Below, one piece after another: positions 1 through 64,000 of a stretch of 64,000 bases of DNA (the first letter of the stretch is position 1; every line of letters begins with the position of its first letter). Position numbers and translations under genes: made by a program. The DNA comes from a phage. The notes below the pieces were generated by a model. That model made no database searches. It had not been told where the DNA came from and was given only the letters and a program-made list of their open reading frames with translations. The stretch is from assembly GCA_025832235.1 (NCBI GenBank), contig GCA_025832235.1_3649.1. One strand, 5' to 3'.

Positions 1-367
1 CACAAACACGACGAATAGCCGTGATGTCGAAAAAACCTGTGCGATACCACCCAAGAAAAAGGTTTCGTGCAGTGTCAACATCTACATTGATACCATCAAG
101 AACCTTATCTACAAGATAGCTGTCATCCTTTGGACCAGCGTCCTTAGTGCGAATGTAGTTGCCATCTTTTCCAGGCGACATCTCCTTCTCATCCCCAACC
201 TGCATGCCATCATTTGGCGGTGTTAGCCACTTATCCGGATGCTTACGATCACGAGCGTTAGAATGATTACGCTGGAAACCGGGCTTCCACTTGAAAGTTT
301 TCTCCATCTGTTCTTCATTCTGATAACGTTTTGCAATCTTTTCACGGTCATCTTTGCGTGAACCCAT
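1..367 (-). CDS. hypothetical protein, N-terminal part (C-terminus beyond window start)
   Basis: ATG at 367-365 preceded by GAGGAGG; frame open to position 1; absent from ORF track because no in-window stop. Confidence 0.5.
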   Translation of the reverse strand, partial: MGSRKDDREKIAKRYQNEEQMEKTFKWKPGFQRNHSNARDRKHPDKWLTPPNDGMQVGDEKEMSPGKDGNYIRTKDAGPKDDSYLVDKVLDGINVDVDTARNLFLGWYRTGFFDITAIRRVC

Positions 368-871
368 AGCTGCCTCCTCTTCAAGTTATAGAAAAACTCA
401 CTGTATCGCTTTGTAACGAGCTTTTCTATCAAACTGGTGCGATTGCATTACCTGGTATAGTTTATATAGCTGTGGAGCGATTTAGGGGCCTTCTTGTCAG
501 TTTCCACACATAAACTTCATCCAAGCTCGCGCGGGAGACTCTCAACCGACTCCTTACGGCGCTGGCAAGCTTTCGTCGGTGGTCCACATCAGTGCTCGGC
601 CTTTAGCCTGCGCTATCGCTTCGCTCCCACACATGTTAACAGACCTGTATGTATGAACTTCTGTTATTGTGTGCACCAAAGAGGCCCGGCATCTCGCCCC
701 TCGTAGGCGAGTGCCAATGAAGGGCCGACACTGCCCATAGTAAGTAATAAATTTAAAACATGGTACTTAGGATCTAGTATATTCTACATAAGTTAAGTAT
801 ATGTACTTAGTACCATAAGTACTAGATCTTTTATTTTTTATTATTTAGTTATTTTAGTTATATTCTTTATG

Positions 872-952
872 TGTCCGTATCACGGACAGTTAGTGTCCGT
901 ATTACGGGCAGATGTGTCCGCGTGACGGACAGTAGTGTCCGTATCACGGACA
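872..952. promoter_or_regulatory. array of four operator-like palindromes TGTCCGT-N3-ACGGACA
   Basis: copies at 872-888, 894-910, 915-931, 936-952; copies 1 and 4 identical perfect inverted repeats; 21-22 bp phasing. Confidence 0.6.
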
Positions 953-1027
953 GTTACTAACCTCTGTTCCAGAGCGAACATAAAACATACGAATCCTTAT
1001 AGTACAGATATTTAAGTTTTTACTGGT

Positions 1028-1378
1028 CTAACCAGTTGTTGACATTCGAATAACTTCTTCTGGTGGCAAAACTTTGGAAAATGTGCATCTTTTACCTCTC
1101 CCTTGTGTGGATATTTCAACCACTCCCGCACATTCTAAAGTTTTAACGCACGCTGCTGCTTTTGTTTTCTTTATTCCAACATCTGCTGCAATTTTCCTTG
1201 TGCTGGGTGTGAAGCGTGAACTTCCTCCAAGCTTATACCAGTTGTGCAGGTAGCAGTATACGATCTTGTCATACAAGTCAAGAACAACAACCTCCCCAGT
1301 TGTGTCATTCAAAACTTTTGACATAGATAGTATTTCAAGGGGGACTTTAAGATATAGCAGCTTATCCCCATCTTTCAT
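1028..1378 (-). CDS. putative winged-helix DNA-binding protein
   Basis: ORF with AGGAG RBS; helix-turn-helix-like segment STRKIAADVGIKKTKAAACVKTLECAGVV followed by basic wing; function inferred. Confidence 0.45.
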   Translation of the reverse strand: MKDGDKLLYLKVPLEILSMSKVLNDTTGEVVVLDLYDKIVYCYLHNWYKLGGSSRFTPSTRKIAADVGIKKTKAAACVKTLECAGVVEISTQGRGKRCTFSKVLPPEEVIRMSTTG

Positions 1379-1425
1379 ATCTCCTGATTCTCCTTGTGTG
1401 GCAATTTTCTTTAAAATAGCAGGGA

Positions 1426-1980
1426 TTACTCCCCGCTGTCAATAGCAAAACTCATTGCAATACGGTATGCCTCTTCTAATGGTAAGAGTCTCCCCCACAC
1501 ATCCCAACCGACATCAAACTGTCTGCCAAACAACTGTTGTGTGGTTCCGTGAGCATGACCGAACAGTTGGACTGATCCGTGAGGCTTTCTGTTCCACTTT
1601 GCAAACTGGTAATGGCTCATACAGATCAAATTCTTGTTGTGGCGAAGCTCGTAATAATCTACAACCTCATGACCGAACTCTTTCATAATTCTGACAGTCG
1701 TCCTTGTGTCATGGTTACCACGAACAAGAATAATATGTCCGTTCAACATATTTAGAACATCTGGGAGCAATTTGTTAATATTCTTATCATTAGTGCACGC
1801 AATATCTCCTAAGTGAAACACAGTGTCTGCAGGTGACACAACAGAGTTCCACTTGGTGATGATCCCCGCATTCATACTGTCAAGATTGTGATCATACTGA
1901 GATCTGTGTTTTTGACATGAGTCAAACTCCATGACCCGCTGGTGGAGAAAGTGTGTGTCGCTTGTTACAAAGTATTTCAT
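1426..1980 (-). CDS. calcineurin-like metallophosphoesterase (lambda-phosphatase/Pnkp-phosphatase type)
   Basis: motifs SDTHF, GDIA, GNHD, GHAH; start moved to ATG at 1980 (MKYFVTSDTHF) with GAGGAA RBS. Confidence 0.75.
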   Translation of the reverse strand: MKYFVTSDTHFLHQRVMEFDSCQKHRSQYDHNLDSMNAGIITKWNSVVSPADTVFHLGDIACTNDKNINKLLPDVLNMLNGHIILVRGNHDTRTTVRIMKEFGHEVVDYYELRHNKNLICMSHYQFAKWNRKPHGSVQLFGHAHGTTQQLFGRQFDVGWDVWGRLLPLEEAYRIAMSFAIDSGE

Positions 1981-1987
1981 ACATTCC

Positions 1988-2398
1988 TCATTTAAGTTTA
2001 ATGCAGTTTTTAAGCTGGCGTTCCATACGATCCACAACCCTGTCTGGAACATCATGAATGCTTTTACTACCATGGCGGTTTTCAACCACGATTACGGTAT
2101 AACTATACCCATGACTGATCGCCATGTCAATATATTCTTGCACATATTTTTCTTTTGTAAATGTATTACTTACCACGATACGGTCGTATCCCATACGCAT
2201 CATATCTTCTACGTTATCTTTGCACCATTTTGCTGCAAGTGTTACTTTACTTGCATCCCAGTTGTAATTGCCGTCATCGTCGTACCAGAACATGTCGTTC
2301 TCAAAATGTGGGTACAGACCTTCTAAAGATAGCGCATTTGCCAGTGTTGATTTGCCAGACCCTGGTAGACCACGCACGATATATAGCATTTTAGACAT
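1988..2398 (-). CDS. polynucleotide kinase-like P-loop kinase (T4 Pnk kinase-domain type)
   Basis: P-loop GLPGSGKST, later VVSNTFT resembling T4 Pnk; start moved to ATG at 2398 (MSKMLYIV) with GGAGGG RBS; stop 7 nt before phosphatase start. Confidence 0.65.
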   Translation of the reverse strand: MSKMLYIVRGLPGSGKSTLANALSLEGLYPHFENDMFWYDDDGNYNWDASKVTLAAKWCKDNVEDMMRMGYDRIVVSNTFTKEKYVQEYIDMAISHGYSYTVIVVENRHGSKSIHDVPDRVVDRMERQLKNCIKLK

Positions 2399-2498
2399 AG
2401 TAACCCTCCGTTTTAATTTCAATGATAGTATACCTAACTGTTTTGTTAATTTCAAGTGTTGACACTGGGTTATTTGTGTGGCAGGATAAAGGGACAAA

Positions 2499-3434
2499 AT
2501 GACAAATGAGGAACGTATGATGAAGTATTTTAATGCAGACGACCTAGTTGACAAAGGTCTTGTAACCAGCAGATATTACCCAGATCTTGGGTTAAAGATC
2601 TATAAATATGCCAGAAAAGTATTCTACAACAACTTATGGCATTTGTCTCCTCGATTACTGGAGTGCCGAGGCATTGTTGTCGGTAATGAAGGAAATGTTG
2701 TGGCATGGCCCTTCACAAAAGTGTTTAACTTGGGAGAAAACTCCACCAACCTGCCTGACAATAAGCTTGTGACGGCGGTAGAGAAAAAGAACGGATTCCT
2801 TGGTGTGGTGTCATCTCATAAAGGTGAACTATTGTTCTCAACAACCGGGTCTCTTGATTCCCCATATTGTAACCTTGCAAAGGAAACCATCCAGGAGCAA
2901 TGCGGTAATTTAGATCTTATCAAGAAGGTTATGGGCAATGAAAACATGACATTCATGTTTGAAATTTGTCACCCTTCAGATCCGCATATTGTTCAGGAAG
3001 ATCATGGCGCATATTTGATAGGTTGCAGATATAATGATTCTGGAATAATGCTACCAGAAGCCGCTTTAGATGGGATTGCCAAATACCTTGGTGCAAAACG
3101 TCCTCACACTGTGCGTGAAATTCCGTTCAGCTATGCAAAAGAGTTAGCTGCAGAAACAAGAGGTGAAGGATATATGATTCGTAAGCCTTACTACCCTTAT
3201 GATCTGCAGTTGAAGATCAAGTCTCCATACTATCTGGCACGAAAGGCCGTAATGAGGGGTAAAGCTTGGAAGATTTGGGATGATGATATCTTTAAACGTG
3301 TTGACGAAGAGTTTTACGGCATGGTAAACTTCATTCGTAACAACTACACAGAGGATGTATGGAACTGCCTCCTGGAGCAGGAACGCCGTGAGATACTTGA
3401 CTGCTATTTCCACAACGAGGACTATATGCAATGA
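2499..3434 (+). CDS. rnlA: RNA ligase 1 (T4 RnlA-like)
   Basis: ECRGI, KVFNLGEN and nucleotidyltransferase motif I EKKNG, motif IV EGYMIR, motif V KIK; resemblance to T4 Rnl1 from memory. Confidence 0.7.
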   Translation: MTNEERMMKYFNADDLVDKGLVTSRYYPDLGLKIYKYARKVFYNNLWHLSPRLLECRGIVVGNEGNVVAWPFTKVFNLGENSTNLPDNKLVTAVEKKNGFLGVVSSHKGELLFSTTGSLDSPYCNLAKETIQEQCGNLDLIKKVMGNENMTFMFEICHPSDPHIVQEDHGAYLIGCRYNDSGIMLPEAALDGIAKYLGAKRPHTVREIPFSYAKELAAETRGEGYMIRKPYYPYDLQLKIKSPYYLARKAVMRGKAWKIWDDDIFKRVDEEFYGMVNFIRNNYTEDVWNCLLEQERREILDCYFHNEDYMQ

Positions 3435-3781
3435 AGAAGTTGATTGTGTGGCTGGATGACTTGAGAGATCCGTCAAATTACGGGCTCCAAGACGCTGTTT
3501 GGCTAAAGAATTCCTCCGAGTTTATAGATTTTATTAACGATAATAGAAAGCTCTACAGACGCGTTTCTGAGTGGCACATGGACAACGACCTTGGAGAGTT
3601 GTTCGAAGGGTACGATTGCCTATCTATGTTGGAGGAAAAATTTGTATTTGGTAAGCCCCCTGTAGTTGACAACGTGAAGATTTTCGTGCATACTTCTAAC
3701 CCATCAGCGGCTCGTAAATTCATGCTTGCAGCTGACTCGTTTAAAAAGTTTGGAATAGAGATTAAACAAAACATCTACTGA
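3431..3781 (+). CDS. hypothetical protein, translationally coupled upstream of sirtuin
   Basis: ATGA overlap with rnlA stop; ends 9 nt before Sir2 start. Confidence 0.5.
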   Translation: MKKLIVWLDDLRDPSNYGLQDAVWLKNSSEFIDFINDNRKLYRRVSEWHMDNDLGELFEGYDCLSMLEEKFVFGKPPVVDNVKIFVHTSNPSAARKFMLAADSFKKFGIEIKQNIY

Positions 3782-3789
3782 GGACACTT

Positions 3790-4551
3790 ATGCGACGACT
3801 GATTATTATCTCCGGTGCTGGTTTGAGCGCTGAATCTGGTATTCCCACTTTCCGATCTGGTAGCACTGCAATGTGGGAGAATTTCAGCATCGATGAGGTG
3901 TGCAACATCCACACCTTTGCCAAGAACTACTACAAGGTGCATGACTTTTACAATGCACGTCGTGTAGCTCTAGGCGGTGTTGAGCCTAACCTTGCACATC
4001 TTCGGATCGCTGAGTGGTATTCCCGCTGGTCTGGTCGTGTGATCAACCTTACCACCAATGTAGATGATTTGCTGGAGCGTGCGGGTGTAAAACATGAAGA
4101 TATTTTACATGTTCACGGGTATTTGCCAGAAATAGTCTATGAGGACGATGAAGGAAGTGACGTCATTAAGGACATTGGATACTCTGAGGTAGATGCAGGA
4201 AAGTATACCTGGGTTAAACCTAATGTGGTGTTCTTCGGAGAAGTAGCTCCGAAGTATACAGACATGTATGACCTGTTGACTTCTCTTACAAGCAATGATA
4301 TGGTTATCCTTGTAGGGTGTTCCAACACAGTTATCAATTTTAACTGGGAGCTATTCCCTGCCTGCAATAAGGGAACCAAACTACTGATCGTTAATAAATA
4401 CGACTCACAGCATCTAGAGGAGAATGGCATTTCACGTAGTGATATTTACCAGTATGAGGATCGCGGCATCCCAGTTTGGTTTAACGGTGCGGTTGATGCC
4501 TTCTCTGATAAAACATTCATTGAGACCGTAGAAAACTTTATGGAACTTTAA
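3790..4551 (+). CDS. Sir2-family NAD-dependent deacylase / ADP-ribosyltransferase
   Basis: sirtuin signature GAGLSAESGIPTFRSG near N-terminus, later FFGE; GAGGA RBS. Confidence 0.8.
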   Translation: MRRLIIISGAGLSAESGIPTFRSGSTAMWENFSIDEVCNIHTFAKNYYKVHDFYNARRVALGGVEPNLAHLRIAEWYSRWSGRVINLTTNVDDLLERAGVKHEDILHVHGYLPEIVYEDDEGSDVIKDIGYSEVDAGKYTWVKPNVVFFGEVAPKYTDMYDLLTSLTSNDMVILVGCSNTVINFNWELFPACNKGTKLLIVNKYDSQHLEENGISRSDIYQYEDRGIPVWFNGAVDAFSDKTFIETVENFMEL

Positions 4552-4564
4552 AAGGAGACCTTTA

Positions 4565-5278
4565 ATGCTGAATACTAAATTAATTGACAACCTGGAAAAA
4601 CTGTCCCAACCTGAAAACTACCTTTGGTCTGCCAACTGGGTGGAAAACTGGAACCGTGTGGCAGCTAAAGTGAAAAAATCATACACACCGTTCGAATTAC
4701 AGCTTAGCTTCATTGAGGAAGAGTTCAATGAAGTTTTGGAAGAGCTGGAAAAAGGGGATGGTGGAGATCACCTGCTAAAAGAGGCCTGCGATCTTCACGT
4801 TGTCACAAGTTATGCCGCTTATCTTGTTAATGACAATCACGAAAAGTGGTCAAACCTGTTTGATAATCCACGAGGTCTTAAGTTCAAGATCGGTGAGTTC
4901 TATGATACACTGATCGCTGCGAAAAACACCTCTAAGCAAAGAGCATCCGCTTACCGCTTAGCAGAGTTGTCAACAGCTTTGCTGTTCCAGCTTCGCGGCG
5001 ATGTGTGCGGGATGATGCGTAAGGTTCTCAAATCGAATGACAGCAAGTTTGCACGGGTCAACCATCTACGGTATTCACACGGTGCCAGTGCAGATATGCC
5101 TGCTGAACAACTCATCGAGTTGGAGATTAAAGATCTTGAGCGACGCTTTGATGGTCGATATGAAGGTTTTGTTGCTAAGGAAGAATTCTACAACGGTAAT
5201 AAAGTTATCATATTCCTTGACAGTAAAGGTAAGATCATGAAGCCTTCGAGCTTCAAGGATGTAGCAGAGTATATTTAA
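4565..5278 (+). CDS. hypothetical protein, possible MazG-like NTP pyrophosphohydrolase N-domain
   Basis: EExxE...E..D pattern (IEEEFNEVLEELEKGD...LLKEACDL); followed by hairpin at about 5284-5300. Confidence 0.4.
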   Translation: MLNTKLIDNLEKLSQPENYLWSANWVENWNRVAAKVKKSYTPFELQLSFIEEEFNEVLEELEKGDGGDHLLKEACDLHVVTSYAAYLVNDNHEKWSNLFDNPRGLKFKIGEFYDTLIAAKNTSKQRASAYRLAELSTALLFQLRGDVCGMMRKVLKSNDSKFARVNHLRYSHGASADMPAEQLIELEIKDLERRFDGRYEGFVAKEEFYNGNKVIIFLDSKGKIMKPSSFKDVAEYI

Positions 5279-5341
5279 CAACATGGCCGGGATTACCCGG
5301 CTTTACTTGTTGTGGAAAGTATGCAAGTGAGGCAGATAGTT

Positions 5342-5650
5342 ATGTACAAGCACTCTAGAGATCTTGAAAACGATGCTGTGTTTGGGGATCAGATGAAAGA
5401 GTTGGTTAAACTTATAGGCAGGATAGAGGATAAGTTTGACACTAAGATCTACATCGACAGCAAAGTATTCAACCACAAAATATGGACAAATCTGTGTGTT
5501 GGACTACATGGAGATAAAGATGTGGTAAATTTAGTTGTAATTAAGTTCATAGTGTGGCAGAATAAAACTATAAATTATTACGATCCACACCTGCTTGTTT
5601 ACCCAATAAAAGATCTATTAGATAAGGAGGACTGCAATGCCGTTATTTAA
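5342..5650 (+). CDS. hypothetical protein
   Basis: ORF; start moved to ATG 5342 with GAGG RBS (ORF-track start 5312 lies inside a hairpin). Confidence 0.4.
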   Translation: MYKHSRDLENDAVFGDQMKELVKLIGRIEDKFDTKIYIDSKVFNHKIWTNLCVGLHGDKDVVNLVVIKFIVWQNKTINYYDPHLLVYPIKDLLDKEDCNAVI

Positions 5651-5906
5651 TCTTGCTAAACCTGTAGAAGCACACCAGTTTGACGGAAGCTCTTCATCAG
5701 TATCTGATCTGCAACGGTGGATTGATACAGGTGTGTTTACATCGTCACCTGTTCGGACCAGAGATCTTCGTCGCATGTGTGAGCTTGTAGAGCCGTTTGG
5801 TAACCTAGTCTTGTACCAGGGTGATTGGCTTGTTGATTTTATGGGGGACTGGTTGGTAATGAGTAAAGAAGAGATGTTTAAAATTTTTAAGGAAGAGGCC
5901 GAGTAA
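5637..5906 (+). CDS. hypothetical protein
   Basis: ORF in compact same-strand array. Confidence 0.4.
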   Translation: MPLFNLAKPVEAHQFDGSSSSVSDLQRWIDTGVFTSSPVRTRDLRRMCELVEPFGNLVLYQGDWLVDFMGDWLVMSKEEMFKIFKEEAE

Positions 5907-7189
5907 TGCATCAAATCAAAACAACACTGTACGCACTGAACAAAGATGGCAGCTACCAACAGTGGAAAGTATTCACGGATGGTGATAAGGTTATCGTAGA
6001 GTTTGGCAAGCTTGATGGTAAACTGCAATACAAAGAGACGATCTGCACACCTAAGAACGTGGGTCGCGCCAATGAAACTACAGCTGAGCAACAGGCCGAG
6101 CTGGAAGCGATCAGTAAGTGGGAAAAACAGGTCCGACTCGGGTACGTGGAGAGTATGGAAGATTGTGAGCAAGGTGTTGATCTTTTACCCATGTTGGTGC
6201 ATGACTACCTGAAGCGTGGCAAGGCACTTAAATTACCTTGCTGGATCTTGCGTAAGTTAGATGGCCTTCGTCTACTTGTTGTTTTCCAGAATGGTGAGCC
6301 TAAATTTATTTCCCGTGGTAATAAGTCCTACCCTATTCAAGGAAAGCTTCTGGAGCAACTTCGCTCTTTCCACCTAACCACCGGGATTAAACAGCTCGAC
6401 GGAGAGCTCTATATTCATGGTCTACCTCTGCAGAAAATAGTGTCTCTTGCTAAACGGTGGCGCACACAGGAAGAAATTCAGGCCGAGATCGATAAAGACT
6501 ACAAGGCAGATAAAAAACGCCGTCAGGCTGCGATTAAAGCAGGTTTAGCAACATACAAAAACTTCAACAAGGTGGACATTCCTGTTGATGTTGAGCCTGT
6601 TCGTGATGATTTGCGTTACGGAGGGTACTGCAGCTACGACTTAGAGTATCATATTTTCGATATTCCTAGCGATAAGGTGTGGTGGGATCCTGAAACAGAG
6701 TCTGGTCGCTGTAAGGATCTTATGGAGGCAAACGGTGCTATTACTTCTTTGATGCTTGATCATATTAAGGTTGTTGATGCAGAGCTTGCATATACGGTTG
6801 ATCGGTGCGAAGAGTCTGTTGGTATATTTATGTCTGAAGGATATGAAGGTACCATTATGCGTAACTTCTGTGGTAAATATGAGTATGGTCAGCGAACATC
6901 TGAAGCATTGAAATGGAAAAAGTTCAACGACGCAGAGGTGAAAGTTATTGACGTTGAGAAAGATAAGAATGATGAAGGTGTTCTTATCTGTGTTGACAAG
7001 GAAGGTGTTGTTGTTAAAATGAAGATGAAAGGCACGCACGAGGAGCGTAGCTATGACAGGATGCAGGAAATGATCGGAAAGTTCGTCACCTTCAAATATC
7101 AAGCGAGGACAGAAGACAACAACTACCAATTCCCTGTCGGTATCTGCGTCCGAAATGTTAACCCAGATACTTGGGAGGTTCTGGAATGA
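5906..7189 (+). CDS. ATP-dependent DNA ligase
   Basis: motif I KLDGLR, DGELY, motif IV EGTIMR, motif V LKWKK; AAGGAAGAGG RBS. Confidence 0.8.
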   Translation: MHQIKTTLYALNKDGSYQQWKVFTDGDKVIVEFGKLDGKLQYKETICTPKNVGRANETTAEQQAELEAISKWEKQVRLGYVESMEDCEQGVDLLPMLVHDYLKRGKALKLPCWILRKLDGLRLLVVFQNGEPKFISRGNKSYPIQGKLLEQLRSFHLTTGIKQLDGELYIHGLPLQKIVSLAKRWRTQEEIQAEIDKDYKADKKRRQAAIKAGLATYKNFNKVDIPVDVEPVRDDLRYGGYCSYDLEYHIFDIPSDKVWWDPETESGRCKDLMEANGAITSLMLDHIKVVDAELAYTVDRCEESVGIFMSEGYEGTIMRNFCGKYEYGQRTSEALKWKKFNDAEVKVIDVEKDKNDEGVLICVDKEGVVVKMKMKGTHEERSYDRMQEMIGKFVTFKYQARTEDNNYQFPVGICVRNVNPDTWEVLE

Positions 7190-7342
7190 TGTAGGGAGGT
7201 TCAGTAGATAACGGTAGCCAATTGAATAAGTGTTTTCAATTTGCACCTACATATACCCTGATGTATGCACTGTGCAACCTAGCCACACCACACAGTGGTG
7301 CTGATCGGGGCCTCGTTATGAGTAAACTGGAGAGTATGAAAA

Positions 7343-7840
7343 ATGAAACTTGATAAAAATGTTCAACGAAAAGCTTTCTTGGATCTTATTGGCTGGGCAG
7401 AGGGAACAACAACCCACCCTGCCACCAAATGTGGAGGATACGATGTTGTAGCATACGGGATGGACGGAAAACCTGAAATCTTTACAGATTTTTCCACGCA
7501 CCCTTTTGCAAACGGTCGCCCTGGTAAAGTGTTTAACTCAAAAGGGCAAAGAACTACAGCCTGCGGTAAATATCAATTTCTTGTCAAATACTGGGAACAC
7601 TACAAAAAACAGCTTAAGTTGCCGGATTTTGGACCAGATAGTCAGGATAAGTGGGCGATCCAATTGATCAGGGAACGTAAAGCACTTGAAGATATAGATA
7701 ACGGTCATATTAAATCTGCTATACGTAAGACCTCAAATATTTGGGCTTCGTTCCCATACAACAAGTACGACCAAAATCCAAAAACCATTGACAAGTTGCT
7801 TAAGAAATTTGTAGAGTTTGGAGGTGTTGTTCTGGATTAA
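7343..7840 (+). CDS. lambda R-type endolysin (lytic transglycosylase, GH104)
   Basis: near-colinear with lambda R as recalled: QRKAFLD...GW.EGT...GYDV...FTD.S.HP...TA.G.YQ...W..Y.KQL.L.DF.P.SQD..A.Q.I.ER.AL..ID.G.I..AI...SNIWAS.P. Confidence 0.85.
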   Translation: MKLDKNVQRKAFLDLIGWAEGTTTHPATKCGGYDVVAYGMDGKPEIFTDFSTHPFANGRPGKVFNSKGQRTTACGKYQFLVKYWEHYKKQLKLPDFGPDSQDKWAIQLIRERKALEDIDNGHIKSAIRKTSNIWASFPYNKYDQNPKTIDKLLKKFVEFGGVVLD

Positions 7841-7894
7841 TGATCAAAAGGTAGGCCACTCGCCTACCTTGCTACACCAGAGGTGTGTTGAGAT

Positions 7895-8656
7895 ATGACG
7901 ATACATTTCTTTTTTAATGATCACTACCCTTATTGGTACAAGGATGGTGATCTAATCTTTTGGAAACCTGGCTACAGTAGGAATGGAAATAGGGCGGGAC
8001 ACTACAACAAAAAGACTGGATATTTCCAAGTGTACAATAAGCTGACAAATGTTAAACGTGGCAGACATAGGGAAATTTTTGACATGTTTTACGGATGTGT
8101 CACAGATGCTTGGCATATTGATCATATTATCTCTAAGAAAAATTCTACTAACGGAGTGCCTGTAGACAAGATAGAAAACCTTCAAATGTTGAAGCCTTGG
8201 GATAACTACTGTAAGAGAGCCTTGGAAAATGTGCAAAGCAATAACACTTCTACAGTGACTGGTGTGGTATGGCTAAAAAGAGAGGGTAAGTGGAGGGCAA
8301 GTAGAAGGATAAATAGGGTAAATGTTAGGTTGGGAGATTTTGACACTTTCGAAGAGGCCAAGGCTAGGATTGAATGGTCAATAGCCAACCCGGAAGAGGC
8401 TTTAAAGATAGTTCCAAACCCGCACAAGAATAATATCCTGCCCGGTATTGATTGGTCTAAGAAAGATACCTGTTGGAGGGCACGAGATAATAAAGGAAGA
8501 AACTTAAGGTGCTTCAACGACAGGAAGTGGCTAAATCCATGGTGGGAGGCAGTTTGTGCAAGAAAGTCTTGGGAAGTAAACTGTCTCTACGGAGGGATGT
8601 CACTAACTGAATGGAAGTTATCCAGAGGCTATCCAAGACCTTGTGTTGAGGATTGA
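7895..8656 (+). CDS. HNH homing endonuclease with AP2-type DNA-binding domain
   Basis: HNH core WHIDHI...N...NLQML; AP2-like VTGVVWLKREGKWRASRRINRVNVRLGDFDTFEEA; free-standing between endolysin and next gene. Confidence 0.7.
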   Translation: MTIHFFFNDHYPYWYKDGDLIFWKPGYSRNGNRAGHYNKKTGYFQVYNKLTNVKRGRHREIFDMFYGCVTDAWHIDHIISKKNSTNGVPVDKIENLQMLKPWDNYCKRALENVQSNNTSTVTGVVWLKREGKWRASRRINRVNVRLGDFDTFEEAKARIEWSIANPEEALKIVPNPHKNNILPGIDWSKKDTCWRARDNKGRNLRCFNDRKWLNPWWEAVCARKSWEVNCLYGGMSLTEWKLSRGYPRPCVED

Positions 8657-8704
8657 TCATTGACATAACCACACGGACGTGGTATTGTTACCTCATAAAA
8701 TGTT

Positions 8705-8926
8705 ATGGAGTGTTTAACCATGAAAGATTTTCTGTTGGCAATTTTGTTCATGGCAGCATGTCTGGCCTGTGGTGTCGTGTTTGCAGGTGAAACAGCGTAT
8801 CTTGTCGATGTGTATCGGGACAATGGTAAACGTATTTGCCTTTATGAGACAAGCCAAGGTGAGCTCTACGAGCTTGTGAAACAAGGCGAGGCAGGTTCCT
8901 GCCCTCGCACCCATTTCTTTGAATAA
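8705..8926 (+). CDS. small protein with N-terminal signal/TM segment, possible lipoprotein
   Basis: hydrophobic LLAILFMAACLAC then soluble domain with Cys pair; lipobox match imperfect. Confidence 0.4.
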   Translation: MECLTMKDFLLAILFMAACLACGVVFAGETAYLVDVYRDNGKRICLYETSQGELYELVKQGEAGSCPRTHFFE

Positions 8927-8935
8927 GGGGGATAC

Positions 8936-9400
8936 GTGGAAGACGGACGTTTAATGAGGTCTGAACGCAGGCTTATTGTGCAACTGATCCCAGAAACAGC
9001 TTGGTATAATAACCTCCGAAACGCTGTGAAGAAGAGTGAGTGGGATAAGATCCGTAAGAAGTGCTACAGAGAGGCAAACTACACTTGCGAGGTGTGCGGC
9101 GGTAAAGGCAGCAAACATCCAGTGGAGTGTCATGAACTTTACACTTTCGAAGAGGGAGTGATCCGGCTTGTCGGACTGATAGCGTTGTGCCCAGATTGTC
9201 ACACATCGGTACATCCTGGATTAGCAAATATCCGTGGAAAGTATGCTCAGGCAGTTAATCAGTTGGCTAAGGTGAATAAGATCACCAGAGGTATGGCAGA
9301 GGCGTATTACCGAGACTGCTTTGCAGAGTGGCGCGAGCTTAGTAAAGTTCCAGAATGGAAGACTGACTTTTCGTGGATAGAGGGTTACCTTGATGGCTAA
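8936..9400 (+). CDS. zinc-binding HNH-like nuclease domain protein
   Basis: C..C...ECHE...LC..CH...H pattern (CEVCGG...ECHELY...LCPDCHTSVH); GTG start after AAGGGGG RBS. Confidence 0.45.
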   Translation: MEDGRLMRSERRLIVQLIPETAWYNNLRNAVKKSEWDKIRKKCYREANYTCEVCGGKGSKHPVECHELYTFEEGVIRLVGLIALCPDCHTSVHPGLANIRGKYAQAVNQLAKVNKITRGMAEAYYRDCFAEWRELSKVPEWKTDFSWIEGYLDG

Positions 9401-9683
9401 GAGATCTGTAAAAGAGAAATTCGATAAGACAGCTTTTGTATTCGATACACCTCTGGACGATATCATCAGGGGTATGCAAGCCTTGTATCGGAAGGCTGAA
9501 TCTGAGCAGTTGTCTGAATCAGAACTTTACTGGCTTGGTTGGTGGGAGTTAAACCTGCCTAAAGCTGAAAGCTCTTGTCTGAGAACTGTTAAAACGTGCG
9601 CCCAAGAAAACGCTGCACTTGGAATCTACCACAAAAGGAAAAGATCAACAAAAAGCTCTCCAAGAAAGACTAAAAAGTCTTGA
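9393..9683 (+). CDS. hypothetical protein
   Basis: ATG 9393 after GAGGGT RBS; basic C-terminus. Confidence 0.4.
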   Translation: MAKRSVKEKFDKTAFVFDTPLDDIIRGMQALYRKAESEQLSESELYWLGWWELNLPKAESSCLRTVKTCAQENAALGIYHKRKRSTKSSPRKTKKS

Positions 9684-9709
9684 CAAAAGTGTTATTAATC
9701 TGATATTAT
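9680..9709 (+). promoter_or_regulatory. sigma70-like promoter
   Basis: TTGACA 9680-9685, 17 bp spacer, ATATTA/TATTAT; upstream of ORF 9743. Confidence 0.5.
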
Positions 9710-9742
9710 CGGTCAGATATCTATAAACTAGGAGAACTAGGT

Positions 9743-10051
9743 ATGCTTAAAATTTTTATTGTTGAAGATAAAGATATTGTCCAGTTGTATGCAAACGAGA
9801 ATCATAAAGGTATGATTCTGAAGAAGGCAAGCAACCTTCATGAAAACACAATTCAACCTGGCGATGTAATTAAGATCTGTGGTTATATGATACCAGACTC
9901 CTTGATGAAAATAACCCACCACTGGGGGTCTAATCCGTTCCTTTTTGAAAAGTATTGGGATGTTGAGTCACTTATTGCAGAGAGTGATGATGCATTCCAT
10001 TACAGCATCCAACCATCTTGCAGAATAACTAACAGGAGGGTCTTTGAGTAG
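9743..10051 (+). CDS. hypothetical protein
   Basis: ORF downstream of promoter; AGGAGAA RBS. Confidence 0.45.
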   Translation: MLKIFIVEDKDIVQLYANENHKGMILKKASNLHENTIQPGDVIKICGYMIPDSLMKITHHWGSNPFLFEKYWDVESLIAESDDAFHYSIQPSCRITNRRVFE

Positions 10052-11183
10052 AGAATATCCACTTATTGAGTCCATAGATTGTCTGGCTAATCTTCTTGAA
10101 CCTGACGCTATAGTTTATTATGACTTCGATCAGGTTGCATATCAAGCTGCAGCAAGTTGTGAAAAAAGGACAATTGAGGTAACACACAAAGCCTCCGGAC
10201 GTAAGAAGATGTTTAAAACACGAACAGAGTTCTGGGGGCGGCAGAAGAACACCGTTGGTGGTTGGCTAAAAGCTGAGAATACCAACCGTGAAGCCGCATG
10301 TAAAAAGTCTGGTAAGGAGTTTATTCCGTGGACACGTGAAGATTTTGATGTCTTGGATATCCAAACACCTGACCCTGTAGAGAACTGCTTGCACACAATA
10401 AAATGTAAGGCAAATGCAGTTCTTAACTATCTTGGTATTCCGGAAGAGCGATGTGTCGGGGTGTTGGGAGGCACAGGTAACTTCAGACTAGATCTTCCAA
10501 TGCCGGAAAGATACAAAGCCAACCGTAACAATACTCTTCGACCACTGCTGCTTGGAGATGCAAGACAGTATCTCCAAAAGCAGTATAATGCTCAAGTGAT
10601 CAACGGTATCGAGGCTGATGACTGGTTAGCTATCCAGCAATTTGAAGGTTGGAACCACTACCAAAAAACAGGTAAGTTCAACAAGTTTATTATCTCTATT
10701 GATAAGGACCAAAGAACACTACCGGGGCTTGTGTTCGATCCCATGCGAAACGATAAGGGAGATTTTGTAAGGGAAACCCCTATGCTGATCGATAACGGTA
10801 TGGGGAACATCTTCATGAAGCCTAATGGAGAGGTTGGTGGTTACGGAATGCTGTTCTTCGGATACCAAATGCTGTGTGGTGACTCTGCTGACAACATCAA
10901 GCCGTATCAAGGACTTATCGGTAAGGGTAAGTTCGGAGATGCCTCAGCATTCTACCTACTGTCTCAGTGCAGCACTCCAAAGGAGATGTGGGTGGCTATT
11001 ATTGATCAGTACAAGAAGTGGTTCCCGAAAGGTGTTGTTAAGTATACTGACTTCAATGGTATTGATCGTAGAATCTCCGTAGGTCAATGGATGAGTATAA
11101 TTTTTGACTGTTTGTATATGAAGCGAACATTCAATGATCAAACAAAACTTGTTAACGTTCTTAGAAATGTTGGAGCAATTTGA
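10044..11183 (+). CDS. 5'-3' exonuclease / flap endonuclease (T4 RNase H-like)
   Basis: IVYYDFDQVAYQAAAS, IEADDWLAI, GDSADNIKP matching PIN/FEN family motifs. Confidence 0.7.
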   Translation: MSREYPLIESIDCLANLLEPDAIVYYDFDQVAYQAAASCEKRTIEVTHKASGRKKMFKTRTEFWGRQKNTVGGWLKAENTNREAACKKSGKEFIPWTREDFDVLDIQTPDPVENCLHTIKCKANAVLNYLGIPEERCVGVLGGTGNFRLDLPMPERYKANRNNTLRPLLLGDARQYLQKQYNAQVINGIEADDWLAIQQFEGWNHYQKTGKFNKFIISIDKDQRTLPGLVFDPMRNDKGDFVRETPMLIDNGMGNIFMKPNGEVGGYGMLFFGYQMLCGDSADNIKPYQGLIGKGKFGDASAFYLLSQCSTPKEMWVAIIDQYKKWFPKGVVKYTDFNGIDRRISVGQWMSIIFDCLYMKRTFNDQTKLVNVLRNVGAI

Positions 11184-11515
11184 TGACTAAAAATTCTGTA
11201 GATAACGCAATTATGGAAGCTGTTTTTGAGGATGATCACACAACAGGGACACTTAAAACAAAAAATACATTCGTTGTTGCCACAGGTATGTGGCGGTTGT
11301 ATGAAGATGACACCATTTCATACATCCTGTACACGGATGATTACGCAGATGACCGTGTATGGTCTGCTGTTTTAAAAGAGGATTGTGAGCTGATTGAGGG
11401 CGAGCGGTTATGCATGTTCACCAGTGTGGAAACAGATGTTAAGCTTTGCTCTCTCGTATTGTTCAAAGATAAGGCTTATGCTCCTGATGAAGGAGAGGAG
11501 GATGAGGAAGCATGA
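11180..11515 (+). CDS. hypothetical acidic protein
   Basis: ORF, overlapping stop/start with neighbours. Confidence 0.45.
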   Translation: MMTKNSVDNAIMEAVFEDDHTTGTLKTKNTFVVATGMWRLYEDDTISYILYTDDYADDRVWSAVLKEDCELIEGERLCMFTSVETDVKLCSLVLFKDKAYAPDEGEEDEEA

Positions 11516-12141
11516 GAGAGCGTCTATTATCCATAGACCAGTCGTTGACACACACAGCTTGCGTTGTATGGGACGATGGAAAGCCTGTTCATAAGGTTGT
11601 GTTACGAACTCAAAGCTCATCTGCAAAAGAGAAGAAACCAGGGACGGTTTCTTTTGCAACAGCTGCTGAGCGTATCGACTGGATCTGCAAACAGGTCAGA
11701 TATTATATCCACACGCACGGCGTTGACACTGTAGTTATGGAAGGGCTTTCCTTTGGATCACGCGGGGATGCCACACGTGAACTGGCTGGGTTGTTTTACG
11801 GTCTTGAAGTTATGCTTTGGGATGCCTTAGCTGATTGTGAAAATGACGGCCTGTTTAAGGTCCACACAGTGACACCAACAACTGCCAAAAAGTTTGCTCG
11901 TGGTCATCTTCCTGAGGAACTTGCTTTCGAGGAGAAGAAAAAGCTTGACAAAAAGACAGGTAAAGAGCATACTGTGAAGAAACCTGTTACGATGGATAAA
12001 AAGTTGATGGTTAAGGCCTGCGAAGTATCTGAACCTGGGTTCCTAGATGGGATCAATTTGGTACAAGGTAAGGCCGATCTCGCAGATGCTTATTGGATAG
12101 GCAGGGCGCATCTGGAGGGATTATCGCAAAGCGTAAAATAA
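11512..12141 (+). CDS. RuvC-like Holliday junction resolvase (RNase H fold)
   Basis: N-terminal LLSIDQSLTHTACVV, VVMEG, C-terminal DLADAYWIG consistent with RuvC-family acidic residues; inference. Confidence 0.45.
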   Translation: MRERLLSIDQSLTHTACVVWDDGKPVHKVVLRTQSSSAKEKKPGTVSFATAAERIDWICKQVRYYIHTHGVDTVVMEGLSFGSRGDATRELAGLFYGLEVMLWDALADCENDGLFKVHTVTPTTAKKFARGHLPEELAFEEKKKLDKKTGKEHTVKKPVTMDKKLMVKACEVSEPGFLDGINLVQGKADLADAYWIGRAHLEGLSQSVK

Positions 12142-12698
12142 GAAAGAAAGCTGTCAAAGCCCCCGTTCATAACGGGTGGTTAAAAGATTCTAAGGACATA
12201 GCCAACTTTCGAAAAGAATTGTCAGAGGAGCAGGATGGTCTTGATCCTATCTTGTGCGAGCCACTTCGTAAGCCTTGTTTGGATCATGACCATCTGACTG
12301 GTCGTTGCAGGGGTGTTTTGTCCCAATGCACTAATACCTTTGAGGGGTATGTGCTTAAATACTGGATGAAATACTGTAACGAGTATACAGATTGCAGTTT
12401 ATCAGAGGCGTTGCGCCGGATGGCTGACTATTTGGAGAAAGACTACAGCGACTTCCCGCTCCACAAAAACTACAGAGATGATATGACAAAGTTCTTGAGG
12501 AGATGCTCTAAAGCTACGATCATTGCACGAGCAGAATCAGATCTCAATCTTGTCATTAATCCGGAGTGCACCAAGCATGAGGCTATTGAGCTCTACATGC
12601 AGGAGTTTATAAAGAAAACTGAGGAGAGAGATTTCTATGGGGATGAAAAAGGTATTCAATCCTTGCGATTCAGTTCTGATCAGGATGAAATACCGTAA
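12093..12698 (+). CDS. recombination endonuclease VII (T4 gp49-like)
   Basis: LCEPL...CLDHDHLTGRCRGVLSQCTNTFEG = Endo VII zinc/HNH-like core; start uncertain (TTG 12093, no in-frame ATG before motif). Confidence 0.7.
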   Translation: MDRQGASGGIIAKRKIRKKAVKAPVHNGWLKDSKDIANFRKELSEEQDGLDPILCEPLRKPCLDHDHLTGRCRGVLSQCTNTFEGYVLKYWMKYCNEYTDCSLSEALRRMADYLEKDYSDFPLHKNYRDDMTKFLRRCSKATIIARAESDLNLVINPECTKHEAIELYMQEFIKKTEERDFYGDEKGIQSLRFSSDQDEIP

Positions 12699-12858
12699 CT
12701 GGAAAGGTGTTGTTGCAGATCGCTGCGTTACTGAGCCTAATTTATGGTTTGGCTCTACAGAGTATCATAAAGAAGAGCAGTGGTTGATGCGTGCCTTCGA
12801 TGTAGACAAGGGCGAATATCGTGACTTCGCTTTAAAAGACATTCTTCAGTTTTACTAA
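12637..12858 (+). CDS. hypothetical protein
   Basis: ORF overlapping 3' end of endonuclease VII gene. Confidence 0.35.
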   Translation: MGMKKVFNPCDSVLIRMKYRNWKGVVADRCVTEPNLWFGSTEYHKEEQWLMRAFDVDKGEYRDFALKDILQFY

Positions 12859-12870
12859 GGAATCTTAACG

Positions 12871-13854
12871 ATGATGACAAAGTTAACTCTTGAGCAAATT
12901 TTAACACTAAAGCAACAGGGATACACTAATAGACAAATTGCTCGTGAATTTTTAGGCCGTGAGTCACGTGAGAGCTGGATCCGACTACAGCTTAAACGTG
13001 CACAAGAGAATATGTCAGAGATTGTAGGAGAAGCAACGGAGCGCTTCCTTGAAGAGCACAAAGGTGCTAAAGTTTGGGTGTATGATACAGAGACATCTCC
13101 AACAAACGGCTGGTTCTTTGGGCACTATAAGACCAACATTCAAACCTGCGGTATTGAAATTATGCCCTACATGCTAACTTTCGCAGGTAAGTGGTTAGAC
13201 AGTCCTAGTGTGGTTGACTGCGCTCTTCCTGATTACAAAATGTGGGATGAGGATATTCACAATGATCTCGAATTGATTCAGGATTTGTGGTATTATCTGG
13301 ATAAATGTGATGTCGCAGTAGCCCACAATTCAGGTTTTGACTGTGGGTGGGCCAACCAACGATTTGCATTTCACGGATTGCCTCCAACAAGCCCCTACAA
13401 AGAGGTTGACACCCTTAAAATGATCAAGAAGGCATTCCGTTTGAATGCAAACACTTTGGAGTATGCATGCAAATACTTCCAACTTGCCCGACAGAAACTG
13501 ATTGACCACACATTTGAAATGTGGATCAAGTGTGTTCACGGTGATCTTGAGGCGTTTAAACAGATGCGGGAGTACAATGTTGGCGATATCCTATCTCTGG
13601 AAGGCCTGTATTTGCTGGCTCGCCCGTTTGCTAAGCAGCACCCCAACATGTCATTGTACTACCAGGATGAGGAGCCAAAAGTTCGTTGCCCACGCTGTGG
13701 TGGAGAACACCTTCACGAGGAAGAAGCTTTGGCGTATACTCAACTGAGTGCATTTAAAACATACCGCTGCGAAGGTTGTGGATCTGTTGTTCGTGACCGT
13801 AACAACATCCGCACCAGAGAAGAAATGAAAAATACCCTGATTCAGATAATCTAA
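12871..13854 (+). CDS. DEDD-family 3'-5' exonuclease with N-terminal HTH
   Basis: Exo I VYDTETSP, Exo II AHNSGFD, Exo III YNVGDILSLEGLY; N-terminal LKQQGYTNRQIAREF; C-terminal CxxC pairs. Confidence 0.6.
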   Translation: MMTKLTLEQILTLKQQGYTNRQIAREFLGRESRESWIRLQLKRAQENMSEIVGEATERFLEEHKGAKVWVYDTETSPTNGWFFGHYKTNIQTCGIEIMPYMLTFAGKWLDSPSVVDCALPDYKMWDEDIHNDLELIQDLWYYLDKCDVAVAHNSGFDCGWANQRFAFHGLPPTSPYKEVDTLKMIKKAFRLNANTLEYACKYFQLARQKLIDHTFEMWIKCVHGDLEAFKQMREYNVGDILSLEGLYLLARPFAKQHPNMSLYYQDEEPKVRCPRCGGEHLHEEEALAYTQLSAFKTYRCEGCGSVVRDRNNIRTREEMKNTLIQII

Positions 13855-13862
13855 CAATTATA

Positions 13863-13890
13863 GGGAGGCTTGCGCCTCCCTTTTCCTTTT
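13863..13890 (+). terminator. rho-independent terminator
   Basis: GGGAGGC-ttgc-GCCTCCC then TTTTCCTTTT, right after stop at 13854. Confidence 0.65.
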
Positions 13891-13899
13891 GGAGGCACT

Positions 13900-14718
13900 T
13901 TGAGCAAGAAAGAGTCCAACGACAAATACTACACAAACCCTGAGTATGCAGAATATCTTGTTGGTAAAGTAAAAGATAAGTATGGGAATTGTGCATACGT
14001 TGAGCCTTCTGCTGGAAGGGGTTCTTTTTCAAAACTATTTTCAGAGATACTGTCGTACGATTTAGTACCAGATCCTGAATTTGAAGGACCAACACCGTGC
14101 ATTCAGGCAAACTTCTTGGAGGTGCATCCCAAGGCAGATGTCTTCATAGGTAACCCACCATTTGGCAAGAATTCATCCTTAGCTTGCAAATTCTTTAACC
14201 ATTGTGCATCATTGCTAGAGCTTGGAGGGGCTATAGCCTTCATCTTGCCACGGACATTTGAAAAAATATTTTTTGCAAACAAACTGGACATGTCGATGCA
14301 CCTTGTCTACAGCGAAAGGTGCCCTAAGAATTCGTTTTTACTTAATGGCAAACCTTATGACGTGCCATGTGTTTTCCAAATTTGGGAGAAAAAGGCGTGC
14401 AATAGGGATCCTGTAGAGATTGGAGAGAATAAGTTATTTTCTTTTAGCACACCAGATGACTACGACTTCTGTGTAAGACGTGTTGGGTATAATGCTGGAA
14501 AAGTATTGGGGGATGATGACCCAAAATCTGAAGAATCAACATATTTCATAAAATCTTTAGTTAACGGTGTTGACAGAGTGTTTGCTGAATGCTATTCTTC
14601 TTTTCAAGAAGAAGCAGGTAAGACTGCTGGAATGAAGAGTATAGGTAAGAAAGAACTACAATACATTTTGGAGACCAGGTATGATCAAAAGCATAGACTT
14701 GACCAAAGAACTTACTGA
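13900..14718 (+). CDS. N6-adenine DNA methyltransferase (NPPF type)
   Basis: motif I EPSAGRGSF, motif IV FIGNPPFG; start set to TTG 13900 after GGAGG (ORF-track start lies inside the terminator). Confidence 0.6.
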   Translation: MSKKESNDKYYTNPEYAEYLVGKVKDKYGNCAYVEPSAGRGSFSKLFSEILSYDLVPDPEFEGPTPCIQANFLEVHPKADVFIGNPPFGKNSSLACKFFNHCASLLELGGAIAFILPRTFEKIFFANKLDMSMHLVYSERCPKNSFLLNGKPYDVPCVFQIWEKKACNRDPVEIGENKLFSFSTPDDYDFCVRRVGYNAGKVLGDDDPKSEESTYFIKSLVNGVDRVFAECYSSFQEEAGKTAGMKSIGKKELQYILETRYDQKHRLDQRTY

Positions 14719-15139
14719 TGCAAAAGCTTTTGGTGAGACAGCGGTACAAAGAGGACAGGCGATGGGACTGGCACTACCTTTCGTCTTAAAAGAGCACTTT
14801 ACAGATTTTCAACTTATCAAAGGTGATAAGGGAATGCTTATCCTGGAGCATAAGTTGAGTAAGAAACGCTATAAAGTCGTTTTTAATTCTAAAGCTCCAA
14901 CAAAACTGGGATTCAGAACTTACAATCTTAACCCATCCTACACTAAGGGTGTTGGAAGGGTAGAACAACAGCATTTCAGTGCCAGAGCTTCTTTAGCCCC
15001 TTTGATGCTAAATTTCTCAGGGGTGGCTTTAGGATACCTTGATAAGAAAAGAGTTCTTCATGTCCGTTTCACAGACTTTGTAACGCTTTTAGCTAACAAC
15101 GAGGTTGATGAAAAGGGACGTGTAAAAACAAACTTCTAA
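14681..15139 (+). CDS. hypothetical protein
   Basis: ORF. Confidence 0.4.
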   Translation: MIKSIDLTKELTDAKAFGETAVQRGQAMGLALPFVLKEHFTDFQLIKGDKGMLILEHKLSKKRYKVVFNSKAPTKLGFRTYNLNPSYTKGVGRVEQQHFSARASLAPLMLNFSGVALGYLDKKRVLHVRFTDFVTLLANNEVDEKGRVKTNF

Positions 15140-15154
15140 TAACGCATAGTATGA

Positions 15155-15358
15155 TTGGAGACCGAAATGACACTAGAGTTAACAATTCCAGACAGCTTTT
15201 CAGAAAACTTTATCCCAGAAATGATGAGTAAGATGCGATCATTGCTTGATCAGATTGAGGAGGCTGTTTGGGAAGACGACGCTGTAGTGGCTAACGAGCT
15301 GGTAGATAAGTGTAAAAGTATTATTGATGCAGTTGAAGAATACCATGGAGGTTTTTGA
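15155..15358 (+). CDS. hypothetical acidic protein
   Basis: ORF with GGAGAC RBS. Confidence 0.4.
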   Translation: METEMTLELTIPDSFSENFIPEMMSKMRSLLDQIEEAVWEDDAVVANELVDKCKSIIDAVEEYHGGF

Positions 15359-15972
15359 TGGATATTATTGTTCTTAACGCCCCACCCAGCAGTGGTAAGG
15401 ATCACATTGCAGATCTCTTGTTGGAAGCTATTCCTAACTCACACCACCGTGAGGTTAAGGAGATGCTCTTCAGTGTGGCAATTAAGGCAGCTGGTGTAAC
15501 TCCTCAACTCTGGAATGCACTTTATGACCGCCACTACAAAGAAGAGCCTTGCCCTTTCTTAATGATAGACGGCAAGCATGTTTCTCCGCGAGAATGGATG
15601 ATCCATTGTAGTGAAAATCTGATTAAACCTATCTTTGGTGAAGATGCTTTCGGTAAAGCCGCAGTCGCATCTTTGAAGAAAGATTTCCCTGAAGGTAAAG
15701 GGGTTATTGTTTACTCCGATGGGGGATTCAAAGAGGAGCTGGCATGCCTTAGCGAGTACGCATACAGCACAGGTGGAGATCTGTTGTTGTTCCGTATTCA
15801 CCGTGTAGGATATGACTGGGGAAATGATTCCAGAACCTATCTAAGTCTGGAAAAGAACGGAATAAAAGGGGTTGAGTTTGATGTTGTAAACCCTGAAGGT
15901 GCACCTTGGGAGTGTGCATCGGAGATTGTGTGCAAGTATATTGATGTTAAAGAGGCCCAAGAAGAATGTTAA
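15355..15972 (+). CDS. deoxynucleoside monophosphate kinase-like P-loop protein
   Basis: N-terminal IVLNAPPSSGKDHIADLL resembles T4 gp1 dNMP kinase P-loop. Confidence 0.5.
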   Translation: MMDIIVLNAPPSSGKDHIADLLLEAIPNSHHREVKEMLFSVAIKAAGVTPQLWNALYDRHYKEEPCPFLMIDGKHVSPREWMIHCSENLIKPIFGEDAFGKAAVASLKKDFPEGKGVIVYSDGGFKEELACLSEYAYSTGGDLLLFRIHRVGYDWGNDSRTYLSLEKNGIKGVEFDVVNPEGAPWECASEIVCKYIDVKEAQEEC

Positions 15973-16559
15973 TCGGAATTGATGTAGATCTGACACTGGT
16001 AGATTCAGGAACAGCATGGTGGGAGTGGTTGGAGCGTTTGTATGGTCCAGCCAGTAAGACAGTAGCTAAACCTTCTAATGGGCTAATGTATTACGATCTG
16101 TCAAAGTATTGGCCTGATCGTCCCAAAGAAAACATCATAGGACCTTTTGATTTCTGGAGTGATCCGTTCCTCTACGACTTCCTTAAGCCTGAAGAGGGGG
16201 CTATTGAGGTTATGAAAGATTTGGTGGCTCGTGGTCACAAGCTTGCATTTATCTCGGTATGCAAGAAAGGTCACCTTGCATCTAAATCAAGGTTCTTAAA
16301 GCGTTGGACCAGTGATTTTATGGATCTGGACGACCACACCCAGGGCCACGGCTTCTACGCCACACATTTCAAAGGGAATGTGGCTGTAGATGTTATAATT
16401 GACGACAGGCATGAATACCTGAACCAATTCGCTTCACGACCTGAAGTTATTAAAATCCTAAAAGATACGCCTTATGAGCAATTCGAGGAGTTAAAGGTCA
16501 GTGTTGACTATACCGCTAATAGCTGGTATAAAATAGGAAAATTTTTAGAAGGTATTTGA
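15966..16559 (+). CDS. HAD-superfamily hydrolase (nucleotidase-like)
   Basis: HAD motif I GIDVDLTLVDSG near N-terminus. Confidence 0.55.
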   Translation: MLIGIDVDLTLVDSGTAWWEWLERLYGPASKTVAKPSNGLMYYDLSKYWPDRPKENIIGPFDFWSDPFLYDFLKPEEGAIEVMKDLVARGHKLAFISVCKKGHLASKSRFLKRWTSDFMDLDDHTQGHGFYATHFKGNVAVDVIIDDRHEYLNQFASRPEVIKILKDTPYEQFEELKVSVDYTANSWYKIGKFLEGI

Positions 16560-16560
16560 A

Positions 16561-16761
16561 ATGGGCAGATGTTCTAAAGGTGGCGATCCTGTAGTCAGAT
16601 ATGGTGACTGGCTAGAGGTGTATGATCTAGGAGGTAAGCTAGTGTATGCCTCCAGGATCACCCAAGATATGTGCTCTGATATGTTTAACAGATACCTTGC
16701 ATTTAAGGCCAATATAAACCCAGACGAAATTTCCAAAATTAAAACAAGGAGAGCTAAATAA
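16561..16761 (+). CDS. hypothetical protein
   Basis: ORF. Confidence 0.4.
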   Translation: MGRCSKGGDPVVRYGDWLEVYDLGGKLVYASRITQDMCSDMFNRYLAFKANINPDEISKIKTRRAK

Positions 16762-17744
16762 TGCTAAAACTGTGCACTGCAAAGATCATTGCTGACAGCA
16801 TTTCCGAGAAAGGTAAGCGCATCACCACTTTTGAGCTAGAGTATCCTCGAATTATTCACTCAGAGCTTATGACGCATCGAGTATTCAGCCGAAACGCCAT
16901 GTCTTCCCGTGCAGTGCCTGTCGGCAAGATGCTGCAGCAGATTGTGGAGAATCCGGCAATGCCAGTTCGCTTCGGTGTAAATAAGCGAGGAATGGAAGAT
17001 GGTGGGGAACACGATCAAAAGATCCGTGTAGAGTACACTGACATGGAGCTAACTCCTGAAGAGTTTTGGAAAGAAGCTGCAAAAAACGCCGCTTGGCATG
17101 CAGAGAAGTTCGCCCTTGCTGGTTACCATAAGCAAGTATGTAACCGCTTAGTGGAGCCGTTCCAGCGCATGAAAACAGTTGTAACAAGCACCGAGTGGAA
17201 TAATTTTTTCCACCTCCGTTGCTGGCACGATGCGGATCCTACGATTCAGATGTTAGCTAATTGTATGTGGGAGGCTCTTGAGAATAGCACTCCTGAAATC
17301 CTTAAACCGGGTCAATGGCACACCCCATATGTAGAGCACGTTTATTTGGACGGAGAGTTTAACTACGCTGTACGTGACACAGAAGGAAAGCTCTGCATTC
17401 TCGATACTAAAGAAGCTCTGTCTATCAGTGCTAGTTGCTGTGCACAAGTATCTTATCGAAATATTGACAGCACGTTTGAAAAGGCAGATAGTGTGGCTAA
17501 AAAATTGATTGGTGGGGATCGTATTCATGCAAGCCCTTACGAGCACCAGGCAACACCTATGGATCACGATAACGCAATGGAACGTTTAAACTACTACCTG
17601 TCTTCATGTGAAATCACGCAAGACATCAGTACTTGGCAGGAAGGTGTAACCCATCAAGACCGTGATGGTAAATTCTGGTCTGCCAACTTTTGTGGGTGGG
17701 TTCAGCACAGACAACTGCTTAATAACCACTTCGTGAAAGGTTAA
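16761..17744 (+). CDS. thyX: flavin-dependent thymidylate synthase ThyX
   Basis: ThyX signature ELMTHRVFSRNAMSSRAVP (RHR...S motif); AAGGAGAG RBS. Confidence 0.85.
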   Translation: MLKLCTAKIIADSISEKGKRITTFELEYPRIIHSELMTHRVFSRNAMSSRAVPVGKMLQQIVENPAMPVRFGVNKRGMEDGGEHDQKIRVEYTDMELTPEEFWKEAAKNAAWHAEKFALAGYHKQVCNRLVEPFQRMKTVVTSTEWNNFFHLRCWHDADPTIQMLANCMWEALENSTPEILKPGQWHTPYVEHVYLDGEFNYAVRDTEGKLCILDTKEALSISASCCAQVSYRNIDSTFEKADSVAKKLIGGDRIHASPYEHQATPMDHDNAMERLNYYLSSCEITQDISTWQEGVTHQDRDGKFWSANFCGWVQHRQLLNNHFVKG

Positions 17745-17773
17745 TCCTATCACAGCGATAGGTAACTTTTGTG

Positions 17774-17802
17774 TTGACTAATAGTATTAGATAATCTATA
17801 AT
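17774..17802 (+). promoter_or_regulatory. sigma70 consensus promoter
   Basis: TTGACT 17774-17779, 17 bp spacer, TATAAT 17797-17802; preceded by hairpin CCTATC-acagc-GATAGG. Confidence 0.65.
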
Positions 17803-17830
17803 AATGGCTCACTTTGTTGGTGAGCCAGAA

Positions 17831-18304
17831 ATGGAGACAGATATGAGTAATGTTATGATTCCTAAAAAGACATTTATTTCAGTTACTTTAGATTTTCTAT
17901 CTACCGTCCCCGGGTTTAACGTTCGCACACGAAACGGTCTCCGAGCTGCACTCTTTGCCGTAGGGTTTGATTTAAAAAGTATTGATGTTCTTCGTGGAAA
18001 AAACGTTCGATGCAAAAATAAGCCAACACATTATCGAAAGGCAGATGTATTTGCTGGTGTCATGCGTGCAGACTTTAGATACCCACAAATGTATAACGGT
18101 GTAGATATTTTAGATGTAGATAAAGCACCTGGTGAGGCAATGCTTGTTCAAGATCTCCCGTATGATATCCCTGTAGAGGATCGTGTTAATGTAAGAAAGT
18201 ATACAAAACAATCTGAAAAGGCTGAAGATATTCATATTGTTGATGAACCTTTCAATTTTGAAGATCTGCATCGCCTGGAAAAATTATTCGGTATTGAAAG
18301 CTAA
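17831..18304 (+). CDS. hypothetical protein
   Basis: ATG 17804 would precede the transcript start, so start moved to ATG 17831. Confidence 0.45.
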   Translation: METDMSNVMIPKKTFISVTLDFLSTVPGFNVRTRNGLRAALFAVGFDLKSIDVLRGKNVRCKNKPTHYRKADVFAGVMRADFRYPQMYNGVDILDVDKAPGEAMLVQDLPYDIPVEDRVNVRKYTKQSEKAEDIHIVDEPFNFEDLHRLEKLFGIES

Positions 18305-18314
18305 GGTGGTGAAG

Positions 18315-18545
18315 ATGAGTCATAACTCCAAGTGGAAGGATCTTGGTTTTGCAAGTCGGGCAGAGTATGTTGGTTGGCTTTGGTTCAATGGCCTGACAAA
18401 CGATATTAAAATGTATGATGATGTCTATTATGACGAGTATACAGGTAAAATTATAAATATCTCTGTAGAAGAGGATACTTTTATCCAGCAAGATACTGAT
18501 ACCTGCCTTGATAAATACGTTAGTGAAGTGGAGGAAGCAAATTGA
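18315..18545 (+). CDS. hypothetical protein
   Basis: ATG 18315 after AAGGTGGTGAAG RBS. Confidence 0.4.
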   Translation: MSHNSKWKDLGFASRAEYVGWLWFNGLTNDIKMYDDVYYDEYTGKIINISVEEDTFIQQDTDTCLDKYVSEVEEAN

Positions 18546-20857
18546 TCACCAAGGTAATTAAAAGCAACGGATGTGAAGTGGCATTCGATCCAGAACGTTT
18601 AAATAAGGCAGCTATTTTCGGTGACGATGGTAACGGCAATTGGTCACATATTGCACTGGATGCCTACAAGCGGTTGTATGATGGATGTACAACCAAAGAA
18701 GTTAACCAAGCTATTATAGACTCTTGTGTTAGCCGTAAAGACGAAGCACATTCCCGTATGGCTGGTCGTGTTCTTATTGGTCAGATCTATAAAGAGGCTT
18801 TTGGAGGGTTTACAAAGATCCCTTCCTTACCATCATTTTACAATGACATGGTTGAGAAAGGTTATTGGGAGGATATGGGTTATAGCTTTACCGAGCTAAA
18901 CACTTTAGACGCTGTTATTGACCACAGTAAAGATCTCGGTTATGGCTATGCAGTCCTTAAACAGTTTCGCGACAAATACGGGATCAAGGATACTCTTAAA
19001 GACACCTTGTTTGAATCTCCCCAGATGATGTTTATGGGGATAGCAATGGCTGTCATGAAGAATATGCCGAAAGAACGTCGTATCAACGATGTTGTAAAAT
19101 TATACACTTATCTGTCCGACTTAAAGATCAATGCCCCAACACCGTACTTAAACGGGCTGCGCACAGGTAAGACAGGGTATGCATCTTGTTGTGTAATAAA
19201 AGCTGACGATACAGCAAAATCTATTGGTGTGGCACGTGAAGTTGCGTACACAATGACGGTTAACCAAGCAGGTATCGGCTACTACTTATCCTCAAGATCT
19301 GCAGGCGATGGTGTTCGTGGTAACACTATTAAACATATGGGTAAGATTCCATATTATCGAGGTATTGATGCTGGGGTTAAGGAGAACAGACAACAATCAC
19401 GTGGTGGTTCTGCAACAGTATCATTCCTTGCACTGGACCCGCAGATTGATGAGCTAATCCGTTTGAGAAACCCTATGACTGTTGCTTCAAAAAGAATCAA
19501 CACCATGGACTACTCCATCGGTATTAATAGGTCGTTTATCAACCGTGTGGCTAAGAATTTAGATTGGATGCTTGTTTCTTATAAGCACGCGCCTCAACTG
19601 CATGAGGGTATCTTCACCATGTCTATGGAGGAGTTTGATGCAGAGGTTGATCGTATTGCTAAAGATGACAGTATTCCTAAAACATGGATCCGAGCTAGAG
19701 ATCTTGCTGTTGAACTGATCACGCAGCGCACTGAGGTGGGAAGGCTGTACGTATACTGGACAGATGAGATGAATAGACATACACCTTTTAAAGATGTGAT
19801 CTATTCAAGCAACCTGTGTGCAGAAATAGCCCTCCCGACAAAAGGCTATTCAGATATGCGTAATATCTTCAAGTACGATGCTGATGATGGAGAGGTTGCA
19901 TTGTGCTTCCTGTCATCTCTTGTAGCTGGGAGGGTTACTCCAGAGGAGTATGAGGATGTTGCATACTATACGGTGCTTATGATTGACAATGTTATGGAAA
20001 TCATGACATATCCGTATGAAAACATGGAGAGTACTGTTAAAAAACGCAGATCCATCGGGGTTGGCCTTACCAATGTTGCACATTTTATTGCCAGCCACAA
20101 GGTTACTTACGGATCTCCTGAAAGTAAACAGCTTGTTCACGATCTTGCAGAACTTCACAGCTACAGCTTGCATAAGGCAAGTTTACGGTTGGCAAAAGAG
20201 CGTGGTGTCTGCGAGTGGATGTATAAAACAAAATATCCAGAAGGTTGGTTACCAATCGACACTTATAACAAAGAGGTCGATAGTGTGGTGAAAGATCCTT
20301 CTCTTAAACAGGATTGGGAAGGGTTACGTAAAGAAATCATTGAAAATGGTGGGCTACGTAATAGCGTTCTTGAAGCATATATGCCTAATGAAAGCTCTTC
20401 GCTGGCAACAAACACCACTAACGGGGTTTATCCTGTCCGTGAGCACATTATCTTTAAAAAGTCGCCACAAGGGCAGGTGCTGTTTATCGTTCCTGAATAC
20501 GATGAGTTGAAAGAGTATTACACTTCGGCTTGGGACGTTGATACTAACGACATGATCGATATGTATGCTGTGATTCAAAAATTCACAGGTCAGGCAATCA
20601 GCGCGGATTTATACATAGACTACACCAAGTTGAAAGATGGTAAAATTTCAATGAAGGAGCAGCTAGGGTACCTTATCCGTGCCACTAAATTCGGGATGAA
20701 GACATGGTATTATTTAAACTCTAGGGTTGGTGCTGGTGACTCCTTGGCAGAGGAACTTCATGCCAAGAAACAGGCTGAAGATGAAACCAGAAAGAACTAT
20801 CCTTTGATTGCAGATAGTTCAGTTGAAGATCCGTATTGCGAAAGCTGTGCACTATAA
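18542..20857 (+). CDS. nrdA: ribonucleotide reductase class Ia alpha subunit
   Basis: 771 aa; N-terminal ATP-cone VIKSNGCEVAFDPERL; catalytic-site SSNLCAEIALP; TTG start after GGAGGA. Confidence 0.9.
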   Translation: MITKVIKSNGCEVAFDPERLNKAAIFGDDGNGNWSHIALDAYKRLYDGCTTKEVNQAIIDSCVSRKDEAHSRMAGRVLIGQIYKEAFGGFTKIPSLPSFYNDMVEKGYWEDMGYSFTELNTLDAVIDHSKDLGYGYAVLKQFRDKYGIKDTLKDTLFESPQMMFMGIAMAVMKNMPKERRINDVVKLYTYLSDLKINAPTPYLNGLRTGKTGYASCCVIKADDTAKSIGVAREVAYTMTVNQAGIGYYLSSRSAGDGVRGNTIKHMGKIPYYRGIDAGVKENRQQSRGGSATVSFLALDPQIDELIRLRNPMTVASKRINTMDYSIGINRSFINRVAKNLDWMLVSYKHAPQLHEGIFTMSMEEFDAEVDRIAKDDSIPKTWIRARDLAVELITQRTEVGRLYVYWTDEMNRHTPFKDVIYSSNLCAEIALPTKGYSDMRNIFKYDADDGEVALCFLSSLVAGRVTPEEYEDVAYYTVLMIDNVMEIMTYPYENMESTVKKRRSIGVGLTNVAHFIASHKVTYGSPESKQLVHDLAELHSYSLHKASLRLAKERGVCEWMYKTKYPEGWLPIDTYNKEVDSVVKDPSLKQDWEGLRKEIIENGGLRNSVLEAYMPNESSSLATNTTNGVYPVREHIIFKKSPQGQVLFIVPEYDELKEYYTSAWDVDTNDMIDMYAVIQKFTGQAISADLYIDYTKLKDGKISMKEQLGYLIRATKFGMKTWYYLNSRVGAGDSLAEELHAKKQAEDETRKNYPLIADSSVEDPYCESCAL

Positions 20858-20895
20858 TTTTAAAGGGGCTTCGGCCCCATTTTAGAGGTAGAATA

Positions 20896-21984
20896 ATGGC
20901 TGTATTTAATGCTGAGAACACCGCTCATAAAACTGGTGACTATCCGCTGTTTCTGGGACAGCAAATGGGTATGTACGACTCTATCAACAAAAAATATCCA
21001 CAACTGTTTGAACTATACAAAAAACAAAAAGAGCAAGATTGGGCAGAGGATGAAGTGGATTTGTCGCAATCTATTTCAGATTTTGTAACATGCTCAAAGT
21101 CAACTTATGACGTGATGGTGCAGACCTTGATGTGGCAATGGGAGGCTGATAGCGTTGCGGCAAGATCGATCATCTGCCTCTTTTCACCATTCATCACTAA
21201 TAGTGAGCTTTTCACTCTATTGATGAAACAGTCAGAGATTGAAGTTCTTCACGCACTAACTTACTCAGAGATTGTTAGACAATGCCTCCCCAATGCCCGT
21301 GAGATTATAGAAGAGATTCAGGAAAACCAAAACGTTCTGAGCAGATCCGGTGTTATTGTCAAATACATGCAAGAGCTCGAGGTTATTGGTGCAAAATACC
21401 GACTGGATCCTTCTAGTGTTGAAGAAGATATTGTGCGGAAATGCATTCTTAGAGCGCTTTTTGCACTTTTAGCTCTGGAAAGTATTGAGTTTATTGCAAG
21501 TTTTGCATGCACTTTCGCAGTAGCTGAACAGGGTATCTTTGTTCAGGTGGCGCAGCTTGTTCAAAAAATCATGCTTGACGAAATGCTACATTCGAAAGGT
21601 GATTTTGCCATCATTGATATCCTGCTTAATGATCCAGCATGGGAGAAAAGCTTCCTTGAGATAAAGGGAGAGTTAAAAGAGATTCTTGATGAAGTACGAA
21701 CCAAGGAGTACGGTTGGAGCGACTATATTTTCAGCGAAGGGAGAGCGATTATAGGCCTTAACTCACCGTTACTTAAAGAATGGGTTGACTATAACTGTTC
21801 ACCGATTTATGATTACTACGACATCGACAAAGACTTTGTGCCGCCAACAAAGGACCCGCTACCGTTTATGCAGGTGTGGATGAAACCTTCATTGCAACAG
21901 ACGGCGAACCAAGAAATGTCGAACACTGACTACCGCGTCAACACAACTGTTAACGACGCTGAAGAAGAAATTTGGGAGTTTTAA
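20896..21984 (+). CDS. nrdB: ribonucleotide reductase class Ia beta subunit
   Basis: directly downstream of nrdA; ferritin-like helices, C-terminal EEEIWEF tail; start ATG 20896 after GAGGT. Confidence 0.85.
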   Translation: MAVFNAENTAHKTGDYPLFLGQQMGMYDSINKKYPQLFELYKKQKEQDWAEDEVDLSQSISDFVTCSKSTYDVMVQTLMWQWEADSVAARSIICLFSPFITNSELFTLLMKQSEIEVLHALTYSEIVRQCLPNAREIIEEIQENQNVLSRSGVIVKYMQELEVIGAKYRLDPSSVEEDIVRKCILRALFALLALESIEFIASFACTFAVAEQGIFVQVAQLVQKIMLDEMLHSKGDFAIIDILLNDPAWEKSFLEIKGELKEILDEVRTKEYGWSDYIFSEGRAIIGLNSPLLKEWVDYNCSPIYDYYDIDKDFVPPTKDPLPFMQVWMKPSLQQTANQEMSNTDYRVNTTVNDAEEEIWEF

Positions 21985-21987
21985 TAT

Positions 21988-22266
21988 ATGAGCTGTGAAA
22001 AATCTTTTTTCTTTATTATTTACGGTAAAGATAACTGCCCACATTGTGTAAGAGCAAAAGAATTTGCAGTCAGTAAAGGTCTGCCTTTTGTATATAAGAC
22101 ACTTGGCGAGGGTTACACAAAAGAAGAGCTTATTGAGAAGTGTAGTCCAATCGTGCCCAGAACGTTGCCGCAGATCTTCTTAGAAAGCAATCTTGAAAGT
22201 GTCCATATAGGCGGTGCCGACGATTTCATCTCTTTTGTTAAGAATGGTTTTGGAGAGAAAAAGTGA
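21988..22266 (+). CDS. glutaredoxin/NrdH-like redoxin
   Basis: CPHC active site in thioredoxin-fold-sized protein between nrdB and nrdD. Confidence 0.7.
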   Translation: MSCEKSFFFIIYGKDNCPHCVRAKEFAVSKGLPFVYKTLGEGYTKEELIEKCSPIVPRTLPQIFLESNLESVHIGGADDFISFVKNGFGEKK

Positions 22267-23123
22267 AAGTTGTAAAACGGGACGGTAGAGAAGAGTTCTA
22301 TAACGGAATTAAGGTGATCAAGGCGGCAGAGTCCGCCTTACTTGAGTCTGGACATACTGAAGAAGAAGCTCACCGGATCGCCTGCGCGGTTAATGAAGTT
22401 GTTGCTAACAATCTACCAACCGACCAGTGCACGATCTCTGTAAAAAATATCCATATCCTTGTTGAAGACGCTCTTATGGATATGGGTTTAAAATGTGCAG
22501 CCAGAGAATACATCCAGTATAGACAGACAAGAGATAATAACAGAGAGGCAGGTGGAAAACTGCTTGCAGATATTAGTGGCTTCTTGGATCGAACTTGTGA
22601 TGAATTTACAAAAGAAAACGCAAATAAGCCTACTAATCATGTACACACTCATCGTGACCTGCTTGCAGGCATCCTTAGCAAACACCTTGCATCAACACAG
22701 ATCCTGCCAGACCGTGTTTCAGAAGAGCACAATAAAGGCTTCATCCATGTGCATGATCTTGACTACTTGATCAGTCCGTTAACAAACTGTTGTTTGGTAA
22801 ATTATCCAGATATGTTGGAAAACGGATTCAACATTGGTAACGCCCATGTCAGTAAGCCGAAGTCAATAGGGGTTGCAACAACAATCCTTAGCCAAATTTC
22901 TAGTGCAGTAGCTAGTGCTCAATATGGTGGTCAGACTATGAGCCATATTGATCATTACCTAGCACAGTATGCTGAAGCAACCTATGAGAAGAACCTTAAA
23001 TTTTGCCAGGAACATTGGTTGCCAGATGCTGAGACTGTTGCAATGCAAATGACAGATAAAGACGTGTTTGACAGCATGCAGACGTTGCTTTATCAGATCA
23101 ACACACTAACCTCGGTAAACGGT
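22263..23123 (+). CDS. nrdD: anaerobic ribonucleotide reductase, exon 1
   Basis: N-terminal ATP-cone VVKRDGREEFYNGIKV; frame ends 1 codon after proposed 5' splice site (exon ends ...NTLTSVNG). Confidence 0.8.
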
Positions 23124-23371
23124 TAACAAACTGGCCGTTTTAAAACTCTGCTAACCTCAGTATGAGGGGTCAGCTGATCGCTGGCTAACGGGGAACGCTA
23201 AGGCGAAAGCTATGCCAATCCCGTGACTAGCTTCACAAGGAGTGAGGCGGTTGTAACGACTAACCTTTTGGTGTAGGGATTATGGAAGATTCCGAAACGC
23301 AGAGGTCTGATTAAGAATCACACGGTGTGATTTCAGGCAAGAGATAGTCTGGCCTTGTGGAAACATAAGGG
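23124..23371 (+). ncRNA. group I self-splicing intron in nrdD (no internal ORF)
   Basis: 5' exon AAACGGU pairs with intron GCCGUUU (G.U at splice site); P7 GACUA (23225-23229)/UAGUC (23345-23349); hairpin CCUUGUG-GAAA-CAUAAGG then G at 23371; length restores frame. Confidence 0.6.
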
Positions 23372-24643
23372 TGGGGACCGCAAACCCCTTTTATCACATT
23401 AAGTTTAGGGCTGGATACCTCGGTCTTTGGTAGAATGATTACCAAAAACTACTTGAAAGTCCACAAAATGGGTCTTGGTGAAGAACGTATCACACCTGTG
23501 TTCCCTAAAGTGCTGTTCTTCCTGGAAGAGGGTGTCAACATGAACCCCGGAGATCCTAACTATGATTTGAAACGATTAGCTCTGGAATGCTCTGCAGAGC
23601 GGATTTATCCTGACTTTGTTTCTGTTCCACTAAATCGTAAAGTGACAGGCTCGACAGATGGCAAAGTAACGAGCATGGGTTGCCGGAGTTTTCTTAGCAA
23701 ATACAATGACTTGGAAACAGGTGAGGAGAAATACCTTGGCAGATTCAACTTGGGTGTTGTTAGCCTTAACCTACCAATGATTGCGGCAAAAGCTAAGACT
23801 GAAGGTGTTGATTTCTTTGCCGTTCTTGACGAGTATCTGGATTTGGCATATGAAGCTCACCTTGTAAGGGTTAACCGTCTGAAAGGCACCAAGGCAGGGC
23901 AGAACCCTATCATGTGGTGTGAAGGCGCTCTTGCTCGCTTGGACCCTGAAGAGAGTATTGATAAACTCTTCTATGACGGGTACGCTTCCATCAGTATTGG
24001 GTATATTGGTGTGTATGAAACCTGTCAGATTTTGGGCAGGGAGGGTGACAAGGCTTTAGCTCTTGGAATACTTCAGCACATGAGAGATGCTTGTGAGAGA
24101 TACAAGAAGGAAAGTAGACTAGCGTTTAGCTTGTACGGCACCCCTTCTGAGAGTCTATGCTATAAAGCTGCAACCTGTCTGGATCGTGAATATCCTGAAG
24201 TGTTGAAGCACGAGCATGAATATCTCACCAACAGTTTCCATCAGCCAGTATGGATAAATAGCTCTCCTTTTGATAAGTGGGAGTATGAGGAAGGTTTTGC
24301 TATGATCTCCTCTGGTGGCAACATCGGATACGTAGAGACACCTAACCTGAAAAACAACTTGGATGCTTTAGAGGCTCTTGTTGACTTCGGGTATAAACAC
24401 ATTATGTATTTTGGTATTAACCAACCTGTGGATAAATGTCTCAAGTGTGGTTTCTCTGGTGAGTTCAGTGCAACAGCTAAAGGGTTCTGCTGCCCTGCGT
24501 GCGGATGCCACGATGAACAATATATCTCAGTGATCCGAAGAGTGTCTGGATACCTTTCCAGTCCTAACTCCCGTCCTTACAATAAAGGTAAGCAAGCGGA
24601 AGTTATCGAGCGAGTTAAGCACTATGAAAGTTGTAGTTGCTGA
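23372..24643 (+). CDS. nrdD: anaerobic ribonucleotide reductase, exon 2
   Basis: VFPK, GDPNYD, LALEC...RIYPD, MGCRSFL, Zn site CLKCGF...CPACGC, glycyl-radical motif RVSGYL. Confidence 0.8.
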   Translation, partial: WGPQTPFITLSLGLDTSVFGRMITKNYLKVHKMGLGEERITPVFPKVLFFLEEGVNMNPGDPNYDLKRLALECSAERIYPDFVSVPLNRKVTGSTDGKVTSMGCRSFLSKYNDLETGEEKYLGRFNLGVVSLNLPMIAAKAKTEGVDFFAVLDEYLDLAYEAHLVRVNRLKGTKAGQNPIMWCEGALARLDPEESIDKLFYDGYASISIGYIGVYETCQILGREGDKALALGILQHMRDACERYKKESRLAFSLYGTPSESLCYKAATCLDREYPEVLKHEHEYLTNSFHQPVWINSSPFDKWEYEEGFAMISSGGNIGYVETPNLKNNLDALEALVDFGYKHIMYFGINQPVDKCLKCGFSGEFSATAKGFCCPACGCHDEQYISVIRRVSGYLSSPNSRPYNKGKQAEVIERVKHYESCSC

Positions 24644-24709
24644 TACTTGACAAAAGCCACAAGGATGTGGCACACTTAGTTCAAAAATGAGAACTAAGAG
24701 GATCCAGCA

Positions 24710-25870
24710 GTGAGAAAACTTACAACCGAAGATTTTATAGAGGGGGCGAAAGCAGTTCATGGTGATAAATATGATTATTCTAAAGTCAAATATGTGGGTG
24801 CACACACCAAGGCTGTAATTATATGCCCTGAGCATGGAGAATTTAAGAAAACTCTTGGAGATCACCTCCGTAAAAAACAGGGTTGCCCAAAATGTCAGAT
24901 TGAAGCAGAAAGAGCGGCTTATGCTGAAAAATTTAAAGCAGAAGCTGGAGCTAAGTATAATTATAAATATGATTACTCTAAGGTAGAGTATGTCAATGCT
25001 AAAACTAAAGTTGTGATTGTTTGCCCTGTTCACGGTGAGTTTGAGCAAAAGCCTGATAGCCATCTCAACAGCGGTGGTTGCCGCAAGTGCGGGGGAACTG
25101 AGAGAAAGACTACTGAAGAGTGGATCGCTGAGGCAAAAGCGCTTCATGGCGATAAGTATGATTACTCTCTTGTAAATTATAAAACCTGTAATGATGAAGT
25201 GGAGATAATCTGTAATACATGTGGCGCTCACTTCCCACAAAGACCTCATGACCATGCACCAAGTGGAAAAGGTTGCCCCGAGTGCGGGAAGAAGAAGGTG
25301 GCCGAGGTTAGTAGGAAGACGCAGAGAAAGAAAGCATCTGAGGCAGCTAAAAGGTTTGAGGCAAGAGCCAGAGCTATCCATAAAGATAAATACGATTATT
25401 CCAGGGTGGAATATGTTAATAGGGAGACAGAGGTCACTATCATCTGTCCGATTCATGGGGAGTTCACACAAAAACCGTTTGTCCACATCAACCGAAAAGC
25501 TGGCTGTCAAAAATGTGCTAAAGTCGGCTTCTTATCTCATGAACATGGTAGCCTTTATATCATGGTTGACGATCTGGAAGTACCAAATATGATGAAAATT
25601 GGTGTGAGTGTCCGGGTAGATGAACGAAGAAAAGATGTGTTAAAAAGAGCTAAAAAAGCTGGTGCTAGATTCTCTGATCTACATGTTATAAAAACTTGGG
25701 AAGGAACAACAGACGACATGCAAACTTTAGAAAAAGCTATGCACCAAGCCTTGAGCCAATACAAAATCAACTTCACAGAGAAGTTTGATGGCTGTCGAGA
25801 GTTCTTCTACTACAGACCGGAGGTATTCGAGCTAGTAGAAGAACATTTGAAGAAATTTGCTAATAAATAA
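24710..25870 (+). CDS. free-standing homing-endonuclease-like protein (T5orf172 / GIY-YIG-like C-domain)
   Basis: four tandem ~50-aa modules (HGDKYDYSKVKYV...CP.HGEF...GC.KC) plus C-terminal LYIMV...KIGVS...EFFYY; GTG start after AAGAGGA. Confidence 0.6.
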   Translation: MRKLTTEDFIEGAKAVHGDKYDYSKVKYVGAHTKAVIICPEHGEFKKTLGDHLRKKQGCPKCQIEAERAAYAEKFKAEAGAKYNYKYDYSKVEYVNAKTKVVIVCPVHGEFEQKPDSHLNSGGCRKCGGTERKTTEEWIAEAKALHGDKYDYSLVNYKTCNDEVEIICNTCGAHFPQRPHDHAPSGKGCPECGKKKVAEVSRKTQRKKASEAAKRFEARARAIHKDKYDYSRVEYVNRETEVTIICPIHGEFTQKPFVHINRKAGCQKCAKVGFLSHEHGSLYIMVDDLEVPNMMKIGVSVRVDERRKDVLKRAKKAGARFSDLHVIKTWEGTTDDMQTLEKAMHQALSQYKINFTEKFDGCREFFYYRPEVFELVEEHLKKFANK

Positions 25871-25931
25871 TAACACACAAAGGGCCAGCTTTATTCTGGC
25901 ACTTCAGTCCGTCGTAAATTAAGGAGTTGTT

Positions 25932-26057
25932 ATGTCATCTGGTGGCTTTAAAGTAAAAATTTGTAAACACTGCGGTTGTAAGTGCAACCTTCGTTGGTGC
26001 AAGGCACTAGACGATTTTATTTGGCATTGCCCTAAATGTGATGCGGAGTATCTATGA
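25932..26057 (+). CDS. 41-aa zinc-ribbon microprotein
   Basis: AAGGAG RBS; two CxxC pairs; stop overlaps nrdG start (ATGA); below ORF-track size cutoff. Confidence 0.45.
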   Translation: MSSGGFKVKICKHCGCKCNLRWCKALDDFIWHCPKCDAEYL

Positions 26058-26527
26058 ACATTGCTGGATACACAGAAATATCTTACACCGAAGGCCCAGG
26101 TATTAGAACTGCCTTGTGGGTATCTGGGTGCCCACACGCTTGCCCTGGTTGCTTTAATCAGGCATTTTGGTCAAAAGATAAGGGGAGGGAGTTCACTGAA
26201 GAAGACTTGCAAAAAATCTTGTCAGATTTAGATAACCCGTCTGTGTGCGGTATCTCTCTGCTGGGTGGAGAACCCTTAGCGTACTATAATGAGCCAGATA
26301 TTATTAGCCTGATGGAGAAAATTAAGGAAAAATTTGGTGACAAGAAAACTATTCTTGTATATACTGGGTTCACATTTGACCATATCTCTAGTGATGTTCT
26401 TAAACTGGCTGATATCATCATTGACGGTAAGTATGTAAAAGATTTACCAACCAAGAAACCGTTCCGAGGTAGTGATAACCAAAGAATGTTTAAAAAAGTA
26501 TCAGGCGGTTGGGTTCAGGTAGACTAG
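26054..26527 (+). CDS. nrdG: anaerobic ribonucleotide reductase activating protein (radical SAM)
   Basis: Cys cluster GCPHACPGCFN near N-terminus. Confidence 0.85.
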   Translation: MNIAGYTEISYTEGPGIRTALWVSGCPHACPGCFNQAFWSKDKGREFTEEDLQKILSDLDNPSVCGISLLGGEPLAYYNEPDIISLMEKIKEKFGDKKTILVYTGFTFDHISSDVLKLADIIIDGKYVKDLPTKKPFRGSDNQRMFKKVSGGWVQVD

Positions 26528-26530
26528 TTG

Positions 26531-26560
26531 TTGACAAAGCTTTGTTAAGTTGGTTATAAT
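26531..26560 (+). promoter_or_regulatory. sigma70 consensus promoter
   Basis: TTGACA 26531-26536, 18 bp spacer, TATAAT 26555-26560. Confidence 0.65.
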
Positions 26561-26589
26561 TGTCGTAATGAAAGCAGAGGAGGTGCCAA

Positions 26590-26703
26590 ATGGCTAAAAA
26601 AGCCTTGAAGAAGGCGTACAAGAAAGAGATTGCGCTTGAGCTTAAGAAAAAACACAAGCGTGAAAAGAAACATCATGAAGATGAAGAGGGGGTGCAACAG
26701 TGA
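26590..26703 (+). CDS. 37-aa lysine-rich microprotein
   Basis: GAGGAGG RBS then ATG; MAKKALKKAYKKE...; below ORF-track size cutoff. Confidence 0.4.
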   Translation: MAKKALKKAYKKEIALELKKKHKREKKHHEDEEGVQQ

Positions 26704-27050
26704 CACAAGAACGTATCGATTTGGCTAATAAGTTTGTAGATCTCATTTTGCCACGGTTAGTTACTCAACATGCAGATGCTATTTCTACTAATCTTGATGG
26801 CTTACGCCTAATGCTGAATCGCACAGATGACCCTCGTATTCGGGCTGATTTAGAAGCCTCTGCCAACAAACTGGAAAAGTTCTTGCAAGTAGACACGCAA
26901 GAAGCCTTGCACAAGATTATGGTGGAAGGTTTCTCTAAAGAATTTACCATTAAAGAGCTTAAGGAGCTGATCCACCAAGAAGAGATGAATATCCGAGTTC
27001 AGGCTGTTGCAAGCAGCATGGAAGCGGCTATTGAAAAACTGTTGCAGTAA
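26700..27050 (+). CDS. hypothetical protein
   Basis: GTG start overlapping preceding stop. Confidence 0.45.
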   Translation: MTQERIDLANKFVDLILPRLVTQHADAISTNLDGLRLMLNRTDDPRIRADLEASANKLEKFLQVDTQEALHKIMVEGFSKEFTIKELKELIHQEEMNIRVQAVASSMEAAIEKLLQ

Positions 27051-27088
27051 AAGTACTTGGCACATCTCAATCTGAAAGGAGTCCCAAC

Positions 27089-27877
27089 ATGGGTCGAGCT
27101 AAAGAAACAAAACGCATGCGTGATGAAGCTAGAGAGGCTCGCAAATCTGATCGCCTGCGTAAGGCTGCTGAGAAATTTGCTGACGAAAGAGAGCACACCG
27201 CTCCAGCTCTCCGACCAATGAATAAGAAGCAGCAAAAGTATCTTGATTATCTAGGGTCACGTAAGATTATTATTGTAAACGGTGTGTTTGGATCCGGTAA
27301 GACATTCATGGCATCTGCATATGCAGGTGATCTTCTGCGTAAGAACGAGATTGATAAGATTATTGTTGCACGTCCTTACGTTCAGACAGGAAAGACTTCA
27401 GGATTTAAACCTGGAAATGCAATGCAGAAACTGTGGCCCTATCTTCGAAGCATGATGGACACGATTTGTCGTCGTGTTGGCAAAGGTGCTTTTGCCGCAA
27501 TGCTGGGAGACGGTCAGAACAGCCGTATCGAGATTTGTGAAGTTGAAAGCATTCGTGGTCGTAGTTTCGATGAGCGATGCTTTGTCCTGATTGACGAGGC
27601 ACAGCAAACTAACCCTGAAGAAATGTTGTCAATTATCACAAGGATCTCTGATCAAGCCACCCTTGTAATTATGGGTGATAATAGCCAACGTGACATCCCT
27701 GGTAAATCTGGCCTTGCATGGGTGACGGATTTCTTTACTCGTCATCCAGATCCTGAGGTTGGAATGATCAGCTTTGATAGTCCAGACGATGTCGTTCGTT
27801 CTGGGTTGGGTCGTCAGATCGCACTCAATCTTATTGAGGATCGTGCAAATCATATTTGGACCCCTGTTTCCGAGTAA
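27089..27877 (+). CDS. phoH: PhoH-like ATPase
   Basis: Walker A GVFGSGKTF and PhoH-like core; AAAGGAG RBS. Confidence 0.85.
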   Translation: MGRAKETKRMRDEAREARKSDRLRKAAEKFADEREHTAPALRPMNKKQQKYLDYLGSRKIIIVNGVFGSGKTFMASAYAGDLLRKNEIDKIIVARPYVQTGKTSGFKPGNAMQKLWPYLRSMMDTICRRVGKGAFAAMLGDGQNSRIEICEVESIRGRSFDERCFVLIDEAQQTNPEEMLSIITRISDQATLVIMGDNSQRDIPGKSGLAWVTDFFTRHPDPEVGMISFDSPDDVVRSGLGRQIALNLIEDRANHIWTPVSE

Positions 27878-27921
27878 TACAGAAGGGTGGTTATTCCACC
27901 CTTAAATATCTAAAACAGTTG

Positions 27922-27950
27922 TTGACAAATAGGTAAGCTTTAGATATTAT
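27922..27950 (+). promoter_or_regulatory. sigma70 consensus promoter
   Basis: TTGACA 27922-27927, 17 bp spacer, TATTAT 27945-27950. Confidence 0.65.
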
Positions 27951-27978
27951 TATCGGACAAAACAGAGAGAAGGACAGT

Positions 27979-28290
27979 ATGGCTACAATACAAGAGAAAC
28001 TGAATAAAATATACTGCCTGTTTGTCTATAACGGCGAGACAATTTTGGCAAATAAGGGATCCAAGAATGTGTGGACCAAGGACAGCGGTGGTAATATAAT
28101 TAACTTAGCGTTGCTACGTGAGCGCCGACACAGATTCTTTATCGAGTCTCGAATTATTGAAAGCAGCACTTGCTACAGAACAGGCGATAAAGTAATTGTT
28201 GACAATGATACGTGGTATGTGGTAGACTGGCAATCATTGAGTTGTGATGCTTCTGACAATCGTAAGTATTCCATAGTGATTGCTAAATAA
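27979..28290 (+). CDS. hypothetical protein
   Basis: ORF downstream of promoter. Confidence 0.45.
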   Translation: MATIQEKLNKIYCLFVYNGETILANKGSKNVWTKDSGGNIINLALLRERRHRFFIESRIIESSTCYRTGDKVIVDNDTWYVVDWQSLSCDASDNRKYSIVIAK

Positions 28291-28350
28291 AGGTAAATGT
28301 GAATCAGGTTTAAATAAATAGCTTTCAACTTCCAATATTAAGGATTTCTC

Positions 28351-29400
28351 ATGAATTTAACACCTCGCAGAACCATGGTACACGGCATGAAAGAAAAACA
28401 GAACGGTTTCGAACCTATGAGTAATAAAATGTTTGGTATGCCGGGCGGTATCATGGAAACATACAGCTACCCAACACCTGTTGTTGACCACGTTCTTTAT
28501 ATCGACGATTTGGAAGACTTACAAGATCATATGTCTCGTCTGCAGACGATCCGTATGGCTCAGCCGGAAGAAAGCATTCGGGTGATCATCAATAGCCCTG
28601 GGGGTTGCGTGCACATTGCAATGGCTTATCTGCAGGCATTCCGAGAGTCTCAGGCAAGCGTTGTTGCACATGCTGAAGGGATGTGCTGCTCTGCTGGAAC
28701 AATCTTATGGCTTGGTTGTAAAGAACGTACTGTGGCTCCGGACACAGAGTTTATGTTCCACTACTATCAAGGTGGCACTTATGGTAACGGTGTGAACATG
28801 AATACTCAGGTCAGCTACTGGAAAAAACGTTTTGAACGCCTGATCGAAAAATACTACGGTGGGGTGCTGACAGAAGATGAGATCGCATCCATCACAGCTG
28901 GTGGCGAAGTGTGGTTGGACGGAGAAGAGCTGGCAGCACGCACTGGAGCTATTATTCTGGATGAAGGCAACATACAACGCATCCAGAACGGACAAAAACC
29001 GAAAAAGCTTCTGGCAAAAGGTGATGAAGAAGGCGTGTTAGGTGAAGCAGGTCTTCCGGAGATTCACCAGTGCACATCTTTAGATGAGTTAGTTCATGCT
29101 GTTGAATCTGCAAAAGCGGGTGGTTCGAAAGGTGATGTTCACACTGTGTTCCTGAATCTGCAGATGGAAAGTGGCGAGACCGTCAGAATTGCCCTGAGTG
29201 AGATTACTTCAGAAGATCTGCAGAGATTCTCTGTCGTTGAACTTCAGGATATTCTGTCTCAATTGAAGACTACTCTGAACGGCGGTGAAGAGGTTAAGGT
29301 GAAAGATAAGACTCGCAAGCGTCTGGTGGACAATATTATTAAAACAGCAAAAGAGCTCAATGAAAAAATCCTGGGTGCAGGAATTGTCGAAGAAGCTTAA
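28351..29400 (+). CDS. ClpP-family (S14) serine peptidase-like protein with C-terminal extension
   Basis: INSPGG signature and GMCCSAG Ser region; TAAGGA RBS. Confidence 0.65.
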   Translation: MNLTPRRTMVHGMKEKQNGFEPMSNKMFGMPGGIMETYSYPTPVVDHVLYIDDLEDLQDHMSRLQTIRMAQPEESIRVIINSPGGCVHIAMAYLQAFRESQASVVAHAEGMCCSAGTILWLGCKERTVAPDTEFMFHYYQGGTYGNGVNMNTQVSYWKKRFERLIEKYYGGVLTEDEIASITAGGEVWLDGEELAARTGAIILDEGNIQRIQNGQKPKKLLAKGDEEGVLGEAGLPEIHQCTSLDELVHAVESAKAGGSKGDVHTVFLNLQMESGETVRIALSEITSEDLQRFSVVELQDILSQLKTTLNGGEEVKVKDKTRKRLVDNIIKTAKELNEKILGAGIVEEA

Positions 29401-29412
29401 ACATTAATTCTA

Positions 29413-29438
29413 AAGCCCTCTTCGGAGGGCTTTTATGA
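29413..29438 (+). terminator. rho-independent terminator
   Basis: AAGCCCTC-ttcg-GAGGGCTT then TTTTAT. Confidence 0.6.
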
Positions 29439-29451
29439 TCTGGAGATTTGC

Positions 29452-29985
29452 ATGACTTGTGCTAGAAAACCTGATGAACAACGTAACGCCTACGATGAGT
29501 ATGTGACACCGGAGTGGTGTGCAGAAGGGCTGTATGACCTTATTCCGTTCCCAGAAGACTGGACATACTTAGAGCCTTGCAGGAATAGTGCCTCAGGTGT
29601 GTTCTACTCCCGTATGCCGTTAGGATCTGCATGGGGAGAAATCCAAGAAGGTGTTGACTATCTGAATACAGAATACAACCATGTTGACTGTATTATCACC
29701 AACCCGCCGTACAGCCTGGCTCGTGAGTTTGTGGACAAGGCGTTGAAAGATGCCGACGTAGTTATTATGCTTTTGCGTCTTAATTTTCTGGAAAGCAAGG
29801 CCAGATTTGAATGGTGGCTTGATAATGCACCTACCACTGTGATCACAATATCTAAGCGTCCGTCATTCCAATCTAATGGTAGAACGGATGGGCAGGCATA
29901 TGCATATTTTGTATGGGACAAGAAAAACCGTCTAGACTTGCCGCCATTTATGTGGTTGGCACCACCAGAGGCAGACTTGAAATGA
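29452..29985 (+). CDS. N6-adenine DNA methyltransferase (NPPY type)
   Basis: catalytic motif ITNPPYS. Confidence 0.7.
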   Translation: MTCARKPDEQRNAYDEYVTPEWCAEGLYDLIPFPEDWTYLEPCRNSASGVFYSRMPLGSAWGEIQEGVDYLNTEYNHVDCIITNPPYSLAREFVDKALKDADVVIMLLRLNFLESKARFEWWLDNAPTTVITISKRPSFQSNGRTDGQAYAYFVWDKKNRLDLPPFMWLAPPEADLK

Positions 29986-30266
29986 AAATGAGTGCTAAGG
30001 ACAAGTTGCACCAGTTAGCGCTAAAACGTCCTGTAACGCTTCCTGACGAGCTTAACTCTATTTATGATGCGATTGTTGGGGAGATACAAAATAAAGCGTT
30101 AGCAGGCTTTCTGGGATGCGGATTTTCGATAAATCTCCCATCACACCTCTCAGACTACTTCCCACACATTGTTGGGGATTTGAGGGCAGGAGGTCTGCAG
30201 GTGGATGTTGTTGGCATCTCTCCGGAGAAAAATAACACAGTTGCCTACTTGACAGTGACCTGGTAG
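29982..30266 (+). CDS. hypothetical protein
   Basis: ATG 29982 overlapping methyltransferase stop; ORF-track start 29913 judged overextended. Confidence 0.4.
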   Translation: MKMSAKDKLHQLALKRPVTLPDELNSIYDAIVGEIQNKALAGFLGCGFSINLPSHLSDYFPHIVGDLRAGGLQVDVVGISPEKNNTVAYLTVTW

Positions 30267-30301
30267 TAGTGTATTTTGTTTTCAACAAGAGGGGGCCATT
30301 T

Positions 30302-30541
30302 ATGTACAAGTCATTCTCAATCTACTCAAGACAGGCGAAACACTACACAGAGATCCTGATCACTCAGAAAAAGTCTGTAGAAGGTGAGTGGGAGTATCAC
30401 CATAAAATGTTGCGTCCAGATTGGGTTTTTGATAGACTTATTGCTATGATCCCTCTTGGAGAAGTATACCCTCTGACAGGTCATAGGGATGCTTGGGATT
30501 TAATTGATTACATAGATTCATTTAAGGAGCCTAGATTATGA
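30302..30541 (+). CDS. hypothetical protein
   Basis: ATG after AAGAGGGGG RBS. Confidence 0.4.
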   Translation: MYKSFSIYSRQAKHYTEILITQKKSVEGEWEYHHKMLRPDWVFDRLIAMIPLGEVYPLTGHRDAWDLIDYIDSFKEPRL

Positions 30542-30939
30542 AGATTGAGATTACTAAAGAAGGTAAGAAAGTGTCCGGCAACTATGCAACAGTAATTCGG
30601 GATTTAATGTTTGAAGCCACCAAGATCGGTACATCTAAAGTTGGTCAAACTGTTAGTGTGAAAAGTAATATCGCCACAGGAGAGAAGGTATTCATTGTGG
30701 TCAAAGGGCAGGATCCCGTGGAAGGAACAGTGGGCCGAGGTGGCTACCTGTGCATTTCTGAAGAGCCTCGTATGCTAGTGGCTGACTCCGCTACTATAGG
30801 TGGGAAACGTGTGTGCGAGGCGGATGAGGTAATGATTATCCAGCCTGTTGACCCAGATGATCCAGCAACTTGGGTGGTAGGAAATGAAATCTTCTCTTTA
30901 GAAGAGTTATCCTTCCTAGCCCCGCGCTCTGTTCAGTAA
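30538..30939 (+). CDS. hypothetical protein
   Basis: ORF; AAGGAG RBS. Confidence 0.45.
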   Translation: MKIEITKEGKKVSGNYATVIRDLMFEATKIGTSKVGQTVSVKSNIATGEKVFIVVKGQDPVEGTVGRGGYLCISEEPRMLVADSATIGGKRVCEADEVMIIQPVDPDDPATWVVGNEIFSLEELSFLAPRSVQ

Positions 30940-30978
30940 TAATTTATCTTACCAGGGACGGTAGAAGCAGGAGGTAGC

Positions 30979-31212
30979 ATGAAAGTTAAATTTCTTACAG
31001 ATTTAGGGTACCCTTCCTTGGTTGACTGTGTTGGTAAAATTGTGGAAGCAAAACGGCTATCTGCAAACGAGAATGTTGTCCTGGTTAAAGGGAAGGATTT
31101 ACTAGCTGCAGGTGCAGAGTCTGGCAGGATCTCTCCTGATTATATGTATTACCTATCTTTAAGTAATCTGCCAGAGCGAGGCGGTAAAGGCCTTGAAGTT
31201 GTGGAGGAGTGA
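30979..31212 (+). CDS. small acidic protein, family A member
   Basis: MKVKFL start, VVLVKGKDLLAAGAESG core, C-terminal EVVEE. Confidence 0.5.
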   Translation: MKVKFLTDLGYPSLVDCVGKIVEAKRLSANENVVLVKGKDLLAAGAESGRISPDYMYYLSLSNLPERGGKGLEVVEE

Positions 31213-31742
31213 CAGGTATGCTTCTGATTAACTGGGAAGACCTCTATGGGGACAAAGACCCTGTTGCGTTTGTTGATCGTAGGTGGAGATACACTGAAGA
31301 ACAACTGGCGGCAAAAAATTTAACTGCAAAACGCAGAAAGATCATCCAGTGCAAGTACAAATACGCACAGTTTGCTGCAAAAGTGTCTCCACAAATCGAG
31401 AGCTTTGTGCTTAAATTGTATGACGAGTACCTCAAATTCAAATTGGATTTTGTACAGGTGTACCGTGCACAGATACGACCAGATACCAACATATGTAGAT
31501 GGAAGGTTGTTTGTGACGGTAAAGATTTGCCGCTCAGCTTGACAATTGAGTGGCGTTATGGGTATCATGAGTGTGGTCTGTATGATATTTGGGATGTCAT
31601 TGTAGATCCTGCTAAGCATCTGAACACAGAGGAGCTGGAATATATCAATAAGGTTATTCTCGATATGTTTTTCAGCTACACCCATGAAAACTCTGAGAAA
31701 GAACGGGATAATTTTCTTGACACCCTCAGTTGCCATTTGTAG
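31209..31742 (+). CDS. hypothetical protein
   Basis: ORF. Confidence 0.45.
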   Translation: MTGMLLINWEDLYGDKDPVAFVDRRWRYTEEQLAAKNLTAKRRKIIQCKYKYAQFAAKVSPQIESFVLKLYDEYLKFKLDFVQVYRAQIRPDTNICRWKVVCDGKDLPLSLTIEWRYGYHECGLYDIWDVIVDPAKHLNTEELEYINKVILDMFFSYTHENSEKERDNFLDTLSCHL

Positions 31743-31772
31743 TATACAATTTAACCTACAAAGGGAGGACCA

Positions 31773-32009
31773 ATGAGTATAAATGTTGTGCTAATAGGTT
31801 ACCTGGTAATGTCCGTTATAACAGCGGTATTCTTGACAGGTGTATGCATCGTGTCCAGACGAAGGGTGAAGTTTGATGATTTTATCACCATCATCACTGC
31901 TGCACCTTTTTGGCCTGTTGTTATCTTCATCGTGATAATGTGCCTGGTTGATTACTACAAGAATATCCGTAAGGAGAAAAAGGAGGGTAGGGATGGAGAC
32001 CGCACCTAA
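31773..32009 (+). CDS. small membrane protein (two predicted TM helices)
   Basis: hydrophobic segments VVLIGYLVMSVITAVFLTGVCIV and AAPFWPVVIFIVIMCLV. Confidence 0.45.
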   Translation: MSINVVLIGYLVMSVITAVFLTGVCIVSRRRVKFDDFITIITAAPFWPVVIFIVIMCLVDYYKNIRKEKKEGRDGDRT

Positions 32010-32145
32010 AACTGTTTATACTGTTCTTAAAGAGATTGCGTTCTACGCAGATCTTAGCCCGGCACCTTTATGGGAAAAGAGCATGTATTTAAAATGGTGC
32101 GTTAATTTAGGGAGGCCTTCCAGTGTTTCAAGCCATGTTTATTGA
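31993..32145 (+). CDS. hypothetical small protein
   Basis: ATG after AAGGAGGG RBS. Confidence 0.35.
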   Translation: METAPKTVYTVLKEIAFYADLSPAPLWEKSMYLKWCVNLGRPSSVSSHVY

Positions 32146-32228
32146 GATGCTATCTGGGGTATTGTTACTGGTAGCCATCTTAGGTGGTGCAGTTCTGATG
32201 TATAACTATCTTGAAAAAGGAGACAGCA

Positions 32229-32414
32229 ATGGTAAAAAATAAATCTTTAGAGCAGGCTGAAAACCTTCTCCACGAGCTGGTAAAGGAGTGGAAAGTTGAA
32301 TACTCAGATTTTAATGCACGAGAGGGTGAAGATTATTGGCCTACGGAGCGCTCAGAGGGCGAATGGTATCAAGATTTTATAGAGTGGTTATATCAGACGT
32401 GCGATGAGGGGTGA
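32229..32414 (+). CDS. hypothetical acidic protein
   Basis: ATG after AAGGAG RBS. Confidence 0.4.
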   Translation: MVKNKSLEQAENLLHELVKEWKVEYSDFNAREGEDYWPTERSEGEWYQDFIEWLYQTCDEG

Positions 32415-32881
32415 CGATGTTTGTTAAATATGTAAAAACGTGCCTCAACAGTCTTGGCAGAGAGCATTGGTACACCTTGCTTGAAAAAGGGGAAATTTTA
32501 ACAAAATCTGGAAAGATAACTTTGATACCTCTTGATAGTAAAGGTAAAGACCCGTCACGACTTGTTATAGATGATTACGTTACAGGTGTGACGTTCGAGG
32601 TCTCTGTGGAGAGGTTAATACGCAGAGCTGGCGGCCCTTATGACCGAAGAGAGTATGTTTTCGATTCCGTTACAGAGATGGGGGAGCATCCGTCTTTAAT
32701 GTTCAGGATGGTAATCAGAGATATGAGGTCATCTATAGATAGGATCGTAAAGGACATTAAGGAACCTTTTAGAGTAAAAGTTAAGAAGTTTTTCGATTCT
32801 AAGATTAACATACTCGCCGTTGCACTAGGTGTAGTTCAACTTCTGTTAATTTTGCACTATTTTGAACTACTATTTAAGTAG
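32411..32881 (+). CDS. hypothetical protein with C-terminal TM helix
   Basis: C-terminal ILAVALGVVQLLLILHYF. Confidence 0.45.
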   Translation: MTMFVKYVKTCLNSLGREHWYTLLEKGEILTKSGKITLIPLDSKGKDPSRLVIDDYVTGVTFEVSVERLIRRAGGPYDRREYVFDSVTEMGEHPSLMFRMVIRDMRSSIDRIVKDIKEPFRVKVKKFFDSKINILAVALGVVQLLLILHYFELLFK

Positions 32882-32943
32882 TAGTTGAGATATGGCACAA
32901 AGGATGTGCCATAGTGAAATAAACTAAGAAAGAGGTAGAGAGA

Positions 32944-33291
32944 ATGCCAAAGATTAAAACGTTATTACTGTGGGTAGCTGTTTTAGCTTTTATAGGGTAC
33001 TGGACTTGGGAAACTGAATTAAAAGATATCGGATATACCAGTCTTGAGAGCAAGGCGTGCATTGGCATAACCGATGCGTTCAGGCAAAATGCTATGGATC
33101 ACGAATGTGTTGATGCAGATATAGATGAGAAACTGTCTAAGGACAAAGATTTTTACCATGGGCATGCTTTACTTGATAGTGGTGACACTGTAGAGTTCTG
33201 GTCGTGGTTTCGTGAAGATGGAACAATAAAAACAGCAGTAAAGATTTCTAACAAAGAGTTAATGCTGTTGCAGCAAAAGGAGGCTCAATGA
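32944..33291 (+). CDS. hypothetical protein with N-terminal signal-anchor
   Basis: N-terminal LLLWVAVLAFIGYW. Confidence 0.45.
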   Translation: MPKIKTLLLWVAVLAFIGYWTWETELKDIGYTSLESKACIGITDAFRQNAMDHECVDADIDEKLSKDKDFYHGHALLDSGDTVEFWSWFREDGTIKTAVKISNKELMLLQQKEAQ

Positions 33292-33575
33292 TTTGGATAT
33301 CCTATGCTGATGGCACCATGCTGTATACTGCAGGTACCAGATATGAAGTTCAGGAGAACGATAAAAAATTTATCGTAAAAACATTTGACAAGGACGACAA
33401 CCTTTTGCTAGAATTGACTTACAAAGTTGGAGAGGTATCCAATATCCAGTTGGATTGTGGTCATAAAGATAATCCACTCAAAAAACCTGGAGTAGGTAAG
33501 GCTTCAGAAGAACGTCTGTCTCGTATTGCAGAAAGCGTTTCTCCCCAAAAATCTAAGAAGAGGACTAGAAAATGA
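33288..33575 (+). CDS. hypothetical protein
   Basis: ORF. Confidence 0.4.
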   Translation: MIWISYADGTMLYTAGTRYEVQENDKKFIVKTFDKDDNLLLELTYKVGEVSNIQLDCGHKDNPLKKPGVGKASEERLSRIAESVSPQKSKKRTRK

Positions 33576-33766
33576 AAAACTTACGTTTTAACACTTATTA
33601 CTACAACACATTGAATGATTTGTATTATATTGTTCGAAGTAAAAGTCCTGAAACAGTCCTATTCTGCCGCGAACCTTTCAAAGGGGAGGAAGTAGAGTCT
33701 GAGATGAATGTTAGCCAGATCACCTCTTTGTTGCTCTCAGGCGCAATGGAAGAAGCAATATTCTAA
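33572..33766 (+). CDS. hypothetical protein
   Basis: ORF. Confidence 0.4.
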   Translation: MKNLRFNTYYYNTLNDLYYIVRSKSPETVLFCREPFKGEEVESEMNVSQITSLLLSGAMEEAIF

Positions 33767-33784
33767 ACCAGGCGGGAGGGTTTT

Positions 33785-33970
33785 ATGAAGCACTATTGCC
33801 TGTCTGGTAGAATGGGTGCAGATTGTGATTGGGTTTTCTTAAAACTTGTCAGCATTCGAGAGTTCATCCCAGAGGAAGAGCAAGAAAGCGAGCTGATGTC
33901 ATGGATCAACCATTACGGTAACACTTTTCGGCATGTTAAGGTAGAAGAGTTGCCAAGCGAGGCTGATTGA
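33785..33970 (+). CDS. hypothetical protein
   Basis: ORF. Confidence 0.4.
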   Translation: MKHYCLSGRMGADCDWVFLKLVSIREFIPEEEQESELMSWINHYGNTFRHVKVEELPSEAD

Positions 33971-33972
33971 CT

Positions 33973-34062
33973 ATGATTGCATCAATATTAACGTTTATGG
34001 GTGGCGTGGCATTCGGATTCATTGTTTGCCTGTTTATAGTGATTATGTCTATGCGAGGCTGA
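33973..34062 (+). CDS. 29-aa hydrophobic peptide
   Basis: MIASILTFMGGVAFGFIVCLFIVIMSMRG; weak RBS. Confidence 0.3.
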   Translation: MIASILTFMGGVAFGFIVCLFIVIMSMRG

Positions 34063-34065
34063 ATT

Positions 34066-34362
34066 ATGAAACTTTTTGAGTGGTTTAAAAAGTTTAAATA
34101 TAAAGCTGTAGCCATCGTGCCGTGGTCCATTCAGTGGGTTGATGAAGGTGGTCTACCGATACCTGGTGACAAAGATACTGGGTACTGGATTATGATGGAG
34201 AACGGGTTTGGAAAGCGAAAGTATACGTGCACAAACTCTACTCGATCTGCACTTAATAGAGTGCCTGGTTACAAACTTATGGTTGTGTGGAAAATGTCAG
34301 GCGTGCCTCCAGCCAATGCTCAATTTCTTACTGACAATCCTACCACGGTAGAGGGAGATTGA
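34066..34362 (+). CDS. hypothetical protein
   Basis: ORF. Confidence 0.45.
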   Translation: MKLFEWFKKFKYKAVAIVPWSIQWVDEGGLPIPGDKDTGYWIMMENGFGKRKYTCTNSTRSALNRVPGYKLMVVWKMSGVPPANAQFLTDNPTTVEGD

Positions 34363-34646
34363 TAATGAAAAAGATTAACAGTAGTGAAGTCGAGTTTAAA
34401 CTTGTCGGAAAAGGCACTTACTGGGAAGTTCGTCAAAAGGTATATTTGTTCGGTCTTATTCCTTACTGGTCTAAATTCTACTGGGGAGCTAACGAGTGGG
34501 GAAGATACGCCACCAAATCAATGGCACTTATTGGTATAGCAGAGTACATTGCAGCCAGAGATAGGGTTGGAGACACTTATTACTATACTGCGGACGATAT
34601 TCGTAACAGTGTTTACGTCCCACAACCACCTGATGGAGACCGTTGA
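34359..34646 (+). CDS. hypothetical protein
   Basis: ORF. Confidence 0.45.
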   Translation: MIMKKINSSEVEFKLVGKGTYWEVRQKVYLFGLIPYWSKFYWGANEWGRYATKSMALIGIAEYIAARDRVGDTYYYTADDIRNSVYVPQPPDGDR

Positions 34647-34870
34647 TGAAAGTTAAAGTTTTAGATTCGAGCTTCTATATTGGTCAGGAGCCCTTAGTGG
34701 GGAAAGTGTTTACTGCTGTCCCTAACGAAGATTACCCCGACCTTTTAAAAATAAAAGGGGCAGATCTTATTGCCGCTGGTGCATCTCAGGAATGCTTTGA
34801 CAGTCAGTGGACCTACAACTTTGCCCTAGGTGAGGATGTAGAGATAGTGGAGGACAATCATGAAGGTTAA
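34643..34870 (+). CDS. small acidic protein, family A (cassette copy 1, gene 1)
   Basis: MMKVKVLD...LLKIKGADLIAAGASQ...VEIVED. Confidence 0.5.
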   Translation: MMKVKVLDSSFYIGQEPLVGKVFTAVPNEDYPDLLKIKGADLIAAGASQECFDSQWTYNFALGEDVEIVEDNHEG

Positions 34871-35114
34871 AATTCTTGATTCTAACGTCTACTTGGGACA
34901 ATCCTTCCTGAAGGGAAAGGTCGTTCCTGCGGTATACTTTGAAGGGTTGCCGTGGGATGATCCTGTTCGGCAACATCACAGTTATGTAGGCCACAACGTA
35001 GTGTTTATCTTAGGAGCAGACCTGATCACCGCTGGTGCACCTGAATATTATTTCGGGGAAGAGTCCTATTATGCCTTTGGGGTAGGGTCAGATGCAAATA
35101 TTGTAGAGCTGTGA
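34860..35114 (+). CDS. small acidic protein, family A (cassette copy 1, gene 2)
   Basis: MKVKILD...FILGADLITAGAPE...ANIVEL. Confidence 0.5.
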   Translation: MKVKILDSNVYLGQSFLKGKVVPAVYFEGLPWDDPVRQHHSYVGHNVVFILGADLITAGAPEYYFGEESYYAFGVGSDANIVEL

Positions 35115-35126
35115 TGGGTAACCGTT

Positions 35127-35525
35127 GTGAAAAATAAACTGTTTAAAGTTACAATGAAAATTCGCGGAGCTTGGAGCATAAAGCAAGGGCGTATTCCAGA
35201 ATTTGAGAAAGACTTCTACGTAGTCTCCACCTCGGAGGAGGCTGCATGCTGGCAAGCTGGCTATGCCTATGCAAGAACCTGGTACGAAGGATACCAGACT
35301 GGGGGCTATGACGGAGAAATTATCAGCAAGGGTGTAGAAGAAATTAATGTGTTGACAAGTGAAAAAGTTTTTGTTATAGTGCATCCAGATTCCAGAGTGA
35401 AGCATTACTGGAATGCCAGAACAAAAACTTGGACACCGTTTGCAGATTCTGCTACACCACTTTTAAACCAGAAAGCTCTTGACTCTGTCCCGAGCTATGG
35501 GGTTGTTGAAGAAAAGCTAAACTGA
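35127..35525 (+). CDS. family B protein (cassette copy 1, gene 3)
   Basis: KVFVIVHPDSRVKHYWNARTKTWTP matches paralogue at 37332; GTG start supported by alignment. Confidence 0.5.
   Translation: MKNKLFKVTMKIRGAWSIKQGRIPEFEKDFYVVSTSEEAACWQAGYAYARTWYEGYQTGGYDGEIISKGVEEINVLTSEKVFVIVHPDSRVKHYWNARTKTWTPFADSATPLLNQKALDSVPSYGVVEEKLN
35352..35380 (+). promoter_or_regulatory. sigma70-like promoter inside coding sequence
   Basis: TTGACA 35352-35357, 17 bp spacer, TATAGT 35375-35380. Confidence 0.45.
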
Positions 35526-35542
35526 AACAGTGGGGTACTAAC

Positions 35543-35833
35543 ATGATGGATTTAGTTCTGGACACTGATAACACCGGAGCGTTTAAAAAGGATGGTGTAA
35601 CAAGCGTTGACCAATCCTTCCCTGCCAAGATTGACTCAAAATGGACCTACAAGTTTGATGGAGAGATCTTCGCAAATGATGAGAAGGTTGTAGATGCTGC
35701 AGCCATTTTGAACGCTCTAGGGTACGACCCTGTGAATTCTTTGATCAAGGATCCTGTTGAGTTTGCAGAGTATGTTCGAAAAATGGCAGATCTTGCTGTG
35801 GATATTTTAAAAACTATCGACAACAATCTGTAA
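35543..35833 (+). CDS. hypothetical acidic protein
   Basis: ORF. Confidence 0.45.
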   Translation: MMDLVLDTDNTGAFKKDGVTSVDQSFPAKIDSKWTYKFDGEIFANDEKVVDAAAILNALGYDPVNSLIKDPVEFAEYVRKMADLAVDILKTIDNNL

Positions 35834-35839
35834 AAACTG

Positions 35840-35868
35840 TTGACACAACGCTTCAGATTTAGTATCAT
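35840..35868 (+). promoter_or_regulatory. sigma70-like promoter of hpf-like gene
   Basis: TTGACA 35840-35845, 17 bp spacer, TATCAT; followed by 5' UTR hairpin AGAGGG-tttggtt-CCCTCT and AAAAGGAA RBS. Confidence 0.55.
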
Positions 35869-35915
35869 TGTTTTCAAAGAGGGTTTGGTTCCCTCTTCTT
35901 TAAAAGGAACACGTT

Positions 35916-36233
35916 ATGCAAATTGAAATCACTGGCAACGTAGAAATCACTGAAGGTATGGTGTCTTTCATTTCCAACAAAATGTCTAAACTGGAGCGTT
36001 TGCACCCCTCTGCCAACTATGCACGTGTGAGTGTAAAAGTTGAAAATGATCACCAGGAAGTTATGGCGTTCATTTTTGACAATTCTGGAAAAGAAGTTAT
36101 TGCCAAGGCTAAAGGTAGTGATGCTTACGAGGCAACTGACCGTATGGTAGATGTTGCAGCACGTCAGCTGGCTAAATGCGGTGGAAAGAAAGGTAAGGGG
36201 AAAGGCAAAGTAAAGATTGACTTTGGAAAATGA
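35916..36233 (+). CDS. hpf: ribosome hibernation promoting factor / RaiA-family protein (short form)
   Basis: MQIEITGNVEITEGM...KLERL...VSVKVE...G.EVIAKAKGSDAYEATDRMVDVAARQLAK aligns along whole length with E. coli HPF as recalled; lysine-rich tail. Confidence 0.75.
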   Translation: MQIEITGNVEITEGMVSFISNKMSKLERLHPSANYARVSVKVENDHQEVMAFIFDNSGKEVIAKAKGSDAYEATDRMVDVAARQLAKCGGKKGKGKGKVKIDFGK

Positions 36234-36370
36234 GGTGCTACAATGGGTGTGATTAAGAAATTAGTCCCAAATGTAGAGATTGCATGCTTTGAAATTATGT
36301 TTGCAATCGCAGTTGTAGTTAATGTGTTAGGTTACGGCTATTAATATCAAATAATTGAGGAGACCTCTAA

Positions 36371-36640
36371 ATGAAAATTAAATTATTCAAAACTGAGCTG
36401 GCAGACAAAAACTGTGGACTGGTTGAAGGCATGATTGTTGAAGCACAACCAGTGGACTATATGAAGGTGGTTCGTGATGCCCTGGGTGAAGGTTTTGATC
36501 TGATGGAGCCAGCTCTGCGAGAAGATGTTATCGAGATGGCTAAAAAGCACACACCTGAAGGTTTGGTGGTGTTTGTTGCACCGGGTAACGGAGAAGAATT
36601 GATTGTAACTCCTGATGTGTATGAGATTGTAGAGGAATAA
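36371..36640 (+). CDS. small acidic protein (MKIK...EIVEE class)
   Basis: MKIKLFK...LVVFVAPGNGEELIVTPDVYEIVEE. Confidence 0.5.
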   Translation: MKIKLFKTELADKNCGLVEGMIVEAQPVDYMKVVRDALGEGFDLMEPALREDVIEMAKKHTPEGLVVFVAPGNGEELIVTPDVYEIVEE

Positions 36641-36731
36641 TCCTGCTTGGATTAGCATACTTCCTCGATAAGGAAGATTTGTAATTATTTGTGGGAAAGG
36701 AATCCCAATCTCTTACCAGAGGTGATACTAT

Positions 36732-36995
36732 ATGATTGTTTATTTTAAAACTTCAGGTGGATACCCTGATTCTCAAAGCTTGATCGGAAAAACGTGCACA
36801 GCATACTCACCTCTTGATGAGGAGGTAAGCGATATTCTACGAAATATGTATCGGATTGACCCCCAAGAAGCCTTTGATCAAAACCTTGTATTTGTCAAGG
36901 GTTCAGATATGAAGTCTTTGGGAGCATTCCCTGAAGCAGATGATGATGCCGTTTATTCGTTCATGACTCCTTTTGAAGCTATGGTTGTTGGGTGA
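36732..36995 (+). CDS. small acidic protein, family A (cassette copy 2, gene 1)
   Basis: LVFVKGSDMKSLGAFPEADDD. Confidence 0.5.
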   Translation: MIVYFKTSGGYPDSQSLIGKTCTAYSPLDEEVSDILRNMYRIDPQEAFDQNLVFVKGSDMKSLGAFPEADDDAVYSFMTPFEAMVVG

Positions 36996-36999
36996 TAAT

Positions 37000-37332
37000 A
37001 TGAAAGTACGCTTTATTGGTGAAACAATTCCTGTGCATCTCCGGTCTCCTGAGGATTCTGCAGATCTTGCATCTCAAAAGGCGAGAGGTTATGATAAGAA
37101 AGTAACCTCAACCGATGTAGTGCTTGAGGCTACCAGTCTACCTGACCCTGCTGCATTCTTTAATCATTATGGGTACTATTTCAGCAATCTGATGAATATC
37201 GGTGAGCTTGTGTTTATTAGTGGTGGAGAGATTGTTAGCAAGCTTGGCGGCGATCCAGATGTCTTTCATGAAACCTGTCCTTTTGCATTTGTGGTAGGTT
37301 CAGATGTGGAAGTTATTGAGGAGGTGCGGTAA
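37000..37332 (+). CDS. small acidic protein, family A (cassette copy 2, gene 2)
   Basis: MKVRFIGE...FVVGSDVEVIEE; ATG 37000 just after upstream stop. Confidence 0.5.
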   Translation: MKVRFIGETIPVHLRSPEDSADLASQKARGYDKKVTSTDVVLEATSLPDPAAFFNHYGYYFSNLMNIGELVFISGGEIVSKLGGDPDVFHETCPFAFVVGSDVEVIEEVR

Positions 37333-37727
37333 TGGTAAGCCTATACCGTGTTGAGTATAGCTCAGATACTGTATACAACGTAAGAAGCAAAGATCGCAGC
37401 GACAGAGTGCAAGAAATGTATGTTCTTGCCGACAGTCCGTTATCTGCAGCGTTCAAGGCAGGGGCTCTTGCATCTCGTTGGAAATTTGAAGGGGGATCTT
37501 TCTATGAAGAAACCCTTGAAGATTCTGTTGTTATTTCTTCTGTAGAGGTTTCAGACGACTACGAAGGGAAAAAGTTCGTAATGCGGCACCCACACAGCAA
37601 CATTGCGTACTACTGGGATGTTCTGAACAACGAGTGGACCCCAGATCTTCAGAAGGCTACTGTGCTAACACCGTTTTTGGCAGATAAGTTCCCACCAGAA
37701 GGTAATTTATCCGCACTGTTTCAGTAA
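37332..37727 (+). CDS. family B protein (cassette copy 2, gene 3)
   Basis: KKFVMRHPHSNIAYYWDVLNNEWTP, paralogue of 35127. Confidence 0.5.
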   Translation: MVSLYRVEYSSDTVYNVRSKDRSDRVQEMYVLADSPLSAAFKAGALASRWKFEGGSFYEETLEDSVVISSVEVSDDYEGKKFVMRHPHSNIAYYWDVLNNEWTPDLQKATVLTPFLADKFPPEGNLSALFQ

Positions 37728-37744
37728 TTTTCTTGCACACAGGT

Positions 37745-37773
37745 GTTGACAACGCCAACCCTGTGTGAAATAA
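37745..37773 (+). promoter_or_regulatory. sigma70-like promoter
   Basis: TTGACA 37745-37750, 17 bp spacer, AATAAT. Confidence 0.4.
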
Positions 37774-37806
37774 TACCTTCATCTTAACAAGACAGGAGAC
37801 CGATTG

Positions 37807-38064
37807 ATGAAGATTAAATTGAAAAACCTTGAAACGGCAGAGATTCAGGACGGTGTTGATTTCCGTTCTAAAGATGGTGACATCTTAGAGGTAAATATTC
37901 CAACCTACGAGCTGATTAAAGGTTTTGGCAACGTTCCGGAAGAGGATATTACAGAAATTCTTATGATGTTGATTCTTGACGGAACTGTGTTTGTAGGTGA
38001 AGGTGAGAACGCTATTGCAATCCCAGGCCATTTTTATGAAGTAGTTGACGAAGAGGTGCTGTAA
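37807..38064 (+). CDS. small acidic protein
   Basis: ATG after AGGAGA RBS; MKIKLKNLE...YEVVDEEVL. Confidence 0.5.
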   Translation: MKIKLKNLETAEIQDGVDFRSKDGDILEVNIPTYELIKGFGNVPEEDITEILMMLILDGTVFVGEGENAIAIPGHFYEVVDEEVL

Positions 38065-38415
38065 ATGAAAGTAGAAATTACCGGTTTTGATGTGAATGTG
38101 GTTCCGGAAGATATTTTAGCTAAACTTCCAGAAGGTTTTGGTAACGGCGTTGTGGTGGATGCTGTTCCTCCTACCAAAGACATTCTGCTGCAGTATGGTG
38201 TAGCAGAGGAAGATGTCGATAAAGTTCTTACAATGATGGCAATCGATCGTGTTGTCGTTGTTAAAGGTCTCGATAATTTTGAGAGTGATCCCCTGATTAT
38301 TCGTGGAGATGACTACAAAATCATCGATAATGAAGGCCAAGAGTTCTATGAACCTTGTGCAGAAGATATTCTTAACTTATTACTGGAAGCAGGTACCGAA
38401 GAGGAGGACGAATAA
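38065..38415 (+). CDS. small acidic protein
   Basis: MKVEITGF...; acidic tail TEEEDE. Confidence 0.5.
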   Translation: MKVEITGFDVNVVPEDILAKLPEGFGNGVVVDAVPPTKDILLQYGVAEEDVDKVLTMMAIDRVVVVKGLDNFESDPLIIRGDDYKIIDNEGQEFYEPCAEDILNLLLEAGTEEEDE

Positions 38416-38744
38416 TGAAGATTGACCCGTTACTGAAGGCTCGTGCAGAAAAAGCGTACACCATTAAGCTGACCAACCTGGTTCCTACTTGTCATCCAGA
38501 TGTAGGTTGGCCTGAAGGTCTGGTAGAGGGGACTGTAACAGCTGCATACCTCCCTAACATCAAATACCTTATGGAAATCTTGGAGCTGGATGAGGAAACG
38601 GCAGAAGAGTTCCAGTTGGACATGAAACAAAGTGGGACTCTGGTTATTCACGGGTGGTATAATACTAAAGACGCAGAAGACCCTCTGGTAACTTCTAATC
38701 TGGCATATGAAATCTTAGGGCCTTTGAACCTGGAGGAAGACTAA
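38415..38744 (+). CDS. small acidic protein
   Basis: ORF, overlapping start/stop. Confidence 0.45.
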   Translation: MKIDPLLKARAEKAYTIKLTNLVPTCHPDVGWPEGLVEGTVTAAYLPNIKYLMEILELDEETAEEFQLDMKQSGTLVIHGWYNTKDAEDPLVTSNLAYEILGPLNLEED

Positions 38745-39031
38745 TGAAAGATCTGGTTAAGATTAAGATTAAAGATACCAATGGAGAACTCAGCCATTTT
38801 GGAATTAATGATGGTGACGAGCTGATCGCACACCTGCCTACCAAGGAGGTTGTAAGCAAAGCAGTTGCCGGAGAAGAAGCTGCAATGCAGGCTGCAGGTG
38901 TGGATGAAAACTATGTAGCTATGTGCATGTGCCGAGATCAGGTTGTTCTGTATAAAGCGTATCGACCAAACGGAGCCACGGAGTGGCTTGTATTCCGACC
39001 CGAAGGATATGAAATCTTAGAGGCACTATGA
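38744..39031 (+). CDS. small acidic protein
   Basis: ORF. Confidence 0.45.
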   Translation: MKDLVKIKIKDTNGELSHFGINDGDELIAHLPTKEVVSKAVAGEEAAMQAAGVDENYVAMCMCRDQVVLYKAYRPNGATEWLVFRPEGYEILEAL

Positions 39032-39120
39032 TAAATCTTGCCAAGGTTGCAACGGCACTGTTAATTATTTGCTGGTCAGTAACCTTAACACTGTGTCTTG
39101 TATTTCAGTGAGGTGCTTGT

Positions 39121-39384
39121 ATGAACATCCTGATGTGGGTTATAGCAGTGGCGTTTGTTGCATGTTTTTGCTGCTGGGTTGCGGTGAGGATTTCTGTAGC
39201 TACCCTTCGGAAGTTGGGGTTCTCAGAATGGGATATTAATATCCTTTCTTTTCGCAATGAAACAATCTCAGCCGCCCTGCTTTGTAAGAAATTTAAGTGG
39301 GAACCTTGTGAGGTCATGAGCTATCTAAGAACAGGCGATATCCCTGAAAGATTTAAAAAAGTTCTTGACGGCAAGGATAAATGA
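39121..39384 (+). CDS. small membrane protein
   Basis: N-terminal TM ILMWVIAVAFVACFCCWVAV. Confidence 0.45.
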   Translation: MNILMWVIAVAFVACFCCWVAVRISVATLRKLGFSEWDINILSFRNETISAALLCKKFKWEPCEVMSYLRTGDIPERFKKVLDGKDK

Positions 39385-39413
39385 CAGTATAGTGACTAAC
39401 AAGAGGTGAGGGG

Positions 39414-39554
39414 GTGACTGATTTTACTGAAGCTTTAATGATGGCCTTGTCTGTTTTAGCGCTATCGGTGTGTTTTGGGGCGTTATTCACATCTCTGGTT
39501 AAAGTTTTACATACAGTATTATTACCCAAGGAGCGCAGTAATGACGAAGATTGA
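39414..39554 (+). CDS. 46-aa membrane peptide
   Basis: GTG after GAGGTGAGGGG; TM segment MMALSVLALSVCFGALF; below ORF-track cutoff. Confidence 0.35.
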   Translation: MTDFTEALMMALSVLALSVCFGALFTSLVKVLHTVLLPKERSNDED

Positions 39555-39792
39555 CTTGAATGCTGGTGATCATGTTGTTGTCAAATGCATTGGAGATTAT
39601 CTTGGATTCACAATCGGCAATACTTACGAGGCGGTAGTGGCGAAGGTTTATCATGATAAAGTCCTCAGTCTTGTATTTGACTGTGATGATGACGGAGATG
39701 ACCGTTACGTCTGTGAGGTGCTGGCTCGTGACGATAGTGAAGACCAGAAATTCCTGGTTATTGAACTGAACGGTATTTTTGTAGAACGTTAA
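39541..39792 (+). CDS. hypothetical acidic protein
   Basis: ATG 39541 after AAGGAG; ORF-track start 39475 judged overextended. Confidence 0.45.
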   Translation: MTKIDLNAGDHVVVKCIGDYLGFTIGNTYEAVVAKVYHDKVLSLVFDCDDDGDDRYVCEVLARDDSEDQKFLVIELNGIFVER

Positions 39793-39820
39793 TTTAAAAC
39801 AACATAAGGAGACTCTTACT

Positions 39821-40126
39821 ATGGCTAAATCTAAAGTTGAACTGTTCACCTCTCTTCCTTCTGACACTGCAGAACGTGATCGCCTTCGCAAAACAATTGA
39901 AGAACTGGTGGAACTCCAGCTTCAGATTAAAGATTTGAAAGATGCCATCAAGGATATCATTCTTGTTGAGAAGCAGGATCATCTGTATTCTCCTAAATTC
40001 ATCAAATCTTTGGTGGCTACAGAGTTTGATATCCGCTACGAAGCTGAAAAACGTCGCGCTAAGATTGAAGAAGAGGTTGAGCACATGTCTGAGGCAGACA
40101 TTCTGTTCAAACGCTCTGTAGAATAA
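39821..40126 (+). CDS. hypothetical coiled-coil protein
   Basis: AAGGAGA RBS; followed by terminator. Confidence 0.5.
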   Translation: MAKSKVELFTSLPSDTAERDRLRKTIEELVELQLQIKDLKDAIKDIILVEKQDHLYSPKFIKSLVATEFDIRYEAEKRRAKIEEEVEHMSEADILFKRSVE

Positions 40127-40132
40127 TATGGC

Positions 40133-40163
40133 AGAGGGGCTACGGCCCCTCTTTCACTATTTG
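40133..40163 (+). terminator. rho-independent terminator
   Basis: AGAGGGGC-tacg-GCCCCTCT then TTCACTATTT. Confidence 0.5.
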
Positions 40164-40178
40164 CAAAAGGAACCAGCT

Positions 40179-40505
40179 ATGAGAATGCCAATCACTGTGA
40201 AAGAGCTAAATGAACGTGATGCAGGTGGTCTATGGCCTGCACGAAAAATCCGCTGCGTCTATATGAAAGAGAATCTTGAACATCTTGATCAACAGATCAA
40301 GGTCGGTGATATTTTCGAGGTCTTCTATTCCAATCGTCGCAACTGGGAAACCATTCAGCCTTCTGGTTTTGTTCTTGCCAAACTTGACACTGGAGAAGTG
40401 ATTATTCCTGGGTTGGATATTGTCTTCGAAATTATCCAGGAGTGGGATCCGGATAAGATTAGATATGAAGAGTTATTCGGTGAAGGTATTATCAAACCTG
40501 TGTGA
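40179..40505 (+). CDS. hypothetical protein
   Basis: ATG 40179 after AAAAGGAA; ORF-track start 40128 lies inside the terminator hairpin. Confidence 0.45.
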   Translation: MRMPITVKELNERDAGGLWPARKIRCVYMKENLEHLDQQIKVGDIFEVFYSNRRNWETIQPSGFVLAKLDTGEVIIPGLDIVFEIIQEWDPDKIRYEELFGEGIIKPV

Positions 40506-40513
40506 GGTGGATT

Positions 40514-40813
40514 ATGTCTACAAAGGCGGCTAAATACTCCTATATGCCATCAACCTCTGCAGAGGTAGACTTTAGTTTCGATGTGTTTCCACTGTTTGAG
40601 GTGGTTCTGGCATACCCAACAATACTATCTACTCCTGAATCACTTGTGCCTGTTAAGTTGCAGAACGCTATGCATTCCATGCACTACAACAACAAATGTA
40701 GGCACAGATGGTGTCAGGACGAGGAAAAAGATTTGGATAGTTTGAGAGATTTTGACAGTCACCTTTTGACACCTTTCAGCTACTCCAACCTTGATAAGCC
40801 CTCGTGGGTATAG
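40514..40813 (+). CDS. hypothetical protein
   Basis: ATG after GAGGTGG RBS. Confidence 0.45.
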   Translation: MSTKAAKYSYMPSTSAEVDFSFDVFPLFEVVLAYPTILSTPESLVPVKLQNAMHSMHYNNKCRHRWCQDEEKDLDSLRDFDSHLLTPFSYSNLDKPSWV

Positions 40814-40838
40814 CAAAATATCAAATTTAAGACACCTA

Positions 40839-40864
40839 GGACGCTCTGTGGCGTCCTTTTCTTT
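40839..40864 (+). terminator. rho-independent terminator
   Basis: GGACGC-tctgtg-GCGTCC then TTTTCTTT. Confidence 0.65.
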
Positions 40865-41026
40865 ATCTGGTGCACGATTGCATACCTTGGGTAGTTAATC
40901 TCATTACAGAGCGTTTAAGAGCTCCCTACAAACAACTCCATATTTCGAGCGTAGCGAGAACGCACGTCCGTTTTGACCCAAATCACCATACGCTCGGATT
41001 TTAACCAAACCCTCGCGGCGTTTCTG

Positions 41027-41055
41027 TTGACACATTACCGCTCTCGTGATAGTAT
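41027..41055 (+). promoter_or_regulatory. sigma70-like promoter
   Basis: TTGACA 41027-41032, 17 bp spacer, TAGTAT 41050-41055. Confidence 0.6.
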
Positions 41056-41075
41056 CCACACATCGTTTGGAGAAT

Positions 41076-41177
41076 ATGGGATACACAATGAGAACATTGT
41101 CTGAAGTTTTAGTGGTGATCCTGATGATCATTACGTCCATAGCGGCTGTTGCCGGAATACTCACGGGTGGAACATGA
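41076..41177 (+). CDS. 33-aa membrane peptide
   Basis: GGAG RBS; LSEVLVVILMIITSIAAVAGIL; stop overlaps next ATG. Confidence 0.35.
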   Translation: MGYTMRTLSEVLVVILMIITSIAAVAGILTGGT

Positions 41178-41386
41178 TCAACACACATGCATCTGAAGAG
41201 ACATCCGAAGGAGTGACCATATGTCCCTTGGATGAGCCAGTTAAAGAGGAAAACTTCGATTCTGAAGATTCTCCATCTTCGCTCCAGGTAGATCCTGAGG
41301 CTGATGACTTGACGTGGGGAGACATCGTAGATATCTGGTTCTCTATTATGCCTGAGCACGAAGAGTTCAGAGGTGGTAGACTATGA
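41174..41386 (+). CDS. hypothetical acidic protein
   Basis: ATGA-coupled to upstream peptide. Confidence 0.4.
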   Translation: MINTHASEETSEGVTICPLDEPVKEENFDSEDSPSSLQVDPEADDLTWGDIVDIWFSIMPEHEEFRGGRL

Positions 41387-41507
41387 AGCACCGAGCCCAC
41401 ACAGGTTCCTCATGCTAAAGCATGGCCTGAAGAGGCAAACGTGCATAATTCCTGTGCATCGGAGCGTATAAAACCCTGTTCACACTCTCATTTCCAGAGG
41501 AGATTTC

Positions 41508-41723
41508 ATGAAGATAGAAATATTTGGTGGAGCTGACAACACTCGTGGCCTGATTTACCTTGAATTCGATGAATCATACCTGCCAGAGGTGTTAAATATA
41601 GACTCTGTTGCTGAGGCTTTGGGAGTAAACCCTAAAGAACTCCACTCTTGTGCTGAGATCGATGGTTGGGAAGAGACCATGAACATTGATTTCAGTGAAG
41701 TAGAGGATGAACCGCTGGACTGA
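41508..41723 (+). CDS. small acidic protein (MKIEI class)
   Basis: AGAGGAG RBS; last plus-strand gene before noncoding hub. Confidence 0.45.
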   Translation: MKIEIFGGADNTRGLIYLEFDESYLPEVLNIDSVAEALGVNPKELHSCAEIDGWEETMNIDFSEVEDEPLD

Positions 41724-42423
41724 CACACAATATTAGCTGCCCGGCTAAAGTGCTGGAAGCACCTATAACACATCTTTCAACTAAATTTCCTACCACCACA
41801 ATCACTTACCTCCCATACATGACTGTTTGCTTGTTTAGTGAGCAGTCATGCCTTGACATTCTTGCCTATCCTGATAAAATTAAGTTCTTCTCTTTTCTTT
41901 TACCGAGTAATTCGGGTTTTCTGTTCTCTTCGGTTTGAAGGGGTATGGAGATACACCTGAGTGAACAGGGTGAACAACCGAACCATTGGCTATGGCATTA
42001 GCATGGCGAAGCGGACGGGTGACGAAAGAGGGGCCGGAGGACACCAGTCACTGCCATATGATATATGGGTGATAACCTGAAGAGTCTGAATAAGTGTTTA
42101 AGTACCAGTCAGAGGAAAAGGTGAATGGTAGCCGAAGGGGGAGGGGGGTTTCTTGTATCTTTAATTTGTATATTATGTATACACTTGTAAACCAATTTCA
42201 TCTGAATCTGTTTACCACACAAAGTGGATAGAGACAAATATTACCTATTAAACTTGAATTATTTATAGAAAATACCACAACACCACTTAAGTCTTTGATT
42301 TTACACACAAATCTTACAGATATTCAACCTCCATATTTAACATACCTGTAACATATTCCATACTCTACCTGTCTGATCAATCTACCCAACCACATCCTTC
42401 ATATTTTCCCTGTCTGTACCACC

Positions 42424-42635
42424 CCTGCCCCGCCGGGAGTCCCGTCATATCTGGCTTTCCAGCAAATATCACACCCACAAATATCATTGCCTGAAGAGGG
42501 TTTCATCCCATAATACATGCCTTACCTGAAGAGCGCTTCATACACCACGTAAATTTTTTAATTGACCTGCAATTTTCCCGTCATGACCCCCTGCCCCGCC
42601 GGAGAGGTTGGCTTTTCCCACACAGACCTGAAGAG
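42424..42635. repeat. imperfect ~110-bp direct repeat pair plus four CCTGAAGAG copies
   Basis: CCTGCCCCGCCGG at 42424 and 42588; CCTGAAGAG at 42076, 42490, 42525, 42627. Confidence 0.6.
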
Positions 42636-43213
42636 TCAGCCAGAAATATCTGAACAGGCCCAATTCTACCACGATTTTGACCTGACCTACAGGAGTGCTG
42701 CCAGGCGGACGAAATGGGAATACTTCTCATTCTTATAACAATTCTCAAATATCAAGGCAGTGAGGCAAATTAATAGGCTAGGCCGTTCACACAGTGGCAC
42801 AACATTTGCAATCTATTTTGTGTGGGGGAATGAGAATACATATCATTGTGAGAACCATTATCATTACGGGCAATTTAACATAATACCCATTATGCGCACC
42901 ACTGGCGATACATACAGGGATTGATAACATGAGTTACTGTTTACGCATATAACAATTATATTTATTACTATTTGTGTGGGATATAGTTAGCAGCCGATAG
43001 ATTAGATATTGACCTGCGGACTTCTGACCGTCTAGACGTCTAAACGCCCACACAGCAAGGGTTATACATACATCGCTGAATGTAAACAGGGCCGCAAAAA
43101 TGCTACCATACCAGTTTGTAAATTTTCAATGCAGCACTTGACAAAGAGGAGAAAAACTTGTCTGACACCTTATACACTTTCGATACAATAACGACTGTTA
43201 TTATTTCATGTTT

Positions 43214-43300
43214 CACTGTTCACGTATAGATTGTTCCCGCATAGACTGTTTACGCCTGGATAGTTTACACCTTGACAGTTTACGCATAGATGATAAGCCA
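43214..43300. repeat. iteron-like tandem series of 15-16 bp repeats
   Basis: TAGAtTGTTcCCGC / TAGAcTGTTTACGC / TAGTTTACAC / GACAGTTTACGC in tandem. Confidence 0.6.
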
Positions 43301-43544
43301 TGCCATTCGTTTGCATGAAAACAATTAGCAAGTTAACAATTAACAAGTTAATAATATATGACATAATATAAAAGCAGGGCAACTATTATTAGATCTATAG
43401 TTGCCTTGCTTATTATGTCATGATTAACTGAATATAAGGCAACTATGATCTGATTAATAGATTGCAGACAAACTATCACGGGGGTGATGGTTACTGCTTT
43501 TATATTATGTCGCGACTCCGTCGCGCCATGCCATTCGTTTGCAT
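43297..43544. repeat. 20-bp perfect direct repeat GCCATGCCATTCGTTTGCAT flanking a nested palindrome cluster
   Basis: copies at 43297-43316 and 43525-43544; between them 18-bp perfect inverted repeat GACATAATATAAAAGCAG (43360-43377 / 43494-43511) enclosing GGCAACTAT/ATAGTTGCC palindromes. Confidence 0.65.
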
Positions 43545-44156
43545 AGTTGCCTTATTGTTACAGGTAAAACAATTACATTGTTAACTATTTCTTATCTTTC
43601 TCTTAGTCATCTAATGATTCCAGTCAGTATAGTTATGTGCAGTAAACATTAGACGACTAAAGATTTCTCTGATTATAGTAACCTATCGTGACAATTTCGA
43701 ACTGTTTACGAAAAATGTTGACACCTGGGCAGGTTTATGTTATGCAGTTTGTACGAATAATTATTTTGTACAGGTATTGACTATTCCGTTATTCTGTGGT
43801 TGGAATAAATACTTTGCAGGCTATAGAATGGTGATCGTACGTGGATTCTGAGATCTGTCGGCTATAGTTACACCCGATTTTTCACGTAGGACACGCTTTT
43901 TGGTTTGTGTAAGTGTATGACTTATAAGGGTTTTTAATTGTTGACAGTATACTGAAGATGTGCATCAGGTTAAATTTTGTGCAATAGCTGCATTACGTGC
44001 AATTTTGGGAGAGAAAACGGGTAAAAATAGCACCGCTACCACACAATGAAAGGTTATGCAATAGCTATTTTACATGTATATTTGTACAGTGTGCGGGATT
44101 GATGGCTCGTCAATTATTCCACTTGTCAGGTAGGGCCGTTTATGGTAGGAAAAGAG

Positions 44157-44184
44157 CAAACAAAAAGAAAGGGGCCTAAGCCCC
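44157..44184 (-). terminator. rho-independent terminator ending the minus-strand block
   Basis: minus strand GGGGC-ttag-GCCCC then TTTCTTTTTGTTTG. Confidence 0.6.
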
Positions 44185-44198
44185 TTGATAATGTTGTA

Positions 44199-44462
44199 TT
44201 ATTTGTTGCTCATCCAGTTTTCCCAAGCTGCCTGATAATCTGCCTCACTGCGGCGGATCTCTTCTTGTTCTTCAAGCCGGATCTCTTCTTCCAGGTACCC
44301 AAGGATGTCGGATTTTTTGGTCTGGCGTAACATCCAATCATCTTTTTTACGAGTAAAGATCTTGTACGCTTTCTCGCAAACCTCTTTTTTACTACCTTTT
44401 TGTACTTCAAGAACTTTGTAGGCCATGTACTGAACTAGTTTGAGCTGATCAAGACGTTTCAT
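44199..44462 (-). CDS. hypothetical protein
   Basis: AGAGGT RBS; 5' UTR hairpin GGGCC-AAAA-GGCCC upstream. Confidence 0.5.
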   Translation of the reverse strand: MKRLDQLKLVQYMAYKVLEVQKGSKKEVCEKAYKIFTRKKDDWMLRQTKKSDILGYLEEEIRLEEQEEIRRSEADYQAAWENWMSNK

Positions 44463-44522
44463 GATGTTTACCTCTTTATGCGGTTCTGATTAGTGGGCCT
44501 TTTGGCCCGTGTCATTATCTTA

Positions 44523-44795
44523 TTACTTATGGCGGCAGAATTCAAGCGTTTTTAATTGATAATCTTCCTCAGCCTGGAGTACGACCGCCTCGATCATTTC
44601 GTTGGCATTGTTAAAGCCATAACCTTTAGCGAAATCATCCGCGCCACCTTCGTGATCATGTTCTGCGTTCATCGCTTCCACAAAATGGAATTCAAGATTA
44701 TTGAGGTAAGGGCTTGATGTTCCGTCCTCTTTTTCGATGAGATTCCAAATAGCATTAAAACGTGATTCGACTTCTTGATTAATCCAGCTTGACAT
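44523..44795 (-). CDS. hypothetical acidic protein
   Basis: AGAGGAAA RBS; upstream hairpin and TTGACA-17-TAACAT promoter (44849-44877). Confidence 0.5.
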   Translation of the reverse strand: MSSWINQEVESRFNAIWNLIEKEDGTSSPYLNNLEFHFVEAMNAEHDHEGGADDFAKGYGFNNANEMIEAVVLQAEEDYQLKTLEFCRHK

Positions 44796-45005
44796 GATGT
44801 TTTCCTCTCTTCTGGTTGTTGTGTGGGCACTTTTGCCCCTTCAAGATAATGTTACCCCACCCCCTGGCAGATGTCAACGGTTTTTATAGTTCTTATATGA
44901 CAGGCAGGCCCGGTGATTGTCTCCACCCGTCGCCAGGTGCCTGCCGTGTAATAAGTATAACAAAAAACAGGACCATAGCAAGCCCTGTTTTGTAGTTTAT
45001 AAATA

Positions 45006-45197
45006 TTATATTTTTTCGCCTATGTAGTCCGGTCGGTTTTTCTCTGTCATGCGCTTTAGCAATTCTTGCATGTTACTTATGGCTTGTAGCGTATCCTCTT
45101 CCAGACTTGAATCAACATAATCAGGATCGTCTATAACCTTTCTATGATTATGATAACGCAGTACCGCCAATACCTTTCTAACTTGTTCGGTATTCAT
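45006..45197 (-). CDS. hypothetical protein
   Basis: ORF. Confidence 0.4.
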   Translation of the reverse strand: MNTEQVRKVLAVLRYHNHRKVIDDPDYVDSSLEEDTLQAISNMQELLKRMTEKNRPDYIGEKI

Positions 45198-45346
45198 TTT
45201 TATCGCTCTTTAAAACAAGGTGCCAACCGTTTCCAATAGATCACTGACTATCAGGACAATACTGATCAGCACATACCTAACCATAAAGGGAAAGATCGCC
45301 AACATTGCCGCCACGATTCCCATGGTGATAATTATCTTTCTCATGA

Positions 45347-45631
45347 TTAACGGGTCACGTAAGTTTTCCCGTTTACGGTTATCTGCAGATCCTCCAGGTC
45401 TGGATCTTCTTTAAGGTCGCGAGCAAGCTCACCGCACCGGATACCCTCGAATCCGTAGTACTCTGTTGTACCGTCATTAAAAGTTTTAGCGGCAAGGCAT
45501 AAGCGATAAGTAACCCCGATTTGATTGACGGCATGAATATCCGTTAGATTAACCTCTTTTGCCAGCTCTTTAGCCATTACAGGCGCATTAAGTCCAACAA
45601 CCAGGGCAACCACTGCGATCATCTTTTTCAT
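45347..45631 (-). CDS. secreted small protein with cleavable signal peptide
   Basis: MKKMIAVVALVVGLNAPVMA then mature domain; AGAGGA RBS. Confidence 0.5.
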   Translation of the reverse strand: MKKMIAVVALVVGLNAPVMAKELAKEVNLTDIHAVNQIGVTYRLCLAAKTFNDGTTEYYGFEGIRCGELARDLKEDPDLEDLQITVNGKTYVTR

Positions 45632-45722
45632 TGTGTCTATCCTCTTTCTGCTACGTTTAAGGCGGCGGTAACCGCCTGTTTAAGCTTTGTTGGTTAATTT
45701 TCGGGTATCGGTATAAATTAAA

Positions 45723-45938
45723 CTATGCTGTACGCTCAACTATAACAACGGTTTGGGGGATCTCCCCCTCCACCACTAGTAAGGCCTTTTTCTGCGTGAT
45801 AGATATCTTTACCCGTTGCAGCGTGGCGGTGAAGTCTTTCATTTCGTCACGCGGTGTTTTAGTGCAGTACCAGATCTCAGGCTTGCCGATCTGTAAGTTG
45901 CGTAAAAATTCTGTTTTGCCTGTTTTGTTAGTGATCAT
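45723..45938 (-). CDS. hypothetical protein
   Basis: GGTGAGG RBS. Confidence 0.45.
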   Translation of the reverse strand: MITNKTGKTEFLRNLQIGKPEIWYCTKTPRDEMKDFTATLQRVKISITQKKALLVVEGEIPQTVVIVERTA

Positions 45939-45947
45939 TTGTCAACC

Positions 45948-46052
45948 TCACCCGATACCGTTGGAAGACAAGATCACATTAGCCATGGTTGCAATCAGGC
46001 CAATACCCAGGGCAATAACCAGGATCACCGCATCAATTAATTTCTGTTTCAT
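45948..46052 (-). CDS. 34-aa membrane peptide
   Basis: AGAGGAAAACAAA then ATG; IDAVILVIALGIGLIATMANVIL; below ORF-track cutoff. Confidence 0.4.
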   Translation of the reverse strand: MKQKLIDAVILVIALGIGLIATMANVILSSNGIG

Positions 46053-46142
46053 TTTGTTTTCCTCTTCTTGTTCCAGGTGGCGGACCATTCCACCGCCTTA
46101 TGTATTATGCTTTGTAAGATGGTTGTTTGTTTTCAAACTATT

Positions 46143-46322
46143 TTAACGATAATCATCGTACGCTTTATTAACCTGGCGAATATAACATTCAAAAGCCAGA
46201 TCAATAGATTTATATTCACGGATATACTCACCATAGGAAACCACATACATTTCTATAGCTTCCTCATATGCGAGGAGAATAGAATCCAAGCCTACGATCT
46301 CAGTCTTTGCAATAATAGCCAT
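46143..46322 (-). CDS. 59-aa hypothetical protein
   Basis: AAAGAGGATAAAAATC then ATG; below ORF-track cutoff. Confidence 0.45.
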   Translation of the reverse strand: MAIIAKTEIVGLDSILLAYEEAIEMYVVSYGEYIREYKSIDLAFECYIRQVNKAYDDYR

Positions 46323-46393
46323 GATTTTTATCCTCTTTGTGGTTGGTGGGGCTTGCCCCTTTGATTTATATACTACAGTCTTATATGGTCATG

Positions 46394-46627
46394 TCAACTA
46401 TTTTCAAAAAATTTTTCTGCTGTAATATTTTTCCCGGTAGGGTTCGCTACTTTCAAAATTCTATCATGCACCGGACGCCCAAAAGAATAAGCGCCGTACA
46501 CAGTAAACCAATAATCGCCGTCAGGCTGTACTATTACCGCCGCATATGGTACGCCTTTTTCGTTTTTGCTGACAAAATAGATCACATTGCCATTAATAAC
46601 CTCAGCGCGTTTAATTTGTTCCATCAT
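46394..46627 (-). CDS. hypothetical protein
   Basis: AGAGAGGT RBS; upstream hairpin GGGGCC-GAAAA-GGCCCC. Confidence 0.5.
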   Translation of the reverse strand: MMEQIKRAEVINGNVIYFVSKNEKGVPYAAVIVQPDGDYWFTVYGAYSFGRPVHDRILKVANPTGKNITAEKFFENS

Positions 46628-46681
46628 GATGATTTACCTCTCTTTATTTTCATAATTGGGGCCTTTTCGGCCCCGCCAGGT

Positions 46682-46966
46682 TTATTTATTGATAGCGTGC
46701 AGCGGGAAAGCTACGCCAGGTTGATAGATAACCTTTACAACCTCATCAGGACAAAAGAAATTGCAGAACTCACCGCAATAGGCCTCATCCTCTTTTAATT
46801 CTTCATCAGCATACTCAAAAAAGTAGTCGATGCTTGGATAATCCTGCCCTGGGTTATAGTCAACCATTGTCAAGACCAGTTCAAGATCGTTGCGCAGGAT
46901 ATGCATACCCGCTTTTAAGTATTTTGCTTCCATTTCTACTACATCGCCAGCGGTAACAATAGCCAT
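46682..46966 (-). CDS. hypothetical acidic protein
   Basis: start moved to ATG 46966 after AGGAG. Confidence 0.45.
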   Translation of the reverse strand: MAIVTAGDVVEMEAKYLKAGMHILRNDLELVLTMVDYNPGQDYPSIDYFFEYADEELKEDEAYCGEFCNFFCPDEVVKVIYQPGVAFPLHAINK

Positions 46967-47188
46967 AGTTTTAACTCCTGTTTCTGTTAATGATTGGGGG
47001 CCGCCCCCTGACACGTACTATTATCCATATTGTAGGGCTTGATGCAAGTACTTCTTTAAAAAAATTTTTAAGCGCCTTGGAGGCCGTTGTAACGCCAAAA
47101 TAATAAAGGCCATGCGGTTGCATGGCCTTTATGTGATTATATCGCTGTAGGCCCTGCTAGGGGCCTTATTTTGCATCATTTGCCGGAA

Positions 47189-47494
47189 CTATACAGAGAA
47201 AACATCGTTCACAATAGCGATCACAATGCCGCCCACCTTGTCACGGTCAACAATGCACAAATCACCATAGATCATGTGGTAGTCTGGATGATCTTTCACG
47301 GAATAGTCAATGAGCGTTTTCTTGTCGTCCAGCTTTGTAACTTCCATTCTCATAACGATATGAGAATCATCAAAGGCATTATTCCGAAAAGTCATAGCCT
47401 GACCACCAGGGCACCCAGTGATCTCCACTTCCACACCATCTACGATCTGACCATCAAAGAAATAAAGATTATTAGCCTGGATAAACATGATCAT
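47189..47494 (-). CDS. hypothetical protein
   Basis: AAGGAG RBS; 45-bp repeat copy upstream. Confidence 0.5.
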   Translation of the reverse strand: MIMFIQANNLYFFDGQIVDGVEVEITGCPGGQAMTFRNNAFDDSHIVMRMEVTKLDDKKTLIDYSVKDHPDYHMIYGDLCIVDRDKVGGIVIAIVNDVFSV

Positions 47495-47534
47495 TACTCC
47501 TTGTTAACTGCGTGGTATTTTAACAGGGTTTAAA

Positions 47535-47579
47535 TTTACTTTATTGATGGCCCTAGAGTCAAGGCCATCTAAAAATAAA
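47535..47579 (-). repeat. 45-bp repeat copy 1 (promoter-like element with hairpin)
   Basis: minus strand TTTATTTTTAGATGGCCTTGACTCTAGGGCCATCAATAAAGTAAA; TTGACT sits in the loop of GATGGCC/GGCCATC stem. Confidence 0.55.
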
Positions 47580-47581
47580 TT

Positions 47582-47782
47582 TTACAGGCCTACAATCTCT
47601 TTGATTCGTTTAACCGCCGCCTCAGCGCCTTGGGGGTAAAAATTATGGTAACCAATCACGCGAGTGATACTAATCGCCGTTTGATGATCTTCATAGTCGC
47701 CCTTGAAGATTTCTTGACCGTCAATCAGCACGGCAATTTTTTCTTCTTTTTTGAAGTTAATAACGCGGATATTGTTGCTCAT
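47582..47782 (-). CDS. hypothetical protein
   Basis: ORF; upstream hairpin GGGGA-aaca-TCCCC. Confidence 0.45.
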   Translation of the reverse strand: MSNNIRVINFKKEEKIAVLIDGQEIFKGDYEDHQTAISITRVIGYHNFYPQGAEAAVKRIKEIVGL

Positions 47783-47884
47783 TTTTGTTTCTCCTTTCTG
47801 GTTTTTGTGTTGGTGGGGATGTTTCCCCGTTGATTGTTATTATCCATATTCAGGACCGGATTGCAACACCCCGGAAGAAAAATT

Positions 47885-47920
47885 TTTTGAAAAAAGTTAG
47901 GCCCCCAGGGATCGGGGGCC
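47885..47920 (-). terminator. rho-independent terminator
   Basis: minus strand GGCCCCC-gatccct-GGGGGCC then TAACTTTTTTC. Confidence 0.6.
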
Positions 47921-47924
47921 GTTA

Positions 47925-48044
47925 TCAGTTACTTACAGAGATAAAATACATCCCTACGCCTAACAATATTTCAAGGGCGATGATCTCAAGCCATACCATA
48001 ACACGGCGCACCTTATCGGTGCGGGGCTTATCCTTGGGTGTCAT
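47925..48044 (-). CDS. 39-aa membrane peptide
   Basis: GGAGGGAAGGGGGAGACG then ATG; MVWLEIIALEILLGVGMYFI; below ORF-track cutoff. Confidence 0.45.
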   Translation of the reverse strand: MTPKDKPRTDKVRRVMVWLEIIALEILLGVGMYFISVSN

Positions 48045-48286
48045 CGTCTCCCCCTTCCCTCCTGGTAGTAGTGACGTGGTTTACAATGGCCCCCAGGAGT
48101 ACCATCACCACGCACATCACAAGAAAAATTATCTCCGCTGTTGTTCGATCCATTGTTATAAAATTCCTCAAGATCAGGCCTGAAAATAAAGCGTTCGTTA
48201 TTGAATCCGTCACGCCAGGCGGCTGGCTTCAAATCTTCACTAAAGGGATTAATTAACGTGGCATTATTTAAACGGTTGGCCCACAT
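48041..48286 (-). CDS. hypothetical protein (frame uncertain)
   Basis: ATG after GAGAGGAA; overlaps the peptide gene; alternative frame 48028-48153 encodes a TM peptide. Confidence 0.3.
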   Translation of the reverse strand: MWANRLNNATLINPFSEDLKPAAWRDGFNNERFIFRPDLEEFYNNGSNNSGDNFSCDVRGDGTPGGHCKPRHYYQEGRGRR

Positions 48287-48635
48287 ATTTTCTATTCCTC
48301 TCAAATAGGCGATCCGCCTCAGTTAAACATATCTCATGGGCTTGATCTCTGGTTTTAGCTTCATCGAAAACTTGTTGTGCAAGGCTGCAACGCAAGGAGA
48401 CCGGAAGATCACTATAATAGGCGTTGACAAACGTTTGAGCGTCGTACAGGTCTGAAAATACTTTACCCTTTCTATTATTCCCCTTGTCAACAATTGCAAG
48501 GATAACCAATACAATAGTTGCAACCACCCCCAGGAAAATAGATATAATAAACCATAAAAAGGCGGATCTACCCATCTTGCCAGCGATCCAGGCGTTAAAC
48601 AAGGCAACCAATACAGCCAAAATAATAAATTCCAT
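48264..48635 (-). CDS. membrane protein (two TM helices)
   Basis: start moved to ATG 48635 after AGAGGT; MEFIILAVLVALFNAWIA and FLWFIISIFLGVVATIVLVILAIV. Confidence 0.5.
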   Translation of the reverse strand: MEFIILAVLVALFNAWIAGKMGRSAFLWFIISIFLGVVATIVLVILAIVDKGNNRKGKVFSDLYDAQTFVNAYYSDLPVSLRCSLAQQVFDEAKTRDQAHEICLTEADRLFERNRKYVGQPFK

Positions 48636-48699
48636 TCTATGTACCTCTTTTGCAGTTCTGTTTAACAATAAGGCGGCAAATATGCCGCCTGTTACCTGA

Positions 48700-49080
48700 T
48701 TAAAAATTATCGCCGTAAATCTTTCCGCTTTCTGCCCACACCACCACGCGGGGCATACTATCCCACACGTCTTGTTTTAGATTGAGCGCGTGCAATTCTT
48801 CGGTGGTGCCCATACCTGGCACGGGCTGATTGTATACTGCAAAACGACCACCCGCATAGTCATAGGCCAGAGTTAAATCACACTGGATCATCTTTTTGAT
48901 CATGGCATTAAGCATGGCATTAGCCGCATACTGATCACGTTTTAAAGGCAACTCTTTGATTAGTTTGCGATAGTTTTCAATGTGATCGCACACTGTTTCA
49001 CGTGGAAGATCTTTCATATCCTCGCGAAAGGTAACCAGGTTAAACATGACGGTGTCAATAGCTTTAGTAGTGTTTTTCAT
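48700..49080 (-). CDS. hypothetical protein
   Basis: start moved to ATG 49080 after AAGAGGAAAAC; upstream hairpin GGGGGCAA-gacg-TTGCCCCC. Confidence 0.5.
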   Translation of the reverse strand: MKNTTKAIDTVMFNLVTFREDMKDLPRETVCDHIENYRKLIKELPLKRDQYAANAMLNAMIKKMIQCDLTLAYDYAGGRFAVYNQPVPGMGTTEELHALNLKQDVWDSMPRVVVWAESGKIYGDNF

Positions 49081-49171
49081 GATGTTTTCCTCTTTGTTTT
49101 GTGTGGGGGGCAAACGTCTTGCCCCCTTGAGTTTTAATATAGCAGGTTTTTAGGTTATTGCAACACTTTAT

Positions 49172-49795
49172 TTATGAAAAAGTCATCTCGCCATATTCAT
49201 CCACATCAAACCGCCAATCATTGGCCTCGATAAGGCCGATCAGGTTTTCGGTAGTGAATTGTTCAAGATAGGCTTGCTCCAGGTCTACGTAAACCTTGCG
49301 GGATAGCTCCCGTACCGTCTCGGTGATCAGCTCTTCCAGCTCTTCAACTTTATCCTCTTGCTTGGTGGTCAGGTCTAGCCAATTGGTATCGATGCACCCG
49401 CCTATTGTGTTTTCGTGGTGATAATGGCTAAACGGGATACGCTCAACGCTTGCGGATAGCTCGCCATCGTGCATTGTGCCGAACAAGTGACGAATTGAGC
49501 GGAATTTAGTCAAAGACTTGACTTTACGCAAGAATTTTTCTAAGTTTACATTTTCAGCGCTAATTGACGCGCCGTCACCCTGGCACCAAAAGCCGGACCA
49601 ATGTACATCTGTATCTTCAAGCCCGTACTCTGGAAAAACATATTCTTTATAGTATTCAATTACACTTTCTGCAAAAAAGTTATCCCCGCTGTGTTCTTCT
49701 CTTTCGCGGACCATTTCAACGGCTTTTTCTTTTTGTTCGTCGGTCAGCACGTCGAAAGATAAATTGTAACCTGTGGTAATGTTAACGGTGGTCAT
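49172..49795 (-). CDS. hypothetical protein
   Basis: AGGAGA RBS; upstream hairpin and promoter. Confidence 0.5.
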   Translation of the reverse strand: MTTVNITTGYNLSFDVLTDEQKEKAVEMVREREEHSGDNFFAESVIEYYKEYVFPEYGLEDTDVHWSGFWCQGDGASISAENVNLEKFLRKVKSLTKFRSIRHLFGTMHDGELSASVERIPFSHYHHENTIGGCIDTNWLDLTTKQEDKVEELEELITETVRELSRKVYVDLEQAYLEQFTTENLIGLIEANDWRFDVDEYGEMTFS

Positions 49796-49852
49796 GATAT
49801 TTTCTCCTATTTTCTTTGTTGGTGGCGGGAAGTTTTCCCGCCTGTGTGTTTA

Positions 49853-49880
49853 AGTATACTTATCGAGATTTACTTGTCAA
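49853..49880 (-). promoter_or_regulatory. sigma70-like promoter
   Basis: minus strand TTGACA, 16 bp spacer, TATACT; followed by hairpin 49824-49842, RBS and ATG 49795. Confidence 0.55.
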
Positions 49881-50130
49881 CACTATTTTTTAAATTATTG
49901 TGGCGCAAAATGTTTAAAATCTCTTCAACGTCATCAACACGGCGGCAATTTTTAAACGCTACCAATTGCCCCATGATTTTAATCACTGGGCGGCCTTGCC
50001 AGTGCCCCTGAAGAAAGCGCGCCTTGACTTTATCGGTGGAACTATCACGCCACCAAATAGCCTTGTTGTTGCAGTAGTAAAAATTATTCAGGATAACATC
50101 AACTTTATCAAAATTTTTTAATTTACGCAT
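49870..50130 (-). CDS. hypothetical basic protein
   Basis: GGAGTAAACGCC then ATG. Confidence 0.5.
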   Translation of the reverse strand: MRKLKNFDKVDVILNNFYYCNNKAIWWRDSSTDKVKARFLQGHWQGRPVIKIMGQLVAFKNCRRVDDVEEILNILRHNNLKNSVDK

Positions 50131-50162
50131 GGCGTTTACTCCTTTCTCTCTTTGATGTGGTT

Positions 50163-50190
50163 AGTATAGCTAACCTGTTGACGATGTCAA
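50163..50190 (-). promoter_or_regulatory. sigma70-like promoter
   Basis: minus strand TTGACA, 16 bp spacer, TATACT. Confidence 0.6.
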
Positions 50191-50320
50191 TGATATTTTT
50201 AACGCCATAAAACGGCCCTGGGCGATGTTTTCAGGTTAAAGGGGGCGATTGCATAGGTGGGGGCCTTTTTGGCACTTACAGGGCCAACCAGGGGCGCTAT
50301 TCGTAGGATAGAAATAAAAA

Positions 50321-50350
50321 GCCCCGCACAATGGCGGGGCGTTGGTTGTT
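50321..50350 (-). terminator. rho-independent terminator
   Basis: minus strand GCCCCGC-cattgt-GCGGGGC then TTTTTATTTC. Confidence 0.6.
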
Positions 50351-50546
50351 ATTTGTCTTTATGGCGGTACCGTTCCGCCTGTCGTTCACGTTCCAAAAGC
50401 AGGCCCGGCAGTTTACGATCATAATGATTCCGCCAGATCTTCCCAAATCTTTTTGGCTTATTCAGTTTATTGTTCCGCTGGCGGCGTTCCGGCAGCTCTT
50501 CGGAATCATGAGATCGCTTTAAAATCTTTTCAAAATTAATCTTCAT
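50349..50546 (-). CDS. hypothetical basic protein
   Basis: start moved to ATG 50546 after AAGGGGGGAATAT. Confidence 0.45.
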   Translation of the reverse strand: MKINFEKILKRSHDSEELPERRQRNNKLNKPKRFGKIWRNHYDRKLPGLLLERERQAERYRHKDK

Positions 50547-50883
50547 ATATTCCCCCCTTGCTAACTTCAATATTGGCCTGAATAGCCCGGATACGGCGCT
50601 TTATAACTTCCTGATCTGTGTGATCGTATCCCCAAAAGTCTACAATTTTTGCGCCCCCAGCTTCCAGGCGGTACAGTGTTTCCTGCATTTTGTAAGCCGG
50701 GATCGGTCGCGGTGTTACTTGGTCACCTTCTTTATTTTTATACTTTATAATATAATCTTCATTATCGTTGAATGTCCAAAATGGATATTCTGCAAGGGCG
50801 GTACTTTCCTTTTTATCCTGGATCTTGTTTACAATTAAAGCCGTAGCAATAGCGCCAATAATAAAACTAGCCCCGCTGATCAT
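50536..50883 (-). CDS. membrane-anchored protein
   Basis: start moved to ATG 50883 after AAAGGAGAAAG; N-terminal TM ISGASFIIGAIATALIV. Confidence 0.5.
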   Translation of the reverse strand: MISGASFIIGAIATALIVNKIQDKKESTALAEYPFWTFNDNEDYIIKYKNKEGDQVTPRPIPAYKMQETLYRLEAGGAKIVDFWGYDHTDQEVIKRRIRAIQANIEVSKGGIYED

Positions 50884-50958
50884 GTACTTTCTCCTTTCAT
50901 TGTGTTGATAAACTATCTTTATAGATGGCCCTGCTACCAGGACCACCGAAAAACCAGC

Positions 50959-51204
50959 TTATTTGACGATACCGACAAAACAGATCCCGCCTTCCCCTAT
51001 ATAGGCGATATCGGTAATTTGATAATTTGTCAAGATCCGCGTGTTCAGATCATTAATAAAATCGGTCATCGCGTTGGTGTAGTTGTCTTCCGTGTCTAAG
51101 GCATAATCCCAGGTGTAAACCTTTTTACGTCCGAAGCCTTTTACCATGATACGGGCGCTTTTGGTGTTGGTAGGGGCATAATATTTGGTAATTAGTGCGG
51201 CCAT
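50959..51204 (-). CDS. hypothetical protein
   Basis: ORF; 45-bp repeat copy upstream. Confidence 0.45.
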   Translation of the reverse strand: MAALITKYYAPTNTKSARIMVKGFGRKKVYTWDYALDTEDNYTNAMTDFINDLNTRILTNYQITDIAYIGEGGICFVGIVK

Positions 51205-51247
51205 TGTTTTAACTCCTCTGTATTAGTTCAGTGTTAACAGTGTAAAG

Positions 51248-51292
51248 TTTACTTTATTGATGGCCCTGGAGTCAAGGCCATCTAAAAATAAA
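51248..51292 (-). repeat. 45-bp repeat copy 2
   Basis: identical to copy 3; one mismatch to copy 1. Confidence 0.55.
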
Positions 51293-51293
51293 T

Positions 51294-51635
51294 TTACTCG
51301 TTTTCTTCCAGTTCTGCAAGCTCTTCTTTCACTTCTTCAAGCTCTGTTTGCAATTCCTGGTATTCTTCATCGTCCTCAATATCCAGGCTGTCGATGTAGT
51401 CGCTAAATCCGCAGCGGTAAGCGATAGGATCTAACTCCTTGAGGATACGCGACGGAAGAAAAGAAATGTTTCCGATCATAATTTCGCCATAGATCTCGTC
51501 TAACCATTCATCATAGTTTTCGTCGTACTTGTCCTCGTCGATTTCAAAATTATCGATCTTGTTCTCAAGGTCTGCGATCTGTTTTTTCAGCGCGGCGATC
51601 TGCATGGCTTTTTCTGTGGCGGTCATAGTAGTCAT
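51294..51635 (-). CDS. acidic coiled-coil protein
   Basis: EE/DD-rich; promoter and hairpin upstream. Confidence 0.5.
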   Translation of the reverse strand: MTTMTATEKAMQIAALKKQIADLENKIDNFEIDEDKYDENYDEWLDEIYGEIMIGNISFLPSRILKELDPIAYRCGFSDYIDSLDIEDDEEYQELQTELEEVKEELAELEENE

Positions 51636-51686
51636 AGTGTTTTCTCCTTTTGTGTGCTTTGGGAAGTTTTCCCGTTTACGTGTTTA

Positions 51687-51714
51687 AGTATACTGATTTA
51701 AGTTAGCTTGTCAA
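51687..51714 (-). promoter_or_regulatory. sigma70-like promoter
   Basis: minus strand TTGACA, 16 bp spacer, TATACT; -10 region GTATACTTAAACAC nearly identical to promoter at 49853-49880. Confidence 0.55.
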
Positions 51715-51834
51715 TTAAAAGTTTAAGAAAAATTTTGCTACACCGTTGGCACTACCCATCAACATTTGCGCCAGGATGTAACCAATGATGCAAACGATAA
51801 TAGTTACCTTTGTGTGCTGGCGTGTAGTACTCAT
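51715..51834 (-). CDS. 39-aa membrane peptide
   Basis: AAGGGGG RBS; TIIVCIIGYILAQMLMG; below ORF-track cutoff. Confidence 0.4.
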   Translation of the reverse strand: MSTTRQHTKVTIIVCIIGYILAQMLMGSANGVAKFFLNF

Positions 51835-51867
51835 CTTTAAGCCCCCTTTCCGCTCAACTGTGGTTAG

Positions 51868-51912
51868 TTTACTTTATTGATGGCCCTGGAGTCAAGGCCA
51901 TCTAAAAATAAA
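51868..51912 (-). repeat. 45-bp repeat copy 3
   Basis: TTTACTTTATTGATGGCCCTGGAGTCAAGGCCATCTAAAAATAAA on plus strand. Confidence 0.55.
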
Positions 51913-51913
51913 C

Positions 51914-52309
51914 TCAGTAAGTTTTCAGTACTTTCCCGTCCAACCTGTCTAACTGAATCTCAATAGCTGCAGAAAACCTATTGTAAACCACATCGCCCAG
52001 GGAGTCCAGCCAATCTATGACGTTATACACCTGCTCTTTATTCTTGCAAGTCCGGATCCGTTTCATTACGTAAGACGGATCAATATTAGCGCTCTCGTTG
52101 TTGTGGTCATGCGCCTGGCCTGCTGCGCTAGTTATAGATTTTACAACCACCTGAAAGGGCTTTAAGGTGCCTTTTGCGTTCATCTCACGCGCTTTCGCGG
52201 CGCGGTTGTTGTATGTTACACAACGGCGGCAAATGTTGACCAAATGCATATCAATAATTTTTTCATCGTTTGCCAGTTCGTTCATGATGCGGCGTACGTT
52301 CTTATTCAT
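51914..52309 (-). CDS. hypothetical protein
   Basis: ORF; upstream hairpin GGCGGGAA-tgt-TTCCCGCC. Confidence 0.5.
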   Translation of the reverse strand: MNKNVRRIMNELANDEKIIDMHLVNICRRCVTYNNRAAKAREMNAKGTLKPFQVVVKSITSAAGQAHDHNNESANIDPSYVMKRIRTCKNKEQVYNVIDWLDSLGDVVYNRFSAAIEIQLDRLDGKVLKTY

Positions 52310-52405
52310 GATCTTTTTTCCTTTGTGTTGGCGGGAAACATTCCCGCCTTTTGTGTATAGTTTACTTGAATTTTGCAGCGTGTCAATAATTTTTTTTTTT
52401 TTTTT

Positions 52406-52804
52406 TTATTCGTGGGCACATGTTACAATGTGCTTTTTATATCCCAGGCGGTCAGCAAGTGCCGACAAAAACTCTTCTTCGTAGATCCAGCCGTCGGCAG
52501 TGATCCCCATAGCATTTAATGCGCTCTCAAGTGCTGCGTTAGCTTTATCATAACCGTGACCGCTCGCCTTGCCGCCAGTATAGCCGTACTTATTGTTCTT
52601 GTTGTCGTGTATCCAAAAAACGCAGTAGTGAGTGTTCCCACTGGCGGCGGCATAATACCGGATCTCAGCTACTTCGTGCAAATTATTGTCATCGTCCAGG
52701 CCCACCAGATTATAAGCCTTATAAAATCCACGATCACGGCGGCAGTTCTTGACATCAGAAAAAGAAAAGTCCGCATTGTCAAAATTAAAGGTAGTGGTTT
52801 TCAT
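52406..52804 (-). CDS. hypothetical protein
   Basis: AAGAGGA RBS; promoter TTGACA-17-TACACT (52837-52865). Confidence 0.5.
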   Translation of the reverse strand: MKTTTFNFDNADFSFSDVKNCRRDRGFYKAYNLVGLDDDNNLHEVAEIRYYAAASGNTHYCVFWIHDNKNNKYGYTGGKASGHGYDKANAALESALNAMGITADGWIYEEEFLSALADRLGYKKHIVTCAHE

Positions 52805-52868
52805 GATTTTATCCTCTTAGTGTTTTTTGTGCTTTTAGTGTATTTTGTGTCAGGCTATATGTCAATAC

Positions 52869-53066
52869 TTATTTTTTATTAAACCAGTGGTTGATCTGGC
52901 CTTTTGTCAGGGCGCAACGATTAAGCTGTTGCAGGGTATAGCTATGACCGCGACGAAATTTATAAAGGCCTTGCCCGTTGTTGATGGTTACATCCGCCCG
53001 GCAAATCACTTGATTGGTGACCACCTGGCGAGTGTTGCGACGTGCTTTGATTCCGTATGCGTTCAT
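52869..53066 (-). CDS. hypothetical basic protein
   Basis: ORF. Confidence 0.45.
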   Translation of the reverse strand: MNAYGIKARRNTRQVVTNQVICRADVTINNGQGLYKFRRGHSYTLQQLNRCALTKGQINHWFNKK

Positions 53067-53144
53067 GATTTCTTGTCCTCTCTGTTAATTAGTGGGGTGT
53101 TGTTCACCTTGCGAGAATAAGAATAACAAGAACTGTCCGAGCTG

Positions 53145-53327
53145 TCAACCATTAGTTAAAATTATTTTTTGGGTAGAATTCTCCAGCCGCCGCCCCTGCC
53201 AGGTTAACCACCGTTTTTCGTACTCTTCTTTATGTTCCAACGCTCCCGCCATAGCCTTTTCAACCAGGGCGATAGCCTCAGCGTCATTAATCGCTACATT
53301 TCCCAGGTGAGTAGCATTACCTTTCAT
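53145..53327 (-). CDS. hypothetical protein
   Basis: GAAGAGGAGG RBS; first gene of the small-gene block. Confidence 0.5.
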   Translation of the reverse strand: MKGNATHLGNVAINDAEAIALVEKAMAGALEHKEEYEKRWLTWQGRRLENSTQKIILTNG

Positions 53328-53528
53328 TTTTGTACCTCCTCTTCAATTGTTACCTATCCTATAGCATAGGCCCACCAGGTTTGCAAGCCTTCATTCTCTC
53401 CTACCTGGTCAGTTAGGCCCTGCCAGGCTGGCCCCGCCAGGTTGCAGCGGTCAGCGCATCAGGTTAGAAATTTTTTTTTTTGAAAAGTGTTGACAGCGGC
53501 CCCGCCAGGTGGCAAAATATACCTATCG

Positions 53529-53760
53529 AAAGGACGGCAGGCACCGGTGACGGGGGAGACAACCACCGGGGATGGGCGCTGCATAAAATGAGAACGGTTA
53601 TCATTATCATTTAAAAATTTATGCAAAAAAAAAAATCCTTGCTTTCTTTGTCCTGTGTGATACTATAATAACAAGCCGGGGCAACAGGGGCCGGGAGACA
53701 ATCACCGGGCCTGCCCGTTATTCTGCAAACGAGAATGATTATCATTCAAAATTCTAAATG
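53529..53760. repeat. tandemly duplicated ~90-bp noncoding unit
   Basis: both units contain GGGAGACAA(C/T)CACCGGG and GAGAA(C/T)G(G/A)TTATCATT. Confidence 0.55.
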
Positions 53761-53875
53761 AGAACTCCTCGCATTTAATAAATTTAATTAGCATGCTAAT
53801 TACCTTCCGTAACAATCTCCTATAAAATAGTGCCCCATAAAATATTCCCATATAGAAATTTTAAAAATCCATTTC

Positions 53876-54040
53876 TGAAAACGAAAAATCGATTTCGTCC
53901 CCAAAAATTTCAGGTCGAGAGCTGGAACGATTTCCAGAAAATCCGATTCAGAAAACGAAAAACAGATCGAGTACTGAGAAATTTGTCGAGAAAAATTTTC
54001 AGAAAATCAGGTCTTTGAAATGAAAAACAGATCGAGTACC
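53876..54040. repeat. three A-rich direct repeats GAAAACGAAAAA-CAGATCGAGTAC
   Basis: copies near 53876, 53946 and 54008 at irregular spacing. Confidence 0.5.
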
Positions 54041-54351
54041 GAAAGAGATGTGCCGAAACTTTCTGATAATAATGGACTTATTGTTATAAAAGGTCAGAGG
54101 TAAGCTGGGAAAGTTCTGGTAGAAGGGTGAGAGTATGTGCGGAAAATCTGGAATAGTGACTTAAAGTACGGTGCGAACGATAGAATGAGCAGCACATCTT
54201 ATCGTGCCTGTCTTGAAAAATCCATTTTAGTTTTCGATCCATTTTCTGATTTTCTAAGAATTTTAAAATATCTGGCCCGGTGAAATATCAAAAGGAGGAA
54301 ATCCATTTTAGAAATCCTCCTTACACTTGATATGCCAGGGATTTTCAAGTA

Positions 54352-54681
54352 TCAGCTGTCTTTGTTTTTAGGTTTGTACATGCGCAGAGGTATGGTCTTT
54401 GTAACATTCCATTTCCTCAACCCTTCCCAGCTCCAGTTGTGGGCGTGATACCCGGTTATGCATGCACTGCTGGCGTGATCATAAGCATAAGAGAACGCTA
54501 TGTGCACCAGGTGGGGCCAGTCCTTCCACGGCTGTGGACCGTAAGCCTTTCTCCAACACCGACACAAACTAATTGTCTCAAGAATAGGGAGAATAACAAT
54601 TCCATATACCACCACCAGAATGGTCAGTGCAATGATTGTCAGGAACACATACCCTGCAGTTGAAATGATGATCTCTGTCAT
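54352..54681 (-). CDS. membrane protein
   Basis: N-terminal TM IIISTAGYVFLTIIALTILVVVYGIVILPIL. Confidence 0.5.
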   Translation of the reverse strand: MTEIIISTAGYVFLTIIALTILVVVYGIVILPILETISLCRCWRKAYGPQPWKDWPHLVHIAFSYAYDHASSACITGYHAHNWSWEGLRKWNVTKTIPLRMYKPKNKDS

Positions 54682-54875
54682 TTGTCGTCCCCTTTCTTAC
54701 GAATATAGATGTGAGAGCCTGCCTGTATATAAATTTCTCGACCATCTTCTGCAAAGATATGAAATACACGATCACCTTCGTACTCGATACGAGATATCTT
54801 CATAATGGTCTTTCCACCTGGGATGCGGATCTCGTCCCCCACAGCGATGTTCCATGCAGATTTAAGCTTAAACAT
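54678..54875 (-). CDS. hypothetical protein
   Basis: start moved to ATG 54875 after AAGGAGGG. Confidence 0.45.
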   Translation of the reverse strand: MFKLKSAWNIAVGDEIRIPGGKTIMKISRIEYEGDRVFHIFAEDGREIYIQAGSHIYIRKKGDDK

Positions 54876-55113
54876 CCGCACCCTCCTTTGGGAGCTCGAA
54901 CTCTGGCATAGCCATATACGCCACAACAGGGTTGTAATCAAAGTAGAAATGACCGTTAATTATCCCAGTTTTGTGAGCATAGTCACCAGATCCTGCAAGA
55001 ACAACCTCGCAAGCTCCGAAATCTACATTGCCATCCTCATCAGCCATGGCTACGATATACTTTCCTAGAGGCATGTTTTTAACGCCGTCTACAAATGTCC
55101 ACCCTTTGTTCAT
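54868..55113 (-). CDS. hypothetical protein
   Basis: ORF. Confidence 0.45.
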   Translation of the reverse strand: MNKGWTFVDGVKNMPLGKYIVAMADEDGNVDFGACEVVLAGSGDYAHKTGIINGHFYFDYNPVVAYMAMPEFELPKEGADV

Positions 55114-55133
55114 ACTTTATCTCCTGCACTTTC

Positions 55134-55466
55134 TTAAGGTAACCAGTAAACAATCTCGCCTTTCAGCTTCATGTCGTTTCCAACATAAATTTCCCAGCCA
55201 TCCATCTTAGCAACTGTAGGCCCAAAGTCATCCGCACCCCTTACCTCTTTCCAGGCTCCGTAGTCAGGTTGCCAGATATAGAATCCACCTTCTTTGTCCC
55301 ATGCTCCGTACACTACGTTTAACAGGTTTCCCATTGCAACAATGGTGGGCCGTGGGAATAATACATCTACAGATGCGCCACAATTTCGGGTATCTTTTAA
55401 GTTGCAATCCCAAAAGATGTCTGCCAGTGTGGCGGCGATAGCTTTACGTCTTTCCAATGTTACCAT
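55134..55466 (-). CDS. hypothetical protein
   Basis: ORF. Confidence 0.45.
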   Translation of the reverse strand: MVTLERRKAIAATLADIFWDCNLKDTRNCGASVDVLFPRPTIVAMGNLLNVVYGAWDKEGGFYIWQPDYGAWKEVRGADDFGPTVAKMDGWEIYVGNDMKLKGEIVYWLP

Positions 55467-55476
55467 GGCACGATAC

Positions 55477-55668
55477 TCACTTGTTGTTAATAAGTTCTAA
55501 AACTTTCTGTCTTACTTTGTCAAGGTCTGTTGATTCAAAAACTGTGCGATATCCCCAACTTTGCCCATAGGAGTGACTGCAATCTCCGTAGCACCATTGC
55601 TCAATTTGATAGTATTCAAGGAAGGGGTGCTGTCTAACTATGATGCCATCCCGGTTAAAAATTACCAT
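55477..55668 (-). CDS. hypothetical protein
   Basis: ORF. Confidence 0.4.
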   Translation of the reverse strand: MVIFNRDGIIVRQHPFLEYYQIEQWCYGDCSHSYGQSWGYRTVFESTDLDKVRQKVLELINNK

Positions 55669-55731
55669 AATACGTCGCTCTCTGTTAGTCTGTGCGTATA
55701 TTATACACTGTAGTTTTCAGATGTCAATCTT

Positions 55732-55926
55732 TTACAGGTTACTCCAGTATACTCGGCATTTACATTTCGGGCAATGAGGCTCTTTTATGTAATAACCATC
55801 AGTCTTTGGAACACTTTTTGGTGCAGTTTTAAGATTGTACCGAGTAAAACACCGGAAGCAGGTTACCTCTCCAACCTGTTGATCGTTTATCCACTCGCCA
55901 GAGTAAAGCTCTCTCTTGTTTCTCAT
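55732..55926 (-). CDS. zinc-ribbon small protein
   Basis: start moved to ATG 55926 after GGGAGAG; CFRCF...CPKCKC. Confidence 0.45.
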   Translation of the reverse strand: MRNKRELYSGEWINDQQVGEVTCFRCFTRYNLKTAPKSVPKTDGYYIKEPHCPKCKCRVYWSNL

Positions 55927-55943
55927 AATTCTCTCCCAAATCC

Positions 55944-56123
55944 TCTGCAATCTTATACCAAAATCTCCAGCCAGAAAGCACACGGGAACACTTTGATGAT
56001 TGAATCTTTACCTGGTTCAGCAGTTCTTTTTCCGTAGGGTAGGTAGAAATACCCTCCTGCAGATTCGAACACAGCCCCTTCGGTTGTATCTATCACAGCC
56101 AGAATTAAGATTTTAGTCTCCAT
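55944..56123 (-). CDS. 59-aa hypothetical protein
   Basis: GAGAGAGGGAGCACT then ATG; below ORF-track cutoff. Confidence 0.4.
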
Positions 56124-56176
56124 AGTGCTCCCTCTCTCAATCGTTGTGGTGACTATACCATCTCAAAAACCCGCTG

Positions 56177-56635
56177 TCAACACTTTTTGTACTCCACCAC
56201 GATAATATTCATATCAAAAGTGGCAAGGTTAATAACGTCCTCTACGTGCTCCCACTTCAAACCGCCTATGCCGCACCCGATCTTAGGGATGTAGAATGGT
56301 AAAGTCGATCCACTGAATACCTCATTGACTAGCTCAAAGCCTTTCAGGATTGAGAAATATTCAGCATTAGGTCCTGGGTAGAACTGAGTATACAGATTGA
56401 TTCCGTAGACAATACCTCTCGGAGATAAGTGCTCCCATCGGGAGAACGCACCCAGTTTACTTAGGCAACCGTGTCTGGTCTCTTTGTCAGCTGCCAATGC
56501 TTGAGGGAACTCACGGGCAATCTGTTTTGCTATCCCCTTGCCCATTGTGTGGAAGCAGTTACAACCGTGGATCAGGTGACCAGCACCGCTCTTAAAAAGG
56601 GAGATTAAATCTCCCTCTACAGTATCAATAATCAC
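56177..56635 (-). CDS. macro-domain protein (ADP-ribose binding/processing)
   Basis: IIDTVEGDLISL...HLIHGCNCFHTMGKGIAKQIAREFP and IPKIGCGIGGL fit macro-domain motifs; start set to GTG 56635. Confidence 0.55.
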   Translation of the reverse strand: MIIDTVEGDLISLFKSGAGHLIHGCNCFHTMGKGIAKQIAREFPQALAADKETRHGCLSKLGAFSRWEHLSPRGIVYGINLYTQFYPGPNAEYFSILKGFELVNEVFSGSTLPFYIPKIGCGIGGLKWEHVEDVINLATFDMNIIVVEYKKC

Positions 56636-57050
56636 GGTATGCCAGCTCCTCTTCCGCAATTTCAAAAAACTCAGTCCAGCACTGTGGCATATTGGAGTTA
56701 CCGAAGTGGCTTTCATAGTAAAGGTTCTCACCACTTGGAAGATAGAAATCTGTTACCTCATAGAATCCACAATCGTCGCACTCGCCTTCTTCAAACTTAG
56801 CCTCAACCTTAATACCGAGGAAGGTGAAAAGTTTATGGATATCTTCAGTTTCGAACTCCCAGTGAATGTTGTTTTCCGCATCGGTGTAGAACTGGATCAG
56901 CAGACCATTGTCCAGTTTACCAAAATACTCTGTGAAGTAACTTCCTTCCCAGAAATCTTTATGACAAATAATATCCATGCGTTTGCCCATAATAATGGTG
57001 TGAGCGTTTTGGGCATCGTCACGAATCAGTTTTGGCATTTCATAGATCAT
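56625..57050 (-). CDS. hypothetical protein
   Basis: ORF. Confidence 0.45.
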   Translation of the reverse strand: MIYEMPKLIRDDAQNAHTIIMGKRMDIICHKDFWEGSYFTEYFGKLDNGLLIQFYTDAENNIHWEFETEDIHKLFTFLGIKVEAKFEEGECDDCGFYEVTDFYLPSGENLYYESHFGNSNMPQCWTEFFEIAEEELAYRDY

Positions 57051-57118
57051 CTTAGTTCTCCGGGTTCAACAGGTGGTGGTGCTACAGGAAGATCATAAAA
57101 CATGGCTATCACAGTCTC

Positions 57119-57316
57119 TTACACAGGAATTGCTTCAAACAGGCCGTTATCTATACCATCCTTCAGATAAAGATTATACTCTATGTCGGTATCTGTATAA
57201 AGGGCAGCATCCAGCATTCTATCTGTGAGTCCATCCATTGGGTGGAGAAACCACCACCCACGCCAGTCAAAGTAACAACCTGGTGCATCTTCTCTTACAC
57301 GGATTCGATAAATCAT
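57119..57316 (-). CDS. hypothetical protein
   Basis: ORF. Confidence 0.4.
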   Translation of the reverse strand: MIYRIRVREDAPGCYFDWRGWWFLHPMDGLTDRMLDAALYTDTDIEYNLYLKDGIDNGLFEAIPV

Positions 57317-57412
57317 GGGCAGTGGCCTCCTGTTAGTTATACATCCCAGTTTTCTTCGTTCATCACGTCCTCCCGTTTTATGAAGTTATAATTGCACACC
57401 TTTCAACCTGTG

Positions 57413-57829
57413 TCAACAGAAAACTTCAACAAATTCTTCCACAGTTTTAATGTCATGGGAAAAAGGTTTACGGCTATAACGGGCAATAGCACTATCAACC
57501 ACCGCCCGGTACTCCAAATCTTCAGAATATTTCATGAAGCATTGCAGCGTCTCTGGGCAGATAGCTAAATAGCTCCACCACCCCTCTTCAGATTGGTAGT
57601 CGAATCCCATACTCTCCAACCATGAAGCATACACACCTGCACCCTCAAGCCAGTGAGTATTTTCATCCAGAAACTTGTTAATAGACATGTGAGCTTCTAA
57701 GCATTTATCCAGCTCTTTTCCGTTAACCATCCACGCACTGACCGTGGCGCATCCAAGGTCTACAGATTGAGTTGACAGGTTGTATTGGTCATAGTTCTCA
57801 GGTTTAACAATGATATCTTCTAATGTCAT
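57413..57829 (-). CDS. hypothetical protein
   Basis: ORF. Confidence 0.45.
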   Translation of the reverse strand: MTLEDIIVKPENYDQYNLSTQSVDLGCATVSAWMVNGKELDKCLEAHMSINKFLDENTHWLEGAGVYASWLESMGFDYQSEEGWWSYLAICPETLQCFMKYSEDLEYRAVVDSAIARYSRKPFSHDIKTVEEFVEVFC

Positions 57830-57891
57830 TTTTCAGATCTCCTTATACAAAAATGCCCCACCCTTTCGGGCAGGGCTATGTTAGTTATGTG

Positions 57892-58470
57892 TTAAAAGTA
57901 TTCGTATAAGTATCCATCTGGAGCTGGAATTTTTTCATGAATGTAGTAACCAATATATATTCCGGTTTCTCTGCTACAAGAGTTGTGAGATACCCATTCT
58001 TCAAGAACGTTACCATTCATGTCCAACCTCCTTACATTTTTGCACCGTCTACCGCTGGTGCTTCTATGTAACAGAATATCCTCTGTCTGCTTGTCTTTAT
58101 TTTCTCCCCAAGTCGTTAAACGGATATTATCAAAAGAGTACCCTTTGAAATCATCTATCCTGTCACAAGAAGGCTTTTTCCTTTTGTCGTATCCGCTGGC
58201 TACCCACTGATCATACAACTCTTTGTAACCGTTAAGGTATAGCCACTCCTTAAACTCTTTTTTGGTGTAAGTCGGAGGAGGGTGACCTCTTTGCTTGCTG
58301 TTGCACTTTTGAGCCTTGTACAACACACGTATTACACCTTTTTCTGAAGAGTCTTTAGCAAATTGGTCAGCCTCCCTGCTGGCCTTCTTGCAACACTCTT
58401 TGCACGTTGATTTGTTACTGGTGTAGAAGTCGGAGGCCTCCTTGTCCTCTCCACAACGTTTGCATTTCAT
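57892..58470 (-). CDS. homing-endonuclease-like protein (zinc finger plus degenerate HNH-like core)
   Basis: N-terminal CKRCGEDK...CKECC; central CDRIDDFKGYSFDNIRLTTWGEN; inference. Confidence 0.4.
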   Translation of the reverse strand: MKCKRCGEDKEASDFYTSNKSTCKECCKKASREADQFAKDSSEKGVIRVLYKAQKCNSKQRGHPPPTYTKKEFKEWLYLNGYKELYDQWVASGYDKRKKPSCDRIDDFKGYSFDNIRLTTWGENKDKQTEDILLHRSTSGRRCKNVRRLDMNGNVLEEWVSHNSCSRETGIYIGYYIHEKIPAPDGYLYEYF

Positions 58471-58478
58471 AACTGACC

Positions 58479-59705
58479 TCAGAAAGGGATCGAGTCATCG
58501 AACTCATACTGCGCCGGATTCTGATCCATCGGGTCATCTTCCTCATCATTTACAGGAGGAGCGTCTACAGTGTTTTGCTGTAGAGCTGTTTCCTGTTTGG
58601 CAGCCTGAGGTTCTTGATGGTCAGTTGACCCAGCACCGTTCTTGATCCAATCGTACAACGGCTCAGCCAGATTAGTCAAGACATCTTTTGCTTCTGCAGT
58701 AATTGCCGCTGCAAAATCATCAACTTTAGTTTTCTTGTCAATACGGCGACAAGCGTTCAACACCGCATTACCGACACTGGCACCTACTTCATCTTCAGTT
58801 CGGTTGGTGGCTTGAGCATACTCTTTCTTAAGCTCAATAGTGACTACGTGCAGTGTTTTAGCCACGCCTAGTGGGTCGTCTACCTTAAACCCGCGATCCA
58901 GGATGATTTGCAACGCATTGATGCTATGTCCCGTCTCCACACCAATAGGGTCGTAAGAGGATTTACGCTTGCCACCAGAGCCTTGAGTGCCGTTCTCTGC
59001 CTTAGGTGGGTAGGCTTTGAAACCACTGATAATGTTTCCGGTGTCTTTGTCAACAATGGCTGCAACACGACCACCTACCACCAGGTCTTTAAGCTGCTCA
59101 TCAGTGACAACCATAGCACCTTCGCCAATCTTGTGGTCATTAACAGTAACCACGTTGCCAACAATCTGAGTCACATCACCATAGATGCGTAAAACGTCCT
59201 GATTGGCATTCTGCTGAGGTTTCTGCTTCTGGCCTTGTGATTGTGCACCTTGTTGCTGTTTTTGCTGCTGAGTCGCTGCTGGAGCCTCTCCTGCACCCAG
59301 CTTGACCATCTTAGCCAGTGAGCCTTTGTAATAGGTCTTACCGTTATGCTCGTTTGCCTTCAAAGGGATATTTACGATCCATCCCGGTGTTACGGTTTCC
59401 CACTTGTCATCAATTTTAACAGAGACAGAGTCTTGATGACCCGGTTTAAGCAGTTTATCACCCATACTGATCCAGACTTCTTCACCACCTTGAAGTAGGT
59501 TATCAGAGGAATCCAGTTCAGAAATCAGTAAAGAGATGGTGTGGCTGGATTCAATTTTCTTACCTTGCCACACAGTGGTTTTAATACCTGTTGTAGGATC
59601 AGCACCTTTGATAGGCTTGATGCTGACACGTTTAATCATGCCGTGAGCCAGTAAAACAGTTTCACGCGGATTCATCGGGTTAGCGAATTGTTGAATAACG
59701 CTCAT
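58479..59705 (-). CDS. single-stranded DNA-binding protein-like
   Basis: C-terminal acidic tip ...EFDDSIPF like the SSB DDDIPF tail; Gln-rich linker; AAGGAGA RBS. Confidence 0.5.
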   Translation of the reverse strand: MSVIQQFANPMNPRETVLLAHGMIKRVSIKPIKGADPTTGIKTTVWQGKKIESSHTISLLISELDSSDNLLQGGEEVWISMGDKLLKPGHQDSVSVKIDDKWETVTPGWIVNIPLKANEHNGKTYYKGSLAKMVKLGAGEAPAATQQQKQQQGAQSQGQKQKPQQNANQDVLRIYGDVTQIVGNVVTVNDHKIGEGAMVVTDEQLKDLVVGGRVAAIVDKDTGNIISGFKAYPPKAENGTQGSGGKRKSSYDPIGVETGHSINALQIILDRGFKVDDPLGVAKTLHVVTIELKKEYAQATNRTEDEVGASVGNAVLNACRRIDKKTKVDDFAAAITAEAKDVLTNLAEPLYDWIKNGAGSTDHQEPQAAKQETALQQNTVDAPPVNDEEDDPMDQNPAQYEFDDSIPF

Positions 59706-60070
59706 TATTTGTCTCCTTGTTCTTCGTTAGTGTTTGCCGTGTGTGCAAACCCTGCTTGAATTAATTTGTCCTGAACTTGAGCCAGCAGGCCCATTGCAAA
59801 ACTTGTGGTCCCAGAGAGGGCCATCAGCATATCTCGTTGTTGAGCTACCCAACCTAAGGCATAGTCCAAACGACGATATTTTTCTTCTTCACGCAAAGCT
59901 TGGAATAATTGTTCAGCCTCTGGCTGTTGTGTGAGCTCCTGAAGTCTTCCCATGAAAGAAGAAAGCACTAGCAGAAGAGACACTTGATCTTTACTTAACC
60001 CTAAGAAAAATTCTTGAGGTTGTTCTTGCTCGTTCATCGCAACCGACGCTTGATCGTTCATTTGTTCCAT
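59705..60070 (-). CDS. hypothetical protein
   Basis: ORF, stop overlaps SSB start. Confidence 0.45.
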   Translation of the reverse strand: MEQMNDQASVAMNEQEQPQEFFLGLSKDQVSLLLVLSSFMGRLQELTQQPEAEQLFQALREEEKYRRLDYALGWVAQQRDMLMALSGTTSFAMGLLAQVQDKLIQAGFAHTANTNEEQGDK

Positions 60071-60153
60071 TATGGAATCTCCGATTTTATTTGAACAACA
60101 TAGAAGGAGACACTATTTTAGCATCCCCTTCTGTAAATTACAATAGGTATTTG

Positions 60154-60399
60154 TTAGCCAATCACTTCGAAAGTTCCCCAATTCCCGTCCAGCAGGCAGG
60201 TGATCGGATCTCCATCGTCGTCAAAGATTTCAAAGTTTTCAGCATCCAGGATGTGGCCCTCGAACACAATACTCTCGTCGCCACCACCAGAAATAACAGC
60301 GTATTCCTTACCTTGAGTCAAGTTTTGACACCCTTTGCCACCAAAACCTACTTCCACACAACGTACTTTCTGTCCTGCGCGAGCAACTACTTCAGCCAT
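60154..60399 (-). CDS. small acidic protein (family C-like)
   Basis: DDDGDPITC motif. Confidence 0.4.
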   Translation of the reverse strand: MAEVVARAGQKVRCVEVGFGGKGCQNLTQGKEYAVISGGGDESIVFEGHILDAENFEIFDDDGDPITCLLDGNWGTFEVIG

Positions 60400-60416
60400 C
60401 TTAAGGTCTCCTGATA

Positions 60417-60737
60417 TTAATCGTCAAGTTCAAAATAGATTTTAACAGCTTCATCAAAGATTGGAATCCCGATGTTGTTGATAAGCTGCCAAACTACCAT
60501 ATCTTTACCTGGATCTGGGAGAATGTCAACCTTTCTCCATGCGCTGTATATCCAGTTCGGACCACCTTCTGCACTAACTGGCAGATTTTCACCAGCTTCC
60601 TGTAGATACTTATACAGCAAAAGATATTCTGGATACTCTAGAACACTGTCCTCTGTAGTATATAGCAGTTCACGGTATACTTTTAAAAACCCTGCGGGGG
60701 TGATGTTTTCAGTCTTCATTTGCTGCTTCTCCTGCAT
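60417..60737 (-). CDS. hypothetical protein
   Basis: ORF. Confidence 0.45.
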   Translation of the reverse strand: MQEKQQMKTENITPAGFLKVYRELLYTTEDSVLEYPEYLLLYKYLQEAGENLPVSAEGGPNWIYSAWRKVDILPDPGKDMVVWQLINNIGIPIFDEAVKIYFELDD

Positions 60738-61101
60738 TCATCAGATCTGCCATAGCGTCACCAACGAAGAGGACAACCACATCGTTGACAGCGTCAGCAT
60801 CATCTTTGTTGACGTTGCTGAATTTAGGACACACAGCAATGATCATATAGACACCGTTGCCCACCTGAACTGTCCGTGTGGTGCACATCATGGCGGTATT
60901 TGTGCCTTCTTTGAAGGCGAAGCCTTGAAGACGCTCCTCTAGAGTGTTACCGGTAGATTTCAGAAGCGCCAGCTCGTCCAAGGCATATATGATATCTCCG
61001 GAAGTTAGTGTTGCCTTTCCATCAGACACCATAATCACTCCATCAGCACCGTCAAGCTTAGAGGCTTCAAAGATATCAATATCCCAAATATTTTTCATCA
61101 C
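60709..61101 (-). CDS. hypothetical protein
   Basis: ORF. Confidence 0.45.
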   Translation of the reverse strand: MMKNIWDIDIFEASKLDGADGVIMVSDGKATLTSGDIIYALDELALLKSTGNTLEERLQGFAFKEGTNTAMMCTTRTVQVGNGVYMIIAVCPKFSNVNKDDADAVNDVVVLFVGDAMADLMNAGEAANED

Positions 61102-61430
61102 GCTTCCTCGTCGTCTAAGTAATCATCAAGAGAGGTGAAGATTTCACCGAAGTATTCTAAGATTTCTAGCTCACGTGTGGTGCAGCAAACATAATCTCCT
61201 TGGTCGTCCTTAATAGTGGCCTCTTTACCCAGAATATCTACTTCAAGTTCATCGTTCAACAGGACGGCCCCTGTGTAAACTTTGTCAGCTGTGCAGTCCC
61301 GAAAAGCAGAGTCCTTCTCCAGATAGTCTGGCTTAACCTTGGCTTTAATTCGTTGATATTGTTTGGTCATTGCTGTGGTCCCCTTTCGTTTTGATAGGGC
61401 CATTATAGTAGGCCCTATCACTGTTGTCAA
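61098..61430 (-). CDS. small acidic protein, family C
   Basis: SAFRDCT...KDDQGDYVCCT, paralogous to 61434-61688. Confidence 0.45.
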   Translation of the reverse strand: MTTVIGPTIMALSKRKGTTAMTKQYQRIKAKVKPDYLEKDSAFRDCTADKVYTGAVLLNDELEVDILGKEATIKDDQGDYVCCTTRELEILEYFGEIFTSLDDYLDDEEA

Positions 61431-61433
61431 GTA

Positions 61434-61688
61434 TTAATGTTCAGGTTTTACAAAAACTACTTCATTAACAGTGCACCAGACAGAGTCTCCTTCATCATCT
61501 TTAAAGGTAAGGCACTGTGCTGAGTTTTCCAGCTCATCGATCTCTTCTTGTGATAAAGGGGCCCCTTCTTCCAGGAGGGCTTTTACCAGAGGGTTCTCAC
61601 AAAACTCTGCTTCATAAATTGCACCGACTGTGCAATCTTTAAAAGCTCGGTCATTTGCAACGCATTCTGACTTCAAAGTAATTTTCAT
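61434..61688 (-). CDS. small acidic protein, family C
   Basis: RAFKDCT...KDDEGDSVWCT. Confidence 0.45.
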   Translation of the reverse strand: MKITLKSECVANDRAFKDCTVGAIYEAEFCENPLVKALLEEGAPLSQEEIDELENSAQCLTFKDDEGDSVWCTVNEVVFVKPEH

Positions 61689-61764
61689 CTTAGCAGTCTC
61701 CTTAGTTATTTAAAAATCAACGCTCTGTTTGTGTAAAGCATCTTATATCTAATCTTACTTCTTG

Positions 61765-62136
61765 TCAATGACTATTTTCAATCAGCCACACAGGGTCGAG
61801 GTAAATTTGTTGGCGTGTTGCCCAATGACAAACTTCATTGTACATCTGAACCTCTTTGTCCGTCAGTTCACGAATAGGCTCATCTATACCCTCATTTTTG
61901 TGGTAATCCCAGTCGGCATCGATTTCCCACAGCCATGACTTGTTGTCACCACGCTTACGCACACAGAAGTCACCAGGACGGCCTGCCAGTGCATTTAAGA
62001 ACTCGTTCTCCGCTCGCTCCTGAAGAATACTAAGGAGCAAAACGTTGGAGCATGACCGTAAAATATGCTTCAGCTCACAATCATCAATCTCAACTTCAAT
62101 ACGTTGTTTGACTGTGTGGGTACCTTTTACTAACAT
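61765..62136 (-). CDS. hypothetical protein
   Basis: start moved to ATG 62136 after GAGGAGG. Confidence 0.45.
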   Translation of the reverse strand: MLVKGTHTVKQRIEVEIDDCELKHILRSCSNVLLLSILQERAENEFLNALAGRPGDFCVRKRGDNKSWLWEIDADWDYHKNEGIDEPIRELTDKEVQMYNEVCHWATRQQIYLDPVWLIENSH

Positions 62137-62146
62137 ACTACCTCCT

Positions 62147-62341
62147 CTAAACGAACTCTGCAAGAGTTGTGTTGTTCACTGCACCGCAGTAAATGGAGTA
62201 TCCCAGCCCATTAGAGTGCAGAAACCACGGCGTGCCGAAATTATCTTTCACGTAGACATCACCGTTGTTTGTAAAGGGCCAATATTCTTCCCCAAGGGTA
62301 AAATACCTATTCATACCTTCAGCAAGATACTTTACTTTCAT
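62147..62341 (-). CDS. hypothetical protein
   Basis: ORF. Confidence 0.4.
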   Translation of the reverse strand: MKVKYLAEGMNRYFTLGEEYWPFTNNGDVYVKDNFGTPWFLHSNGLGYSIYCGAVNNTTLAEFV

Positions 62342-62565
62342 AGGTCCTCTTCAACAACTACAAACTTGGCAAGCAAAGTGGTTCCGTAGATATGATACTC
62401 ACCGTTTGCCAGGTGAGAGATATACCAGGCAACCCCTTCCTCGTCTTTAATCATTTTGTTTGCACGAGCTTTATCGTAATAAACCTCGTAGGTCTTTCCT
62501 TCTTTAAAGAATGACAGGTCTGTCATCTTTTCTTCTACAAAGGTAGCTTTAACCAAAGTCGTCAT
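62338..62565 (-). CDS. hypothetical protein
   Basis: ORF. Confidence 0.4.
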   Translation of the reverse strand: MTTLVKATFVEEKMTDLSFFKEGKTYEVYYDKARANKMIKDEEGVAWYISHLANGEYHIYGTTLLAKFVVVEEDL

Positions 62566-62879
62566 TGATCAGTCTCCTTCTTGTTAAGTCTGAATACTGC
62601 AATAATAGCATTCCCAAGGTGCAGTGTCAAGTCATTTCCAAGATACCACAGCATTCCACGGTCATCTTTGATGAAAGGGTAGCAATTTGGTGCCTTCTCT
62701 TTAATGAAAGGGTGACAATCTGGTGCTTTCCAGACATTGTACACTTTCCCAACCTGAAAGAAATCAGGCCCTGTTGGGATTTTAGTGCCTGGCCACACTT
62801 GAGATACCTGAACACACTCCACCTGCATAATAACAGGGATAGTCATGGATGTAAATGTTTTTGTTGGTTCTACTACCAT
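62562..62879 (-). CDS. hypothetical protein
   Basis: start moved to ATG 62879 after AAAGAGGAGAC. Confidence 0.45.
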   Translation of the reverse strand: MVVEPTKTFTSMTIPVIMQVECVQVSQVWPGTKIPTGPDFFQVGKVYNVWKAPDCHPFIKEKAPNCYPFIKDDRGMLWYLGNDLTLHLGNAIIAVFRLNKKETDQ

Positions 62880-62928
62880 AAAAGTCTCCTCTTTGCTCAA
62901 CAACACTTCCATGTGTTGATAGTTTACA

Positions 62929-63282
62929 TTAGTGACAATCACCCCAGTTACGACCACACAAGTATTCACCTGTGATCTGGAACGGGACTCCCATCATTTT
63001 AGAAGCTTGCCAGAAGCAATGCACCACCATTTCACCCACAGGGCTCCAGATAAGTTCAAGCTTTCCGTCATCGTTCAGGATAGGATCGTACACCGTGTTT
63101 CCGTCTCTGTCAACCACTTCGTTTCCGTTTTCATCCTTGCGTGCCTTTTTGTACTTATGACCGTCGAACACATGAAGTTTGGCTTCCTGCTCTGCCTTAA
63201 ATGCTTCCAGTTCTTCAATTGTGTCGAAGGTGTACACAGTCTTATACTTCGGTGTGTCAGGCACTTGAAGTTGGTACTCATC
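62929..63282 (-). CDS. family A DNA polymerase, 3' exon (C-terminal segment)
   Basis: begins DEYQLQV (completes HDE motif C); ends ...GVPFQITGEYLCGRNWGDCH like the Pol I/T7 C-terminal ...NW..H. Confidence 0.7.
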   Translation of the reverse strand, partial: DEYQLQVPDTPKYKTVYTFDTIEELEAFKAEQEAKLHVFDGHKYKKARKDENGNEVVDRDGNTVYDPILNDDGKLELIWSPVGEMVVHCFWQASKMMGVPFQITGEYLCGRNWGDCH

Positions 63283-63558
63283 CAATAGTTCAGGTAGGTC
63301 GTTAAGCTACCCCGCACCATTACGTGCATAGCCATACGTTTTCACGTAGGATCGGACCATCTCATATTCCTATGATAAGCAACCACAGGAATCCTCCCAT
63401 TTCGACCGCACTTGCTGGTCTACTTCCTTTCGGAATGGCCTCTGAGCGTTCGCTCTTTTGAGCGCTTCGTTGCGGATTACCTTGCCATAAGGTTTAGGCT
63501 TCCCGCAGTTAAAGAGGTTATTCGACATAGATTACTCTATGAAGCCACAATGTTATTT
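63283..63558 (-). ncRNA. group I self-splicing intron in DNA polymerase gene (no internal ORF)
   Basis: 5' exon ends CAU, intron ends G; elements ACUGCGGGAAGCC (P), GUAAUCCGCAACG (Q), GUAGACCAGC (R) and GAGAUGGUCCG (S); length restores frame. Confidence 0.7.
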
Positions 63559-64000
63559 ATGGTAATAAATAATACGACGAACACCTTCATCGTACCACCC
63601 ACGCTTCACCATCTGGCGGTGCATGAGTATTCCAACTAAGTCACACAGCGATGCACCACCATTTTGTTGGTATGCATTAAGTAAAGAGTGTTTAGATCTG
63701 GTCCAGATAGCATGACCATCAAAAGAGTAGATAAACTTCTTACCCGTTGCTTCCCAGAATTTCTCCAGATCTTCTTTACGCCCCTTAAGACCAGGGTTGG
63801 CATCCCAGAGTGCATCGATTACCCTTTGTCCCAACTCTGGAGAGATGTCCAGCATATCTGCAACTTTATCTTTTTGTGCCCCATACATAACCCCATACGT
63901 GATAGGTTTACCGTCGTTACGGGAAATCTCCTTGCCTGCTACAGAAGAGTAAGCTTTGGCGTTATTACAGTTACCGCACACTGCCACTTTACCATTCCTT
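63559..64000 (-). CDS. family A DNA polymerase, 5' exon (partial, continues beyond window end)
   Basis: motif B-like region ...AKAYSSV...YGVMYGAQ... and NAYQQNGGASLCDL; ends ...VRRIIYYH at the splice site. Confidence 0.7.

Follow-up and report, generated by a model that had tools for sequence, protein, structure and literature searches.

A conserved non-coding hub with tandem promoters, Fur-type palindromes, and iteron-like repeats in an rV5-like Escherichia coli phage

A gene-free island in the early-gene array

Within the 64,000-nt stretch of DNA analyzed here (the window), which comes from an rV5-like E. coli phage, positions 53330-54350 form a non-coding region of ca. 1 kb that we refer to as the hub. 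It is a plus-strand island within the minus-strand early-gene array, and the minus-strand genes on both of its flanks encode only small hypothetical proteins. A syntenic gene-free gap of 800-1250 bp is found in five genera, i.e., Vequintavirus, Mydovirus, Seunavirus, Certrevirus, and Phapecoctavirus, and the order of motifs, the motif content, and a 29-bp spacing between palindromes are kept across two phage subfamilies. An earlier note, made from the letters of the window without database searches, had described a promoter-like site, a duplicated unit, and A-rich repeats in this region and had made its reading depend on conservation in relatives. These observations were confirmed as a whole, with all features exceeding shuffle expectations, and the gap, promoters, palindromes, and iterons are indeed kept across genera.

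In agreement with the earlier note, the hub does not code for proteins or tRNAs. ARAGORN found no tRNA or tmRNA in it, and Rfam returned no match at gathering thresholds in the 64-kb window and nothing beyond chance-level matches at E<=5 in the hub and the loci of six relatives. Open reading frames of 44-62 aa exist in the hub, yet they are split or shifted among eight close relatives. Their variable columns show no excess at third codon positions (phase counts of 27/35/18, 20/14/26, and 18/15/12), and the amino-acid changes implied by the substitutions are radical. Hidden small proteins are thus ruled out by the broken frames and the absent codon phase. Public annotations of this stretch are inconsistent between records, and annotators have reason to drop spurious ORF calls across the hub.

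Conservation peaks in the cassette region described below (78-95% invariant columns) and is lowest at the left edge of the hub (12-55% invariant columns), with the core blocks being more conserved than flanking DNA. GC skew tracks gene orientation only and shows no inflection at the hub. A scan of viral contigs with 18-mers mostly returned unrelated contigs. Three features mark the edges of the hub and the approach to its first plus-strand promoter:

53358 to 53386, minus strand: sigma-70-like promoter TTGCAA-17-TATAGG, read from the sequence, which serves the next minus-strand gene (53145-53327)
53369 to 53514, no strand: copies of the GC motif GGCCC(C/T)GCCAGG(T), with six matches in the window versus 0.39 expected
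54280 to 54322, minus strand: intrinsic-terminator-like hairpin, read from the sequence, which ends the upstream operon after gene 54352-54681

Each copy of the GC motif contains CCWGG, and one of them is located within the spacer of promoter P1 (see below), while the spacer of the minus-strand promoter harbors a GGCCCACCAGGT motif (repeat family D2). The terminator hairpin proper (54292-54322, minus strand) consists of AAGGAGGA...TCCTCCTT followed by TTTTGATATTT. A compensatory change from G-C to A-T preserves pairing of its stem in two relatives, and in others the stem is held by G-U pairing that is possible on the minus strand only. These elements bear on the proposal that minus-strand transcription of the small-gene block must start at the hub, which is half right: a new predicted minus-strand promoter (53386-53358) does serve the next gene, but minus-strand genes lie on both sides, the upstream operon terminates at 54292-54322, and the promoters that had been noticed are on the plus strand.

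Duplicated promoter-leader cassettes

The conserved core of the hub contains two diverged copies of a cassette in which a sigma-70 promoter is followed first by a leader, a GC-rich 5' stem-loop in which GAGACAAYCACCG is invariant, and then by a 19-bp palindrome. A further promoter-leader copy is found elsewhere in the window:

53466 to 53518, plus strand: predicted promoter P1, TTGACA-17-CAAAAT with TG extension, 10/12 in the promoter scan
53526 to 53585, plus strand: leader 1 (unit 1), GC-rich stem-loop with GGGAGACAACCACCGGG at 53554-53570
53587 to 53605, no strand: predicted Fur box 1, AATGAGAACGGTTATCATT, nearly invariant in 18 genomes
53614 to 53666, plus strand: predicted promoter P2, read from the sequence, with -35 TTGCTT (53639-53644), a 16-nt spacer, and extended -10 TGaTACTAT (53661-53666)
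53674 to 53722, plus strand: leader 2 (unit 2), 5'-terminal stem-loop with GGGAGACAATCACCGGG at 53693-53709
53728 to 53746, no strand: predicted Fur box 2, AACGAGAATGATTATCATT, with matches to 12/14 positions of the 7-1-7 motif and to 15/19 of the 19-bp consensus (minus strand)
53757 to 53775, no strand: predicted Fur box 3, AATGAGAACTCCTCGCATT, its start 29 bp past that of box 2
53785 to 53802, no strand: perfect 18-bp palindrome TAATTAGCATGCTAATTA, read from the sequence, overlapping the weak candidate promoter P3
44887 to 44968, minus strand: third promoter-leader cassette, TTGCTA-16-TATACT and then GGCAGGC...GGAGACAATCACCGG...GCCTGCC

The two hub copies have GGGAGACAAYCACCGGG (53554/53693) in common, are 76% identical over a 29-nt block (53593/53728), and repeat with a period of 135-139 bp. 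The duplicated unit of ca. 90 bp in the earlier note is therefore real, but it is a diverged paralogue pair and not a strict tandem repeat; TRF did not call it. The 17-mer of the leaders occurs three times in the window versus 0.09 expected, with the third occurrence at 44909 on the minus strand. This third cassette is devoid of a Fur box and lies upstream of an ordinary early gene.

P1 comprises a T-tract UP-like element, the -35 hexamer at 53490-53495 that had been noticed as a TTGACA site, a 17-nt GC-rich spacer, and the extended -10 element TGgCAAAAT (53513-53518). Its -35 hexamer does not vary among 18 Vequintavirus genomes, with the -10 being CACAAT or CATAAT in the 18 relatives, and equivalent promoters are present in other genera. 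P2 has an A-tract UP-like element and an alternative -10 (TATAAT at 53664-53669); it is kept in all Vequintavirus genomes, and the promoter scan called a homologous P2 in other genera. The hexamers of both predicted promoters, which stand within the 16-18 bp spacing of sigma-70 promoters, are retained across genera while the spacers vary. Candidate P3 (TTAGCA-17-AACAAT) is weak in this hub and clear only in other genera. Homologues of P1, P2, and P3 in relatives amount to 6, 6, and 13 sites, respectively, versus 2.2, 1.4, and 3.4 in shuffles.

The leaders are well conserved, with 88-93% invariant columns for leader 1 (eight Vequintavirus genomes) and 72-87% identity for the leader 2 block in five genera. 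Leader 2 folds at -27.4 kcal/mol (z -2.56 on the plus strand versus z -0.61 on the minus strand) and the third cassette at -23.9 kcal/mol (z -3.11). Across genera, 88.5% of the outer helix is pairable versus only ca. 74% of cells on the opposite strand, a difference due to G-U pairs. However, the leader folds average a z-score of just -0.64, with a similar value for the minus strand. When 22 leaders were aligned with MAFFT, indels kept RNAalifold from returning a consensus structure, and the trimmed alignment shows a pairable helix whose covariation is non-significant, equal to that of shuffles. Leader RNA structure is compatible with these data but without statistical support.

The earlier note had suggested that the region could encode small RNAs, and units 1 and 2 together with the copy at 44.9 kb might then be genes of trans-acting sRNAs with the GAGACAAYCACCG loop as seed or protein-binding motif, the palindromes being incidental or 3' structures. 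Each copy does have its own promoter and a stem-loop at the 5' terminus, the loop is invariant across genera, the G-U pairs favor the plus strand, and the unit-1 slot of other genera is occupied by a different, clearly structured RNA. The window has no counterpart to RNA1 of other genera. Beyond the covariation and fold statistics, this reading has to contend with the empty Rfam search, with the fact that no intrinsic terminator was found downstream of unit 1 or unit 2, and with the third copy, which continues directly into a gene in the manner of a 5' UTR. The suggestion is plausible insofar as a promoter-proximal stem-loop starts both units; as an account of the hub, we consider sRNA genes unlikely.

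Repetition of the cassette could also mean that the hub has no dedicated function and is just an accumulation of mobile promoter-stem-loop cassettes and small genes in decay, akin to the PeSL cassettes of T4-type phages. Three copies in the window, the duplication of other promoter cassettes with identical spacers at 51275 and 51895, and the fast evolution of the left edge and of the spacer downstream would all agree with this. Nevertheless, it appears highly improbable given that order, motif content, and 29-bp spacing persist across two subfamilies and that the core blocks are better conserved than the DNA around them.

Fur-type palindromes

As Fur boxes we counted 19-bp palindromes that resemble either the E. 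coli consensus GATAATGATAATCATTATC or the 7-1-7 motif TGATAATnATTATCA. Box 1 matches the consensus at 16/19 positions (minus strand, 53590-53608; 0.04 expected). For box 2, 15/19 was counted from the sequence and the 12/14 match lies at 53730-53744; the orthologous site in relatives reads exactly AATGAGAATGATT(A/C)TCATT. Box 3 keeps its half-sites in 18 genomes around a variable center (CTCC, CTTT, TCCC). The two best 7-1-7 matches of the 64-kb window are both located in its two non-coding hubs, i.e., the one described here and hub 1 (41.4-44.2 kb). In relatives, the palindromes form arrays of two to four sites with a fixed start-to-start spacing of 29 bp, in which half-site mismatches are uncompensated and centers are free to vary. 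Since half-sites are kept yet uncompensated and centers are variable, the palindromes behave as a protein site and not as an RNA hairpin, which is ruled out by the missing compensation.

The exact 19-mer AATGAGAATNATTMTCATT of relatives' sites is also present in bacterial genomes, where 120 ORFs start within 200 bp downstream of it. Most frequent among the families of these ORFs are TonB-dependent receptors (11), FUR (6), and Fe3+ binding proteins (5), alongside FeoA, Peripla_BP_2, ZnuA, and FecI-like sigma factors (3 each) and FecCD (2), i.e., the same sequence fronts bacterial Fur-regulon genes. A BLAST search of the Fur-box block against E. coli genomes gave no match, the query being short and of low complexity. 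Judged by their sequence, the palindromes at 53587, 53728, and 53757 are Fur boxes. In the literature that we searched, we found Fur boxes reported for no non-coding region of a lytic phage.

The boxes do not have the classical geometry of repression, in which the site overlaps the -35 or -10 element of the regulated promoter, but are found at about +60 to +110 of P1/P2, which places them at about -55 to -95 of whichever promoter follows. A weak minus-strand TTGAAT-18-CAGAAT that we spotted by eye, below the threshold of the promoter scan, overlaps box 2.

Two other readings of the palindromes deserve consideration. They might be operators of a phage-encoded dimeric regulator (e.g., an early-gene shut-off protein) and mere look-alikes of Fur boxes, in line with a consensus half-site of AATGAGAA and not AATGATAA, with a strict 29-bp spacing that is unlike host Fur arrays, and with the presence of the same sites in hub 1. 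Yet many copies are exact Fur half-sites, the 19-mer fronts iron genes across bacteria, and the motif persists between phage genera in which little else of the small early genes is conserved; we regard such a regulator as quite unlikely. Alternatively, the palindromes might serve as a decoy that titrates host Fur as phage copy number rises and thereby derepresses the iron-uptake regulon and other Fur-repressed functions of the host, from which the phage would profit. That high-copy Fur boxes derepress the Fur regulon is the principle of the FURTA assay. At least six Fur-type sites per 64 kb, confined to the two non-coding hubs, arrays conserved in phages of six enterobacterial host genera, and the position of the sites away from core promoters are consistent with titration. 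However, titration would seem to call for more than the handful of sites in each genome, and the constant placement of the sites with respect to P2 and P3 points to local regulation, which makes a decoy as the main function more doubtful still.

Iteron-like repeats and what the hub may do

Downstream of the cassettes lies an AT-rich repeat element:

53851 to 54054, no strand: three iteron-like direct repeats of ca. 65 bp (53851-53915, 53925-53989, and 53990-54054)
54055 to 54224, plus strand: fast-evolving spacer of constant length, G-skewed, with 38-57% invariant columns and almost no indels
54213 to 54289, no strand: inverted copy of the iteron core and AAATATC motifs, its arm at 54246-54264 facing 53992-54010

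The three repeats are 62-71% identical to each other and have a core of GAAAAyCGAAAAACAGATCGAGTAC with internal CGAT..ATCG arms and A-tracts, of which an 18-mer occurs exactly twice versus 0.06 expected. They are the three A-rich repeats noticed before, which turned out to be longer than described (units of ca. 65 nt instead of 25-30 bp) and to be accompanied by the inverted partial copy at 54246-54264. This copy (I2) is 89% complementary to the iteron arm, has 85-93% invariant columns, and is followed by two AAATATC motifs (54266-54272 and 54283-54289). Three direct repeats plus an inverted copy are the layout of all Vequintavirinae genera, with a spacing of 63-78 bp in Mydovirus, Seunavirus, and Certrevirus. 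The iteron block has a GC content of 30-37%, and the blocks of relatives contain 14-32 GATC sites per kb versus 6.5-10 per kb in the surrounding locus.

When RNAalifold was slid along the hub in 18 Vequintavirus genomes, the variable spacer showed no strong consensus structure except for a 5-bp hairpin. At this plus-strand hairpin (54070-54088), 93% of cells pair with 10 double-change cells and none of 500 shuffles matches the score, though a control slide by -3 likewise gives 87% paired.

Most likely, the iteron element is a protein-bound cis site, and as to what it does, we would guess first at a replication origin activated by transcription or at a site that controls initiation. Raised to the main function of the hub, the origin reading would have iterons and inverted copy bind a phage initiator while P1-P3 provide activating transcription or an R-loop primer, with the Fur boxes as accessories. 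The conserved repeat layout, the AT-rich and, in relatives, GATC-enriched block, and tandem promoters that aim into the element with G-rich leaders all speak for this, and the literature that we searched defines no rV5 origin. On the other hand, we found no DnaA or IHF consensus sites in the hub and no neighboring initiator gene, the repeat units are long and irregularly spaced, skew has no inflection here, and hub 1 is at least an equally good candidate. We therefore hold an origin as the main function to be rather unlikely, though not mutually exclusive with our preferred explanation, of which it is a part. The 63-78 bp spacing is atypical of plasmid or lambda iterons. Hub 1 is the only intergenic region reported to be free of transposon insertions in Bas54 (HIDEN-SEQ, preprint 10.1101/2025.11.20.689424).

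The explanation that we prefer, with a confidence that falls somewhat short of even, is that the hub is a conserved, non-coding cis-regulatory region in which several promoters, gated by Fur, send transcription into an iteron DNA element. Host sigma-70 RNA polymerase would fire from the tandem early promoters P1 and P2 against the minus-strand flow of the array. Each transcript would open with a GC-rich 5' stem-loop of ca. 50 nt with the invariant apical GAGACAAYCACCG and then cross one (unit 1) or two (unit 2) of the 19-bp palindromes, which are Fur operators by sequence. Host Fe2+-Fur, as we infer, may occupy these sites and could gate plus-strand transcription in an iron-dependent manner, as a roadblock and/or by occluding UP elements, on its way into the three iteron-like repeats, the variable spacer, and the inverted copy. 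Of the two interpretations offered in the earlier note, the multi-site regulatory region is borne out by the plus-strand promoters, three Fur-type palindromes, iterons with their inverted copy, and terminator conserved across genera; the small RNAs are unproven.

Several observations sit uneasily with Fur gating. The boxes spare the -35/-10 cores of the strong promoters on the plus strand, their 29-bp spacing cannot be divided evenly into 6-bp Fur hexamers, P3 is weak, neither unit is followed by an intrinsic terminator, and a phage protein of similar specificity may bind the sites instead. Our literature search for this phage group returned nothing specific on an origin, a transcriptome, or a link to Fur.

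The Fur-type arrays suggest that this phage family reads or manipulates host iron status. It is possible, if less probable than the regulatory hub itself, that the host iron sensor has been captured by lytic phages of the rV5-like and phAPEC8-like groups. Conserved arrays of Fur operators in their two non-coding hubs would then tie early antisense transcription, and perhaps the firing of an origin, to intracellular iron, or else soak up Fur. In the latter variant, the arrays would bind Fur as the genome amplifies and derepress host iron uptake to the benefit of iron-dependent phage enzymes. If true, a virulent phage would employ a host metal-sensing repressor in its developmental circuit, and the arrays would directly link host iron status to its lytic program. 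Both in the gut and in the course of infection, iron status is a dominant variable, and the Vequintavirinae and their relatives are widely used as therapeutic and biocontrol phages.

Among known systems, identity with ToxI or pseudo-ToxI (a type III antitoxin) was rejected: the pseudo-ToxI of phiTE, an rV5-like phage with a known non-coding RNA locus, is found in the tRNA region (106714-106772, between tRNA-Tyr and phiTE_203) and not at the hub, and the hub units of ca. 65 nt are unrelated to the tandem ToxI repeats of ca. 36 nt. The put RNAs of HK022 are similar in that a conserved, predicted structured element stands at the extreme 5' end of several promoters' transcripts, but the hub leaders share no sequence similarity with them, come without evidence of antitermination, and have statistically unsupported structure. 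PeSL cassettes likewise combine a host-type early promoter with a stem-loop and are repeated in the early region; the likeness drawn here is one of layout, and two of three hub-type copies are followed by no gene and tied to Fur boxes. Transcription-activated phage origins include T4 oriF/oriG and the primary origin of T7 (promoters 1.1A/1.1B), and iteron origins are known from pSC101-type plasmids. The hub resembles them in promoters that lead into AT-rich, repeat-bearing non-coding DNA and in three direct repeats with an inverted one, but its repeats are ca. 65 bp long at 63-78 bp spacing instead of ca. 20 bp, and DnaA/IHF boxes and an adjacent initiator gene are missing. Enterobacterial Fur operator arrays are exemplified by the aerobactin promoter and by ftnA with its tandem upstream boxes. 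Unlike these, the hub sites reside in a lytic phage in a region with no gene to regulate, leave the cores of strong promoters clear, have a fixed 29-bp spacing, and carry G for T at one position in about half of the half-sites. What they share with such arrays is the AT-rich 19-bp palindrome with the 7-1-7 plan TGA(T/G)AATnATT(A/C)TCA, several sites side by side, a match of 15-16/19 to the consensus, and a 19-mer that also precedes bacterial iron-uptake genes.

Gene content of hub 2 and its setting

The window comes from a Vequintavirus (rV5-like) phage. Across 53100-54500 it shares 80-95% identity with 122 phage records. About 16 records titled "Campylobacter phage" are ordinary Vequintavirus genomes. 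In a simple ORF map, plus-strand genes extend to about 41.4 kb and small minus-strand early genes occupy the DNA from 64 kb to 44.2 kb, with a convergent, gene-free region of ~2.8 kb (hub 1, 41.4-44.2 kb) between them. The gene-free stretch studied here, hub 2 (53330-54350), lies inside the minus-strand early-gene array. A group I catalytic intron is found at 63333-63568 on the minus strand (Rfam RF00028, 64.7 bits, full-length model match).

Features of hub 2 and its flanks
53145-53327, minus strand: gene on the left flank
53386-53358, minus strand: promoter read from the sequence, restarting transcription for the next gene
53466-53518, plus strand: promoter P1
53587: palindrome AATGAGAACGGTTATCATT (box 1)
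53614-53666, plus strand: promoter P2
53728: palindrome AACGAGAATGATTATCATT (box 2)
53757: palindrome AATGAGAACTCCTCGCATT (box 3)
53851-54054: three long repeats (iterons)
54292-54322, minus strand: hairpin and T-run at the end of hub 2
54352-54681, minus strand: gene on the right flank

The hairpin at 54292-54322, which resembles an intrinsic terminator and would end the upstream operon, is kept intact in two relatives by a compensatory change. The earlier note had seen no RBS-supported ORF and no tRNA-like sequence in hub 2, and this holds: there is no tRNA (ARAGORN), no Rfam match, and the short ORFs are not genes. In eight close relatives these ORFs are split or shifted, partly via homopolymer-length changes, their variable columns are not enriched at third codon positions, and the amino-acid replacements they imply are radical. 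Public records show differing ORFs on differing strands across the hub, with mutually inconsistent hypothetical ORFs in L288, L292, L005, L296 (L-numbers denote loci from other phage or metagenome records) and others; one example, GAP31_043A, is flagged for a poor ribosome-binding site.

Promoter cassettes and leaders

The TTGACA promoter-like site of the earlier note is real and lies at 53490 (10/12, with TG). Its duplicated unit survives in looser form, as two cassettes (units 1 and 2) that share GGGAGACAAYCACCGGG and a 29-nt block at a period of 135-139 bp but are a diverged pair, not a strict tandem repeat. Hub 2 motif counts are all above those of shuffles. A third cassette copy with its own promoter lies on the minus strand at 44887-44968, upstream of an ordinary early gene.

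Each cassette opens, where transcription is predicted to start, with a leader stem-loop; in its inner helix the 3' side is the invariant CACCG, and GAGACAA is unpaired. In a set of 13 distinct sequences taken from other genera, 88.5% of outer-helix cells can pair, versus 27-58% in slid controls, and many of these cells are G-U pairs, pairing on the plus strand only. Because covariation in these 13 sequences is not above shuffles and fold z-scores are weak on both strands, RNA structure in the leaders is compatible with the data rather than demonstrated. One rival account takes the hub 2 transcripts to be trans-acting sRNAs; no intrinsic terminator was found downstream of unit 1 or unit 2.

Unit 1 is bounded by a T-run (53470-53481) and an A-run (53625-53635), each of ~11 nt, which together make a perfect 13-nt inverted repeat. 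Across 17 relatives the A-run measures just 5-6 nt and the T-run 6 to 15; the runs seen here reflect either homopolymer expansion confined to this genome or slippage in sequencing. At 44800-47020 on the minus strand, many early genes follow the order TTGACA-type promoter, short 5' UTR GC hairpin (e.g., GGGGCAAGCCCC, GGGCACTTTTGCCC, GGGGGCCGCCCCC), RBS and small ORF, and the promoters at 51895 and 51275 have an identical 18-nt spacer, CCAGGGCCATCAATAAAG; these early modules look like mobile promoter cassettes. A CCWGG (Dcm site) within a GGCCCCGCCAGGT-like motif occurs in GC-rich spacers of several early promoters (window 53192-53514, 46669 and 54506; promoter spacers in L003-L008 and L290) and could be an operator for some regulator or a methylation-sensitive feature.

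Fur-box palindromes

Relatives carry palindrome arrays of 2-4 copies at an exact 29-bp start-to-start spacing (four in L003; three in L006, L008 and L165; two in L004 and L005), which boxes 2 and 3 of the window share. Hub 1 holds three more palindromes (42713, 42829, 42847). Since half-site mismatches are uncompensated, half-sites are fixed and the centre of box 3 varies (18 Vequintavirus genomes), the palindromes bear the signature of a dimeric DNA-binding protein and not of an RNA hairpin, a candidate rejected on the uncompensated mismatches.

A 16/19 match to the Fur-box consensus GATAATGATAATCATTATC compares with 0.04 expected (box 2, counted from the sequence, reaches 15/19), and of all matches to TGATAATnATTATCA within the 64 kb, the best two fall in the two hubs. 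As an independent test, the relatives' exact 19-mer was scanned in bacterial genomes, taking every ORF of at least 80 aa that starts no more than 200 bp from a site. Among the 120 ORFs, the commonest Pfam families were TonB-dependent receptors (11), FUR (6) and Fe3+ binding proteins (5); FeoA, siderophore-type periplasmic binding proteins, ZnuA and FecI-like sigma factors were found three times each and FecCD twice. The consensus match, the best matches in the hubs and these gene families identify the palindromes, at the sequence level, as Fur operators, which host Fur would presumably occupy. Rival readings of the same sites are that they act as a Fur decoy or serve a phage regulator with Fur-like specificity. 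The Fur-box 18-19-mer also turns up in over 120 unrelated viral contigs (L009-L128) and many environmental contigs, including metagenome loci L139, L141, L142, L155, L157, L158 and L163; Fur boxes may be common on other phages or prophages.

Conserved plan, iterons and a model of the hub

The unit-2 block (53629-53787) recurs in Phapecoctavirus (Stephanstirmvirinae), Mydovirus, Seunavirus and Certrevirus, with 72-87% identity. It is mostly unannotated there, and in every one of these genera a minus-strand array is interrupted around it by a gap of 800-1250 bp that has no genes. Compared side by side, the gaps of the genera follow one common plan, the observation to set beside the rival view that hub 2 is functionless cassette debris.

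Elements of the common plan
1, plus strand: P1, then a first RNA
2, plus strand: P2, then a GC-rich leader with GAGACAAnCACCG
3: array of 19-bp palindromes
4: third promoter, P3 (several genera)
5: three long direct repeats, then a variable stretch, then one copy of the repeat in inverted orientation
6: AAATATC(A) motifs

A promoter scan called P1, P2 and P3 in relatives well above shuffle expectation. What fills the P1 slot differs: in Vequintavirus it is another copy of the unit-2 cassette, diverged from the first, and in other genera it is an unrelated ~80-nt RNA with conserved helices. This P1-driven RNA, absent from the window, is conserved in Phapecoctavirus, Mydovirus, Seunavirus, Certrevirus and phage W70 (L003:1396-1484, L004:1326-1419, L008:1337-1430 and 12 other loci). 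It has the layout CGCCACCCCACGGCG-AAAG-GCGGGGCUAAC-variable hairpin-GGAAGGUGGAUCGCCGGUAG, with compensatory changes in the variable hairpin, a possible CCCC/GGGG pseudoknot (CCAA/UUGG in Raoultella phage Ro1) and no Rfam match. Directly upstream of the P2 -35 in other genera lies a direct repeat, TGTAAAGAnnTGTAAAGA (GTAAA-N5-GTAAA; L004:1404-1424, L005:1410-1430, L008:1415-1436, L003:1485-1506), whose spacing we take to be that of a CpxR-type response-regulator box; Vequintavirus has an A-tract in its place.

The three A-rich repeats reported earlier are real, though each is ~65 nt long and an inverted partial copy accompanies them. Every Vequintavirinae genus has three repeats at 63-78 bp spacing with a conserved core (..AATACGATCTCGAAAnnGAAAAAnCGATCGAGAACC in relatives) and internal inverted arms, and the inverted copy follows 190-280 bp further on. 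The iteron block is AT-rich, GATC-enriched in relatives and devoid of DnaA or IHF consensus. Between direct and inverted copies lies a fast-evolving spacer of constant length, in which a 5-bp plus-strand hairpin (54070-54088) shows double changes and 93% of cells paired; 0/500 shuffles reach its score, while one slid control is also high.

The account of hub 2 with the best support is that of a cis-regulatory hub with several promoters, decorated with Fur boxes. Its plus-strand transcription would run against the flanking operons and into the iteron DNA element. Downstream of P1 and P2, the Fur boxes are placed at +60 to +110; in relatives, the last box precedes the P3 start by about 55-65 bp. 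These positions make it likely that Fur would act by roadblock and UP-element occlusion, or by anti-silencing of AT-rich DNA, rather than by classical core-promoter repression.

Our preferred guess for the iterons is a transcription-activated origin; however, hub 1 competes for this role. This larger hub (41400-44200), at the convergence of the plus- and minus-strand gene blocks, contains CAAATATCA at 42463, 42478 and 42746, repeated CCTGAAGAG and two copies of GCCATGCCATTCGTTTGCAT. It is probably the counterpart of an intergenic region of ~2 kb in the relative Bas54, flanked by genes of opposite direction, for which a preprint (10.1101/2025.11.20.689424) reports that no transposon insertions were recovered. 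In the rV5 genome paper, skew did not suffice to define an origin.

Neither the hub and its RNAs nor Fur boxes in the non-coding DNA of lytic phages were described in any paper we found. The parts of hub 2 are of known kinds, i.e., sigma-70 promoters, Fur boxes and iteron-like repeats; what is new is that they are combined, that they are conserved in a lineage of virulent phages, and that the Fur boxes form an array with a fixed 29-bp spacing.

What the first reader, a model, noticed from the sequence alone, without database searches (positions are those of the whole stretch)
62929..64000. Group I intron inserted exactly at the catalytic HDE motif of the family A DNA polymerase
The upstream exon ends ...VRRIIYYH (codon CAU) and the downstream exon begins DEYQLQV, so removing 276 nt rebuilds the motif C sequence HDE. 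The intervening sequence has recognisable P, Q, R and S elements, starts after a U and ends in G. This is the second ORF-less intron in the window, in an essential gene at its most conserved codons.
Basis: partly seen in the sequence, partly recalled or inferred. Interest (0 to 1): 0.55.

Follow-up and report, generated by a model that had tools for sequence, protein, structure and literature searches.

The report
Known self-splicing intron in phage polymerase
A 276-base self-splicing (group I) intron really does split the DNA polymerase gene of this rV5-like coliphage between the His and Asp of its catalytic HDE motif, but the identical intron and its junction are already annotated in public phage genomes, so it is a correct but ordinary finding.

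Summary
The observation and the interpretation both hold. On the minus strand, window 63558..63283 (276 nt) is a group I intron (Rfam RF00028, 64.7 bits, gathering score 50, E 4e-14). It follows a U that pairs with G in P1 and it ends in G. It carries P7.1-GUA-P7.2, the mark of subgroup IA2, and 26 of 64 base pairs show compensatory changes across six relatives.

Removing it joins ...RRIIYYH to DEYQLQV.... The joined sequence aligns without gaps to T7 DNA polymerase His653-Asp654-Glu655 and to intron-less polymerase genes of sister phages (HdK5, bov25_3), with identical amino acids.

The window comes from a Vequintavirus (rV5-like coliphage), and the finding is not new:
- The same 276 nt are 100% identical in rV5 and about 20 other records.
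- GenBank MZ501102 (RudolfGeigy) annotates the polymerase as a joined CDS. My in-silico spliced protein is exactly QXV84155.1.
- A homologous intron carrying an HNH gene sits at the same H|DE site in Pectobacterium phage CB7, where RT-PCR and sequencing showed splicing.
- T7-like phages PhiI and W31 have IA2 introns at codon 881, the same His.

About 59 related records carry the intron and about 49 lack it. Splicing of this copy was not tested.

The parts
63970..64000 (-). Last 10 codons (...RNGKVAVCGN) of a probable intein inserted further upstream in the same polymerase gene. The rest lies beyond the window end.
   Evidence: Phage 241Ecol014PP has an in-frame insertion of about 323 aa (CYSGDTQILTEKGW...VAVCGN|C) that intein-less HdK5 lacks. 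Pfam Hint_2 gives E 7e-5, below the gathering score.
63559..63969 (-). Polymerase exon 1 (the part in the window, after the intein). It encodes motif B (GKPITYGVMYGAQ) and ends ...RRIIYYH. The last base, U63559, is the 5' splice-site U.
   Evidence: Translation. Aligns to T7 DNA polymerase residues 510-653.
63283..63558 (-). Group I intron of subgroup IA2, 276 nt, without an endonuclease gene.
   Evidence: Rfam RF00028, 64.7 bits, E 4e-14. Absent from the intron-less alleles L004 and L005. 100% identical in rV5, RudolfGeigy and others.
63545..63562 (-). P1 hairpin. Exon CCAU (63562..63559) plus intron AA (63558..63557) pair with the internal guide sequence UUGUGG (63550..63545). U63559 pairs with G63548 (U.G wobble) at the splice site. 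The in-frame stop UAA (63555..63553) lies in the loop.
   Evidence: Rfam alignment. All six pairs are invariant in six homologues.
63549..63552 (-). The part of the guide sequence (CAUU) that can pair with the first exon-2 bases GAUG (63282..63279) to form P10.
   Evidence: 95.7% paired in six homologues against 26-61% for slid controls, but with no covariation. Every intron-bearing allele has GAU for Asp, while intron-less alleles have GAC.
63526..63541 (-). P2 hairpin.
   Evidence: 3 of 5 pairs show compensatory changes.
63393..63517 (-). P3 (63517..63512 with 63398..63393), which encloses P4 (63507..63502 with 63476..63471), P5 (63499..63479), P6/P6a (63469..63447), the 5' strand of P7, P7.1 and P7.2.
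   Evidence: P3, P4 and P6a all show compensatory changes. In FFH2-type introns the HNH gene sits in the P6a loop.
63353..63444 (-). P7 pseudoknot helix, which holds the guanosine-binding site: 63444..63436 paired with 63359..63353.
   Evidence: 7 pairs, 100% paired, 2 compensatory.
63404..63435 (-). P7.1 (63435..63424, GAAA loop), GUA linker (63423..63421) and P7.2 (63420..63404). This arrangement is the signature of subgroup IA2.
   Evidence: The GUA is invariant in six homologues. P7.2 has a compensatory pair. The IA2 criterion is quoted from PMC3428280.
63366..63392 (-). P8 hairpin.
   Evidence: 4 of 6 pairs compensatory.
63293..63348 (-). P9 (63348..63335, GAAA loop), P9.1 (63327..63314) and P9.2 (63311..63293).
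   Evidence: Compensatory pairs: 4 of 5 in P9, 1 of 4 in P9.1 and 3 of 5 in P9.2.
63283..63283 (-). Terminal G of the intron (omega G), at the 3' splice site.
   Evidence: Seen directly in the sequence. Conserved in all eight homologous introns.
62929..63282 (-). Polymerase exon 2: DEYQLQV...GRNWGDCH*. It carries the catalytic Asp-Glu of motif C and the C-terminal His.
   Evidence: Translation. 'HDEyql' aligns to T7 'HDEiqv' at residues 653-658. Contiguous with exon 1 in HdK5 and bov25_3.

Best explanation
Window 63558..63283 (minus strand) is a subgroup IA2 group I intron, a self-splicing ribozyme, in the T7-like family A DNA polymerase gene of a Vequintavirus (rV5-like) coliphage.

Inferred mechanism, following the standard group I pathway:
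1. In the primary transcript the last exon-1 bases (CCAU) pair with the intron's guide sequence (UUGUGG). This presents the U.G wobble pair at the 5' splice site.
2. A free guanosine bound in P7 attacks after U63559.
3. The guide sequence then aligns exon 2 (GAUG) through P10.
4. The freed exon-1 3'-OH attacks after the terminal G63283. This joins CAU to GAU and rebuilds His-Asp-Glu.

Unspliced RNA stops at a UAA two codons into the intron. That product would lack both catalytic carboxylates of motif C, so active polymerase depends on splicing.

This copy has no endonuclease gene. Sister phages carry intron variants with an I-BasI/I-HmuI-like HNH gene in the P6a loop. Those presumably spread the intron family by homing into intron-less alleles, which make up about 45% of related genomes.

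Shown here: the sequence anatomy, family membership, covariation, the exact junction and the distribution among relatives. Inferred: the catalysis itself, supported by RT-PCR on the CB7 homologue, and homing.
For: - Rfam RF00028 gives 64.7 bits against a gathering score of 50, E 4e-14, over the full model. Homologous introns in relatives score 71-91 bits, and the intron-less loci give no hit.
- The structure P1-P9.2 with the P7 pseudoknot is 98.4% paired across six homologues, with 26 of 64 pairs compensatory. Slid controls give 33-40% paired and 1-4 compensatory pairs. No shuffle out of 500 reaches the observed values.
- P7.1-GUA-P7.2 is present.
- The in-silico spliced sequence aligns without gaps to the continuous polymerase genes of HdK5 and bov25_3. 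The 30 amino acids translated across the junction are identical, and DNA identity over the 283 aligned bases is about 95%.
- The junction aligns to T7 DNA polymerase H653|D654-E655. The full-length spliced protein matches T7 DNA polymerase residues 468-658 at E 8e-16.
- GenBank MZ501102 annotates the same gene as a two-part join. Removing the identical 276 nt gives exactly protein QXV84155.1.
- The CB7 intron containing HNH gene CB7_50 has the same flanks (...RRIIYYH | DEYQLE...) and the same 5' intron sequence. RT-PCR and Sanger sequencing showed that it splices (PMC7344957).
- The HNH gene of the FFH2-type intron lies in the P6a loop. It belongs to phrog_59 and is 39% identical to I-BasI over residues 10-98.
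Against: - No RNA data exist for this phage or for the 276-nt variant without an endonuclease gene, so splicing and self-splicing are inferred.
- P1 and P10 are invariant among the homologues, so they get no support from covariation.
- The covariation test uses only six sequences, and I drew the structure while looking at those same sequences.
- This variant scores lower against Rfam (64.7 bits) than its relatives (71-91 bits), because its P5 is shorter and it has a 34-nt insertion relative to the model.
- Pfam DNA_pol_A scores 31.6 bits on the full-length protein, just below its 34.3-bit cut-off.
Confidence: 0.93

Rival explanations
1. The gene is truly split. The intervening RNA is not removed, and the polymerase is assembled from two separately translated polypeptides: a large N-terminal fragment ending ...YYHK, and a 118-aa fragment starting at the UUG formed by the last three intron bases. 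This would resemble the NrdA of Aeromonas phage Aeh1, which is split by mobE.
For: - Many GenBank records, including RefSeq rV5, annotate two separate 'DNA polymerase' CDSs.
- An in-frame UUG (AUG in FFH2-type introns) directly precedes exon 2.
- The CB7 paper reports one HNH-associated insertion, in a different gene, that did not splice.
Against: - A complete and covarying ribozyme core would have no reason to be conserved.
- The break would separate adjacent catalytic-motif residues, His and Asp.
- No Shine-Dalgarno-like sequence is visible in the 16 bases upstream of the UUG (CCUACCUGAACUAUUG).
- The homologous CB7 intron at this very site is spliced.
Confidence: 0.04
2. The element is a decayed intron that lost its endonuclease gene and no longer splices efficiently. 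The polymerase gene would then be crippled, or rescued by a host or helper function.
For: - The copy has no endonuclease gene.
- Its Rfam score is lower than that of its relatives.
Against: - The identical intron is present in many independently isolated, plaque-forming lytic phages, including rV5, RudolfGeigy, MaxTheCat, PDX and navn.
- No other polymerase match turned up in the records searched.
- Every core helix is intact in this copy.
- There are 0 mismatches in 276 nt, while the flanking exons differ by 1-5%.
Confidence: 0.02

Closest known systems
The same intron in Escherichia phage rV5 (DQ832317 / NC_011041) and in BASEL phages RudolfGeigy (MZ501102) and MaxTheCat (MZ501094)
   Same: The 276-nt sequence is 100% identical and sits at the same position. 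RudolfGeigy's polymerase CDS is annotated as a two-part join with exactly this junction, and the protein is QXV84155.1.
   Different: Nothing in the intron differs. The flanking exons differ by 1-5%. The rV5 RefSeq record and the 2013 rV5 paper do not recognise the intron: they describe a 775-aa polymerase and call two hypothetical ORFs inside the intron.
Second DNA polymerase intron of Pectobacterium phage CB7 (Certrevirus), which carries HNH gene CB7_50
   Same: It has the same insertion point (...RRIIYYH | DEYQLE...), the same P1/guide sequence and a homologous 3' half. RT-PCR plus Sanger sequencing showed that it splices in vivo (PMC7344957).
   Different: The CB7 intron is 687 nt and encodes an HNH endonuclease, whereas the window copy is 276 nt with no such gene. 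CB7 has a further intron in motif B, which the window lacks. Identity is about 75% over the alignable parts.
Vequintavirus introns of the FFH2 / AlexBoehm type (HNH gene present) and the JLBYU08 / JEP1 type (329 nt, no ORF)
   Same: They share the site, P1, P2, P3 and the P9-P9.2 region.
   Different: P5, P6a, P7.1 and P8 differ, with compensatory changes. FFH2 equals JLBYU08 plus an HNH gene in the P6a loop. The relationships are mosaic, which suggests recombination within the intron.
[quoted passage not shown]
   Same: They are subgroup IA2 introns in a T7-type family A polymerase, inserted at 'site 881' in E. coli Pol I numbering. That is the His of H881-D882-E883, the same motif. The numbering of the motif is from established knowledge.
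   Different: Those introns carry an HNH gene in P6a. My blastn search found no nucleotide similarity. I could not check the exact codon phase, because the original paper and sequences AY769989 and AY769990 were not available.
DNA polymerase introns of SPO1, SP82, Bastille and Pf-WMP3 (I-HmuI, I-HmuII, I-BasI, I-PfoP3I)
   Same: They are IA2 group I introns in phage family A polymerase genes, associated with HNH nicking endonucleases of the same broad family (phrog_59, I-BasI similarity).
   Different: Their insertion site is different: codon 674 in E. coli numbering, in the fingers subdomain rather than motif C.
Phage T4 td, nrdB and nrdD (sunY) introns
   Same: They are phage IA2 self-splicing introns at conserved sites of nucleotide-metabolism genes (established knowledge). 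The same window also has an intron in nrdD.
   Different: The host gene is different. Whether the window's nrdD intron sits at the T4 position was not compared.

Membership tests
Group I intron (Rfam RF00028) | Covariance-model score at or above the curated gathering score | tested here: met
   64.7 bits against a gathering score of 50, E 4e-14, model positions 1-253.
Group I intron (Rfam RF00028) | 5' splice site after a U that forms a U.G wobble pair in P1 with an internal guide sequence | tested here: met
   Exon CCAU|AA pairs with UUGUGG, and U63559 pairs with G63548. Invariant in six homologues.
Group I intron (Rfam RF00028) | Intron ends in G (omega G), and P10 can align the 3' exon | tested here: met
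   G63283 is conserved in eight homologues. P10, GAUG with CAUU, is 95.7% paired but invariant, so its support is weak.
Group I intron (Rfam RF00028) | Conserved core helices P3-P8, including the P3/P7 pseudoknot, supported by covariation | tested here: met
   98.4% of cells are paired and 26 of 64 pairs have changes on both sides. Slid controls give 33-40% paired. Caveat: only six sequences, and the structure was drawn from them.
Group I intron (Rfam RF00028) | Precise excision restores a continuous host reading frame that matches intron-less alleles | tested here: met
   Gap-free alignment to HdK5 and bov25_3, with identical amino acids across the junction.
Group I intron (Rfam RF00028) | Guanosine-initiated self-splicing activity | not testable with these tools
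   There is only indirect support: the homologous CB7 intron is spliced in vivo (PMC7344957).
Subgroup IA2 | Extra helices P7.1 and P7.2 between P7 and P3', joined by G-U-A | tested here: met
   P7.1 is UUCC-GAAA-GGAA, the GUA is at 63423..63421 and invariant, and P7.2 has a compensatory pair. The criterion is as stated in PMC3428280.
Mobile (homing) group I intron | Encodes a homing endonuclease | tested here: not met
   The window copy has no conserved ORF. Sister variants carry an HNH gene in P6a.
Family A (T7-like) DNA polymerase (the host gene) | Motif C His-Asp-Glu, with the catalytic Asp aligned to T7 D654 / E. coli Pol I D882 | tested here: met
   'iiyyHDEyql' aligns to T7 'mawvHDEiqv' at residues 649-658. 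The full-length protein matches T7 DNA polymerase residues 468-658 at E 8e-16.
Family A (T7-like) DNA polymerase (the host gene) | Pfam DNA_pol_A (PF00476) at or above the gathering score | tested here: inconclusive
   31.6 bits against a cut-off of 34.3 for the 925-aa spliced homologue, E 1.1e-7. The protein is divergent, but its only solved-structure matches are T7 DNA polymerase.

The most novel reading that the evidence does not exclude
The 276-nt variant without an endonuclease gene may not be a passive relic. It may be moving or being actively maintained among co-infecting Vequintaviruses.

It is base-for-base identical in the four genomes I compared, whose flanking exons differ by 1-5%, and about 20 records carry it at 99% identity or more. 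It shares mosaic segments with variants that carry an HNH gene. At least one carrier (241Ecol014PP) has a free-standing HNH gene directly downstream of exon 2.

This fits mobilisation in trans by sibling or free-standing endonucleases ('collaborative homing'), protection of the polymerase target site against those endonucleases, or both.
Probability: 0.3. Interest if true: 0.35.

Novelty: already known. Interest (0 to 1): 0.15.

Why it matters
It matters little as a discovery. Group I introns at the most conserved codons of phage polymerase genes have been a textbook pattern since SPO1 (1990). This insertion site was reported for T7-like phages in 2004. A homologue was shown to splice in 2020, and this exact intron has been annotated in GenBank since 2021.

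The practical value is for annotation:
- Many rV5-like records, including RefSeq rV5, still list a truncated '775-aa polymerase', a separate small 'DNA polymerase', and one or two hypothetical proteins that are really intron sequence.
- The locus is also a convenient natural system for studying intron and endonuclease dynamics. Cultivable E. coli phages, several of them in the BASEL collection, offer intron-less alleles, alleles with the intron but no endonuclease gene, and alleles with the HNH gene.

Tried and rejected
- Exact search for the spliced 15-mer junction in the intron-less loci found nothing. The cause is synonymous differences next to the junction, and a proper alignment resolved it.
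- I tried to read Bonocora & Shub 2004 (by DOI and as PMC529087) and the phiL7 paper (PMC2794104), and to fetch AY769990. None is held. A further literature search added nothing. The PhiI/W31 'site 881' statement therefore rests on PMC3428280 alone.
- I considered that the cluster of synonymous differences at the start of exon 2 (GAT GAG TAC CAA against GAC GAA TAT CAG) might be specific to the variant without an endonuclease gene and might confer endonuclease immunity. I rejected that as stated. The 80-nt junction probe from the window matches several HNH-carrying phages (AlexBoehm, EmilHeitz, FV3, Phage 203/206) at 97.5-98.8% identity, which indicates they share this exon-2 start, though I did not read their sequences directly. 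Only GAU against GAC for Asp separates the intron-bearing loci I read directly from the two intron-less ones, which fits P10 pairing.
- An alternative outer helix for P9.1 (positions 237-240 with 260-263) is contradicted by the Avunavirus and Vibrio sequences. The P9.2 hairpin is supported instead.
- The 52-codon ORF inside the intron, and the rV5 ORFs gp221 and gp222, were considered as possible genes. They are not conserved among homologous introns.
- The single-sequence MFE fold (z = -2.83) recovers only some helices and misses the pseudoknot, so it was not used as evidence.
- The promoter and terminator scan of 62500..64000 showed nothing above shuffled expectation.

Full report
**What is in the sequence**

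The genes at the right end of the window read on the minus strand.
- An ORF running in from the window edge ends ...DEGVRRIIYYH-K-stop. The His codon CAT is at 63561..63559 and the stop TAA at 63555..63553.
- Exactly 276 nt further on, a second frame reads DEYQLQVPDTPKYK...GRNWGDCH-stop (63282..62929).
- Deleting 63558..63283 gives one continuous frame...RRIIYYHDEYQLQV....

**Is it a group I intron?**

- A scan of the whole window against Rfam finds one match above threshold: RF00028 (group I intron) at 63568..63333 on the minus strand. It scores 64.7 bits against a gathering score of 50, E 4e-14, over the full model.
- The model's P1 puts the conserved splice-site U on U63559.
- I drew the full secondary structure from this alignment and from homologues: P1, P2, P3, P4, P5, P6/P6a, the P7 pseudoknot, P7.1, P7.2, P8, P9, P9.1 and P9.2. 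Every pair is canonical in the window sequence.
- On an alignment of six introns without an endonuclease gene from this site (window, JLBYU08, JEP1, Avunavirus 18-1-2, Vibrio phages K412 and 10AMN), 98.4% of cells are paired and 26 of 64 pairs have changes on both sides.
- Sliding the 3' partners by 1-3 columns gives 33-40% paired and 1-4 such pairs. No shuffle out of 500 reaches the observed values.
- Caveats: there are only six sequences, and the structure was drawn while looking at them. P1 and P10 never vary, so covariation says nothing about them.
- P7.1 and P7.2 lie between P7 and P3' and are joined by an invariant G-U-A. That is the stated criterion for subgroup IA2 (PMC3428280).

**Is the junction right?**

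- The spliced C-terminal 264 aa align to T7 DNA polymerase residues 510-658. 'iiyyHDEyql' lies over 'mawvHDEiqv', so the intron sits between the equivalents of His653 and the metal-binding Asp654 (the role of D654 is established knowledge).
- A tblastn search found very close relatives whose polymerase gene is continuous across this point: HdK5 (MK373780) and bov25_3 (MT884011), both 97% identical in protein.
- The in-silico spliced DNA aligns to both without a gap at about 95% identity. The 30 amino acids translated across the junction are identical.
- Shifting either boundary by one base destroys the match, so the boundaries are unique.
- The intron-less loci give no Rfam hit. Every intron-bearing relative gives one at the same place, at 65-91 bits for the variants without an ORF.

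**Where the window comes from, and what is already known**

- The region is 94-98% identical to Vequintavirus genomes, the rV5-like E. coli myophages.
- The 276-nt intron is 100% identical in rV5 itself and in many other records; 23 records are at 99% identity or more.
- RefSeq rV5 annotates a 775-aa 'DNA polymerase', two hypothetical proteins that lie inside the intron, and a second small 'DNA polymerase'. The 2013 rV5 paper describes introns only in the terminase gene and treats the polymerase as 775 aa (PMC3606486).
- The BASEL collection record for phage RudolfGeigy (MZ501102) annotates the polymerase as a two-part join. The BASEL paper says intron boundaries were defined by comparative genomics (PMC8594841).
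- I removed the identical 276 nt from that record and translated it. An exact-sequence look-up returns NCBI protein QXV84155.1, 'DNA polymerase [Escherichia phage RudolfGeigy]'.
- That full-length spliced protein matches T7 DNA polymerase residues 468-658 at E 8e-16. Pfam DNA_pol_A scores just under its cut-off, at 31.6 against 34.3 bits.

**Experimental support from a homologue**

- Pectobacterium phage CB7 (Certrevirus, same subfamily) has polymerase pieces CB7_51 (ending ...RRIIYYHK*) and CB7_49 (containing ...LLDEYQLEV...). They are separated by an intron that starts CAT|AAGTAACATTGTGGC and holds HNH gene CB7_50.
- It is about 75% identical to the window intron over the alignable parts.
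- The CB7 paper shows by RT-PCR and Sanger sequencing of cDNA that this intron is spliced during infection (PMC7344957).

**The site in other phages**

- The same H|DE site is occupied by homologous introns in an Avunavirus and in two Vibrio phages.
- The literature places the IA2 introns of T7-like phages PhiI and W31 at 'site 881' in E. coli Pol I numbering. That is the His of H881-D882-E883 (PMC3428280).
- I could not obtain the original paper or the sequences to check the codon phase.

**Variants and distribution**

- In FFH2-type phages the two polymerase pieces are separated by 843 nt that include a 168-aa HNH endonuclease.
- Alignment shows that FFH2's intron equals the 329-nt JLBYU08 intron (which has no ORF) plus the HNH gene in the P6a loop. 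That is where the PhiI, W31 and Pf-WMP3 endonuclease genes sit.
- The HNH protein belongs to phrog_59 and is 39% identical to I-BasI over its N-terminal domain.
- The window's variant shares P1-P3 and P9-P9.2 with these introns. Its P5, P6a, P7.1 and P8 differ, with compensatory changes, so the relationship is mosaic.
- Diagnostic 80-nt junction probes find 49 records with a continuous intron-less junction and 59 with the intron/exon-2 junction (some are duplicate RefSeq/GenBank pairs).
- The intron shows 0 mismatches in 276 nt against rV5, 241Ecol014PP, RudolfGeigy and navn, while the flanking exons differ by 1-5%. This would fit recent horizontal spread, strong constraint on the ribozyme, or both.
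- Every intron-bearing allele uses GAU for the Asp codon, and the intron-less alleles use GAC. GAU allows a third P10 base pair.

**How it most likely works**

The mechanism is the standard group I pathway, and it is inferred here.
1. P1 presents the U.G pair at the 5' splice site.
2. Guanosine bound in P7 attacks after U63559.
3. P10 aligns exon 2.
4. The exon-1 3'-OH attacks after G63283 and joins the exons.

Because UAA lies two codons into the intron, unspliced RNA yields a protein without the motif C carboxylates. Polymerase activity therefore depends on splicing. The main rival is a truly split gene translated as two polypeptides. The conserved, covarying ribozyme, the position of the break between adjacent catalytic-motif residues and the CB7 result all argue against it.

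**Verdict**

The identical sequence with the identical annotated junction is public, a homologue has been shown to splice, and the site is known from T7-like phages. Interest is low.

The only mildly open question is whether the variant without an endonuclease gene is being mobilised or maintained through endonucleases encoded elsewhere. One example is the free-standing HNH gene directly downstream of exon 2 in 241Ecol014PP.

Noticed in passing
window 23124..23380 (+): A second group I intron without an ORF, 257 nt long, splits the anaerobic ribonucleotide reductase gene nrdD. Exon 1 (22263..23123) ends ...TLTSVNG (GGU|UAA) and exon 2 starts at CAA 23381. The spliced 707-aa protein aligns without gaps to T4 NrdD (1H78, residues 132-280) across 'NG|QTPF'. 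The Rfam score is only 28.9 bits, below the gathering score.
   Followed up: partly
window 63970..64000 (-), continuing beyond the window end: The polymerase gene also appears to carry an intein just before motif B. The window holds its last 10 codons (...VAVCGN, followed by extein Cys). In 241Ecol014PP the whole insert of about 323 aa (CYSGDTQILTEKGW...) is in frame, and it is absent from HdK5 (DAH|QNNAEAY). Pfam Hint_2 reaches only E 7e-5.
   Followed up: partly
L001 (rV5 NC_011041) 3915-4073 and 4108-4368; the 2013 rV5 paper: RefSeq rV5 gp222 lies wholly inside the intron, and gp221 lies partly inside it and partly out of frame in exon 2. Both are probably annotation artefacts. The '775-aa DNA polymerase' in the paper is the unspliced exon-1 product.
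   Followed up: partly
L003 (241Ecol014PP) 4593-5240; L002 (FFH2) 730-1464; L004 (HdK5) 1-228: Free-standing HNH endonuclease genes flank the polymerase gene in several relatives, directly downstream of exon 2 or directly upstream of the start. The whole locus looks like a hotspot for selfish elements.
   Followed up: no
L007 (CB7) 2446-3116; L012 (Avunavirus 18-1-2) 614-817: CB7 has a further group I intron upstream in the same polymerase gene, within motif B (...GVTYG | MYGAQ...), and 18-1-2 has a group I hit upstream as well whose exact site I did not map. The window's sequence is continuous at the CB7 site (GKPITYGVMYGAQ).
   Followed up: no
window 57892..58470 (-): A 192-aa ORF with CxxC pairs matches phrog_1035 'endonuclease VII' (E 4e-32) and, weakly, HNH endonuclease families. 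It may be a free-standing homing-type endonuclease.
   Followed up: partly
public records MG065635-MG065690: About 15-20 records named 'Campylobacter phage ...' with host C. jejuni are about 97% identical to this coliphage region, and some carry the identical intron. The host labels look doubtful.
   Followed up: no
hit H148 (Escherichia phage Av-05, terminase large subunit): Nucleotides 8-148 of the polymerase intron are 73% identical to a stretch in a Vequintavirus terminase large-subunit gene. This suggests the terminase introns reported for rV5 are related to the polymerase intron.
   Followed up: no
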